Positions 1-64,000 of a stretch of DNA of 64,000 nucleotides are shown in pieces. Both the position numbers and the translations under genes were made by a program. Origin of the DNA: Podarcis melisellensis. Lineage: Eukaryota. Within the stretch, counting starts at the first letter, position 1. Each line of letters begins with the position of its first letter. The stretch lies in assembly GCA_964234715.1 (NCBI GenBank), contig OZ174285.1. One strand, written 5' to 3'. The notes under the pieces were generated by a model. The model had not been told where the DNA came from. It saw only the letters and a program-made list of their open reading frames with translations, and ran no database searches.

Positions 1-320
1 CCTGACTAGTTTGGCTCCTACTACAGCATGTCTGTTTACTCCCTGCCTACTCTATCCTGGGTTTCTACATAGCTCCACAGATAGTATTCTCAGTGACTGA
101 TTTGTACAAAGCTTTCTGACTATAGCATGTTCACTAGATATTCAAAGGGTCAGAACTGATGTGCAGATTATAGGATCATATAAGGGTCCCATAAAGTTAA
201 AGCAAAGGGAAGAGAAAGAAGATTGTGGATATAAAAGTTGTTTTAGACATTACAACCAAAACTAGACAGGAAAACTCATTCCGTCTGCTTGTAAGTCAAT
301 GGATAAAATCAGGAACCTAC

Positions 321-543
321 CTCGGTATAAAATCTGATTGGTTGGAGACTGCAGTCAGCTCATAAACATAGGAGTAGGATTCTGCAGACAAGACAATTAG
401 ACTTTTGTTGGAATTAAGAGACACTACACTGACAGTGGTGAAATGATTGGCAGAAGGGGCTTCCAGCAATGGAGAGAACTGGTTTTTTTCTGAGTTCCAA
501 GAATACAGAGCTGATTTATCCTTGCTAGCAAAGAGCAAATGGC
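321..543 (-). CDS. ADGRV1: ADGRV1 exon ~51 (223 nt), end of EAR region
   Basis: GHLLFASKDKSALYSWNSEKNQF...QSDFIP; AG|GTAGG donor. Confidence 0.94.
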
Positions 544-1335
544 CTGCATCAAGAAACAGAAAAAGGAAAGAACTTTAGAGGGACAAATTTAAAATGTTTA
601 TGTTGAAAGAAAAGAAGAGCTAGTTGGTTAATTTGCTTTCAATGTTTGTTACATCTAAGCATCTGCTTAACATTTAATTCCTCTTTATATTTTTACTTCA
701 AGTAAAGTTTTCAACTTATTTTTTAGAACATGAAAAATAAAGTTTAGAAAAGAATGGTTTTCAACTATAATGAAATGCTTGCTCTGCCTGGATAAAATTG
801 CTTTAACAATTAACATTACTTCTGTCTCATCAACTCTTTTTATTTTTCTGTCTAATATTGACATTTCATTTTGATTTCATAGGAAGAATGTTTCCTGCAT
901 TAAATTATTTACTTCCTCTAAACCTGGCATCAATATCCTTCAGTATATTAGTTTCATGTTCGTGTTCATGCAACTCCATGATACTACACAGAACTAGTAT
1001 GCCATACAGAGAAAATACGGTAATATCAGCAACAAAACAACAAAAACATGCCCATTAAGTATCCTTCTAGATTCAGACCTTCAAACACCTTTTGACACCA
1101 GAATAAATGTATCCGAATCATTTTCCTGCATATGTACACTGAGAAACCATGGCCAACTGCAACATCTCTCAGCGTGCATGTGCAGCAAAAAGGAGTATTT
1201 GTGCTATTTATACACGGTGTTTCCATGTACATACTTTTTCCAACAAGGAGATGATACAAAGTGTTGGGAAAGCATTTTATAGAAGCCAACTGTAAGAGGA
1301 CCTTCTCCCCACACCAACCAAAAAACCCCACATAC

Positions 1336-1458
1336 CTACACCTGAGGGTGGGACAAAAGTATGGATTTCATTTACAGCTTTTATAAAAAGGGACTGAAAA
1401 TGCCTGAATGAAGGTTGTCCTGTCTCCCACACAAAAACTTCACATGTATTGTTGGGCC
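1336..1458 (-). CDS. ADGRV1: ADGRV1 exon ~50 (123 nt), EAR/EPTP region
   Basis: GPNNTCEVFVWETGQPSFRHFQSL...VPPSGV. Confidence 0.93.
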
Positions 1459-2044
1459 CTGTGGAGAATAAGAAGAGGAAGAGCATAAGCTTGCATGCAA
1501 ATATTTTAACCAAGATTATCAGGTAATTATTTGCACAGTGACTAGCACCATAGTACCTGAAAGTATTTATTTATGTTATGTATCTCAGGAAAAGCAAAAG
1601 TATGATATAACTAGAACCACAGATGGGACCAACTTCTGGGATTTTATTTATTAATTTCTACCTAAGTGAAAGTATTTGATAAAGATTTTTTTAAAAAAAA
1701 TTAAGAATCAAATAAAATGTAGAAATCAAAATAATTGTAAATTACTAGCTTCTGATGTGCTTCTTGAAAAAGTATCTGCTGCACATTTGATCATTGCTAG
1801 CCATCCTGAGTTCCTTTTGAAGGAAGAACAAGATAGAAGAAATAATAATATTACTATTACCATTTTTTATTATTCAATTACATTGGCAAGGACAAGCTTT
1901 TTATATAATAAAGAGGCCATAGAAACATTTTCTTGATAAGAGTCATAAAGAAGTAATTTCCGTTCCCATTTCATGTTTCTATTTCCATAGTAACAGCTGA
2001 ATCTTAATGTATTTCTGTCAAACAGTTCTTGTTTGTATGAATAC

Positions 2045-2297
2045 CTTTTGCAAAAATTAGGTAGATGTCAGATCCAGAAATGAAGGCTTTGACTCTTGTT
2101 ACGCCATTGATTGGCAGTTCATGAAGCTTTCTAAATTTGTTATCTGGCCATTGGTATAAAAGAGGAGCATGTGAGGTGTCTGATGGAGCCACAACTAGAT
2201 ATGTAGTGCCTCCCCTTGAGAAAAGATCCACGCTTAGAACTCCATTCACCGAGAGCTGATGATGGAATCTAAAGACGCCATTATCCCAGAGGAAAAT
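2045..2297 (-). CDS. ADGRV1: ADGRV1 exon ~49 (253 nt), EAR/EPTP region
   Basis: IFLWDNGVFRFHHQLSVNGVLSVDLF...SDIYLIFAK. Confidence 0.92.
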
Positions 2298-2818
2298 CTG
2301 TGGAAAATGAGGGGAGAAGAAAACACCTTTTGTTACAGCTCAGACTATACACAAAGAAATCAGAAGTCATGTTAAAATGTATCAGAAACAAATGCAGTAC
2401 TTACAAACAGAAAGCTATGATAGGGTGCATGTAAGTCCAATACAACCCAAATTTGTAACTTATTGTCTATACCAGAACAAGCAGTTTAGTCAGTAAGCAA
2501 AGAAGCACCTCTGACAACTGCAGAATAATATAGCTTATTTTAGCTATATTTATTCTAGCTATATTTATTGGTGTGCTTTAGAAATCTTGTTTATGAAAAT
2601 ATATAGTAAGCATCTGCAGTCAATTTACAAATTATTGAACAACGACAGAAATTACCCCCGTCTTCTTACTTCAATTACATCAAATTGAATTTGGTGCATT
2701 ATTTCTACTCAGATGCTTAAACCATTCAGAATGCTGCAAAAGTTCTGAATACGTTGATCTCAAACAGTCTAAAGAACAAGCACACATTACACAGGAAGAA
2801 TAAGGAAGGTCTTTCAAC

Positions 2819-2926
2819 CTGGAGAGAATTGGATTCAGGCATACAACTTGCAATAACCAAGTAGTGCTTTTGGTCCAAACTGAAAAACTTTATATCACTG
2901 CTATCCGGCACAAAGATGGTCTGGAT
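2819..2926 (-). CDS. ADGRV1: ADGRV1 exon ~48 (108 nt), EAR/EPTP region
   Basis: IQTIFVPDSSDIKFFSLDQKHYLVIASCMPESNSLQ; weak donor CAG|GTTGAA. Confidence 0.88.
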
Positions 2927-3327
2927 CTGCAAGGCGAAAAAAGATTTATCAAATTTAGGGCATTAACACGCATGTAATTTATTTAATATTGTACTATAAT
3001 GTAGCGAATGGAGAAGAACAGAAGGCAAGAGGCGGGCGGGCAGGGTCCCAATGAAATTTTAAAGACCCAGGTCTGCCACTGAAGAGAGGATGGGAACAAA
3101 TACAAAATAGGTAGCTGTCATTTCCTCCATTATGCCTAATTGCTGCTTGGAGCTTGATTTAAATTTAGGAAACAAGGGGGGAATTCCCCTTACTCCAGCC
3201 CAGTTTGGACCCCCTTCCAACTATATGACAACTATCACAGGAAAGCATGCTGAGAGTGAATGCACTCCACCAAATCTATGTAAGTATATTGGGTTTAAAA
3301 AACTTTTGGATGAGCTAAAAACGTTAC

Positions 3328-3474
3328 CTGTAGCATCTGGAATCCAGGGGTGAAGGAGTACACAGTGTTGTTAGAAGGTCTATCTTGTTTCATTCCACCA
3401 TGAGTAATTATTAGGTAGGAAGCGCCATTGATTTGAAATGCCATGCATTGATGAGGATTCGCAATACTAAAATC
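3328..3474 (-). CDS. ADGRV1: ADGRV1 exon ~47 (147 nt), EAR/EPTP region
   Basis: Manual translation DFSIANPHQCMAFQINGASYLIITHGGMKQDRPSNNTVYSFTPGFQMLQ. Confidence 0.92.
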
Positions 3475-4164
3475 CTAAGGGGGGGAAATCATGGCGTCAA
3501 TGACTTAAGCACTTTTAGTACCATGCACGAACAATTGTTTTAAAACAAAAACATTTATTTAATGTTATATTAAGGTGAGATGAAGGCAGGTTCCAAAGGA
3601 GATTCTCTGTACGTAAGAAGAGAATGTTGGATCAGGTCAAAGGTCCATCTAGATAATCATTCTGTTCTCACAGCTGTCAACCAGCATGCAGTAATGGTTG
3701 GTGAGGCAGAGCAGAGTTGCTCACCTGCTTTTCCAACACAGCATTACTGCCAGTTGCTGAGAGGGAGGGGTACAAGGTGCAGGTAGCTAAGCACAGTGCA
3801 GGTGCACTGGCGGAGCCAATCCAACATTCCTGCCACTGTGCTCGCACCACACTGAGCTCTCAGTGCCTTGTGCCTTAGCTTCTCAGGAATCAGCAGTGGT
3901 GCTTGATGTTGAGAAAGCAGGTGAGCAGCTCTGCCCTGCCTGCCCTGCCCCACCAACTGGCAACACTTCAAGCCCGTAGAGATCCAGGTTCGAGAAGCCT
4001 GTGGCCCACCAGATGTTGTTGGACACTGGCTCCCTGTTACTGTTGTTGCAATATTTTGTATGTCCTGAAACAGTGCTAATAGTAATCTGGATTATTCCCG
4101 AGTGCTGTTATTTCCATTTTATTTTCACATGGGAACACTTTGTTTTATAACAGTGTGTATATAC

Positions 4165-4331
4165 CTCAACAGGAACGAAAACTCCCCGCCACTGGAATAT
4201 TGAAGAATTTACAGCTGGGTACGTCCGCAACAATATGCCATAGAGAGAGTCCCCTGCTGCAATGAAGCACCAGCTGGATATTGGTTCTTCTGCAAAACTT
4301 TGTAAAATGGACAACACACTTAATCCACCTT
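4165..4331 (-). CDS. ADGRV1: ADGRV1 exon ~46 (167 nt), EAR/EPTP region
   Basis: GGLSVLSILQSF...SSIFQWRGVFVPVE. Confidence 0.92.
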
Positions 4332-4587
4332 CTGCAACAAGAAGAAAATATGCACCAGTTACTGTGTGGATTGGCAGGGAAAAAAAGAAAGAGAAACCCA
4401 TATTATAGAAGTGAGGGCCTCATCTCAAATGCAAAAGAAGAAAAAGTGTGCAGCAGAGAAAACAGTGATAGATTTACAGCCAGTGACATTGGTCAAGTCA
4501 GCTCCTGGGTACAACTTAGTTCTCCTTGTTTTATTAGGCCAATTTGTAATATGTGATTTTAAAAAACCTACTCATGAATTGACTTAC

Positions 4588-4712
4588 TTATCCCAAATGC
4601 AGTATCAGACTGTGTTTCCCATTCCACACTCACTGATGTGTTCATCCCATTGCTCCGGGATATTTTCAAGTAGACTGTAGTGTTGGCTTCTTCAATTATG
4701 AGAGAATTTGTC
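4588..4712 (-). CDS. ADGRV1: ADGRV1 exon ~45 (125 nt)
   Basis: TNSLIIEEANTTVYLKISR...ETQSDTAFGI; A|GTAAGT donor. Confidence 0.94.
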
Positions 4713-4912
4713 CTAAAAGTTATGGAGACCATTACTAAAGTAAAGAAATTAATGTCCTTCATAAGACTAGGGTATGGAGGGCCTTAACGAAACTAGGATC
4801 TGAGGCCTGTTCCATCCTCCAAATTCAATCCTCCAAACCATGGGATTGGGTACATTAAGTGTGAAAAGATTCACTAGGTCCAGCAGTTACGGAGTCTGAC
4901 TGGAATATAATA

Positions 4913-5148
4913 CAGTGGAACCTCGATTTTCGAGTGTCTCAGAAGCCGAATGTTTCGGAACCCAAACACTGAAAACCTGGAAGTAATTGCTTCCATTTTT
5001 GAATGCACCTTGGAAGTTGAACGGCTTCTGCTGTGTGTTTTTCCATTTTCTCATTGCTGACAGTCCTTTGCGCCTCGGTTGTGAAACGCATTTCAGAAGT
5101 CGAACGGTCTTCCAGAACAGATTACGTTCGACAATCAAGGTTCCACTG
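4913..5148. mobile_element. Tc1/mariner (Tigger/pogo-type) MITE
   Basis: TIRs CAGTGGAACCT / AGGTTCCACTG, TA on both sides. Confidence 0.88.
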
Positions 5149-6105
5149 TACTTACAATAAGGATGACAAAATTCATTTGCACTAACATGAAAGAAAATCA
5201 CTATAAGGTTTTATATTATTTATTTCACCCCAAATAAGATAATTAACACATAAGTTTACATATATAGTAGATATACTCTGCTGTGCAAACTGTCCTGGGT
5301 GGGGTGGGAATTGCGACTCAGATTTGAAGGTCCCATGAGCAGCTCTGCTCATGTAATGTTTGTGATGGAGAGGGAGGGGACCATTTTTTCTGATTCCTCT
5401 TTCCCTTGACGCCCCCTATGCCACAAGGAAAGCTGTGGGAGGTGGTACAGGCTGGGAATCAGCAAAAAAAAAAAAATCCCCTTTCCCCCTTCCTCCTGTG
5501 GGAACTTCCTCTGGATTTCATTATTTTCCTCAAACGGAAGGAGCATGCCTGTTCAAGCAAGGGATATTCTGGATCCCACCCTGTAAATGCAATTAATAAA
5601 ATGACAAACTATGAAGTGTCATAACTCCCATCATCTTACTTTGGGTCTTCTAAGGTATTTTTATGAAAATAGAATCATTCTTTAGTAAACAGATTCATGG
5701 ACATCTACAAAAAAAAGTTAGATGCAAAACGCTGGTAGAATCTGAAGACATCTACTATTAAAGAATAGATTATCAAGGTATGTTAGCTAGCACAATTTTC
5801 TAAAGTAAGTGAAATTTATGGATTAGGAGGTAATAAACAGAACATAGTTGTTTTTGTTAAGAGCTGACAACAGTTAATTGAGTTGTGAAAATGAAAAATA
5901 TGTAATGATATCAGTGCTTATAGTTGTGTATTTAATGATATATCTTAGATATGTTTGACTTATGGGTTTATAAGCATCTACATTTATCAGTATTTTAACA
6001 TAAATTTTTAAAAATGAATAATTGAACCAACATAAAATGCAGGACAATATCCTATCCACAAACAAACAAAAAGTGGCATTTACTGTGATGGCATTGCTGG
6101 TGTAC

Positions 6106-6281
6106 CTATTTGAAACTGGGAAGATACTGAAAAGTCCCAATGGGGCTTGATTCTGCAACACTGTGATAAAAGTTTCTACTCTTGTGCCCAGTCTGGCTCC
6201 ACCTGTTGGACTGAACAGGGTAACAACAAAATGTTCATCCATTTCTGGTTCAGTATCTAGTATGGCAGTTATATGCAAAGT
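6106..6281 (-). CDS. ADGRV1: ADGRV1 exon ~44 (176 nt)
   Basis: TLHITAILDTEPEMDEHF...FPVSN. Confidence 0.95.
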
Positions 6282-6784
6282 CTGTAAGAGAAAACAAATG
6301 TATAAAGTGAAATTATTGCATAGACAATGACAGTGAATTTTTGAAACAGAAAGTAGATAGATGCCAACTTCACTATATTATATTGGAACTGTTCTACACA
6401 TAATAAAATGGCGGACTTCTGGACTGTAACATTTCAGATAATGAAATCGCATTTTCATATAAAAATAGAAAAACCTGTTTTTGAATGATCCACCATGCAA
6501 ATTCTCACGTATAGTGTATTTTTGTACATACTTTTTGCTAATCTAAGCATTATAACTATGTACTTTCCTCTAATATACGGTTTATTGTAACACATCTTTG
6601 GGTTGGAAAATTGCATCGTAAAATGAGGAGGTGTGTGAATTTTGAAGGAAAGCAAAATTTTGTTTTGTATATTAGTACAGAAAACAATAAGTATAGGTTC
6701 TCATTAAAATAGGAATTTCTTCCTCATCCCTATATGAAACCAAGTAACATTTCTTCCACTTTGTAATAACTACCTGCATATTAC

Positions 6785-7047
6785 CTTGAATCTGACTCCC
6801 TCTTCTAGAACAACATAGCCTTGTGATGGAGTCAAATCTATAGACGCTTCAGAAGAATTTATCTCTCTCACAAGATACTGGACAGTCACAGTTCCAAAGA
6901 TTCCCTGAGGAGGTTCCCTGATAATGGTTAGTACTGCAACACTTTCCATTAAATATAGTGCTGATGGTTCCCTTAGAAAGAAATGTTCACTGTTGTTGAA
7001 GGACAAAACTCCATGGCCATCATCATTGGCAAGGATGGTAACAGTGG
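6785..7047 (-). CDS. ADGRV1: ADGRV1 exon ~43 (263 nt)
   Basis: ATVTILANDDGHGVLSFNNSEHFF...LEEGVRFK. Confidence 0.95.
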
Positions 7048-7445
7048 CTTTGAACAGAAAATGAATGCAATTATTAAAATTCATCTAGGATAATCTTACC
7101 CATATTATACATAAAGGAGCAAAAATGCAAATGTGTTGCTATAAAACCCAAAAAAATGCTGGATCTTAGAATCAACTATTAAGTATGTGTTTTCCTTTGT
7201 ACAACATTTAACATGTGACGTTACTATTTCTTCAACTAATTGCAAAACCATACCACAGATTGTTTGCTGCTAATTTTCTTGTCCCACAAATATTAAACAG
7301 TGCTGGTAGCTGGCTAATTCTCTTGTTGGAATTTAACAGTCTTGAGGAAAAACACACAATTATCCACTGGGGCTAACTATGGTTTGTACAATGTAATTCT
7401 GTAATCACAACATACAGAACTAGTTTTAAGATTAGTTAATGTTAC

Positions 7446-7587
7446 CTGTTGTGTTTTCGCCTAACTCTAACCCAAGGGATGGGTTTGTCAAAATAAGCTG
7501 GAATCTCTCATCCCCTTCAGGAATCTCATCATCAAAAATCATAACATCAACATATTTATACCTTTCTCCATCAGCAAAAGAAAGTGT
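7446..7587 (-). CDS. ADGRV1: ADGRV1 exon ~42 (142 nt)
   Basis: Manual translation TLSFADGERYKYVDVMIFDDEIPEGDERFQLILTNPSLGLELGENTT. Confidence 0.94.
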
Positions 7588-8276
7588 CTAGCAACAAAAC
7601 ACAATGACGCGGTATTTTAGAACATTTCAAAATTCAATACTTCATAAAAATTCAACAAATAAAGATAGGAAGAAAGATGCAAATCTTAGGTGACTTTTCC
7701 AAACCAGTGATGGTAAGTATTAAAGACATTATAAATCCTTTTCAGATGACAAATGAGTATTCAAGGCACATGTGGAGCTCAGGAATGTGATCCTATCTGC
7801 CCCTCATCCTTACTTCCAAGTACTTATCTGAAAGTCAGAACTGAACCTACATCTCTATATAAAATATATACACTTACAAGCTCTCTCCATGCAGCTGAGA
7901 AACCTGACTTTCTCATGGTTCCTGATCAAATGGTGCATTGAGCACACATGAATAGATCTGTTCTGACCTTTGGGTGAATGCCCAGAGGTTGTAAGTGGGC
8001 TCGATCCCTCTCCTCTCTTATGTTCACACTATATGTGCTCACCATATGAAAAAGGTTCCATATATGATTTATTATTATTATTATTATTATTAACCTGTCA
8101 AGATGTTTGTGCTTCCTTTCCCTTCTAGAAAGCAATTGGTTCTCCTTTCTTCTCCTTCCAGCCCTAGAATTTAAAAATTCTAACTAGGCATGTTGTCTGA
8201 TTATATTTCACTGCTGAAACAAATTAGCTGGCTGGTACTATGGTGAACAGTATTTTTTATTAAGGTTAGTTCTTAC

Positions 8277-8415
8277 CTGTGAGGAAAAATTAAAATCCAG
8301 CCCTTGATGTGCTTCCAGATTCTGAGCATACAAGAACAAGGACACTTTACCGTAAGATCCTCGGTCCCGGAATGCTACTAATGTCAAACTTCCATTTACT
8401 TCACTTATTTCAAAA
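8277..8415 (-). CDS. ADGRV1: ADGRV1 exon ~41 (139 nt)
   Basis: Manual translation FEISEVNGSLTLVAFRDRGSYGKVSLFLYAQNLEAHQGLDFNFSSQ. Confidence 0.93.
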
Positions 8416-8503
8416 CTGTTGGGGGAAAAGAAGTACAGCCCTTCCCAATTATATGTATTGACAACAAGTTCATGATTTCATTGGCTATATTCAGATACTT
8501 TAT

Positions 8504-8602
8504 TAGGGCTGCCATACGTCCGGGTTTCCCCAGACACATCTGGGAATCGGGCAGCTCAGCAATTCTGTCAGGATTTTCACTTTTGGGAATATGGCAACCC
8601 TA
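8504..8602. mobile_element. Short hAT-like MITE (99 nt)
   Basis: TIRs TAGGGCTGCCATA / TATGGCAACCCTA; ACTTTAT duplicated on both flanks. Confidence 0.8.
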
Positions 8603-8761
8603 ACTTTATAGACAACAACTGATGTGCTGGTAAAATGGGGATCAGCTGAGGAGCTAATTGCAAAAAATACTTTAGTTATGGGCACTAATATACTAGGGGA
8701 AGGGAAATAGCTCAGGGGTACAATGTTCACTTTGCCAGCAGAATGTCCCAAGTCCAATCCC

Positions 8762-8837
<76 letters not shown>
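8762..8837. repeat. (AGAT)n tetranucleotide microsatellite
   Basis: Direct reading, one interruption. Confidence 0.97.
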
Positions 8838-8838
<1 letters not shown>

Positions 8839-9227
8839 GATACACACACACACATTCCAGGTAGCATGCATAGTTCCCACACCCCAAGATCAGTCAGAAA
8901 ATCTAGTGTCTGAGTGAGGATTTCAACCAAGATCTCCCAGGTATAACACAGTGTCTCCCACATATAGCTACAGGAACTCCAAGGAGCCTAACCTGCTATT
9001 TGAACTTAGGAGACTATAAGCATCTGAGGAGTTGGGGGAAGGAAATTCTGAGGGAAAACTCTTAGATAAATCAGGATACTCTGTAGTATCTGATCCGTTG
9101 GATCATAGCTTTTATTTAGAATTCATCTGGACTTTGACTGCTCAAAACTATCAACTGTGTAACACCAGAGGAAACAGTTCAGTGCTCAAACAACTGAAAA
9201 CAAACATAAGCTGAAGATGAGACTTAC

Positions 9228-9306
9228 TTTGTGTTTTGCCAGCCAACTACTCCTCTTGCTCCATCATTTGCATCAATAATAACCTGTGCTGCTAAACCAT
9301 CTACAT
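9228..9306 (-). CDS. ADGRV1: ADGRV1 exon ~40 (79 nt)
   Basis: Manual translation DVDGLAAQVIIDANDGARGVVGWQNT; AA|GTAAGT donor. Confidence 0.93.
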
Positions 9307-9793
9307 CTAAAGATAAAATAGGTTTTAGTAGCGCATAATATTTTAAGCATTGTTCAGATTTCTGGTGGATGCACAAATGTTTCGAGAACAGTGGATATTT
9401 ATAACTATATTTGTATATTTATGAGTCAATAAACAACATCTATCCACAAAGTATGGGGGTTGATTAGTTCTGAATGCAGATGCATTGTCTTTACTGAATG
9501 AAGGCAATAGAACAGAGACATCTAATTATACCACAAGTCTAAATATTTTCTACACTACCTCTAGAATACACATCTCAAGCGAACTACAATATATTTTTCT
9601 GTTTACCTTTAAGTTTGTAATGAATTAACCCAGTCAAGTCTATAGACATGCAAATAAAGAAGGTTTATTAGAGGTATACTGGAAACAGCCAGAAGGAGTA
9701 CTGAAAGTACAGACTCAGTCCATGCCCAAGACAGTAACTTGCTGAAGTGGGACTAAGGATGCAGTGCTAGACAGAGGGATTGAGGATTTAGAG

Positions 9794-9927
9794 CAGTGTT
9801 TCTCAAACTTGGGTCCCCAGCTGTTGTTGGACTACAACTTCCATCATCCCTAGCTAGCAGACCAATGGTCAGGCATGATGGGAGTTGTAGTCCAACAACA
9901 GCTGGGGACCAAAGTTTAAGAAACACA
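9794..9927. mobile_element. Palindromic hAT MITE
   Basis: ~55-nt inverted arms starting CAGTGTTTCTCAAACTT; 8-bp TSD ATTTAGAG at 9786-9793 and 9928-9935. Confidence 0.9.
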
Positions 9928-10884
9928 ATTTAGAGGAAGCCCAACTGCACTAATGGAACAGCAGATATGCCACCGCCTATCAGCTACATCTTTGAAAACC
10001 CCACCCTACTTATATGCCAACAGAACACTCCTAGGGTAGATCAATAACTATCAGCAAAAGTAGTGGGTGCAATGGCCAAAATTAGCAAATTTACATCATA
10101 TCCTATACTCCTCCAGATCACAACACCTGTGTCAACAGCAGAAGTTTACACCAGTCCCAGATCTGGTGGAGAAAACTCAGTGACAGCCACTCCCTATCAT
10201 GTCAGAGCATATGGTATCATGCAACCCAACACCCAACCAGAAAGGGGGAACACAACTCAAATGGCAGAGTGTGTGGCACAGGTCTGTAGTTCTCAGGCCT
10301 TGTGGCATATACACTTAAGAGCTCCGAAGAAGGCGCTTTGGTGAGAGGAAATTATGGAGAATGGGCAGTTTGCATTTTTCACAAAACAGTTTGGCCTCAC
10401 TATCACAACATAGATGAGAATTTGAGTACATTGCTAACACTTTCCCAGAAGAGGCTGGTCAGGTGGGAGAGGGAAGGGTAAAGTGGCAGGGAGGTTGGTG
10501 CAGTGGACACACATTCCGGGGCTTCTGCTGGTGCATTTGCACTATACCGACAGCCAAGCCTTCACCGCATGCCATTTCAGTAAGCAACAGTGACCTGCCT
10601 GCCAAGAACCTAACATAGGTATTCCATCCCAACCGATGAGCCACTTCTGCACTTCTCAACCAAGAACCCTACCAAGCCACTCCTGTATTTAAATGCAAAT
10701 ACAGATTGAATGCTATGCATTTAATGTAAGATGCTGTCTCATGCACACCAAAAAGTATTTTGAAAGCTTTCATATTTATAAAAGTTAGTGCAAGAAAATA
10801 TATCCAAGTCACACACTGCGTATATTACTTGATATATTACTTGATATATAGTGTGGCGCCAATGCAAAGATGTGAAATGTATAC

Positions 10885-10978
10885 CAAGTCTGGGAGGGAA
10901 AGATGTCAAAGGATGCATGATAAGTTCCACAGATGTAAGATTAACCAGAAAGAATTCTTGTAACTCTGGTACGTCATC
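10885..10978 (-). CDS. ADGRV1: ADGRV1 exon ~39 (94 nt)
   Basis: DDVPELQEFFLVNLTSVELIMHPLTSFPPRL. Confidence 0.94.
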
Positions 10979-11305
10979 CTGAAAAACAGAAATACAATAA
11001 ATACTCATGCTATTGTATTTTAACATGCATTTCAAGAATAATCAAAGAAGGCCATCTTTAACATCCTAAAACAGTGGTAGGGAACCTTCAGGGGTCAAAT
11101 GCCAGTGGTAGGTGGGGCCAGAGCCAAAACTGAGAGGAGCAAGGTATGAGACATTCATTCCTTATGCTCCCACCCCTGTCTTAGAACACTTATTACACAA
11201 GGTCGTTTGAGTCTTCTCTCCCAAAAGATGATTAATTACCTGCCCTCAGGTGGGTCTTCACATAACATATGTAAAATAATATATGATGTAATTCAAAACG
11301 ATTTA

Positions 11306-11533
11306 CAGTCATACCTTGGGTTACAGATGTTTCAGCTTGCATGTTTTCGGGTTGCGCACCGCGCCGAACCCGGAAGTACTAGAATGGGTTACTTCCGGAT
11401 TTCGGCGCTCACACATGCACAGAAGTGCCGAATCGTGACCCACACATGCGCAGACGCAGCGCTACGGTTCGAATGCTGCAGGTTGTGAACGTGCCTCCTG
11501 CACGGATCATGTTCACAACCCGAACGTCCACTG
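11306..11533. mobile_element. Tc1/mariner-type MITE
   Basis: TA-CAGTCATACC...TCCACTG-TA termini, CpG-rich interior with internal inverted repeat. Confidence 0.8.
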
Positions 11534-11872
11534 TAACAGTGACAAGAGCTGGTTCTGTCAATGAAGATTTACTGCATAGTGTAGCCAAGAGATTGAAAAT
11601 GAAAAATGTGTAGTGATCCATTATCACATCACACTAGTTGTAACGGCAGCCAAATAAACCAGTTGATCTCACTTGTATGCATCTCATATCTCTGTTTGTA
11701 ACTGTTCCCCATGACTTATCAACCATGGGTGGGTGGTTGCATCTACAATTAACTCCATACAGCAATAAAATATACATAGCATAAATATGACTCTGTTATA
11801 TTCAAAGTATTATGGCCTAAATCCTGCATCCATCAGAATCATTTTTTGTTGTTGAACAGAATTACTATTTAC

Positions 11873-12036
11873 CTCTAGAATAGTAACATTTATGGTAGCC
11901 AATGTTTCACCTTCTCCTAAAAGCAGTGACCCCGATACAGGTATGTAATCAACTCCTGGTTCAGCCAAAATCACGTCAGTTTGATTCCTTATGCCAAGAA
12001 ATCCTGGAACTGTTGCATAGGTGAGATTGATAACAC
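11873..12036 (-). CDS. ADGRV1: ADGRV1 exon ~38 (164 nt)
   Basis: GVINLTYATVPG...INVTILE. Confidence 0.94.
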
Positions 12037-12554
12037 CTAGTGAGCATGCAAGAAAAGAGTTCAGCAATAATTCTAATCAAGGGAGTTGAAACATGAAGAG
12101 ACATAAATAACTCTTGTCAATTCCATATATTCTTGTGGAAGTGAGAGGTATGTAAAATGACTTACATATGCGACAAATTTATGAAAAAAACAGTAATTAA
12201 CACTCAACAACTAGAATCTGATCCTGTTCAGTATTTCAGACATGTTTTCTTTCCAGATACTCCAATTCCATCTCCACCCTGATACAATATTCTATAGCAT
12301 TTCATTGGTGGTGGTGCCCTTAGAGATAACCTGCCAACTGTGGATGGGGCTAAAGCAGGCAGCAATATAGCCAGAGCAAAAATAGTCAGTCACCCACTCA
12401 CACAATCTCTTTCCCCTACCCACTCTTCCCATGGGCCGGAGGTTCCCAATCTGAGCTAGTAGGTGTGTGTGTATGTGTGGGTACACACACACACATGTAA
12501 ACATTATTAAATACATAAAATTAATTTAGAATCCAACCCACTCCACATACCAAC

Positions 12555-12734
12555 CTAGAGATCCAAATTCTCTGTTAATGAAAAGCTGAATGGTTTTATT
12601 TCCCTCTTGTACCAAAACAACTCTAGATGAAGGAGCAAAACTCAGAACTCCATGTGGTTCATCACTCGCCTCTATTGTCAAAACTGCTTCATAGCCTTGG
12701 CTATCCAAGATAGCAGCTCCAGAAGAAGCAACCC
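12555..12734 (-). CDS. ADGRV1: ADGRV1 exon ~37 (180 nt)
   Basis: GVASSGAAILDSQGYEAVLTIEASDEPHG...NREFGSL; G|GTTGGT donor. Confidence 0.92.
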
Positions 12735-13288
12735 CTGAAAAACAAAATCAATAGACTATGTTAATCAGAACTGTCACCCACAGTATTTTGTTGTTGTTGT
12801 TTAAATAGCCCAAAGATCAGTTTAGTTGTTTCTTGAAGATGCTGCAAACTCTATAATTTAACTCAAGCACTATCTCTTAAAGTCAAAGTTCTTAGGGCTG
12901 GCAGGGAAGGTCAAAGCAGGCTATTCTACCTGGGAGTCAGAGTTTGCAGCCTCCTAGTGGTCCTAAGGCCAGAGGCCAATGTCATTCCCTGTTGCTCTGC
13001 AGTTTCCGGACAACTCGCATCAATGTTCACAAAGACATATCCCTCACCTGATCACTGTAGTATGATGTGATCACTTGCCTTTGTGACATCACAGATCAAG
13101 CACTACAGACAAAACATCACTAGCACCTCACATCACTTCAGACACAATGCTTTTCATCTGAATCACTTAATACATTCTGCTGAATCTGTTAATACATGTA
13201 AACCACAAAATGCTGAGTGCTCAAGTAATAAGCATGCATGTACAGATGATCCCTTATTTGCTGTTTCTCCATTGTGACCTGATGTTAC

Positions 13289-13388
13289 CTTGAGTTCTAA
13301 CGTTGTACAGAATCACTTGATATTCTTCTTTTTCTTCAGGAATATGGTCATCCAACAAGTGAACATAAAATGTTGCATTCAGTGATCC
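13289..13388 (-). CDS. ADGRV1: ADGRV1 exon ~36 (100 nt)
   Basis: Manual translation GSLNATFYVHLLDDHIPEEKEEYQVILYNVRTQ. Confidence 0.94.
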
Positions 13389-13739
13389 CTGTTATTTAAG
13401 GGAGAAACCAGTGAACCACTATGCAATAGACAACTGAGTACTATAAACAGTTAAGACATCTTCAGTTCCTTTACAGAAGACCACAGCCCCGTATCTCCTG
13501 TAGCTGTTTTACCACAAGCCAGAACTGATACCTCAGCAACTTGCACAGCACAAGTGGGAACTTTTTTTTACTTTCAAGGGCCACAAACCGTTGGGGATAA
13601 TCTGTCAGGCACACGTACTGCTGCTGGAAGCAGCCAGAGCTAACAGTAGGGTGGAGCAACTCCATTTTCTCTTTCTCCCTTTCTCCCAGCAGACTTCCTG
13701 CTTGGAGAGGGAGAGGTCACTGTTACAAGGGCTCTAAAC

Positions 13740-14062
13740 CAGGGGTCAGCAACCTTTTTCAGCCATAGGCCGGTCCACCATCCCTCAGACCATGTGGTGG
13801 GACTATATATTTTTGGGGGGGGGGGATGAATGCCCTATCCTATGCCCCACAAATAACCCAGAGATGCATTTTAAACAAAAGCACACCTTCTACTCATGTA
13901 AAAACACCAGGCAGGCCCCACAAAGAACCCAGAGGTGCATTTTAAATAAAAGGACACATTCTACTTATGTGAAAACAGGCTGATTCCCAGACCCTCCGTG
14001 GGCCAGATTTAGAAGGCGATTGGGCTGCATCTGGCCCACGGGCCTTAGGTTGCCTACCCCTG
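13740..14062. mobile_element. hAT (Charlie-like) MITE
   Basis: TIRs CAGGGGTCAGCAACCT / AGGTTGCCTACCCCTG; perfect 8-bp TSD CTCTAAAC; internal ~70-nt tandem duplication. Confidence 0.92.
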
Positions 14063-14352
14063 CTCTAAACTGACTGCTTACAGAAGGCTTTCTCCCTCTC
14101 CTCCTTTCTTTACTCCATCCATTTCAGTTCCCTGCCCCTCCTTCTTCTCTCTCTGGACTCCCATCCACATGCAACCATAGGCTCTCCAACCCTAGTGAAC
14201 AGCATTCAGTGGAAATAGAACTTGACTCTGGATAAAGAGCTTTGCACTGGATTTCTAAGACAGTAAAGTAGGCAATTTGATAAGGAAAGAAATCTGCTGT
14301 GCTTAATTGCAGCCATTCATACTTCCTCTTTATGTATTCATTTTGTAGTTAC

Positions 14353-14483
14353 CTCCCAAAAAAAGAGCATGCCAGAAACATTTTCAAAATTATGTTCCAA
14401 GTGGGGCCCAACAATTTTCCAATCAACAGTGACATTCCCTGCTCCTGGGGCAGTCCTTAGGACATGAAACGACAGCAACTCTC
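14353..14483 (-). CDS. ADGRV1: ADGRV1 exon ~35 (131 nt)
   Basis: Manual translation GELLSFHVLRTAPGAGNVTVDWKIVGPHLEHNFENVSGMLFFWE; GAG|GTAAC donor. Confidence 0.93.
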
Positions 14484-17400
14484 CTAGGAATTAAAGAAAG
14501 CAGAACACAATAGTAACCACAAGGTAAGAGATGCAAATTTTGTGTATAACCCACCCGGAACTTCTCCTGTACAGTCCCCATTGCTGCAAACAGAAGTTTT
14601 TCAAGTATACCAATGTGCTCTTAAGCAGCTCCAAGTCATTATAATGGCCAATGTGCATGAGAAGTTTTTGGTGAGTTGTTTCCACTGCCGGAATTGCTCT
14701 TAAAAGACCCTGAAGCATGCAAACTGTAAATAAAATAATCACAGTAGCATCCTTAAAAAAACAAAACTATCAGGTATATATAGAAAGCCTTGCTTTAGAC
14801 ACCCTATTAATGAATTCGTTTAGTGAAAAAAGACCCAGATTTGTTGGAATGCTGAATCATGAAAATCTGTCTTCAGAAAGCAGCAGGGAAATATATAAAA
14901 TTCATGCAAAGAATTTAAGTATAAACACAACTGAAAGCAAATCCCAACAGAACATGCAAAAAAAAAATCAGCAAGAGGGAGAAAAATAAACTCCTGTCAA
15001 CTAAAAGAAAAAATAAATGCTGTATGTACTAGCTGTCTCATGTGATTACTTAAAGTAGTTTTTACAAGAAAGATACATATAATGTAACATTGCACTGTAG
15101 TGGAATGTTGCACAATGCATGCAGGAAAATGCTTGTAATTACCTGTAGATTCCATTTATTTCAGTTAAAACTTACATGATAACATCAGTGTTACAATTTT
15201 CTTTGATTTCAGAGGGAAGAGTTCACAAAAAGTTAATCGCTACCTGCGTTTGACATATCATGTGCATAGATATTGCTCATTCATACTTCAGTATGTGAAT
15301 ATAAGTATAGATGTAATGCATACACATCCAATGTACATGTAATACATATAAGACTCGAAGTATATGCCAGGAACATAAGTTTTCTGCACAGCCATGACAG
15401 TGCTTTTGATAGAGTAGTTTTGCTAATAGGACAACATGGGTTAATATGCATTTTAAAAAAAATTCCCCCTCTTCTGATATTGTAAATAATTAGCATCTAT
15501 GTTGAAATAATCAAACAAGTATAACCAATGTGAATAAATAAACCAAGAACTGTATACACTGCAGCGTGCCCAAAAAGTTAATATGCAAAATTTACATTTT
15601 AATTTAAAAAATAAACAATGGTTTTGACTTGCAGAAAACCTATGGCCCTGTCACAATTATGCTGCCTATGTATTACTACTGCATTTTTTTCAGGTGAGCA
15701 AAGTTTCAGTTTGCCAGTACATACAGTATTGCATGGGTCAAAGGAAGGAAAATGTAAATATAGTAGAGAACATTTATTTTACACATTAGATACATAGAGC
15801 ATCCTATTGTGCAAGTGTAATTGTTATGAACTATTTTTATATTATTGAATATGTGTTTTCCCCTGAAACTCTTAAATTCTGTTTTTGTTGCAAATAAAGG
15901 TGGAGGGGACAGTATTCGTCTTTTAAAATTTAACTCAGAGTTATAACCAGGTTGTATATATATGGCTATTCCTTACCCACACTGTGAAAACACATGGGGT
16001 ACTAGGATAGAGCAAACTGAGAATCCAAACTTAGTTGTTATTTTTTAAAGTCAGCTTCCAAGACAGCAGTTCTCACCCTCACTGAAGATGTGACTGAGGG
16101 GGTATAGGAAGGAATGGAAAAGCCTCTCTGGTGATGGAAAGGAGCTTCACTGTGGGGGAATCATGCCTAGCACAAAGGCTCCAAGTATGCTCACAGAAAG
16201 CCCAGGAGGCATAGATCTACTGAAGGCAGTGTTCATGAGGGCAGTAGGTGTGAAACTGGGGGCTGCAAAAGCATTCAGTGGTCTAAGAACTACCAGTTCC
16301 AATGTCTCCTTGTATCCCCATTGTTTGGGGCCCCAAATGACACCAGAGGAAGCATAGGTAGCTTTCTTCATGTTAGAGAAGGGAAAACAAAAACTGTTCT
16401 CTCCTCAGTCCTATTTTGGCCAGAGTGGGCCAACAGCACTCTGGTGGTGGCAGTGTCCCTGCCACGGAAATACACTTAAGATTGTTCTACTTCAGTAGAA
16501 AGACAGGCTAATTGCTGGCAAAGCTTTCAGATTTCAAAACTGAAGGGCAGGAGGGAAGGCTGAACTGGATCTTCACAATAGTTGGGGAATTAGTTTCACT
16601 GCCCTTCTCAATCTCCATAATCTACGCAGACCACAATTTATTTTTTTTGTTTTACTAAAAGTTATTACTGTACTACAATAATTACTTCCAAGCACACATC
16701 TCATGTATAACTGCATAACTGGAAGTGAAAGTAACAAAGGGACAATTTTCAGATTAGATGGTTGTTATTTGCAATATTGCCAGAATATAATATTAAGTCA
16801 CTGTTTTAATCTTGAATGATCAAAGATGGATTGTATGTATTTATCACCAAAATAATAATATAACTATTTTAAAAAAATCAAACTATCAATTCACATCACA
16901 AAGCAACACCTTGTTTAATGTTATCCAGAATTATAAAAGCGTTTGGGAACCTGCACTAGGAATTCTAGGAACTATTTGTAGAGATATCAGCAATAAGCCC
17001 ACGTACAATTTGCATAAATGCAATGCATGTCTTATTCTAACTGTTTGAATTTTTCTTTTCTGCCCAGAGTAGCAGTTTTGGAGGAGAAACAAAATATAAT
17101 CCCCCCCCTGCCTCCACCCCATCCCAATAATATTTTGTACTGTACTGAAATACATTTTATCCTATTTGAGAATTTTGCACCAATATCAAAAAGCAAATTA
17201 AGTTTTACTTAATAAAAGTAAAAAAGTCCACAATAGCAAAATGCACAAATAAGACTCAATATAGTTCAACACACCATTATACCGCACTATTTTATATCAT
17301 TCGTAATAAAACACACTATGATACAGAGTGTAGCTGGCAAATTGTCTAAAAGAAGACTACATCAGATGGTGGTTGAGATCAGATTTCATGTTTACATTCG

Positions 17401-18727
17401 GCCCTTCCGACATTACAAATATGAACAGCATTGGGCACTGTCCAGTCACAGGTGTTTTTACAGACTGAAATTAAAACATGTAATGTCAGGGACAGTCCTC
17501 AATGTGTCTGATGGTGTTTGCATGACAATGAGCATGTCCATGGGTTTTCATATACATGAGATCTAATAAAAAATCAAAGCCTCCACAGGCTACTTCCAGT
17601 CCCTTAATGAAAGCAGTATTGGACCATGGTAACGAGCAGTATCCAATTAATGCATCCTGCCCATGAAAAGATTTCTACATGTGCAATGGGGCTTTCCACT
17701 GTTCAACCTCCTCCTGGCACACATACCCTAAACCACCCCCAAATCAGCTTCAGAGAATAGATTTGTGAACTGAATTGCAGAGTTGGAAGGTATCCCAAGG
17801 GTTACTGAGTGCAACCCCCTTGTGATGCAGGAATCTCAACTTGATCATACATGGCATAACAGAATAGAATGGGAGATAGGGAAGTTCCCACTGAATAAGT
17901 GGAAATCTTGGGGCACATTACTCAGCTCTACTTAAGGTACAACCCGGTGAGTAAGAAAAATGGCCAAGTTAGGTATGCAGTGCAATCATTTGAGGAGTTG
18001 AACATTTTATCTGCTTTTATTACACCAAAGATTGATACCATTGGAAATAGTATTGTGCAATGCAGAATTACAAGGGCACATGTTAAGAATTCCCTCATTC
18101 TAATGGATAAAAGGAGTATGTTTTTGATAGTGTGAAGGAAGGGATTAATATTATTATTATTTTAAAAACTGACATCTACATAATTCCGAAATCATGGCCT
18201 GCAGTCCTCAAAACCATTTCTCGAGAATAGCTCCCTCTGCTTCAGCTGAACTCCTTTAGGATAAACAACCTGAGGATCAAGTCATCACTTGATGATGGAA
18301 TGATGACCTTCATTCCCTCATCAACATGGGTTGATGCTCATCATAACAGGTTAGTGCTGGAAGCAGTGGAAAGCTGAGTCTCTGAGATAGGTGTAAAAAA
18401 CTGAGGAAACCGTAAGTGCAACCAAGATGGCAGATTGGTTGAGTAATAAGGTTAGGTTCTGCCTGTTTCAGGGAGGGAGCACCTTAATGGGCTGGATTTT
18501 CCTAATATGGAAACATGTTGATGACCCCAGCACTAATTAATAAAAATGAAAGCTTGACACCAAAGGAAATGTTTAGCCATTTCAGAACTTTTTGAATATC
18601 TACTGATTATTCTTTTTAAATGAACGTGTCTGGATAAAGCTAAAGTACTCTTAAACTTTAGAACCTGGAAGCTAAATGTTCACTGCGGTCTCTAAATTCT
18701 ATAATAAAAAGTTATTTAGCTCCACAG

Positions 18728-18730
<3 letters not shown>

Positions 18731-18772
<42 letters not shown>
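18731..18772. repeat. (TG)n microsatellite
   Basis: Direct reading. Confidence 0.97.
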
Positions 18773-18774
<2 letters not shown>

Positions 18775-20608
18775 GAAAACATAGTAGGTGGCAAACAGAG
18801 TCCATGAAGGTCACCATGCAGTTTGTGTTAATTCCTTGTGCTCATTGATGGATCTTCTTAGCATGTCAGGTTACAGCTGCTTTGACATGCTCATGAGAGC
18901 CATTAATGTAGGAAAGAAAAGTAAGAAAGCTCAGGCATACAGCAGCACAGAATCAACAATGGTGACCTATGTGGAAACTTCCCAAAAACGGTAATGATGA
19001 CCTTTCACATACAAGAGATATATACATAGATTAGGCAGTTGATATAACAGGGCCTGCAGAACCTTTAGTAAAAGTGCATCTAATGCATGCAGATTTTTGC
19101 TTAACAGTTACTGTCGTTCTTTCCAAGAGAAGGCAGCACTGTATCAGGAAATGCATCAAAAACATGAAAGAGGCATGCAGGCCCCCCATCCACATTTTAA
19201 ATACTAACAAAACAAGATTTGGTCAATTCCAACCATTGCAGGCAGAGAGGGTGTGCAGTTAGGAATGTCAATCTCACATTAGTTTGACTACACATGACTA
19301 ATTTCCACCAGTGGTAACATAATATCACTATTTTTCATTCATATGCTTGACAAGGAATTCTATACATGTCTCCTTAGAAGTAAGTTTGAGTACAATGTAT
19401 GCATGTATAGGATTGGTACACCACCACCTCTGTTTGTATTCCACTGATCAGAGGCACTGGCTGTAGATTTGCTCCCAGGAGTTGGCATGCAGCCAAAAGC
19501 ATAGTAAATTGGAAACAAATCCCATTGACTTAATCCATTGGCTAAAGTGGTCTAGGGTAGCACTGTGAATTCAAGAGATAGTACAAACAGCTAACATAGG
19601 TGTTTATGCTCTGGATGCTGTTACCTTGCCTACCTAATTAGGAATGTTCTTCCTTATGGATTAGAAATACTCCTTTTAAGTATAACAGCAGTTTATAGCT
19701 ACTGCTGTCATTATTGTTAGAAAACAGCCAAGAGTGCCTTAACTGTACTGATTATCCATAATGAAATTAAACAATTCATATACTTAAGGGTCACAGACAG
19801 CTGCAAACAAAAGCCTCTTACAGCAAAAGACCTAGCTACTCAGCACTTCAGCAAAGGAAAGAGATTCCAGACATAGGCATAGCATAGCAACACCATGGCA
19901 GAATGCTTTCTTAACATCAGTGGGAGTCACCTAGAAGCAAAGGTGTTCAGGAAAGAAGTGGGAAAGTCTCACCTGCATTTTAAGGTGCACATTTTTATTG
20001 CAAATAGAAGTCCCTAGTGGGATTGATGATTATCAGAACTGCAGCAGGTAAGGAAGGTGGATTTAGCAATTTTCTCTCCTGTTGCAAGTTCTGAGGAAAA
20101 TGCTTTCTACAAAGAATTCATTCCATTGGCACACACCATGGATTTCCTCCAAATATAAATTATTGTTATTTTTCAGAAAAGTGGTTTTCATCAGGACCAG
20201 AGCAAATAAGGAAAGGGTAAAACTTCCCCTTCCCACCTGTTGTAATCCCAATAATTAACACACATGGCCTGGCATGGCTGCTATTTGCATATTGCAAAAT
20301 GTGCAAATTAAATGCAGAGATATGTTTTGCATCATGTCTAGTTTGACCTTGAATCTCTACAAAATAGTGGACAATGAAATTGTTTCTCCCCTTTCCTCAT
20401 TAGGGATTTTTTAAAAAGTTTATTGCTTGTTTGATTTCTGATGCACTATAGAAATAAATGATATATGTGGCTAAAGACCCTCTCAGAATTTTCTTTTCTC
20501 ATTTTCAACCTATGTGGTAAATCAAAGTGAGCCATTACTGTGAGAAAGCATAGGCAAGTGGATTGATAGCACACAGAGTGAGAGTAGTGAAAATGGAGAG
20601 GAACCCAC

Positions 20609-20818
20609 CTTCATGACCGATAACAGATCTCGAAGATGTCTGAAAGCTAATAATTCCTGCCACATTGTCATTGGCCAGAATAACCACAGTGACCGTATCT
20701 GAGCTGGGTTGAATACGACTGCCACCATCAGTGTGAATCAAACTGATGATAATGCTTTCGTCATCCTCGGGTTCAGAGTCATCTAGAATTGTCAATGTGA
20801 TTGTCTTTTTTGTTTCAC
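20609..20818 (-). CDS. ADGRV1: ADGRV1 exon ~34 (210 nt)
   Basis: GETKKTITLTILDDSEPEDDE...SRSVIGHE. Confidence 0.95.
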
Positions 20819-21324
20819 CTGACAAAAAAAATTGAAAGGCTTTTAGACAATCTGTGCTACCACTGTTTCAGCAGTGATCATCCCAGTGCTTAAAATAAAC
20901 AAACTGAACAGCTTTCTGGGGGGGCTAACATATAAGCAGAGCAAATTCAGTTCATGGTACTATTTAATATGTTTATTTATTTTACCTTTGCTGATTAGTC
21001 ATCCGAGTTGTTTTCTTTTACTCTTCTTGACACAGAGTCCCAACCCAATGAGAGCTTGAGTCATCCAGACTAATCTATTTTATTGCATTTTAAATATACT
21101 GCAAGCTGCCTCAGGGTCTTCAGTAAAAAGACGAGGTATATACATTTCAAACAAATAAATATCTTCATATTGGCCATATCTGCTAATATATACAACCACA
21201 CAAAACTATTTTCTGATCAAAAATGGACTACCTTGCGGATAATAATTAACCGTGACATATGAGCCAGCTGAAATTTTGCAAGGATGAATGCCTTGTTCAC
21301 AATACCAGTTCACCCATGGATATA

Positions 21325-21542
21325 CAGTGGTACCTTAGGTTACAGACGCTTCAGGTTACAGACTCTGCTAACCCAGAAATAGTACCTCGGGTTAAGAACT
21401 TTGCTTCAGGATGAGAACAGAAATCATGTCGCAGCAGAAGCAGGAGGCCCCATTAGCTAAAGTGGTGCTTCAGGTTAAGAACAGTTTCAGGTTAAGAATG
21501 GACCTCCAGAACGAATTAAGTTCTTAACCCGAGGTACCACTG
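21325..21542. mobile_element. Tc1/mariner-type MITE
   Basis: TIRs CAGTGGTACCT / AGGTACCACTG, TA on both sides. Confidence 0.9.
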
Positions 21543-22094
21543 TATTCCATGAAGAAACTGAAATAATATCTCCTGTTTGGGGTGGGGTGTGTGTGATATG
21601 GATTCATTTTGAGATTACACACCTCAGATGACAAATAACCTCTTTATCTGATGGGTTTGCACAATGTTTTATAAACTCATTGAATTTAAACTATGGTTTA
21701 AGAACAAAGAGTGTGTCTGCTCCCTGCTCTGTGTATCACATAGGCTTCGGCCAGGACTGGCCCAAGACTTTTGGCTGCCTGAAGCAAAAGACAAATATGC
21801 CTCCTATATTCCATATAATTGTGATGGGTGTCCTCTGCTGTACCCAAGAAAGCAGCAGGCTACTTTGTGGGGTGTAGGGCAGGCCACATGGCACACACAA
21901 CTCTGTCCTTCGGCACCTCCTTGCCACTCCATGCTCTACAGTATTTGCTGTCTGAGGCAGTTGCAACATTCTACATAATGGCAGGCTCTGGCCTGCCTTC
22001 ACTCAGTGTTGATCTGAAGCTGGCCATAAAGGACAGTGATTGTACAACAGACAGAGCTATTGATTGTTAGAACAACAGTGGGTATGCTCTGGCT

Positions 22095-22280
22095 CCACTG
22101 CTAGAGGCAGCAGTGCTTCTGAATACCAGTTGCTGGAAACCACAGGAGAGGAGAGTGCTCTTTGGCTCAAATCCTGCTTGCTGGTTTCCCACAGGCATCT
22201 GGTTGGCCACTGTGAGAACAGGACAATGGACTAGATGAGCAATTGGCCTGATACTGCAGGCTCTTCTTGTGTTCTTATGT
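22095..22280 (+). mobile_element. Squamate retroposon 3' end (CR1-like tail)
   Basis: GGCCACTGTGAGAACAGG...GGACTAGATG...TTCTTATGT tail; same family as 43960-44135 (opposite strand) and 26735-26875. Confidence 0.7.
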
Positions 22281-22317
22281 ATTGTGCTATTATTATGTAT
22301 CCTCCCAAACCTCTTAC

Positions 22318-23126
22318 CTTCTGCAAAAATCAGGATTTCCCCTTCACCTATGAAATCCACATTTGGGGTAGCTGTGCCACCAGCTATGCTCCACTCCAGT
22401 ATCACCTGTCCCAGACTACCTTCCGTTCTGTGTATCATTAGCTGCACAGTGTTCTGAGGCCATTCATGAACTTCTACATAAAGACCATCCTCTGTTGTAT
22501 TGGGGCTGATGCTGTAGATCACAAACACACCAAAGGCATCTCCGTTCATTAGTATGACCACTGTAGAGGTGTTTGGTTGTCCTATGGTTGGATAATCTTC
22601 AATGCTGGCAGAGATGTTCAGCAGCTCAACCCTTAACAGAGAAATGACAAACTTCTCGTCCACTTCTGGAAAATCATCAGGAAGTATGGTAACTGTGAGA
22701 TTTGCAAACTCTGCTCCTTCGGCCATTATCACCCACTGCCTTGTAACAGATTCATAGTCACTACCTGCAATTGCTTGTGTACTAAAAAGAGAGGATACGG
22801 TGGTAAGGTTTTTCTTGTACGTCCAGAATCCTGACTTGTTGGTTACTGGGCCATCCCAAGTTGCCACCCAAATGCATGCAGGAATTCCAACGGCATTGGA
22901 CGAGGTGAAGGCTGAACATGCTGGCTCTTTCAGGCATAGAGTTGCACAATTGTACAATGAGTCATTAGTTGAAACATTCACTTTGGTCATCTCAATTGTG
23001 TCTGGAATTCCTTGCACAGCAGCTTCATAGTAGGACAGCACATCCAGGCCTTCGGCTACTGCCAGAGCTACAACATCAATTTCAGAAGTGCTGTAGAAAA
23101 TCTGCAACCGCCCAAATCTTCCACCA
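22318..23126 (-). CDS. ADGRV1: ADGRV1 exon ~33 (809 nt)
   Basis: GGRFGRLQIFYSTSEID...CATLCLKEPACSAF...GEILIFAE; GTAG acceptor, G|GTAAG donor. Confidence 0.96.
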
Positions 23127-23627
23127 CTACAAATTGTGATAAGCAAGGAGGTTATGTTAATTGTGACAGTTTCTCTAGTTACAATATTTATAAATAAGAA
23201 AAAAAATGCAAAAATATTCATCATTTAAATACAACTTTTAAAACTATCACCACTCTCATTTATTTTAAAATGCCACATCAACCCTGAAAACTGGGAAAGC
23301 AAGAAGTGGCAATGGGATGAGAGAATGAAAGTGTGAAGAACAAGCTTATAGCGTGTATCATTTTCACGTCTAAATCCTAAGTCCTTTATGTTGACTTCTC
23401 CTGGTGAGTAAGCAAATGTTGGAACAAGCAAACCTGTTCCTGCTGCCTGCTTAGGCTGGAAGTCTTTCCTCTGTGACCTCCTTCATTTAAGAGCTTCCCT
23501 TAGTCTTCCCAATTCTTATCAACTGCATCTCACACATTTCAGTTTAAACAGATGTAAGATCATAAGAGCCACTATTGGTCTCAGTCTTAAATCCACTTTC
23601 CCCCATGTGCTCACTTATTTTATAAAG

Positions 23628-23760
23628 CAGTGCTTTTCCCCCTTAAAAATGTTTAGGAGTATTCTCATTTCCCTACTCCTATTGAAATAATGCCCTTCAA
23701 TGAGGCCAAACTTAGATTCATAAAATGTTTAGGGGTATGCGTACCCCTTGGGAAAAATAT
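23628..23760. mobile_element. Degraded hAT-like MITE
   Basis: CAGTGCTTTT terminus, repeated AAAAATGTTTAGG(A/G)GTA units; far end degenerate. Confidence 0.5.
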
Positions 23761-23885
23761 AGTATACCACTTGTTGTTGTTGTTGTTAATAGGTTTTTTT
23801 ACAAGCAAACCTAACAATACAATAGCGGGAGAACACAGAATAATTCACAGTCAGTACACTTAAAAGACCAAGGTATTAAACAGAC

Positions 23886-24067
23886 CTTCTCTTCACTGTT
23901 ATGTTTGCAACTGAACTCCTCTCCAGTGGCTCTTGAATTCGGTACAAGTTTTGGTGAAAGGCAACTGTGCCGTATGGCTTATCGTTGGCAGGAATTATCA
24001 CATTTGCCACTCCATCTGGTCCAATAGTACCTCCATTGGAAGCCTGAATTAATTCCACTCTGATAAC
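23886..24067 (-). CDS. ADGRV1: ADGRV1 exon ~32 (182 nt)
   Basis: VIRVELIQASNGG...ANITVKR; AG|GTCTG donor. Confidence 0.94.
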
Positions 24068-24783
24068 CTACAAAGCATGTTAGATTGTCATTGAAACAAC
24101 TTGATGGTGGGAAAAAATGTCTAGTTTGAGCCAGATGATAAACAAGTATTGGAAAACTCCCCCCCCAAAAAAGTATCCTAATTTTAGGCTATTGTGCTGC
24201 TTATTAGAAATGCAGTATAAACAAAAGCAAGCAACTCAATTCAGCTTTCAGTATTCATGATGAGTAACACATGCTACAGCAGTTACCAAATTACCTATCC
24301 TTTTATTGTTTAGTGTAGCAAAATTAAGAAACCAGTATTCCTACTGGTACTAGAAACAGATATCATTCAAAATCATTAGAAATACCACTTATAGCAATAT
24401 GAGAACAGAGCAGTATGATTTATCTAAAGTTATCTAAAGTCTAGGCCACTAGAGGGAGATTGCTAGGTACCACCACATGAGTTTCCTCAGTGTCAGGAGT
24501 GAACCAGCAATAAATCACACTGTGCAGGTTGGAATTAACTCTTTATCAGCAAAAACACGTTTTGCACAGGAATGCCAGACCTAATGGACACAGCCAATCA
24601 TCTCTGGTAAGTCTTGCCCCCATGAAGCAGTTGCTGAGACTGAAGGTCCCCCCTCCCCACAGCTGCTTAAGTTGCCTCCTGTCCAGGGTTTCCCCCAAGC
24701 AATCAGAGACATAACACACCACTTACAAAACAACAGAAATCATGAATGTTTCTGGTCATGTGTTGTATGGCTGCTGAACTCAC

Positions 24784-25028
24784 CTCTTCAATTTCTGGAT
24801 CATCATCAGCCACGATATCCAGTGTCAAGTTCTTCATGGTTTCTCCAGGTGAAAATGGAATATTACCCGAGAAGACCAGCAAATCACTGGCAGCAGGTTG
24901 CCCATTAATGCTGGCTATCCATTGAACAGTCACATTGCCCAGTGTTCCAGCATTACGAATGACTGGAAGATCTATCCTCACTGTGTCAGATTCAGGCTCT
25001 TCAACTGTGATTTCTGTGATCTGGAAGA
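24784..25028 (-). CDS. ADGRV1: ADGRV1 exon ~31 (245 nt)
   Basis: VFQITEITVEEPE...VADDDPEIEE; GAG|GTGAG donor. Confidence 0.95.
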
Positions 25029-25613
25029 CTAGCAAAGTTTTTATTCCTTCCTTCCTTCAAATGTCTTGTAGGATAAGGTTGCTTTTTAATACATATTTTA
25101 TTGTAAGAGACATTTATGAAATAGAATGCTAATAAGTAGTGGGTGTAGCAAGCCACCACATAGGATCACACTGGATGAATTTCCATGAAAAGGCAATCAT
25201 TTTTACTTCATTTGAGAACAGTCATCGCCACATTTAATATCACCTAATCCCTGCACTGGTGGGTCTTGCTACTCCCTATTCCTTTTTGCTTTCTTTCCAT
25301 ATCTTTGTGGCAGAAAGTTTATGTCACTGGCTGGTCTTCTCTGATGTCTCCCAACTTCACTGAATACACAGGGGATCAGTTTAAGCCTTAGAATTTGAAA
25401 GTCCCTGGGAGTCCTGCGTAAAATGGAACCCACTAATCTACAGCAGAACATCATGGGGGTTCAAAGGAACCTTGTGGTTTTAAGACTGGTGTAGTATTTA
25501 ACTTTTCATTGAAGAGTGTCTTGCAACAGAAACTGCTTGTTAAATCAGCAAATGGCCACTGTGACATTTGCCACTCAAAGGATAGAAGAATAGGTTTAAG
25601 AGCTTCATCTTAC

Positions 25614-25829
25614 CAAAAGATCCAAATGGATCATCAGAGGCCTCAATGGTTATAATTGCCTGAGTTAGGCTCCCAAGCAATGCTCCTCCTGTTGTTTCAT
25701 TGAGCAGCTGCACAAGGAAGGACTCTTCAACTTCAGGGTTGATATCATTGATTATATAAATTGGCACAGCTTTGCTGGTCTCCCCTTCTAGAAGGACAAC
25801 ATCTGATGAGGCTATGCTGTAATCTTCCC
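25614..25829 (-). CDS. ADGRV1: ADGRV1 exon ~30 (216 nt)
   Basis: GEDYSIASSDVVLLEGETSK...EASDDPFGSF. Confidence 0.95.
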
Positions 25830-26043
25830 CTACATAAATAGAAATGACAAAGATGCTTAAGCAATATTGGAAGCAAATGTCTACTAGCTGTACTTGACTC
25901 ATGATTCAAAGTTACTATTTCTTCTCATTGCTGAGAAGTTAAATGAAAAGCTGAGTGTGATCCATATTCCTGCTGTTTGTTAGAAAACTACATAGATCAG
26001 TACATCTTTTGCCTTATGGCTGATTTTTTTCTCTCACACCCAC

Positions 26044-26259
26044 CTGCAATTGCTGTTATTGGCACTGCTTTAAATTTCACTGAAACATCTGCAAAAATCC
26101 CCCCAGTTCTTGTGACATTGATGATTGGTCCGATGTAATTTTCAGCAACTCGTACAGCTGGTGCCGACAGCTGTAACGTTCCAAAAGCATCATCATTGGC
26201 ATTGATAATTATGTGAGCAATGGTATCCCCTTTAGCTCCAAGGCGAGGAGAATCTGAAA
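26044..26259 (-). CDS. ADGRV1: ADGRV1 exon ~29 (216 nt)
   Basis: ISDSPRLGAKGDTIAHIIINANDDAFG...VPITAIA. Confidence 0.93.
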
Positions 26260-28114
26260 CTGAAATACCAAGTAATTTGAGCCATCTGAGATCCCTGTTT
26301 ATTACTACCTTACAAGTATAGTTTTGAAAAGGTTTTGACAGCACCTTACATAATGACAACAAATTTAACATAGATGCCAAAGAAAATAGCTAAACACCAT
26401 CATAAAAGCAATAATGTTAAACCCTTAAAAATGCATTCTTTTTTTAATTTAGCTTGTACAGTATAATCATAGCTGTACATTATGTAAGGTTATGGCAAAA
26501 CAAAATCTTGATATCATGCTATTATCATCTCAGATCAAGGCCTCTAATGCAAGGATTGTCCCCTGGAGATTGTGGACTACAACTTCCATCAGGCATGGCC
26601 AGCATGGGAGTTGTAGTTCAACAACCAAAAGAGGACTATAGGTTCTCCATATCTAGTCCAATGCATAACACAGGGCAGTGCCAAATATGAACTATAATAA
26701 ACAAAACTTCCATGTTCATAGACAGTGTAACTCTGAATACCTTATGCTGGGGACATACAACTGGGGAAGGACATGAAATTCATGCCCTGCTTGTGGGCTT
26801 CCAAAATGGATCTGTTTTTAGAAACACGACACTTGCTTAGATGGATCTTTGGTCTGATCCATCATCTCTCTTGTGTATACTAACATATTCAAAGCTCAAC
26901 AGAAACTGGATTTCATTCTCAATTATGGTATTATTTCTGGGATTCGTATGATGAAATATACATGACAGTTCAATTATCCCAAAGAGCTTCATATCTGAAT
27001 CTTCTCTGCTTATCAAGACTGAAAGGAAATGTAATTAGACAACCTGGGGAACTTTGAAGTGCAAATCAGTATATAATCTTCTAAATAAAGCTGGCTAATT
27101 AGCATCCATACTTCTAGACATGCAGACAGACACATGTCCCTAGGTTACAGACTGCAATCTATATGAAAAGAGAACACACAAAGACCACAAGATAAAAGTT
27201 ATGTAAGGTCCCAGAATGCAAAGGAATCTAATCAGTCATTTGGCAATGCTAGAAAGAAACCTTCTCTATCCATTATGTTTCCAGACAGAGATTAATCCCT
27301 ATTTGGTGGGTGGGATGTGGAAAGCACCTTTTGTTATACAAGATGGGCACTGACTGCTTCCACTGTGAATATAGGGCTGCACTCAGATGTGGGGTTTATT
27401 GCATTTTACTGGTTAAAATGCTGGTGATTCTATCTTGATTTGTAACATTCCTTTTACACTGCAGTGTCTTGTCGTGTCATAGAACTGGCTTTTTGATCAA
27501 TATACCACAATACTGCACCAAATCTTAAACAGTGAGAAAGAGCTGGATGCCAATATACTGCCCCAAATTTTGTCAATGATTCTCCATTGTTCAACACAGT
27601 GATGTATTTGGAAATGATGTGACACACTATAATCCTATGTCTTGCAAAGGGAGAAAAAGCAGTGACCCATGGCTTGGTGATTTGAATAGTTTCAACATAT
27701 TTTTTTCCACTAAGAGCAAGTATTTTGTTGAGGATCTTGCCATTTTTTTTATTTGATGGAAATAATGTCATTTGTTTACTAGCCTATTGTTTCTACTATG
27801 GCAATGTGGTATGGAGTCATTTACTAAGTTGACAAACTTACCTGGTTTGCAGCTACTTTTTTTTTTTGTCTATTCCTCTTGGCAGATCTATGTTCATAGT
27901 AAATGGAGCTTCTGGCATTAATCAGAAGCAGATTCTGCAATTTTGTTTGCCATGGGGGCAGATGAAAAAAGCAGCCACACAAGCAAATCAGTCATGTGTA
28001 CCATTGCTTAGTATAATTTCATACTATAAAGCATAATCTAGGTTAGTGGCATTTCAACATTCGTTTACATTCTACTGCTGGAAATCTAGCAAGTCTGGAA
28101 ATATATAGTCTTAC

Positions 28115-28724
28115 TTGACCGATGTTGGGCTCCTTCCACCAAAGTTACACGAAGCAGCTCTACAAAGAGAGATTCTGACTTCTCTGGTTCACTGTCATCC
28201 AGAATAGGGAGCTCTATGGTAGCCTCACTTTCATTGGCGGCAAAGATTACAAATCCTGAAATGGGCAAATAGTCTTGTTCCTGTCTTGCCCTGGCAACAT
28301 TTGATGGCAGATAGGGTGATTCTTCCTCATCCCCCATGGTTCTATATGTAACCATTACTACACCCAGGAGACCTTTTAACCTCACTATTGTAAGGGTGAT
28401 GGTCTTGGCTTCTTCCTCAACTTTGATTGGCCTGTTTTTCTCAGAGAAAATTAAAACTCCATAGGGGTCATCATTTGCAAGAATTGTTAATGTAGCATTG
28501 GTGTGGTTTCCAAGACGTCCACAGGAAGCGTTGATGATCCAAACTGAAAATGTCTTGTCTAGTTCTGGAATTTCATCAGGCAAGATCTGCACTGTTAGAT
28601 GTGCTTTTCTTTGCTCTATATTGAAAGTTATGTTGCCAGTAGTAGCTGCTAGATCATCAGTATCAGGCGGCACTATGAACCAATGCAAAGTTACCTGGGA
28701 CAAGGCACCATGGTTTCTGACAAC
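28115..28724 (-). CDS. ADGRV1: ADGRV1 exon ~28 (610 nt)
   Basis: VVRNHGALSQVTLHW...LVEGAQHRS; A|GTAAG donor. Confidence 0.96.
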
Positions 28725-30013
28725 CTGAAGAGCAAAAGGGTAAATTGTTATTGTTGCATTGTGAAGGTCAAAAAAACTTACTCTCAGAGTTGTTTATTCT
28801 GAGATGCTCCATGCCACATTACAGCACAGTAAACTGGATCCATGTTGGCCACTTAGGGGCAGCACAAGGAATTTGAGACAACCATGTCACAAACTCCAAA
28901 TCACTGAACACAACTGCCTTGCTTATGCAGGGTAGCTGAGTTAAGGCTGTCTGTGTTGTTTGCTGCAACCAGAACCTGATCTTTTTAAACTTAGCAGAAA
29001 CCTCCTCAATGTTGATGAGCAGCGGTGTGTAAAACTGCAGATTCTGCATATGGACCAAGGTGACACATTTAGAATGAGCAAACAGCAGCCACCACAAACA
29101 CAGGAACATGGTGCTTAATGCAGCTCAGATATACCCTCAGACATGCACAATCTTACCCTGTACATTGAATTTACCAGCCAAATCAGCCTTGCGGATCTAA
29201 CACATTGCCTCTTCCTCCCCTTGTTTTGACCCCTGACTTCTATGCAATGGTACAAATATTTAGCTCAATGCAAAAGAGGAAGATTCCTGATCTTTGAGTA
29301 TGTCATTCATGCAGATTTTCATAATGCTGAAGCTGCATCAGTGTGACTCCTTTTTGTAGCTATACTTCCTGCATTATACTTAAGCTGTAAAAGGAAATAG
29401 GATTTTAAAAATGGAGCCTGTTTTCTTTTCTTTTTTGCTTAGTATGCTCTTTCATGGAATCACATTAATACGTCCTGTCCCTCTTTCATCTAGGATTACT
29501 TCCACCCTAAAAAACAGAAAAACTGATTCACCAGTATAGATTCACCACACAGCCTAAAACTCTTCCTCTGCCTTCTATATCTGTGTTGTCATAGAAGGTC
29601 TGTTCACATATTAGACATGGCAGGCCTCCACAGAGTAGTGTTGTGCTTACAAAGGTCTGAGAAATTGAAAACCATCGTAGGCACAGCATCCAGATGGGTA
29701 TCTCAGTTTATACAATCCTTTTCTCTAGATAATCAAAGTCATGATATGATAACCTGGAGGCCAATGTATCTTGCAAACAGAGTGAACCAGAGTATCAGTC
29801 AAACCAGAGAGCTTGCTGTGGGTGAGTCAGAAATCAGATATGCAGCTTTGCCCCAGCCAGTCCCTACGACTCAGATCCCACCCCCAGAATCAGGTGTTCC
29901 TGCCAACTAAATAAATTTTATTTTTTGCAAAATTACACAAAGCTCCCCAGCCCTGCTCTAGAGATAGCATGGTTAAATGGGATGCCATGTCTTGTAAACT
30001 CAAACTTCTTGAC

Positions 30014-30153
30014 CTCAAGCGTGACTGTTCCACCTCCATCCTCAGGTTCAGATCCATTGACAGAAAGGGATTCGGCACTGAATTCAAATACACCATGAGC
30101 ATCATCAGAGGCTTCAATAGTGACTATGATGTGAGATGCTATTCCCAGGCTGG
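30014..30153 (-). CDS. ADGRV1: ADGRV1 exon ~27 (140 nt)
   Basis: ASLGIASHIIVTIEASDDAHGVFEF...TVTLE; GAG|GTCAAG donor. Confidence 0.93.
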
Positions 30154-30409
30154 CTGTTGATACAAAGGGGGTGGGGAATGATTTACACAATATCTGAAAA
30201 GGCACAGATGAAAATCTGAAATGGCAAACTCTTGAATGAATCAATTATTTCAATCAATGTGTGGAATGGTCAATGGGAATCCTGTACTTTACAAATTCTA
30301 ATAAAATAATTTTTTGTTCTTCCTAACAGCATCAAAGTTAGCATTTGAATATGACATCCAATTGACTTAGGGTAGCTGTTCTCCCTCCCGCCGTTTCCCA
30401 ATGTAATTA

Positions 30410-30659
30410 CAGTGGAACCTCGGAAGCCGAACACCTGTAAACTCAAACGTTTCAGCTCCTAAACGATCGAAAACCAGAAGTGATTGTTCCGGATTTCGAA
30501 TAATTTTTGGAAGCCGAATGTCCAGCGCAGCTTCTGTGGCTTCTGATTGGCTGCAGGACGCTCCTGCAGCCAATTAGAAGCCGCGCCTTGAAAGTCGAAT
30601 GTTTTGGAAGTTGAACAGACTTCTGGAATGGATTCTGTTCAACTTCGAAGGTACGTCTG
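30410..30659. mobile_element. Tc1/mariner-type MITE (related to 4913-5148)
   Basis: TA-CAGTGGAACCTCG start, shared GGAAG(C/T)(C/T)GAA internal units, degenerate 3' TIR. Confidence 0.82.
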
Positions 30660-31982
30660 TCTTAAAAACATGATTTAACAGAGATTTAGGCTGTAAACCT
30701 GCTTATACTTGCATGGGTTATAGGTCGTTATCCAGACTTGCAACTAAAAAAAATGTATAGGTTTGTTCTTTTAGGCTTATAATTACCAGTCTAAATGAAA
30801 ACAAGTCACCTTCAGACCTTTACATGCTAAATACGTCACGGTCAGGAGTGGAGGAAGCAGACCCAGCAATGTTTGCATGGGGTCAACGTGAGGGACCCCC
30901 TTCCGTCTACACACGTTTGCCTTCCCTTGTCCAGGCTGAATACCTGAAGAGGGCTCTCCTTTTTTTACATTTATCCAATCATACATTTACAAAGCTGTTG
31001 GCCATAGCACTATTGAACAGCATTTTGTTTTTAATAGCTTGGGGGGGCTGCTTTTGAAGAATTATACTGCAAAAACGAATTAACAGTATGAAACAAAACA
31101 AAAATGACACAATCAATACAGGTACTGTCAATCTAAGAAAAAACACAGAGAGAAGTGGTAAAAACTTGCATTTTTGAGTTTTTTAAAAAGGTTTGGGAAA
31201 GTAGAGAAGATAAGCTATCATGAAAATGGAGGAAAGGATCACTGGAGAGAAGACAACAGGGAGGGGAAAACAATACACCAGATTAAGTGTTTTAATTAGA
31301 GTTAAATAAGGAAGGGGTTTTTGTTGGCATTTTATCTTAAAAATCCATGAAGGAATTATATTCCTAAAAGGAAGTGATAATGTTGTCCTGAAAATGGATT
31401 TCATGGGAACATGTTCCTCCAAGTTAACTTGCTAGGTTAACTTCTCCTACTGTTGCTTTACATCTGCCTCCTGACATAACTAGGAAAGCATGAAATTTTA
31501 AAACAACAAGACAACATGATCAAAGCACTTCTGAATATGTGTGATTAGTTTTAGACTAGAATACTTGAAAAAAACAAACCAGTCAAAATCAGGTACTCTG
31601 TATCAGCACAGATTTTCAGCTACTGTATCAAACTACTAGTTTCAAATTATATTTTACTTTGAAATGTGACAATTATTCAGAGTAAGTCTAAGAAGAAGTT
31701 ATAACAGGTCAAATGCAACCCAACCTGTAAACTGATGCAGATTTTGGAAGCGGGTCCTACTGAAGACAGTGGGACAATTCCAAGAAAAACATGATCAGAC
31801 TTATAAGGTGATACTTGGTAGAAAGGAATAACACAAAATAATTATTAATTACAAAAAAAAGTCAGTGAGCTGAATCACTGAAGAAAAAAAAACACCCCCA
31901 ACTATCTCATGGAAAACACCATGGCAAGGTATGTCAGTTATGGCAAAACATTTCAGTAGTCAATTCAGAATAAGCAGCTTAC

Positions 31983-32060
31983 CACGTTGATGGACAGCAG
32001 GAAGGAAGAAGTCCAAGTCCCCATCACCACTACCACTGGCTTCATTAAAGAGCTCAGCAA
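31983..32060 (-). CDS. ADGRV1: ADGRV1 exon ~26 (78 nt, symmetric phase 1-1)
   Basis: Manual translation VAELFNEASGSGDGDLDFFLPAVHQR, similar to recalled human VAELFRVDGSGSGDGDMEFFLPTIHKR; AAG acceptor, G|GTAAG donor. Confidence 0.9.
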
Positions 32061-32670
32061 CTTCAAGGACACACACAGAAATACACAAATATACATACAC
32101 ATACATAAAAGGGAGGAGAGAAAAAGCACTTTAACACAACTCTGGAGAAAAAACAAATGAAGAAGATATTCCTGACAAACTTTAAAAGGCTTTGCAAGCT
32201 TACAGAAGACAGGAGACACATACTATTCATTTATTTCACCCAGCTGTGGGTACTGAGGCATCAGTGACAGATACTTGATATTTTAGAAGTGGAAGAGAAT
32301 ATAAGTTTGAAATGACAGAGCCCATAAACAAAAGAGACTGCTGCAAACTTAGTAGGATAATGGGTGCTGTAAAAGCCAATAACACAAATGCACACAAGAA
32401 AGGATTTAATTAATTAGCTTGCTTTTAAGTACGTTGCTTTTCTGCTTCTTTAAGAAATCCCTCCCCTAATGCTTTTAGGTACTGAATGTTAAGTTTATTC
32501 AAAGTGGCGCCTACAGAAAAGAACCTATTCTTGAAGAGAAGCAACATGAGCATTCCTGCAAAAGAAGTTCATGGTGCTCCAAGCTCTTATACAAGCACAA
32601 CAGCAGAACTTAACAGTGAGCAATAAGCAGTAATTTCAGCTCTGGGTGATGCTAAAATGAACATGGCAAC

Positions 32671-32860
32671 TAGAGTAGAAGCTCACTGGTAGAGCACTTG
32701 GTTTGCATACAGAAGGCCTCAGGTTCAAACCTTGGCATCTCCGGGAAGGGCTGGGAGAGATGCCTGCCTGAAACCCTGGAGGGCTGCTGCCAGTCAGTGT
32801 AGACAAAACTGAGTTAGATGGCCCAATGTTTGGACTCAGTATAACGTTCTGTTGTTCCTC
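32671..32860 (+). mobile_element. tRNA-derived SINE
   Basis: A-box-like AGCTCACTGGTAGAGCA, B-box-like GGTTCAAAC; body CCTGAAACCCTGGAGGGCTGCTGCCAGTCAGTGTAGAC. Confidence 0.8.
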
Positions 32861-33180
32861 CTATGACTTCATATAATTTCATATCTCCCACCATTTAAAA
32901 GAATTGCACTAAGGTAAACCATTAGGTGGCAATGATCTCATGCTACCTGCCGTGTTCAGCCATTCCAACTTTCTATGGAACACTGCTCTGTGTTCAGCAA
33001 CAATGTTGATATGCAATGGACAAAAGAATATTAGAGATTAGTACTCTACATGGGGGGGGGTTGAATTTTTGGAAACTTTTGAAATATCAAGTTTCTACGA
33101 ATGGTCTAGGTATAATAAACTTTCCAAAAAAAACAACCTAACATGTACATGTGGAGAAAAGCAGATCTATGAACCTGTAC

Positions 33181-33310
33181 CTGCTCCATCCGGATTCAGC
33201 AGTTCCACTTTAAAAGCCTTTTCCAGCTCAGGGATAGAATTATCTGTAATGTTAACGATAATGTACTTGTATCTTTCTCCTGGCAGAAATTCCAAGGTGC
33301 CTGTAATACC
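33181..33310 (-). CDS. ADGRV1: ADGRV1 exon ~25 (130 nt)
   Basis: Manual translation GITGTLEFLPGERYKYIIVNITDNSIPELEKAFKVELLNPDGA; G|GTAC donor. Confidence 0.93.
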
Positions 33311-34237
33311 CTGCAGTAAAAAGGCTATTTATACTTTTGCTTAAAACTTGCCATTGTATCAGTATGAGTTTACTGATAAAAGAGAAATAATCAGAAATAA
33401 ACATTACACAGACACTATTATTTATACAAGCTTGCTTTTATCAGAGCATATATGCCATGCTGACAAGAGAAGCCAAGCAGGAGGAAGCAGTGATGTAGAC
33501 ATGGCCTCCGGACCGCAGCATCGCTACATAACAACTCAGTGAGGCAGGAAGGACAGCATAGAGGTTTGAGTGGGTTGGGCACATGCCTAAACCATCCCTG
33601 ACCTCACCACCCTAGTCTGCCCCCTGCGCTCTGGTACACAATAACACCAGGAGGCCAGGTCCACAGGATCCCTCCCCACTGGCTGCTCCTGCACCCCCAA
33701 CACATTTGAGAGATTATTAGGAGGCTTACTAAAATCCACAGGACAATTGGTGGGTTCTGATAGTCCCCACCCCTTGCCTGCCAAATCACACTTTGATTTG
33801 ATTGAATATTTGTATGTCCCTTTTTCTAGAAACCAAGCTCAGCTCAAAGCAGCTCACAACAGTAAAGCATTAACAGATAAAAGCAGCATTTCCTAATACA
33901 GAAAAATATATACAATAAGGATATAATAAATAAAACAATAAAGGTAGAAAAACAAACAGTGAAATATGACTCAATGATACTAGATATACGTTAGCAGAAA
34001 AAGAAACTCTTACAAGATATATGCCAGAAATGTCAATCAGCCTTGCAGCCATAAATAAATAAATAAATCTCCCCCCAAACCATCGCCCCACTGCCTCACC
34101 CAGAAGGCACACACTTCCCTTCTCCAAAAGGCTGTCCTCCCGAGACAGAAACCAGTTCTCGGAATTCAGCTGTAATGGTGAATGAACTGTGGCTCCACAA
34201 TATGCTGGCTGTACTACATAAAGGTTAGGCATCCTTC

Positions 34238-34290
34238 TTTCCTCCCTTCCTCCCTCCCTCCCTCCCTCCCTCCCTCCCTCCCTCCTTCCT
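34238..34290. repeat. (CCCT)n / CT-rich microsatellite
   Basis: Direct reading. Confidence 0.9.
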
Positions 34291-34673
34291 TTAAAGCAGC
34301 AAGCAAATTGCATGGACAATAAGAAGCTTCTGAAATTGCTTCAGATGCCCAGGGACATGTGCAATGCAGTCAATCAAACCACCTCATGGGTATCATCATT
34401 CATAGTATCCAGGGCACAGAACAAGTTTGAGTGTGGCATGAATGACTCCCTGTAACAGGAGTGGAGGCTCCATGGAATCTCCAAATTGGCACTCGCACCT
34501 GCTTGGACTCTGGACTGTAAATACTGCCTTTTGTTCATGTCCTGATCAAAAGTTACATACAATTATTACTTTTAAAAGCTCCTGATTGAAGATCATACAT
34601 TGGATGCACAACAGCAACAGAGAGAGCAAGAGCTGATTCGTATCTGTCACTTCTTTTAGTCAGCTATTCGTAC

Positions 34674-34876
34674 CTGATAATCTTGAGGACTGAATGCTGT
34701 CAGTGAAACCGTTTTGTATTGTACAAGAACCATTCCTAGCAGGCCTTGTGCTCGAACCACGAGCAACCTGACATGTCCAATTTCTTCATTGACAGTAATG
34801 TGGGGAGCTGTGGTAGCTGGAAGAATTATGTCATCAATGTCCACTGGAGGCTCCCCCACTGAGAACTGCAACAAAC
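34674..34876 (-). CDS. ADGRV1: ADGRV1 exon ~24 (203 nt)
   Basis: GLLQFSVGEPP...TAFSPQDYQ. Confidence 0.95.
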
Positions 34877-35031
34877 CTGGTGGAGACAAGATACAACTCT
34901 CATCATTCTATCTGCAGTGAAACAAAGTTGCTAGACTATAATGCTGTTTGGGATTTTTAAATATTTTATTGCTGTAGTAAACATCTTAAGAGTAATCTAA
35001 ACATGAATAATATATTATCTATCACCATTAC

Positions 35032-35212
35032 CATAAGGGTGGTCACTGGCTTTGATGGTAACAAAGGTAGTTTCTTTCTCTGGATCTATGCTTGCTCCAC
35101 TAGTTGGGGTTGAACCTATTTTTCCATCCCCTGCAACAGCAGACACTAAAGTCACCTGGAAATATTCATTCAGCTCAGGAATATCATCATCAAGCACAAA
35201 CAAATTCAAAAC
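35032..35212 (-). CDS. ADGRV1: ADGRV1 exon ~23 (181 nt)
   Basis: VLNLFVLDDDIPELNEYF...KASDHPY. Confidence 0.95.
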
Positions 35213-35576
35213 CTGGATACAAAGAAGATACAAATTAAATGAAAATGATTGCATTGAGAAATACAAATATGTTGTTGCAATGGTTAATAATAACTGGCCT
35301 TTTCCTGTCTTAAAAAACACATTTATAGTCCTCCAAGCAGATTATTTCATACACTGCAGAGAAAGCCAATACAGTCCCATCCCAATATTGTTGGGCTACG
35401 ACTCCCATCATTCCTGGGCATTGGCCAATGCTTGCTGGAGCTGATGGAACAACTTTTGGAGGGCATCATGTTGGCTAATCCTCACTTACAAGACACAAGA
35501 CTGAATAATATATACAGGAAAAGAAAATGTTCAAAGACTCAGCAGATCATTAACTTCAACAAGAAGATGGATTTAC

Positions 35577-35753
35577 CTCTGATCTCTGCAAAGGGAGGAA
35601 TGTGATCATTCCACTAGTGTTAGCAAAATCAGCAACTGAGTAATTAATGCCATCAGAATTGATCTGGGAGATACTATAATGCACAAAAACATAGTCCAGA
35701 GCTCCCCTGGTGCGCTCCACTACACAGGATATTGTAGAACCTTCATCAGCCAC
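35577..35753 (-). CDS. ADGRV1: ADGRV1 exon ~22 (177 nt)
   Basis: VADEGSTISCVVERTRGALD...LPLQRSE. Confidence 0.95.
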
Positions 35754-36094
35754 CTATAAGGAAATAAGAAGGCTTACAATAAAGTAAAATATTAAGGAAA
35801 CAGAAAGCTATTTGTTCCGAGGTTTGCATAAAAAGGTGACATCATTTTACACTTGTGATATTCAAAACAATAAAATTTATTTCTGAAACAATCTAAGTTT
35901 GTTCATATAAAAGGGGGGAGCCCAAAAATATAACTTAAATAGCTATTTTGAGTCATTAGGTAGTGGAAGAGCTTCTGCTACTCCTGCCTTCATTCCTCAT
36001 CATGCTATTGTCTATATCATATTCTCAAATCCTTTACAGAATCACAACACCTTAAGTTTCTTGTGCAGTCTGCTACCAGTTAACAATGTAGTTA

Positions 36095-37155
36095 TTTATT
36101 TGATTTATATCCTGCCTTTCCTCCAGGGACCTCAAGGCAATATGTGAGGTCACACCCACCTTGTATTCTCACAATAACCCCGTGAGGTAAGTTAGGCTGA
36201 GAGATGGTGATTGGGTAGCACTCTAAGCATTACACCACACTGGTTCCTCCAGTCACTGCTGCTCCTTATAAAGTCCTCTGCAGCTTATTAAAGCTCAGCT
36301 TCATACAATGATAAGGCATTTGGGTTGCTACACACACACAACCACAACCACTCAAGTCTTTTTGGTTGATGCTCCATGTGACTGTTGGAACATATGGCAG
36401 TAGCTGATTACATATTTCATCCCTGCAAGTATCTGAATAACTGAAGCATCATTTCCCCCAAGATGATGTATTGCTGGTATGAAGGATTTTCAGGCAACAA
36501 GACCAATATACATTATCCGTAATTTACAAGTGGGTATTAAATTGCAAGTTCTTTAGTTAGACACTTTATCACTTCTCCTCTTTATTGCTATCCCTAGATT
36601 ATTATAATAATTACAGTCCTTAATCTTTTATAACATCTTAAGAGTGTTCAAAAAATTTCACATACATCATCTCAATCATTCTTACAACAGCTCTCTTAAG
36701 TAGGTCAATGTCATTATTCCTGTATTGCAGATAACAGGATGAGACTGGGAGAAAAATAAGGCCACCTAGTGAGTTGGTGGTTGAGGTGAGATTTGAAATA
36801 AGGGGTGTTGTGCAACTATGTTTTACTCAGGGTAGACCTACTGAAATTAGTCATTGCCATTAAATTTAATGCATCTACTCTAAGTAAAACATAGCTCACA
36901 CTGTTACACATCAGGTCTTAGGCATTCTTGAGCTTCATTTATCTTTGTTGTTGTTGCTATAATACTACAATTCTATCAAGCTCAATGTGGCAAACATGGT
37001 TCTGCCCATTTCCCCCCATTTTGATCCTCACAGCAAAACCTCTGAAGTAGCTCAGGCTGAGAGGGAGTGACTGGTCCAAGGTCATACAATGAGTTCTACA
37101 GCTGAATTAGGATTTGAACCTGGATCTCCCATGCCTTAGTCTAGCATTCTAACTA
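36095..37155 (-). mobile_element. Cluster of three degraded CORE/MIR-like SINE fragments (about 36095-36245, 36650-36800, 37010-37155)
   Basis: TCCTCACAA...GTGAGGTA...GCTGAGAGA...CCAAGGTCA...GGATTTGAACC core motifs. Confidence 0.65.
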
Positions 37156-37166
37156 CCATTTCCTAC

Positions 37167-37540
37167 CTCCGGAATGCATGCTCCTGTAAAACCAAATAGA
37201 CCATTGGCATTATCGCTCTTCTGGATTCTCAATGTTCCAGTTGTGTTTTCTTGTGAAATTCGTGCTCCCCCATGAACAGAAATAAGCTTAAGAATAAACA
37301 GTTCCTCTCCTTCTTCTTCTTTGTCATCTCTGGCTGAAACAATGAATGTTTTATTGGTTTCTCCCTGTCGGTATTCTAGGTATCCAGAGATGGGGTGCAA
37401 GTCAGCCCTTGCTGGAGTGGCATGAAGTTCATAAATTTCTTCTTTACTCAGTTTTTGTTCATAAAGTCTTACATCTTGCATCAGCCCTGTGTACCTGCTG
37501 CTACCATTCATACCGGCACCAACTCTTATTATTCCTGGAC
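37167..37540 (-). CDS. ADGRV1: ADGRV1 exon ~21 (374 nt)
   Basis: PGIIRVGAG...YTGLMQDVRLYEQKL...GFTGACIPE; GAG|GTAGG donor. Confidence 0.96.
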
Positions 37541-38529
37541 CTAGAAAAAGAAACACAAATGTAAATTGATTTTCATACCTGAAAGGTGATTAAAAATGCC
37601 CTTCTTCTCCCATATATGCACCAGATCAAATGCCACCCTTTTTAAAAGTCCCTTTATTGGGATGGATGAATTCGATACTGTGCTCCTCTACATTTGTTGA
37701 ATGATAATCATTCATGTTGTATTTCATCACATAAAATAGAATGTTTCCCTTTGATGTATGCTATGCTTTCATTGTATATAAATTACATTCAAACCACAGT
37801 TCAAAGCAGCTCAAAAGAGTGCTACTTTGCTGTTGTGCTTCAATATAAAAGAGTTGATATATTGATGACTGCAAAAAACCAACAACCTGCAGGTGCTACA
37901 GGAAACAATGGTTTGATCCTAGCTGGGTTTGTCTAGCCACAGTTAGAACAGGACTAAGTTATGGAATTTGGACATGATGAGGAACTGTGGTTTGTTCAAA
38001 GAGGGAAGGGGAAGCTTTCAGTCTGCTTGTGCATGTGAGAAGGAGGATAAGCCATGGTTTCCCATTTTTTCTGAATCAGGCCAGTGGCAAAAGATACAAT
38101 GCAATATTATACAAACAAATGTTCATGCCACTTCCAAGGCTGATTAGCACACCTGCTTCTAGCAAACTAGACATGTCTATGCAGTTTGTGATCGAGAATA
38201 GAGATATGCATGCAGGAATGGTTGCTGAATGGTCCTGGAGAACTGAAGTCGACATTAATGTTATATATTTATATTATATTTTTAAGTATGTGAACAATCA
38301 CTGTATGCTATATCCTGTCACTGGCTTGTACAACAACAAAAAACACACAGAGAGATTTAATATTATTTTTTGCAAGTATGTTGCTAGATTTCCTGCACAA
38401 GAAAAAAATATTTAACAACTGTAAATGATTCCAGTAACTGGAATATGTTGTTTTTTTCCCTGAATGGAGTTTGGACCTGTCAAATTCCAGATATAAAAGA
38501 GAAAGGTTGATACATGACATATTGCTTAC

Positions 38530-39273
38530 CATCAGCAATTGCTTCTCCTTTGAGGCTCTTGATGCCTCCAGCCACAGGACTTCCATCAATGAAAAACTCA
38601 ATTATGCCATCATCCAGTGTAATCAGAAGGTGGAGCCAAATGTTTTCCTCTAGGTATTTCATGACTGTGATCTTAGCCACATATGTCACGTTTGACGGCT
38701 GCGGCATGTAATGAAGCCTTACAGAAACATGAGATTCATTTGTGTGGACTTTCACTCCGTAATACATTGTCCCACTGCCATCATCCTTCGCCAAGAGAAA
38801 TCCATCACTATTGGCACTAGGAATCACCCATGCTGAAAATGTGAATTTGGCAAGTGTTCTGTTCTTACTGATGTGGAACTCGGGTTCAATGACCCCAAAC
38901 GCATCCTCTTCACCACTAAAAAACAAAGCATCTGTTCCAGTGTGATGACGTCGCATGTGAGGCTGTGACTGCACCACATTTGAAAACCTTCCCAGCAACA
39001 AGCAATCAATCATTGGAGGTAACCCTTCTTTGAATGTACTGGATACTATTTCCCAGCCAATCCGGACATCTCCAAATGTTCCCTGCTGCCTCAAAACTGT
39101 AAAGTTGGTAATGTGGGACATATCATCTTCAGACAGTACATCTTCTGCTATCTCCCTCTCCTGGCTTTTGGGATCTAGGATAAAGACTCCAAAGGGATCG
39201 TCATTGAATGGGATCATCACAGTGACAGAAAGGTTGGTTTCAGCTAACTGACCACCAGGACCTGGGAAACCAC
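38530..39273 (-). CDS. ADGRV1: ADGRV1 exon ~20 (744 nt), includes most of the LamG/pentraxin domain
   Basis: GFPGPGGQLAETNL...FTFSAWV...WLHLLITLDDGIIEFFIDG...EAIAD; G|GTAAG donor. Confidence 0.97.
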
Positions 39274-39959
39274 CTGAAATATTAAAATAAAAGTTTAACA
39301 AAATTCTTTATTAACTTCATAATTATTTACATTTCTTTCTAAATCCTTTCCTTCTACGAAGCTCAGAACAGCACCCATAATCTTCATCCCTCACATATTT
39401 TATCATCCAGTGAAATTCACAGATGAGTGGGGATTTGAACCCGACTCTTCATTTGGCTACAAAACTACACCTTTCCCAGCCAAAAGTTCAGTTAGTCCTA
39501 CATTATTATTTTTGAAATAATTTTTATTAAAAATTTTCTTGAATTACAAAAAAAAATGCAATGTCACTTTTTCAGATCATAGAGTCTCTTAACTACATTC
39601 AATGTAAGATAATGTTGTATATGGCATAGGGTTGAAGGTGAAGAGAGGTTGGAGGAGAGAGTGGTGGGGAGAGGGTGGGTGGTAAATTTGTTTATTAATT
39701 TTCCTTTTTTCCCCCAAATTGGTATATGTGTGAGGTTTTTGTGTCAGCGTCACTTGGGCAGGTTCTCTTTCTATTTTATTTTATTTTTTTAAATGACAGC
39801 TAAAAGAATTGTAGCAACTAATAGTGGCTAATCAGCAGAACTGAATGATATAGCTGGCAGTATTTCATGAGGGGTCTGTGTAGCAGTGGCATCCTCCTGG
39901 CAGCAGCACTGTGCTGATCAGGAGCACAGCAGCAGCAAGGCTGGGGGAGCTTTGGGTTG

Positions 39960-40076
39960 GCATAATTTTATAATGAATGATTTTAGAGTGTTGTTTGTGT
40001 TGTACTTTTGTACTGTTTTATTGTTGTTAGCTGCCCTGAGCCCGGCTTTGGCTGGGGAGGGTGGGATATAAATAAA

Positions 40077-40110
<34 letters not shown>
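39960..40110 (+). mobile_element. Retroposon (L2-like) 3' end with (ATT)n tail
   Basis: GCTGCCCTGAG...GGGTGGGATATAAATAAA followed by an (ATT)n run. Confidence 0.65.
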
Positions 40111-40113
<3 letters not shown>

Positions 40114-40254
40114 TATGGGGAAGCCAGCTCCCTCAGCCTTGATGCCATCCTTCCATGCCCACCCCCCACTAATCACTGCTGGTTTTATCATTTGATTATC
40201 ATTTTCTCTAGTAGTGTTTCCTGGAATGTGGAGCATTTTGACAATAATAAACAA

Positions 40255-40400
40255 TTGGTCTTGTTGTCTATCTAGCTCAGTACTGTCTACACAATGACTT
40301 TCAGTGGACCTCCAGAGTTTCAGGCAGGGTTCTCTCCACCTGTAGATGTCAGGGTCTTCTCCGTGAGAAGCAGATGCTCTATCATTGAGCTATGGCCTTC
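40255..40400 (-). mobile_element. tRNA-derived SINE, same family as 32671-32860
   Basis: Reverse complement of ATAGCTCAATGATAGAGCATCTGC head and GTGTAGACAGTACTGAGCTAGAT body. Confidence 0.7.
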
Positions 40401-40492
40401 CCCCATAGTAACTATGTAAGCCAACACTTCTGTGCTATTTCTTCAGATTTGGACAAGGGGACCACCCCACCCCACCCCCGTTCCCAATGTAC

Positions 40493-40710
40493 CTGAAGCA
40501 TTCACCAGCTTTAGCGTGTAAAATTCATTGAATTCGGGGATTTTGTCTGGAATGGCATGGAGAGTTATAGGCCGTGATTGCTGGCCATCCAAGAACCAGA
40601 CAACCCCACAGACTTGATAAAACTCTTCTCCTGGGTCCAAAGCAGAATTGTTTTCAAACAGCTGCCATGCCAAGGAAACATTGCCAAAGTGGCCTCTGTG
40701 TCTCAGAACC
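40493..40710 (-). CDS. ADGRV1: ADGRV1 exon ~19 (218 nt)
   Basis: VLRHRGHFGNVSLAWQLF...EFYTLKLVNAS; CAG|GTAC donor. Confidence 0.94.
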
Positions 40711-41545
40711 CTGTGCAGTAGATGGACACAAACAAGAGTCATTTCTCAGACAGGTAGCATCAAGAACAACAACAACAAAAATACAGATATAATATGAATG
40801 CATTTCATGTTTCTCCACATAAACCATCTACAATACCTTATTGGGAAGGAAGCAAAGAACACCCAGGTTTTTTTATCTGCATTTGCAGCCCAGTCCTAAA
40901 AGACATCTTCAATGCAGTGCAAACCAGGAGGGTGTCATTTCACTCCTTTTAGTTCCTATTGAGGCTCATGTTCATAATCAGATAAAGCATTATCATAAAA
41001 ATCCTGGCTAAGATCCAAATACCTACTTTATGCATGCTCAAGAGGCAATCTGGGCTCTTCCAGTGAAGGCTTTTTGAATTTGTTTCCTTGAGCACAACAC
41101 ACAGACACACACCATACCATCTGATAAAATTTGCAACCCATTGCACTCCTGGGTGCACAGAACTAGCTAAGTGGACTCTGACCATTATCAGGAGCCATAA
41201 TCAAAATATAGGACTCTCATAGAAAATCTTACGTGTTGCACAGGGAATTGGCAAGCAGCCATAGGACACCTTCATTGAATGTGCAAAACAAGCAGTAAAT
41301 GGACTCTCTGTGGTTGGGGTGTGGTCAATCTTGGCCTGTCATAAGCTCCAATTTAGCCCACAATGTCATTTTACACAAACCACACCTACTTGACAATCAG
41401 CTGGTGTGACTTGCAATGCCAGCTGATGGGCAGGAGGGCAGGGTTTCGATTCTGCCTTGGATGCACAAACAGGTCTTGCAGCCAAAACAGGGTTTAGGCT
41501 TCCACTTGACAGCTGATGGGCAGGGTTTGGCTTTGTGTTCTATTA

Positions 41546-41892
41546 GGATCAGGCGCTGTGGTCTAAACCACAGAGCCTGGGCTTGCTGATCAGAAGGTCG
41601 GCGGTTCAAATCCCCGCGGTGGGGTGAGCTCCTGTTGCTCAGTTCCTGCTCCTGACAACCTAGCTGTCCGAAAGCATGTCAAAGTTCCAAGTAGATAAAT
41701 AGGTACCGCTCCAGCAAGAAGGTAAATGACGTTTCTGTGCACTGCTCTGGTTCGCCAGAAGCGTCTTAGTCATGCTGGCCACATGATCCGGAAGCTGTAC
41801 ACTGGCTCACTCGGCCAGTAAAGCGAGATGAGCGCCACAACCCCAGAGTCATTCACGACTGGACCTAATGGTCAGGGGTCCCTTTACCTTTA
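41546..41892 (+). mobile_element. Sauria SINE, near full length
   Basis: GGCGCTGTGGTCTAAACC head, GATCAGAAGGTCGGCGGTTCAAATCC B-box, AGTAGATAAATAGGTACC core, (ACCTTT) tail. Confidence 0.9.
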
Positions 41893-42637
41893 TGCTCAGC
41901 CAAGGCAGACATTTGCAAGCATTAGTGGTATGCAGGAGAAGTCCCCTCCCTTTGATGGAAAAATGCACCTTCCTTCCTTCCCATTCACTTGATATAGCAG
42001 AGGGAAAAGAAGGGTGTGTTTTGTAAGCAAAGGCAGAGCATGGGACCTGCTGCCTATATTCCTCCTTTTCTCCCCTCCTTATCACTTTTGCAAGCCTCAC
42101 AGGATGCATTTTGACAGGTGGGCAGGGCAAACTGCCTGCTAATCATGTGACAACATAATTACAGAGAACAGAATTTAAGACTGGAAAAAATGAGAAATTG
42201 ATATATTTGTCCATTCCTGCTCTCAGCATGCTGTGTAAAGGCAGCTTAATGAGGGAGCGATGCTATTGGCTTTTTAAGAAAGGCTAATCTGCTCTTTACT
42301 CTGCTTGTGCAAGGTGCAGGATTACAGCCCAAGTTAACTAAACATAGAGCAGAAGATTTGTTCTGTCAGTCACTGGCTGTTTGGCAAGATAGACTCAAAA
42401 GCACTAATTATCCAGAATGAATCAGACAAGTAACATAACATCACTGAATCTTGTTATTACAAGTAGAATAAAACTTCTATTGAGAGTGGCAGGAAATAAA
42501 CTTAACTACAGGCAATATGTATTAAACCAAGATACTGTTGTTTACAAATGGCTCCTTTCAATGTGCAGGAGGAACTCAAATGTTCAGAGACATCTCCCAC
42601 ACAACTGAGGTCTTCACTTCAGTTCTGAAGGCTGCTC

Positions 42638-43401
42638 TGTCCATGAACTTCCGTGTCGAGACTCCGTAACCACCCCCTTGACGATGAATAAAAAACACCA
42701 GCCCACAGATATTTGGTTAATGTTATTGGGCAAATTTTGGCCACAACTTTATTGGTTACAGAATGTGAGTGGTATTGGCTTAGGTATTGAATAGACTCGA
42801 CCATATTTGACTCCTGCCCATTGCACAGGGAATCCGGTATGGGTAAACCACCAGAAGGGGGAGCCCCATTGATGCAAACCAACTCGAGCTCCACCAGGGT
42901 TCCCGAAGCGGTTGTGGCATGGCCTAGCCCCACCCCGGGCTTCAGACAAGAGCCACACCCCCGGATTCCTTTAACGGAATACCCTTAAGCTTGGAGGGGC
43001 AGGTGGTGGCCTCCCCAACCACATCATGCACACACACAAATAAACGATACCACACTCCGAGGCAGGAGGCAATTCCACGGAGGGACAGAGGCAGCTTAGC
43101 GGGGTCATCCTCAGTCTACGAAAGAAGCCCCAAGAGCAGTGGCAGACGAGACAGCAAGCGTGACGTAAAGAGGACAGCAAGCGCCGTGGAGCGGGAGCAG
43201 CAAACGCACAAATGGTCCAGATTGAGGAAGCGAGCCAAGAGAAAGCTCTCCGGCTTGCGTCTCCGCTTAAATGGGTCCTGGCCACGCCTCCCAGGCAGCG
43301 GATTGGTTGGCTGATTGATGGCATGGCCGGGATCCTCCGAGCAATGCAGGACTTCGTCCCCTGCCCCCAGAAGAGAGTGGGTAGCCACATAGTCCACCAC
43401 A
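42638..43401 (-). mobile_element. Probable solo LTR (Gypsy/ERV type)
   Basis: TGT...ACA termini, flanks GCTC/ACTC, CpG-rich 764-nt island; minus-strand CCAAT (43302-43306), TATA-like ATTTAA (43267-43272), AATAAA (42748-42753) in U3-R-U5 order. Confidence 0.65.
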
Positions 43402-43597
43402 ACTCCTCCCCACAGTTAAGTGGAGCAGATTTCTGCTGCATAGACAGAGATGGCGATGACAATGTTCTCACTTCAAAAGCCTTTGCTCTTGTGTATACAT
43501 CGTATTGTCCACAAAGATTAATACTGTCATAAGTTTCTGCGAACAATAGTTCTATCTTCTATATTTTTCATTAGCTGACATCCAAGGCACATATAAT

Positions 43598-43942
43598 CAG
43601 GGCCAGATTCATGTTTGATGAGTCCCTAAGCTACTGAAGGTAATGGGGCCCTCTATATGTCCAGATGTTGTTTGTCAACAACAAATTGTTGCTGTTAGAA
43701 ATGAGCAAACCAGTGATATTTTAGGCAGCAGGCTAGCAGTGGGGCCCATTTCTTACATTATAGGAGCCTGCACAGCACAAAACACTGTTGCTGTATGTAG
43801 GCCTTATTTTATTTGTTTTTTATCTTATATTTTGGAAATGTACATCCATGTTTCTTTTTCTTTATTTTTTTTGGGGGGGAGGGCCCAAGAGAATGGGGCC
43901 CTAAGCTATAGCTTGTTTAGCTTATACATAAATCTGGCATTG
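43598..43942. mobile_element. hAT MITE
   Basis: TIRs CAGGGCCAGATT / AATCTGGCATTG; perfect 8-bp TSD CATATAAT. Confidence 0.9.
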
Positions 43943-43959
43943 CATATAATATATTATTA

Positions 43960-44135
43960 GGAACATAAGAAGATGTCTTCTGAATCAAGCCAAAGGCCTA
44001 TCCAGTCCAGCATTTTGTTTTCACAGCAGCCAACAAGCATCTATGAAAAGCCCAGAAGCAGGACCTGGTGCAACAGTGGTCTTCCCACTTGCAGTTCCCA
44101 GCAAACAGCATTCAGAGGCATTCTGCCTCCCTCTG
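43960..44135 (-). mobile_element. Squamate retroposon 3' end (CR1-like tail)
   Basis: GAACATAAGAAG start, CCAGTCCAGCATT, TCAGAGGCATTCTGCCTC; reverse complement of the 22095 family. Confidence 0.7.
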
Positions 44136-45650
44136 TACCATGTGCAATAACAAGGCTTTAGTAATTAATTAATTTGGGAACAATAACGCTCCATTAACTC
44201 ACTGAAAAGTTGAAATGGAGCCACGATATGAGGTAAGGCATCTGGGAGGCTTACTTAATTGTAACAGTCCAGCTTTGGGAAAAGGTGCCCTGTGAATTTC
44301 TTTCACAGGAAAACTCTGAAGTAGTCACAAGAAATAGCCAGGGTCCCTTTTGCTACAGGGCAAACACACTGTGCCCCCACTTGCCTTTTTTCAACTCGAC
44401 AACTGTGTTTAACAAAGGCTTGTTTACTCACAGAGTGCTATGTTTTGAGAATACTGAGATAATAATTCACCAATTTAAGAAAATTCTCTCAACTCACAGC
44501 CAGGCAATTCAAAAAGCTTTAGTCATATTCTAAATTTTAAAAAAAAGCTTTCTCTCTTTTTGGGGGGAGGCGGGAGGAGAGAAATCAGCAGCAACTTTTG
44601 GGGAGAAATAAACACCACAGGGAAAATCCTCTACATAGCTATTTGGACCAGAATCATTACTGGAGTTTCACTAGATTATCTCTATGGCCTACCAATGCAC
44701 TTGTAAGAGTGTCAACGGATTCTACACCTCCTGCCGAGTTAATTGGCAGCATAACAAGGGTCATCAGTCAAACAAAAATAACTTTTTAAACCCTGCTGGC
44801 CCTGGGTACATTCATGAATGAGCACCAATAATAGCCGTAAGAAAGTCCTTTCAAGCCAAGCAGGTTTTGATTTTCTTTCCCCAAATCCTTTCAGGATTAA
44901 CACAAATATTCAGAAAAGAAAACAAACATCAGAAGCTTTATATAACTAAAAGAATCATTTGAGGTAAATTTTCAAAGTATTTCCACCGAACACGACTTGC
45001 TAGACGCCCTAACAGTTTTTGTCAACATGCTGCCCGCTCCCTCCAACTCCAACATTATCTGGAGGGTCAGCATCATGATTCCCACTTTTATTTATAATTC
45101 TTAACATTTATTTACATGTTCATTCAGAATTCAAAGTTGCCATTTGAACATTTTTAGAAATAGCATTATTATCTTGATCTGCCAATTCAGCTGGCCATCT
45201 TGGAAAGGGATTCCCAGTATCTACTCTGTTCAGCATATTTACTTTCATAAATTACCATATAGCTTCTTATAATTTCCTTTCTACAAAGCAGTGCATGTTA
45301 TCACACTTGGATTTTTCTTTACACATGCCAGAAGGGAGACTCCGTTTTTTTCCAAGGGTACAGCCCTGACAGATCATATTGTCTCATAAAAAATAATAAT
45401 GTAGAAGGGAATTATTTCCAAGAGAGGTCCATATATACAAATAGTCACATGCTAAACTCCTTCTAAAACTATGCAAATATTAAAAACTTTCCCCTTGTGC
45501 AATTTTTGACATAGAAGCACCTTTTGAAGCACTTCTGATTGCTTAAAACCTTAATGTTGCAAGGACGAGTAAGACTGAATTGATTCCAGGAAAGTGTGAT
45601 CCAAGATATTTACTGAAGTGACACACTGCATTTAGTTGAGTGTTACTTAC

Positions 45651-45777
45651 AAAAAATCATTGGTCTTGCCTTCTTCTACTGCTTTGTCTGTACGCTCCAA
45701 TGAGAAGATGCCATTTGGGTCATCATTTGCTTCAATTACTACTGTTGCCATTCCAGATCCGTAGACCACTGTGTCTC
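45651..45777 (-). CDS. ADGRV1: ADGRV1 exon ~18 (127 nt)
   Basis: Manual translation GDTVVYGSGMATVVIEANDDPNGIFSLERTDKAVEEGKTNDF; TT|GTAAGT donor. Confidence 0.94.
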
Positions 45778-47382
45778 CTAAGCAACAATTTTTTTGTTTA
45801 AAGATAATGCTAAAAGCAAACAGCATAATATCGGGGGGGGGGGGATTCCATACCCTAGCCTAATGTTCTTTCTAGATCCAAGATTCTGTATACCTGCCAT
45901 CTAATTCAGACAACCTTCTCCCTTTGTATGTTGTAAAAGGGACAGCATGCTTTTCCCCAACACACACACTCAAGCTTGGTCCTGCTAGACATATATGTGG
46001 GAATTTTATCTGCATATGGTCTGTGTGCATAAAATCCATCTCATGCAGGCCTGAATTAAGACGTTTGCTTCACGGATTTTTGCATATGTGGGATGTGAAG
46101 TTCTGGTTGATATGTGTTGGATTATATGTGTGTAGAAGACTGTATGCCTGGGATGGAGAACTTCAAGCCAATCAGGTCTATCTGGCTCTCATAACTCTCC
46201 CTGGGCCACACCATCTCTCCCCAGACCATGCCCATCAACAGCTCAGCTCTGTACTCTCCTCAAATGATTTTGTCTGGCTGGATGTGAACTGTGAGAATGC
46301 CTCTTGTCTGCCTGGAGGATGTGCAGATGGGGTGGGAGTGTAGAAACGTCTGACTTTTGTGAGAGGAGTGTAGCCTGCTCTATCTTTTGTCCCACCAGCT
46401 TTTGCTTCTGACTGCCCATAGCTGGCAGGTGGACCTTGGAAGGTTGCCAGTAAGGGAATGGGGACCTCAGGCTGAAGGCAGCTCCCCCCTTGTTTTATGC
46501 AAATGTTATGCCCATACATTGCTTTCATGGGGCATCCCAAGGTAGGCAAGCACATCTGGTAGCCATGGCAGGAAGACATAGTCTTGTTCCTCCACTGCTC
46601 ACACAGAGGTTGCCCAAGCAGGGTCTAAAAGAAAAAAGCTAAGGTAGCCTTTGAAAACAGCATGCCATCATGTACACTGGAGTAAATGGGCTCTGTTCAT
46701 GAGTCTAAATAGATAGGATGATGGCTATTAGCATACCTGACACTGGGAGCCTAAGTGGTAAATGGAGCTTGTTTGCTTTTATTTATTTTTTTATATTTAC
46801 TTTAGAGCCAAGGAAGTGAACCCAGTATGGCTGAAGTCTTCTAGATCACAGCCTGAGCTTGTATGTTTAAGATAACAGGATGAGAGAACCGACTACTATA
46901 GAGCACAACTTTATGGCTGCCATGAAGTTTATATACAACAATAAAAACATCAAATATATTGCATCGCACAATGACACATTTGTACTTAACCCCGTGTAAA
47001 TTTGTACCTAGCCACTTATGCCTATCTTTTTTCTCTTTTGTTCTATATATGTAAGGCTGGGGGTTATTTACATATATATTGGTTGTTTTAATATCCAACA
47101 CAAATAATGAAAGCCAAATTAGCTCTATAAAAGTCGGTCACAAAACAAATCAGCTGGGTGTTTTTGTTTTGCTTCTAATCCAGCAATATTACAACCAGCC
47201 CCAATTGCATGGATGCAGGCATACTGCACATTTCACAAGGGTATAAAAAGGATGCTTTAATGTGAAGAAGCATGGGAATACCCTAATCAGCTCCCCCAAA
47301 ATATCATTCACGAAATGAGAAAAGCAACATCAGAAATGCAGCAGCTGCTTAGTTTACATAGAGATCAAATAATCATTTGAAC

Positions 47383-47649
47383 CTGTTGAGTTGAAGAGAA
47401 TGATATAAAAAGTCTCATCCGACTCAGGGGTATCGTCATCATTGATAAACACGGTTATGTTTTGTTCTCGTATTCCAACATCAAAAAAAAGTACACCACT
47501 CTTTTCGCTAGGCATAAAGTCTCCCTCTTCAGCAGTGGCTCCTCCATTAACAGTGGCGTACGAAACTGAAACGGCATCAACATCCGAGCCATTCCTTATG
47601 ACTACAAAATTAGCAATGCCGCCTTCATGAGCCTTCACAACAACGGGAT
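47383..47649 (-). CDS. ADGRV1: ADGRV1 exon ~17 (267 nt)
   Basis: DPVVVKAHEGGIANF...ETFYIILFNST; CAG|GTTC donor. Confidence 0.93.
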
Positions 47650-47934
47650 CTGAAATACATATACAGTGTGCAAAAGAAAGAGAAATCAATACAACAGAAC
47701 TGTAACCTTCCTTTGCAAATATTGTTTCCAGAAAAGAGAGAGAAAAATCTACTTTATAATGAGATACATGTTTCATAGTACTGAATATCTCCACTCCACT
47801 TACTTTACAAATTAGGAGAAGAGCATAGCACATTAATAAGCTTCCAGGCAAAGATTTACTGCCATCATTATATTTATACCTTCGGGGTTTGGAATCCTCT
47901 AAATGGCTTACAGTAAAATAATCACAATACAGAT

Positions 47935-48080
47935 TAGATCATAGAATTATAGAGTTGGAAAGGATTCTAATGATCATCTAGTCCAACCCCCTGAAATGCA
48001 GGAATATGCAGCTGTCCCGTTCGGGGATCAAACCTGCAACCTTGGCATTATCAGCACCATGCTCTAACCAACTGAGACTA
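47935..48080 (-). mobile_element. Short tRNA-derived SINE with CR1-type tail
   Basis: Minus strand TAGTCTCAGTTGGTTAGAGCATGGTGCTGATAATGCCAAGGTTGCAGGTTTGATCCC...GGTTGGACTAGATGATC...TTCTATGATC. Confidence 0.8.
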
Positions 48081-48553
48081 CAGTGGCACAATGCAGACAT
48101 CACACCAAACCATGGTTTATGCTAACCATAGTTAAGGACCCAACAATATGGTATGAATTCTGAAATGTACAACAGTAATACCATTATTGCTTTCATTTCC
48201 CCTCTGTTCAGTACTCAGCTTCATAAGTTCATTCCTCCTCCCATGGCTCAGAACCTCTTGAGATGGAGCAATGGTCCAAATTTTCATTTGTCAATGGTTT
48301 TCAAACTAAGAAATAATGTCAAACCACATCTAATACACACTGTGGTTTGATATCCTGGTTTGGAAGCTCCTTTACAAACCATGATCTGACATACCATGTT
48401 GCCAAAAGGTAGGCTATAAATGCAATAAATAAATAAAATAAAATGAGCACATAGGAGATCACAAATTAAGAGAAAGCCAAGCAGATTGTGCCACTCCTAT
48501 TTATCTTGTTTTAGATCCATCACTCAATGTAAGCTACACTGAAGATCTCTCAC

Positions 48554-48677
48554 CAGCAAAATAAATTGGGTCGTCGTTTTTTGTAATCTGCAAGGTTGCA
48601 GTGGTTATATTTCCAATTCGAGCACCCCCTGTGGCATTGAAAAGACTAAGGATGAATACCTCGATTTCTTCAGGTAT
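48554..48677 (-). CDS. ADGRV1: ADGRV1 exon ~16 (124 nt)
   Basis: Manual translation IPEEIEVFILSLFNATGGARIGNITTATLQITKNDDPIYFA; G|GTGAG donor. Confidence 0.94.
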
Positions 48678-48869
48678 CTGAAAAAATATAAAAAGTTAAT
48701 GTATGTTACCTCTAAATGCTGTATAATTAAAACAAAGTTGCCAAACATTAACTCTTGCAAATCATGGAACACACCTGTAGAATAATGGGAATATTAAAAC
48801 AAACAGAATAATGAATGCAGAATAATGAGATCTACCGTAAATTACAAATATATATCCTAGATTAACTGG

Positions 48870-49043
48870 NNNNNNNNNNNNNNNNNNNNNNNNNNNNNNN
48901 NNNNNNNNNNNNNNNNNNNNNNNNNNNNNNNNNNNNNNNNNNNNNNNNNNNNNNNNNNNNNNNNNNNNNNNNNNNNNNNNNNNNNNNNNNNNNNNNNNNN
49001 NNNNNNNNNNNNNNNNNNNNNNNNNNNNNNNNNNNNNNNNNNN
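48870..49043. other. Assembly gap (174 N)
   Basis: Run of N. Confidence 1.
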
Positions 49044-49089
49044 TATCACTACCTTAAGGAGTCTCAAAGCAGCTAACATTCTCCTTTCC

Positions 49090-49258
49090 CTCCCCACCCC
49101 CAACAAACACTCTGTGAGGTGAGTGGGAATGAGAGACTTCAGAGAAGTGTGACTAGCCCAAGGTCACCCAGCAGCTGCATGTGGAGGAGCGGGGATGCAA
49201 ACCCGGTTCACCAGATTATGAGACTACCACTCTTAACCACTACACCACACTGGCTCTC
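49090..49258 (-). mobile_element. CORE-type tRNA SINE (Squam3-like)
   Basis: Minus strand GAGAGCCAGTGTGGTGTAGTGGTTAAGAG head and GGGTGACCTTGGGCTAGTCAC core. Confidence 0.8.
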
Positions 49259-49399
49259 AGCATAACAATGGGCATGTTTGAACTTAATACTGTCCCCATT
49301 TAAATCAGTGGAGCTTAAAACTGCTGATGTTTGCCACTTTCGATCGTATTTCCCTACTATGATAATTTCCCAGTAGCTTGGCGGATGATCATTTCATAT

Positions 49400-50404
49400 A
49401 TTTACAAAAAAGAAAGAAAGAAAGTTGAGGCTCTCAAACTGAAGGAAGATGTATAGATGGTTGCCAGAATGGGAAACTAAGAGGTTAAATCCGTAATGAT
49501 TAAATGGACACAAGACATAGGACATAATATACAAGTGGAAGATTGGGGGAAATTATGGAATGTGCATCTAAAATTTACTGGCTGTATAACTCCAAAAGAG
49601 AATTGCATGAAAATGATGTACCGATGGTATATGACCCCTGTTAAACTTGCTAAGATGTATAGAACAAGCTCTAACAAATGTTGGAAATGTAAAGAATGAG
49701 AGGGCACGTTTTATCATATGTGGTGGAGTTGTAAAGCAATCAAAAATTAATGGGAAATGATATATAATGAATTGAAGAAGATGTTTAAAGCGTTTTGTTA
49801 AAAAGCCAGAAGCCTTTTTTTCTTGTTAGGCATTACAGGACTGGAGTTGCCAAAAGAGTGGAAGAAGCTATTTATGTAGGCTACAACGGCGGCCAGGATT
49901 CTCCTATCCCCAAAATGGAAAGACACCATAATACCAACAAAAGAAGAATGGCAAACTAAACTGATGGAATATGCAGAACTGGTGAAACTCATGGAAACAC
50001 TCAGAAGCAATGACAATAGAGACTTTAAAAAGGACTGGGAACCATTGATGTTAGATTTACAGAAATACTGTAAAGAAATGGACTTATTAGCAGGGTTTGA
50101 GTAATGCTTACAACAAGGATAACATGTAAAATATAAGAAAGAGCAATTTGAAAATGAATTAAGGTAAAATATAATATGTAAGAAGGTATGATATAAAAAG
50201 GTGAAGAATATAAGAGCAATTGGAAAAGACTACAAAAAAAGAAAAATAAATGAAGCAGAAGCAGTGATTGTTGAATGAACCAGAGGGGGAAGTTGGGGGA
50301 AGTCACAGGGAGTGGGGGAGGGATTCTTTGACTAATTATTTTTTCTATATGTGTTGAAAATGTTGAATATTAAACTGGAAAACTAATTTAATAATAATAA
50401 AAAA
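49400..50404 (+). mobile_element. 5'-truncated, disabled L1-clade LINE (ORF2 C-terminus plus 3'UTR)
   Basis: KMMYRWYMTPVKLAKMY...KCWKCKE*EGTFYHMWWSC: CCHC zinc-knuckle region with in-frame stops; A-rich tail. Confidence 0.85.
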
Positions 50405-50427
50405 GTTACTTGCATAAAAGTGTTTAC

Positions 50428-50591
50428 CTCATCAGGCACTGAATATACGGTGATATTTTTTGAAAATTCTTCATTTCCAAAGAAAACTGTCCCTTGCTCC
50501 GGGAAGATGTCTTTCGTAGAAGCTGGGTAAGTTGCCCAAGACACAGTTACATTGCCAAAAGTTCCTTGGCTTCGCAAGACTCTGAACACCG
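50428..50591 (-). CDS. ADGRV1: ADGRV1 exon ~15 (164 nt)
   Basis: AVFRVLRSQGTFGNV...YSVPDE; AAG acceptor, GAG|GTAA donor. Confidence 0.93.
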
Positions 50592-50879
50592 CTTTGAAAC
50601 ACAAATGCATTATTTGATAAATGTACAGCATTAAGAGATTCAAAGACAGAGTAGAAAAACTCAAAGAAAAAACAGTTTTAAAAGACAAGTATCTGTAACT
50701 ATGAAAGTGGCATATACGCATTTACAGATATTCATCCCAAGGAAGAATGCTGCTTATTGCAAGCTCAATAAATAGCAAGCCACCATTATTGCTGTTGTTG
50801 CAGCAGCAGAGAACTGTGCTTCTCATGTCATGAAGGTCCCAGATGAGAAATCTCGAGCTATGCTAAAACAGTAACACAC

Positions 50880-51200
50880 AATAACAACAACAACAATAAT
50901 TTATTATTTGTACCCTGCCCATCTGGCTGAGTTTCCCCAGCCACTCTGGGCAGCTTCCAACAAAGATTAAAAATACATTAAAATGTCACACATTAAAAAC
51001 TTCCCTGAACAGGGCTGCCTTCAGATGTCTTCTAAATGTCAGGTAGTTGTTTATCTGATGGGAGGGCATTCCACAGGGTGGGCACCACTACTGACAAGGC
51101 CCTCTGCCCGGTTCCCTGTAGCTTTGCTTCTTGCAGTGAGCGAACTGCCAGAAGGCCCTCGGAGCTGGACCTCAGTGTCCGGGCAGAACGATGGGGGCGG
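50880..51200 (-). mobile_element. L2-clade LINE 3' fragment
   Basis: Minus-strand translation RTLRSSSEGLLAV...GQRALSVVVPTLWNALP, typical of the L2 ORF2 end; short (TTG)n tail. Confidence 0.82.
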
Positions 51201-51462
51201 AGACTATGGCTCATCATACCTGTGTCACCTTCCTCACACCTCAGGTAGACAAATATTGTCATGTGGAAGAGCCACAGAGTGGAGTCCTCCTCTGTTACCT
51301 GGGCTCCAGATTTTACAGTATAGGAAGGAACTCTGTAGCAGCAGCATCTGTACTATGAGGGGTATCAGGTGAAGGAGTCTTGAGAGACAGTAAGTTACCA
51401 ATTTATGATAAAATGGCAAGACTTAATATGAGCTAACCTACAACAGAGCAGTAAGGAATTAC

Positions 51463-51643
51463 CAGCATAGAAGTCTCTGCCTTTGCTTTCATTTATTGTT
51501 ATTGTTAATCCATCCTCAGCAAACTGAATTATTCCATGGGGATCATCATTCTTCAAGATTGTTATGTTGACAACTGTGGCATTTCCCAGTTTACTTGGCA
51601 GCTCACCGTGGCTACTGAGAACCACTGAGTAAAATTCATCCAA
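51463..51643 (-). CDS. ADGRV1: ADGRV1 exon ~14 (181 nt)
   Basis: LDEFYSVVLSSHGE...KNDDPHG...SKGRDFYA; G|GTAAT donor. Confidence 0.95.
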
Positions 51644-52112
51644 CTAGAATAGGGAAACCAAATCAGAACAATATGGTCTGGCAACACTCATAGCAATCAA
51701 GAAACCAGTCCAAATTTATCAAACAGCTAGCGTAAAATAAAATTTAGCAAATGTTACCTCTGGATGTGGAAAGTGCAACTCATATTTTAACAGTAGCACA
51801 ACTGCCTATTAGACACAAATGGAAAATGATAAATCTGCCCTCTGTAGATGACTAGTGTTTGAGAGCATGGAATATAGCTTACTCATTTAAACTTACAGAC
51901 ACGTGAAAACAAAAAAGAATCAGGTAACAGAAACATAACATTTCCTCCTCCATCTCAACACAAAGTGGCCATTCTTAGGGTAGCATTTTCAACACTGCAT
52001 AACCCACCAAAAATCCAATCAGTTCAGGGGGATGTTTTAGATTCTAAATGTCAGAAGTGCATCCTTTATTATTCCAAGTTAGGCATGAGGAATTCTTTCT
52101 GCCTCTCTTTAC

Positions 52113-52295
52113 CTCTGGAATCCCATCCATCTTTGTTAGCAACGTAATTTTAATTTCTCTTTCTCCAGGCTTAAACTCCAGGATTCCTGTACTTCCATAG
52201 AACTCGCTGTCTCTTGGTTCTACAGTATAACGTAGAAATTGCTTGATGAGGGCTCCCCTGGACCGTACAATCTGAAGTTCAACAGATTCTCCTTC
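52113..52295 (-). CDS. ADGRV1: ADGRV1 exon ~13 (183 nt)
   Basis: Manual translation EGESVELQIVRSRGALIKQFLRYTVEPRDSEFYGSTGILEFKPGEREIKITLLTKMDGIPE; AAG acceptor after an 88-nt intron. Confidence 0.93.
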
Positions 52296-52383
52296 CTTTA
52301 AAACAAATCAAAAATCCAAAAGACTCAGTATTCTTACTTGGTGTGGTTCCATCATGGAAGGGGTTTAGTTTCTGAGAACTTAC

Positions 52384-52510
52384 TTTTATCCTGTACGGCC
52401 CTCTTGAAGATAAAGAAAATTCAAACACTCCTCCAGGATCATCATTTTCCAGAATAACCACTTCACGGCTAATATAGCCAGATTTCAGGATCTGATTTTC
52501 CACATTCACC
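52384..52510 (-). CDS. ADGRV1: ADGRV1 exon ~12 (127 nt)
   Basis: VNVENQILKSGYISR...RGPYRIK; TCAG acceptor, AAA|GTAAG donor. Confidence 0.95.
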
Positions 52511-53953
52511 CTGAAGAAATAATTCCAAAGATGCTTTTAACCAGCAAGTTAGTTTAGCATTAAACCCACCACCTACAAACATGTTATTCTGAAATACCCC
52601 CCCCCCCACTGAAGGTACATTTGGCCCCATCGCTGGCTCCCTTTCTGGAACAAACACACATTTTATTTGCTAATGGATTGAATATATTATTCACTTTGTT
52701 ATTCTTTTATTATATTGCCTTTGACTGATTATTATTTTTGGCATTCATATTTTTGTATCGTAAAACCACTTTATGAATGAATGTCAAAAAGTGGTATACA
52801 AAAGCTGTACTTAAACAAAGAATGAACAAAGTCTTTCTGCACAGACTATATTTTATTTATATTTGCCTAGATTTTTTTTTTCAAAAAAAGATTAAACGTG
52901 CACACTTCACACAGAGAAAGACAATAAAACACAGTGACATACAAGAGTACTGGATAGTAAGCTTTTAAAAGTACTGCTGGATTTGAAAGCACTGAAGAGC
53001 AGGTTTTAGTGTCCTGCTAACATGTAACAAACTTTCCAATAACATTTGCTATGAACAGTTGTTGAAAGTAATATTTTGTTTCCAACTTCATCTGAGACGA
53101 CATTTTGCCCCTTGATTGTTTCCTGTGCTGCAGATCTACCCAACAAGCAGAGATGATTTCAAGAGAATCCTTTAAAATGGCTTCAATGCAAAGTTTTCTG
53201 TGCATCCACACACTAAACCTGAATCTTATTCTTAACCAAATTCAGTGTTCCTGAAGTGATACTCAGCTTCAGGAACTGAAGTTGTTAACTAATGTTAACT
53301 AATGCTTAAGCTCTTGATTAGTTGCTGGAGCATACAAAGATGCAGATATTATGTTCCTAGGTAATTTGTATTAATTGTTTTTAAATGATCAATGATGAAT
53401 TTAAATTGGCTGCAGCACTAATATGTGCAATTTATTTCAATAAAACCCCAATCTTAAACCTGCTTACATGAAAGTAATTCTCCCTGAACATGGAAGCATT
53501 TACTTCCAAGTCAATGTGCGTAGGGTTGTGATGTATGTTCCCTAAACATTGCAGTGATAACACACAATCTTATTTGAGGATGAAAACAATTTCTGCTTAA
53601 CTCTAATTATGCAGCTCCATTATACCATATTTGGGAGGCCTGATTTCCCAGCGGTGAAATCAGAACAACCAATCTACTGTTCTGCATTATCTTCAAACAT
53701 CAAACACCAAGCCATGCATTCATAACTTTTTATTATTATTCATAGGCCCTACATAAAGGAACGTTTTCAGTCCTCCACCCCATGCTCCCAAATAAAACAG
53801 CAACAGGAAGCATGCATTGCCCAAGGAGGTCCGATAGGCATGGTGCTTCAGAAGGAAAGAAATATTAAAGGAGACACAGTCTTGTCCAGACCAACCACTT
53901 CCAAAACAAAGTGCTGATTCACTGAATACAAAGACACAGCTTGCTGCACTTAC

Positions 53954-53986
53954 CCAAAGTACACGACAAACCTTTCTGTCTCTACC
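53954..53986 (-). CDS. Putative 33-nt in-frame cassette microexon in ADGRV1 intron 11
   Basis: Pyrimidine tract plus GACAG acceptor, TGG|GTAAGT donor, 33 nt, phase 2-2, no stop; adds VETERFVVYFG. No transcript evidence available. Confidence 0.5.
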
Positions 53987-55003
53987 CTGTCAATACAGAG
54001 AGAAATAAGTGGGGGGTAGGAATAAAACCACTGTTTGCCAGATTCTTTGTAGGAGAGTTCTTTAGAGGAAGAAATAAAAAGCGGGGCGGGATAAATTTTT
54101 TTTAAAAAAACCCTGCACCTTTCCAGCACCTAATGTTCACTTTATGGGAATTCTACTTGCTTGGCACTCACTTGTTTGACTAATGCTAGCAAGAGGTTCA
54201 GCAATTCCCACTCATGGGAGATGACCCCATGACCAATTGGGATGTCAAGGACCATTCAAGGCCTTCGCTGCCAGCACTGCTCTAAGAGCCAGCCGCCAAC
54301 TGCCAAGCACTGTGCAGGCATACAGGCTACACAGCAGCTGAGTAAATTTTATTCAGCACCGTCTGTAATTACTCAGTGCTTTTAATTAGACAAAAGAAAC
54401 CCATTTTATTCATTGATGCACAACCCTCCAGGACCTGCCATCCCACTACGCTGCCCAAATAATTGTCTGAGTAGATAAAGAAGGGCAGGGGTTGCCATTG
54501 TTCAGATTTTTGTAATGGGGACATATTTGAAAGGCCTCATTTAGGCAGGAGTTAAAACAGCATGAAGTGTTATTTGTGGCTGCTTTTTCAGTAAATCAAA
54601 CTGTAAGAATGATGTAAGAGGCGAAAGCATTTTCCAAGCCCAACATTTTATCGGCTCGAAACAAATGCTTAACGGTACCAACCACTTGTCAGAAGATATG
54701 GCTGGAAATGGAATAGTGCCTCTGATCCTAACCTAGCATTTTTAATACCCCAGTTACTTTGATTCATTATAAATTGCTGTCTGCCTGTATATCTTAGTTA
54801 TGCAAGCATGTGTGAATGGCATTTGTCCTTGGCAATGTCTGCTCCATAAGCTGCCACTGGAATTCACAGGAGTTCTGCAGAAAAACCTCTCTGTATAGAT
54901 AACCTGTGCTAAGTGTTGTATGCAAAGATGACATAATCCCTTCCCAAAGGGTTCAGCAGGCAGAACAAAGATAAATGCCAGGACTCTAATAGTGTACCAT
55001 AAA

Positions 55004-55282
55004 TAGGGACGTACCTAGGGGTTGGCTAGGTTGGCCCCCGCCAACAGCACAGAATCAGGGGACCACTCAAATCACACCTCCCCCGTCTGGCTCCTAGTGG
55101 CTATGAGCCCACCCGCCTGTCCTCACACTTCCTGGGCCACTCCTTTGCTGCTCTGGGAAGCCGGGTGAGGTGTGCAGGCTCCTCTGGGTACCTTGGTGGA
55201 GGATCCTCCCCAAGGGCACAAGGAATGGGGGGCACCGATACAGCTCCTTGCCAAGGGCGCAAAGAGCCTAGGTACACCTCTG
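55004..55282. mobile_element. hAT-like MITE
   Basis: TIRs AGGGACGTACCTAGG / CCTAGGTACACCTCT; degenerate 8-bp TSD ACCATAAA/AGTATAAA. Confidence 0.72.
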
Positions 55283-56800
55283 AGTATAAATGAGGTTGCC
55301 AAGAGCAAACTAGCGAGTCAAAGCATAAAAACTGGAGGACAGGTTTCAGCACAGCACTAATAAGGAATGTCATTTTCACAAAGGCATTATGAACCACAAA
55401 CTGACTGAAGGGGGAAAGATGACAGGAAAAGAGGCTCAGGGACAGAAAGCTGGTTACAGTACTATATACACCAGGGCCTAAATCCCAAACAGTTAAGCAT
55501 ACCTGACCCCATAGTGAGCTAACCTGTGCTGGATTTAGGCCAAGATTACAATACAAGCATTTTCATATTCTTGATAAGCAATATACATAATGTATATGGT
55601 GTAACCTAGAGTTCTTCTACCTTGGGTTGCCAGATCTTGTTGGATTACATCAACCATCTCTGACCACTGGCTAAGGCATGCCCCTCAACCGCCCCAATTC
55701 CAGGATGAGTGGGACATGCTGGAATTATAGATGCCATCCCAGCAACCTGGTGTTGTGTCTTGAGCTTGGATCCTTGAACAATAGGCAGGTAGGATTCTAG
55801 AAATCAGCAACCTGATTGGCCTATGGGAGCCATCCAATCCGGCTCCAGGAAGGGAGTTTGAATCAGCCTATCACACATGAATCACTCTAGAATGTAGCAC
55901 CTGAGGATCCTTCCCTGAAACTGGCCCCTCCGCCAATTTCCTGTTATCCTGAGGAGCCACACGTTTGCTGATCTAACATCAAATTCTGAACAAATGATTT
56001 GATAAAGTACAATGATTATTTAGTAATATGTACATTAAATGTGATATAGAACCAGATAAATAATATCAGACATAGTGTTAAGGTTGATAAATCTAGTTTT
56101 TAAAAAACAAATCAGCTCTGTTGTCACTTTAATATTTATACCCAGTGCAGAAACTCACCAAGTATAAGAACTAACTGGAAAAGGAAGAGTATAACTTATG
56201 TATGGAAACATGAGCAATACTCTGTATGGAATTAAGTTACATAATACCTGTTGAGGCAGCAGCAAAGAAGTTGAAATATCATAAATGAAATTCAACTCCT
56301 TTTCTTGTGTTAAGTCTCTGAGACAACTTACTATGAAAATCAATCCTATTACTTTTTAATGGTATGGCATTATAAGAACCAGATCATTACAGGCACATTT
56401 TGACAGAAGTATAACTTTACATGAAACGGAAATGGAAATTTAGCATAATTGTGCCTTCAGAGCAATGTTATCTGCCAAAGGAAATGCAGAAACAATTTCA
56501 GCGGACAACCAATATGATAGAGCCATCCGTTTGCATATTACCTATGAGTCAAAGGAATTCTTTAAAAAAAAACAATTTATGGCTCTGATTCAACATATAA
56601 AATGTCATGGATGCATAAGGTGTCTCTGAACATTTACAGAATAATGTAAATGTAAATAATGTAAATAAATTCTACTGTGCTTAAAGGGGCTTACTCAATA
56701 CACCCCACCCCACAAGTAAGCATACAAATGTTAGCCAGTGCATAAAATAATACAATCAGGATATAAGGGTATGTTGTGACAAATTATTGCAGAATAATAC

Positions 56801-57024
56801 CTGTCTAATGACAAAATTAGAGTCTCATTCATTTCTGGGATGTCATCAGCTTTGACAGTAAGGTTGATTGCTGTGTCACTTTGTCCAGATAAAAATACAA
56901 CAGAGCCAGAGAAAGGGCTTATATCATCAATAGTTACAGCTTTTGGATTGAGGCCAGAGGGTATCAGGCTCCAGAAGACAGTAGCTTGTCCATCAGTCCC
57001 ATCTCGTTGCAATGGAATGGAGGT
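56801..57024 (-). CDS. ADGRV1: ADGRV1 exon ~11 (224 nt)
   Basis: TSIPLQRDGTDGQATV...EMNETLILSLD; donor AG|GTAT, phase 2. Confidence 0.95.
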
Positions 57025-58183
57025 CTAGAATGTATACCAAGTTCTGTAAGGTTTTTTTCTTTCTTATTGAATGTACATGCAACTCTAGATGCCAAGCTAC
57101 AGCCAATATCAAATATCTAAAAACACATTTCTGAAATAGTACATAGATTGATTTATTTTTAACTTCTACAGCATTCTGCACCTATGAAATGCATTGAAAG
57201 AATTGTATGGCATCTTTTAAATATTGGTGAGGTGCGTCACAAATTAATGAAACATGAAAATGGGGGGGGGAGAGAAAATCTAAATAACTAAAAAATCAGT
57301 GAAGTTCTCATGATTGGGATGCAGAGTTTTTGTCACGCTCATCTTCCTTTTGAGAGATGTTTGCGAGTAACATTGCTTCCTTTCTTCAAATCATCTCACC
57401 AACAATCTTCACTCCGTAGCCTACCTAGGAGCCCACATTTCAAGACCCAGATGAAGACATCATGAGGTAACCAACCACTCTCATGGTGCTTTTTTCAAAA
57501 GAAAGGAAAGGTGGGCAGCAGGGGAGGCTACAGAGTGCTGGAGGATTGGTTACATGGTAGGAAAGCAGTGGTCAGTGTGGTTCGTTAAGGGAGCTGAGAG
57601 TTGTTAGGAAACCCTTAACAAAGTACAGTTCCCAGGATTCTTTTTGCAGAAAGCCATGACTCTTAAAAGTCGAATAAGAGTACTTCAAATGTGTGGTGTG
57701 GATGTGGCCAAAAACACCACCCCTTTGCCACCTCACAACAAGTAACCCTAAAACCCCACACAGAGCAAAATTCTGAAGTACCCTGAGAATGAGGCAGGAA
57801 AAACAAAGCCTCCACAGGGAACAAAAAAAACCTTTGAGAAATTGGAGGGAACCGTGTTATCTAGTACTTGATTTTACTTGGAGTTAGGAAAATATAACTT
57901 TTATTACAACTATATGACCCTTACCTCTGAGCAGCATCTTCATAGGTTGCAAGGAACAGTGACATTTCAATTTAACTGTGATTCAGAGTTGTTAAGATTC
58001 TTTTTCTTCATTACAGAACCATGGTGACAAGGCATGAGGAATATTTTGAATAAGTAAGTGTTGCAAAATAAATTATTTTCCACTAGCTTGCAGAAGTTCG
58101 TGTTAAGTGAAGGCAGACCCTGTACTTTCTCTGAAGAAAATGTGCAGTATGCAAGAACAACGTTTAAAGAAATATTTACTTAC

Positions 58184-58360
58184 TACTGTAAAAACAGCAT
58201 CTTCTGGCTCATGTAAAATTACTGGAAGATTGCTGATAAAGCCAATTTCTCCATTTGCAATGTCAGGCGTAATTCTTAAGGAGATGTTTTGAATTTCACC
58301 TAGTCTAGGACTTACAGGTGGAACTAGAGGAGTGATATTCAGCAGTTCAACTTTTTCAAG
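58184..58360 (-). CDS. ADGRV1: ADGRV1 exon ~10 (177 nt)
   Basis: LEKVELLNITPLVPPVSPR...EDAVFTV; GCAG acceptor, GTA|GTAAGT donor. Confidence 0.93.
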
Positions 58361-59703
58361 CTGCAATAAGAGAAATAAAGATTTTAAGATTCTCTGCCAT
58401 TCCTACATACGGTACAATGATTTATAGGACAACTAGTTATTGCATATTTTTAATGTAAGCTGCAAATATCTGACCAGGATTTTGCAGTATCCTGCTGCAA
58501 AAAATGATAACACATAATTCCCATGATAGGAAGAGATTATTTCCACTTGCAGTTATTCTGGGAAAATTTACATCTACAGATCTTTATGCCTGTCACATTT
58601 GAACATATAAGGAAAACAAGCAATCACATGTGCAGTTCTGCATCAGAATAAGTAACTGTAAATTGCTGAAGCAGGTTATGAACAGGCATTCTTCCACCAA
58701 ACTGAACCATTTTGGAGAGGAAGACTCCAGGATCCCATAAATTAATGCCCAGGAGATGTTAGAACCTGCTGAAGAACCTACACTGAACTCTCAATGAATG
58801 TACATAGAGAAGGGAAACAGTTGCAGGAGATGGAGAAGGAAATAAACAAAATCCATTTCCATGATATTCATACAAAATTTTCTACAATATTTTGTGCCTC
58901 TGTTTTGGAGTCGTTATCATGGGTCCTAACTTTTCACACCATGAACATTTATTTATTTATTTAAAATATTTGGAAACCACCAACTTATTAAAAAAAAAAA
59001 TCAAGACAGAGTCTAATAAAATAGAAGGATCATGTAACAGCACAGAAGGAGCTCCTTCCATTCACAGAATTGAGCAAAAGCAAAGGATCCAAATTTTTAT
59101 TATCAATTTTATAACAGTGTGGGTTCCTGGGATTGGGATTGGACGGGCATCCAAACTCCCCAAAAAGCACACAGCAGAACTGGTTTCAATTGTTACTATT
59201 ACAATTGCTGATACTTTTAAAAGAGCCAAACAGAACAAAGTCCCATGGGGAAATGCAAGAGTAACAGAAAGTTTGGTGGATGAGGTTCCCAAAGGGCATT
59301 TTATCCACTGATGCTTTACATATTTTCTTGACCCAGGTGAGTTCTTTAAAGAATTCTGTATTCCTTTGAATTTGGAATGTACAGAAATATTTTTACAGAG
59401 TTATATTTCAGGCTATACCAGGTGATTGAACTGGCTATGGTACTGAAAAATTCCCAGTTAATTATTAATCTTTTCTTTCTTACCAATGTTTTCTTTAATT
59501 TCAATTGCGTTCTCATGTCACTTCCTCTTTCCACAAACCTCATTCTAAACTGTGCATGTAGAAATAAGGTTTATCCAAGAAAAACATTAGACTTCCCTAA
59601 TAAGGCAACATGAAGGGGATGTTTCATGTTATTGATGCTATAATAAGAAATTAAACTCATGTGTCACATAAAAGTTATGACAATTTTATACCATATGACA
59701 TAC

Positions 59704-60033
59704 CTGTACTAAGAAATGGGCCCCATTTTGAAGAAACGCATCATTTCTTATTGGTACTTTTATAATTTCTCTAGTTCTTCCTTCTGGAAAGTAGAGGGTG
59801 CTTCTTCCCGAAATGTTTAGAACACCTTCTTTAGCTCGCTCAGGATCCACAGGCCCAGCAGGAATATACAGGACTGTATAAGACAGTCTCACATCTCCCA
59901 CTGTTCCCTTTTGCCTTGCAAAGCTAAGAGACAAAAAACGTCCATCGGGGCTGCTTTCTATCCTCTGATCCTCTGCAGGGTAGAACTTTATTACACCATA
60001 AACATCATCACTGTCTTGAATGTAGAACAAAAG
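59704..60033 (-). CDS. ADGRV1: ADGRV1 exon ~9 (330 nt)
   Basis: LLFYIQDSDDVYG...NGAHFLVQ; CTAG acceptor, CAG|GTATG donor. Confidence 0.95.
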
Positions 60034-61129
60034 CTAGAAGAATGACAACAGAGTATTCATGTTAAGAGCAAATTACCATTAGAATTCATTATAAATTACG
60101 GTAATTATCAGATCACCATTGTAAGTATTGATTGGATTATGAGATTTTTATCACTCCCAAGACAGGCAATGCAACCACAGAACTAACTGACTTTACATGA
60201 CCCCATCACTTGTGGTAGCCAACAGTGCTTGTGCTAACAGTGAACAAGCACTGCCATGTAAAGGAAGTGTGACAAACTTTGTCGTGCTCCCGGAATTTTC
60301 CCACACTCATGTCAGCAGCTGGAAGTAAGCTGCTTATTGTAGCAACTCATCAAAAGCAGGAGCAACTGGCTAACATGACCAGGCAGGTCAAGTATTGAGG
60401 GTCTTAAGCAGAACATATTGCTACTCCACTCATTCTACCCTTGAACATTTTGCTAGCTAATCAAAGTGATCATAATGTGGAAATCCATCTAACATGCAAT
60501 TGTATCAAAAAAAACTGCATCATCACCAGGATGTCCTGAAAGGAACAGCCAAATGGATCCCACAAAGGGTTGCTGAGCCACTTAAGTTCAACAGCAGAAG
60601 TTCTTCAGGACAGAGGTGAACCCTTTCAGGTAACACGGGCATCAGAATCTTGTCCAATTTAGCATAGCATCCTAATATGCCAACTTGGGCAGGAATATTA
60701 TTCCATAGTATCTCTATGAGTGGGAGGAAGCTAGCTCTGAGCAAAACTACTTTTCCAGTAGTGTAAGGCAAAAAAAAAAAAAGGTTTCAGTAGTACTGAA
60801 AAGCTTCTCTCTGAGGATTTTCCAGCAGTGCCTGGGAAAATATTTTGCCTATTTATTTACACTGCCTGATCTCCTCATCTCTCTCAGTTGGTTTTGATCT
60901 CACTGAGACTGTAACTTAACAAAATCCAACCAGCAATGCCACCACATTCACAGCACTGATTGCTTGGCATCCCCTCTGTAACTGAACAATAAGGCTTTAC
61001 CCTCCTGGATTTATTTTGTTTGCCCTGATGTCATCATGTAGAAAAATATGATTAGCTACCTCAGAATGAGAACAGACCAAATGTTGGAAGAATGGCATCC
61101 AATGCCTCTTGTCCCAATATCAATTACAA

Positions 61130-61700
61130 GATCTTCAGGTGATCATGAAGATGGATAAGAGGCACTTAAGAGATGTCTCTTCAGTTCTGATGCAGAAAGG
61201 GATTTAACCACGATTGCCTCTACCAAAAGTTCACCATGGTTCCCACTTATCAAAACGGAGCACAGCTGAGCTAGTTATCTGACAAAGCTCCCACTTGCCG
61301 TACTTAGAATCGCTTTTACAGAATTACGATTCCAATCGATGCCCTTGGCGGTGGTGGATGGTCGGTACGGCAAAGTACTGTACAAGGAGAGACTATGTCT
61401 GTGTGGGCAACCTTGCGTAGAGGACCTGTACCACTATTTATTGCAATGCTCGCTATATACAGAACCAAGAGACCAATTTATAAAACCCCTGCTTACAAAT
61501 GCAACACACTCAAACAGGGCAGAAAGGGTGAAATGGCTGCTGAGTGATACTGATGACTTCCTGATTTATAAAGTAGCACTATATGAGTTGGCAGCTAAGA
61601 AGATCAGGAGAAAGAACTAGATAAAATACTGGTCAATTGCAAAGGTGATTTGGACATTTAAGCTGGCACATTCTATCTGATTAGCTACCTAGCATTGTGA
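61130..61700 (+). mobile_element. Non-LTR retrotransposon ORF2 C-terminal fragment (RTE-X-like)
   Basis: RIAFTELRFQSMPLAVVDGRY...ERLCLCGQPCVEDLYHYLLQCSLYTEPR, a C-terminal Cys/His motif; upstream stops. Confidence 0.7.
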
Positions 61701-62018
61701 CTTAGTCCTAGTTATCAATAAACTGTTAGCAATGAGGGGTTCTGAATGAGAGCAACTTATTAGAAACCAACACAGACACCATTACCGACTCCTAGAATAA
61801 GAAAGCTAATTTTACTGAGGTATAAGGTTAAAGTGTCAATGCAATGCAGCTGATCAACAGCAGCAACAGACTGGAGAAGCAACGGTGCCAGACAGGATTG
61901 TAAAATAAAGAATATACCAATTATATAAATAATTGGTTTAAATAATTATACTAATTGGATAAAATTGGCATCTTACTGGAACACCTGCATTTCTTTAGGC
62001 GAACAAATGCAGACCTAC

Positions 62019-62289
62019 CTCAGCTGGTTCGCTCACTTCCGCACCCCCCTTTATTGTATGAGCCAGAATCCTAAGCAGATATGGCTGTGCCTCTTCAGGG
62101 AAATTGTCATTAACAATGTTCAGAGGAAGTGATGCTATCAGCTGCCCTTGAGCAAAATGCAATACCCCCGAGTCTGGAGTGATGTCTGCAGTCACAGGCG
62201 AAGGATCACTGCTATTGCGGGTTATAATCCAGGAAACCGAAACATTTCCATGTGTTCCACCATTTCGTACAACTGTGATGCCTTCGTAC
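62019..62289 (-). CDS. ADGRV1: ADGRV1 exon ~8 (271 nt)
   Basis: CTAG|G TAC; YEGITVVRNGGTHGNV...EVSEPAE; donor GAG|GTAGG. Confidence 0.95.
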
Positions 62290-63604
62290 CTAGAGGTTGC
62301 AAACATAAATGAACAAACAATTTTCTAATTTTAACTCTAGTGAAACACTAGAGTTATAATGAAGCACTCAAATGAACCTACAAGTTACTCCGATATATAA
62401 ACACTGCAGGAGTTAAATGCCCTTCCTGAGTAGAGTTAAACTATTGTTACCTATGCAAACTGACTTGACAAATAAGTTGAATGGTGTCTGTGTCTTGCCT
62501 GATCTTTGTTGTTCATCATAATTCCCCACTCAGTGCTACTGCACTGGTCCTGGGCTATTGTCCTGTGTGGTGTTTATTCTTCTGATCCAAATTCTCCTAC
62601 CCAACACATGCAGACAGAAGCTCCAACTTGTAAGTAAGGAAGAGACTTTTAGTCAGGCAGGTAACAGTTCTGGCTCAGTGGCAGACACCATGCTCAGGAG
62701 TCACGGCTCAGGATCAGGGAAGGAATTACAAAACTGGGCAGAAGTGACAAAGATGCCCCAGAAATTTTCCCAGCCCCATCCACTAGCATTTAAAGACAAA
62801 GCATATCAGACTAACTGGTTAGGCTTTCTCACCTTGTGGAAAAGCCAAGACTACAAGTGTGCACTCCAATGGGGTGGGTGGATCTGCTCCCATCTGCAAA
62901 GCTGGCACCTGGTTCTAGGTATCATAAGTGAACCCTCCTGCTCCAGCCCCTGTTCAGTTGACACTGCCTCCAGCTTAGTTTCCCCACTCAGCTGAGCAAA
63001 GTTCTCCCCAGCCTCCACTAACGCCCTGTGCTTCACAGGAAGGTCAGAGGAAGGTGGAAACGGGAGATCTCTCTTCCAACCAAGGTTCCCAACAGTTCAT
63101 CCATCCCATTTCCTCCTCCTCTTCAGTCAAAGCCTGCCAACCCAGGCTCAATCATGACAGCACTGCAGGGTTCATGACAATCCATTACTTTATTCAGAAC
63201 ACCTAGGGTGCAGATGGACAGACGTTAGCACTCTTCAGGCACCGTGCCCAGCACATAATGACACGTAGAGCAAGGACATGTGTGGTAGCTCCACCCACTC
63301 TGATGTGTCTCGTCATCCACCTCTACAGCCCTCCACACACTGGAGGGAGAACAACTGCAGCAGGAATCTGTAGACTTATGTAGGTTCCCTATGAATTCTA
63401 ACCAAAGCACTAGTCCTAATTCAATTTAAGGCATTCATTAAGAGCAAGGCAAAGCATAATTCAGTGCTAAACAGCCCTGATAAAAGTTACCAACAAGGAA
63501 ATACAAGCATTTTCCCAGCCCAAATTTGTTTTCTCAAATAAATTCTAGCTAGTTTTCTCCTAAATCTACCTTAGCACTTCCAATGTAATAAAAGGAAACG
63601 GCAC

Positions 63605-64000
63605 CTTAACATTTGATCTTCGTCAATAACCACTGGCCGAGTAAACAGGATGTTGTTGATAGATAGTACTCCATAAGGTTTATCATTGGGCTGAATGGTA
63701 ACTTGGACAACAGATGGGTTTGTTAAAACAGCATCTCCTTGCAAAGTGTCCTTAAGTAGCATGATATGAAATGTCTCAGCAATTTCTGGTATGGCATCAT
63801 CAATGATTTTGAATTTTATGTAAGATTCATGCACTGAAGGTGGGAAAATGATAGTTGTGTTTGGCTGTAAATCTAGAAAGTCTAAGTTAAGCTGTGCATG
63901 TGCTGTTGAATTCCCAGTTACAACAGCATAGCGAATGGAGACTTCATGTTCATCCGGTCCAATTATGTTTCCATCATCATCTTTACCCCGAGCTATTGAG
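63605..64000 (-). CDS. ADGRV1: ADGRV1 exon ~7 (5' part outside window), Calx-beta
   Basis: SIARGKDDDGNIIGPDEHEVSIRYAVVTGNSTAHAQ...DEDQML; donor AG|GTGC, phase 2. Confidence 0.93.

Follow-up and report, generated by a model that had tools for sequence, protein, structure and literature searches.

ADGRV1 (VLGR1/GPR98) is the gene behind Usher syndrome 2C and audiogenic seizures. Among regulated short exons, microexons of the SRRM3/4 type have a usual length of 3–27 nt, and TGCATG hexamers located downstream of an exon promote its RBFOX-dependent inclusion in neurons and muscle. Within Calx-beta domains, the cassette exons C–F of NCX1 CBD2 and a 5-residue variant of CALX1 are accommodated in the N-terminal part of the F-G loop, where the alternative segments tune the coupling between domains and leave the Ca2+ sites of their own domain untouched (PMC4746289). 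For ADGRV1 itself, long reads from human neural retina include exon 39A, a novel 33-bp in-frame exon in intron 39, and the same study reports no exon in intron 11 (PMC12047242). Our literature searches found no description of an ADGRV1 exon in intron 11, and ADGRV1 is absent from the 12 top-ranked papers listed for SRRM3, SRRM4 and RBFOX.

The locus described here is a 33-nt stretch in intron 11 of ADGRV1, on the minus strand of a 64,000-nt piece of Podarcis melisellensis DNA (the window), which is highly likely to represent, in this lizard, an ancient cassette exon of the gene that is subject to alternative splicing. It resembles human exon 39A in belonging to the same gene, in its 33-bp length, in keeping the frame and in lying outside the reference transcript; exon 39A, which is alternatively included, is located in intron 39, whereas the lizard cassette is located in intron 11. 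Like the neural and retinal microexons of SRRM3/SRRM4, the cassette is short, frame-preserving and deeply conserved, is flanked by conserved intron and belongs to a gene for a sensory-cell protein; unlike them, it is 33 nt long and, in amniotes, has no UGC near its acceptor. The nearest counterparts are RefSeq isoforms of ADGRV1, which carry an 11-residue insert of identical sequence at the same place, between ...LDR and [VIT][NS][VP]EN. These are automated models from other species, whereas the 15 listed lacertid models are without the exon.

On the minus strand, a pyrimidine tract running into ttgacag is followed by the 33 nt (53986..53954) and then by gtaagtg (Table 1). The exon numbers 11–14 used throughout are the labels of an earlier sequence-only reading of this DNA, whose positions for the acceptor, the exon, the donor, the flanking exons and the TGCATG motifs are correct when read on the minus strand. 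Exon 11 ends in ...LSLDR with the bases TTA GAC AG, in which AG belongs to the Arg codon, and intron 11 is therefore phase 2; exon 12 begins with G GTG AAT. The host intron of the 33-nt unit is thus a phase-2 intron separating two Calx-beta exons. With the cassette spliced in, the protein reads ...L-D-R-VETERFVVYFG-V-N-V-E-N..., with the frame kept and zero stops, in agreement with the in-frame, stop-free 33-nt exon in a phase-2 intron that had been proposed. The exon 11 protein is 98.6% identical to residues 670–743 of Podarcis muralis XP_077792347.1, the exon 12 protein is 100% identical to P. muralis ADGRV1, and the ADGRV1 exons of the window are 98–100% identical to the P. muralis protein. 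A repeat search around the site gave nothing relevant, and the site belongs to no repeat. The ADGRV1 exons covered by the window begin at about residue 400 of the protein and reach the EAR repeats.

Table 1. Positions of the cassette exon, its splice sites, the neighbouring exons and the intronic motifs, numbered from the first letter of the window.
Feature	Position	Strand	Description
Cassette exon, ADGRV1	53954..53986	minus	33 nt; with split codons adds VETERFVVYFG between ...LDR and VNVEN...
Cassette acceptor, pyrimidine tract and CAG	53987..54016	minus	score 6.6 bits; same AG in all 6 aligned sequences (4 lineages)
Cassette donor, GTAAGTGCA	53945..53953	minus	score 8.6 bits; GTAAGTG invariant in 4/4 lineages
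Upstream constitutive exon (exon 11)	56801..57024	minus	224 nt; supported by sequence, frame and spliced RNA of relatives
Downstream constitutive exon (exon 12)	52384..52510	minus	127 nt; spliced RNA contig joints 52294>52383 and 52509>56800
TGCATG, proximal	53811..53816	minus	+138 from donor; aligns near wolverine GCATG
TGCATG, distal	53713..53718	minus	+236 from donor
Conserved intronic block	54180..54420	minus	200–400 nt upstream of cassette; lizard/wolverine similarity

To find the corresponding intron in other vertebrates, the peptide of exon 11 was used in a word search, which retrieved open genomic stretches whose loci were then searched exon by exon; runs of N in the window and in L005 were kept as such. 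The loci were named by their best protein match (L001–L003, birds; L006/L007, a pufferfish-like teleost; L008/L009, another percomorph teleost), and L005 is Gulo gulo (wolverine) by its NCBI record. In wolverine, the same intron contains a 33-nt unit with both splice sites (L005:13077-13109), and the 10-residue translation of L005:13078-13107, lying between exons 11 and 12, is 100% identical to that of the lizard. The cassette peptide of L006/L007 is VETARFIVYFG; L008/L009 were located via DNA similarity (70% over 96 nt), and their aligned unit translates to VQTAHFIVYFG. In each of the six aligned sequences (lizard, wolverine and L006–L009), an AG acceptor precedes a unit of exactly 33 nt, and the donor GTAAGTG follows it. 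Because length, splice sites and reading frame are invariant across the lizard, the wolverine and the two teleost lineages, the exon stands far above chance, and it is this comparison between species that decides in its favour.

The substitutions point in the same direction. The lizard and the wolverine are separated by approximately 300 million years, and their cassettes are identical at 30 of 33 positions (91%), the three differences all being third-position and synonymous (0/0/3 by codon position; 2/1/7 between lizard and L006). The intron sequence at −30 to −200 and +10 to +200 from the cassette is 40–53% identical between the two species. As read from these alignments, the pattern is that of an exon which is translated and on which purifying selection has acted since before the teleost–tetrapod split. 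The bird contigs L001–L003 and the short contig L004 stop short of the orthologous site; for L001, no match was found in 3.6 kb of intron. The two parts into which the cassette divides the host intron are of nearly equal size in the two amniotes: for the lizard (56800–52511) they measure 2814 and 1443 nt, and for the wolverine (L005:10198-14512) about 2879 and 1403 nt.

Public gene models provide the complementary view, of inclusion. A search with the wolverine fragment P0014 led to the full-length ADGRV1 of Mustelus asterias (P0039) and found no protein with the insert among the representative proteins, and a word search on residues 640–840 of P0039 gave a list of 120 representatives that are full-length ADGRV1. 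In this list, four proteins carry ...LDR-VETERFVVYFG-... (Scyliorhinus canicula X3, XP_038661208.1; Engystomops pustulosus X3, XP_071995626.1; Macrotis lagotis X2, XP_074063616.1; and Marmota monax X1, XP_058430567.1), and the direct junction without the insert is present in 98 listed representatives with a readable junction, including all teleost and bird ones. Among cluster members, gene models occur as pairs with and without the exon in Marmota monax (X1, 6317 aa, with; X2, XP_046284435.1, 6306 aa, without), M. marmota, S. canicula (X2 without, six other isoforms with), E. pustulosus and M. lagotis, and the exon is also present in all five listed full-length isoforms of Ictidomys tridecemlineatus and in one protein of Callospermophilus lateralis. 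The 11-residue peptide is identical in the catshark, the frog, the marsupial, the rodents and the lizard translation. Inclusion in these other species is recorded by automated gene models rather than by reads. A word search using the open genomic stretch that holds the exon returned no candidate, which says little as the search is length-limited. The hidden in-frame cassette exon of the sequence-only reading is therefore upheld by isoform pairs in shark, frog, marsupial and rodents together with the conservation described above, and these sequences show its conservation among jawed vertebrates. It is not new, being already part of the public annotation of other species.

The situation in lizards is different. 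None of the 15 listed lacertid ADGRV1 models (Podarcis muralis X1–X3 and X5–X10, three of P. raffonei, and one each of P. lilfordi, Zootoca vivipara and Lacerta agilis, from a cluster of 31 members) contains the cassette, and the lizard copy of the exon appears to be unannotated. For RNA, no run is recorded as such; of six small runs with a tentative RNA label, four, from close relatives including organisms A and B, had their contigs placed on 51350–57100. These runs represent spliced RNA, since the joints 51643>52113 and 52294>52383 fit exon borders exactly. In organism B, a contig of 350 nt (depth 3.8) joins exon 12 straight to exon 11 (52509>56800), corresponding to the skipped form, and an RNA contig spans 56800–57024 in exon 11. 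A contig of 261 nt from organism A, with a depth of 2.9, is colinear with 53749–54007 and runs unspliced across both candidate splice sites; its cassette is identical to that of the window, the relative being too close for this identity to inform. Other low-depth intronic RNA contigs lie at 54315–54673 and 56191–56525. No contig with the exon included was found in the four small runs, in which tissues are unspecified, contigs drop rare forms and 33 nt is hard to place. Neither of the junctions that inclusion would produce, 56801->53986 and 53954->52510, is among the relatives' contigs, which show only the skipped junction and the unspliced contig, a weak negative.

The same runs show other features of this part of the gene. 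Exon 13 (52113–52295, minus strand) is an in-frame exon of 183 nt that some of the organism A RNA lacks, with a depth of 6.8 for the skip joint 51643>52384 versus 19.7 for inclusion, which fits P. muralis isoform X6 (P0308), a model without that exon. The intron between exons 12 and 13 is only 88 nt long (52296–52383), as confirmed by spliced contigs in two species. Within intron 11, the segments 55000–55290 and 55760–55860 attract many RNA contigs from all four runs as partial matches (depth up to 178); these contigs continue into unlike sequence, and the segments, in the G+C-richer part of the intron, look multi-copy and transposon-like.

Splice-site quality by itself does not settle what the 33-nt stretch is. 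Scored with approximate vertebrate matrices, which provide a rough control, the cassette sites (Table 1) equal or beat those of the read-verified neighbours, for which acceptors of exons 11–14 range from 0.95 to 7.2 bits and donors of exons 11–13 from 3.9 to 8.3 bits. Yet AG..GT pairs of 3–51 nt that score at least as high as the cassette on both sides occur 9 times in the sense and 2 times in the antisense orientation of the 64-kb window, and roughly one-fifth of such decoy pairs are expected to be open and in frame. On the lizard sequence by itself, the unit could have been one of these decoys, and a chance pseudo-exon was our initial reading, held as probable on the strength of the decoy counts and the skipped junction and dropped on the cross-species conservation. 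Deep conservation, together with annotated inclusion in other species, refutes an intronic decoy and makes its probability negligible. Splice-site quality could not separate the true exon from about ten decoys of the same window; conservation could. An untranslated element that is conserved and looks like an exon, for instance an enhancer or an RNA structure, would fit the position of the cassette beside a long conserved non-coding block. However, the third-position substitutions fall in precisely the frame of the flanking exons, AG and GTAAGTG are invariant, and isoform models bearing the peptide exist in at least 7 species, so that we regard such an element as very improbable.

A subtler alternative accepts the exon and denies its present use, the lizard copy being a relic of an exon used in other vertebrates and no longer spliced in by lacertids. 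It would explain why the listed lacertid models are without the exon and why the RNA of relatives is only skipped or unspliced. Against this, the lizard peptide equals that of shark and mammals, the frame is open and neither splice site is damaged, whereas 33 nt of intron that had fallen out of use would be expected to decay as the flanks have, to 40–53% identity with wolverine; moreover, the RNA evidence comes from just four small runs of unspecified tissues. Loss of use is accordingly quite unlikely, and the ancient cassette exon is, in our view, probably still used in lacertids.

How inclusion of this cassette exon might be controlled is a separate question. In the sense direction, the two lizard TGCATG hexamers start at 53816 and 53718, and a density of at least two TGCATG per 250 nt is reached at 1.5% of window positions. 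Downstream copies also occur in the other lineages, at +84 in wolverine (plus a GCATG at +125), +256 in L006/L007 and +273 in L008/L009. The two downstream hexamers pointed out before are thus present in the lizard, and every lineage examined has a downstream motif. The hexamer is found within 300 nt 3′ of the exon in 4/4 lineages, versus a base rate of 0.10–0.21 for at least one per 300 nt, and is absent from the available upstream intron (204–400 nt per lineage) in 4/4 lineages. Its positions are not aligned between lineages; homology is possible for the two teleost sites. Taken as sequence evidence, the downstream motifs fit RBFOX-type enhancement, and RBFOX proteins binding downstream UGCAUG may possibly enhance inclusion, a proposal we put forward tentatively and with some doubt.

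The strongest non-coding conservation, in fact, is located not at the TGCATG sites but in the approximately 240-nt block upstream of the cassette. Lizard and wolverine are 68–74% identical per 100 nt in this block (wolverine L005:12660-12925), versus 40–53% in the nearer flanks, and blastn aligns them at 69% over 452 nt (E 6e-36). Rfam gave no match within 53500–54700, and a two-sequence consensus fold of the block is uninformative. Teleost introns are too short to contain the block. As far as the comparison goes, it may be a splicing-control element. An exon that is real and has RBFOX as something other than its main inclusion control is therefore to be considered, with the upstream block, factors of the SRRM3/4, PTBP or NOVA type, or splice-site strength and kinetics alone as candidates. 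The block, 200–400 nt away, outranks the TGCATG sites in conservation, the TGCATG offsets vary by lineage (+84, +138/+236, +256 and +273), and teleosts have a TGC at −5 of the acceptor, as do SRRM4-type exons. But the amniotes, lizard and wolverine, have no such element between pyrimidine tract and AG, within 40 nt of the acceptor, the length of 33 nt exceeds the 3–27 nt class typical of SRRM3/4 targets, and the hexamer recurs downstream and not upstream in all four lineages. On this evidence, control mainly by factors other than RBFOX is a serious contender, falling just short of an even balance.

The effect on the protein can be described more closely. Exon 11 encodes the strands of a Calx-beta repeat up to strand F, and exon 12 supplies what is left of the F-G loop, followed by strand G and the beginning of the Calx-beta repeat that comes next. 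The lizard exon 11 gives a sub-threshold Pfam match to Calx-beta, and the orthologous region of Marmota matches PF03160 with E 1.8e-9. AlphaFold2 was run with a 45-row alignment on the natural Marmota isoforms, P0291:640-900 with the exon and P0317:640-889 without. Both models contain the same two Calx-beta sandwiches (mean pLDDT 82–83). The insert occupies model residues 109–119, after the strand 100–107 and before the last strand, which is 133–139 with the exon and 122–128 without, so that the modelled F-G loop grows from approximately 14 to approximately 25 residues on inclusion. The insert has pLDDT <50, and no strand is predicted in it, low confidence being no proof of disorder. In the models, the insert would sit in the N-terminal part of the F-G loop as a low-confidence extension. 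Pfam and AlphaFold2 thus agree with the Calx-beta context, and with a position right after the acidic DDxxExNE segment, that had been assigned from sequence, whereas the beta-strand-like peptide envisaged there finds no support in the models, which show a low-confidence loop extension.

By these models, the ADGRV1 insert would resemble exons C–F of NCX1 (SLC8A1) CBD2 and Drosophila CALX1.1/1.2, in that it is short, lies in the N-terminal F-G loop and leaves the sandwich intact. The NCX1 and CALX domains sense Ca2+ for an exchanger on the intracellular side, whereas the ADGRV1 repeat is an extracellular part of an adhesion GPCR. By analogy, the insert could alter the coupling of its repeat to the neighbour or bind a partner, which we consider conceivable and rather unlikely.

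In the mechanism that we propose, the near-consensus donor (GTAAGT) and the moderate acceptor would define the exon, which would be skipped in most transcripts and included in a subset; because most transcripts would skip it, canonical models would be without it. Inclusion would insert VETERFVVYFG, with the frame kept, into one Calx-beta repeat (about residues 646–781 of the protein), lengthening the F-G loop from approximately 14 to approximately 25 residues with the beta-sandwich unchanged. A more specific proposal is that the exon and the approximately 240-nt upstream block act as a cell-type switch, by which sensory or neural cells would change the mechanics or the partner binding of one Calx-beta junction; we consider this improbable.

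The lacertid models checked miss a conserved exon, which concerns genome annotation, and a true hidden exon can be picked from raw sequence by a reader. Should hair cells, photoreceptors or neurons use the exon, it would be a coding segment missing from canonical transcripts and passed over by exon-based screens for variants, and if the switch is true, disease variants in an exon absent from canonical transcripts would escape routine Usher 2C screening. To judge from the comparison of sequences, 11 residues that have stayed identical over more than 400 million years must have a function.
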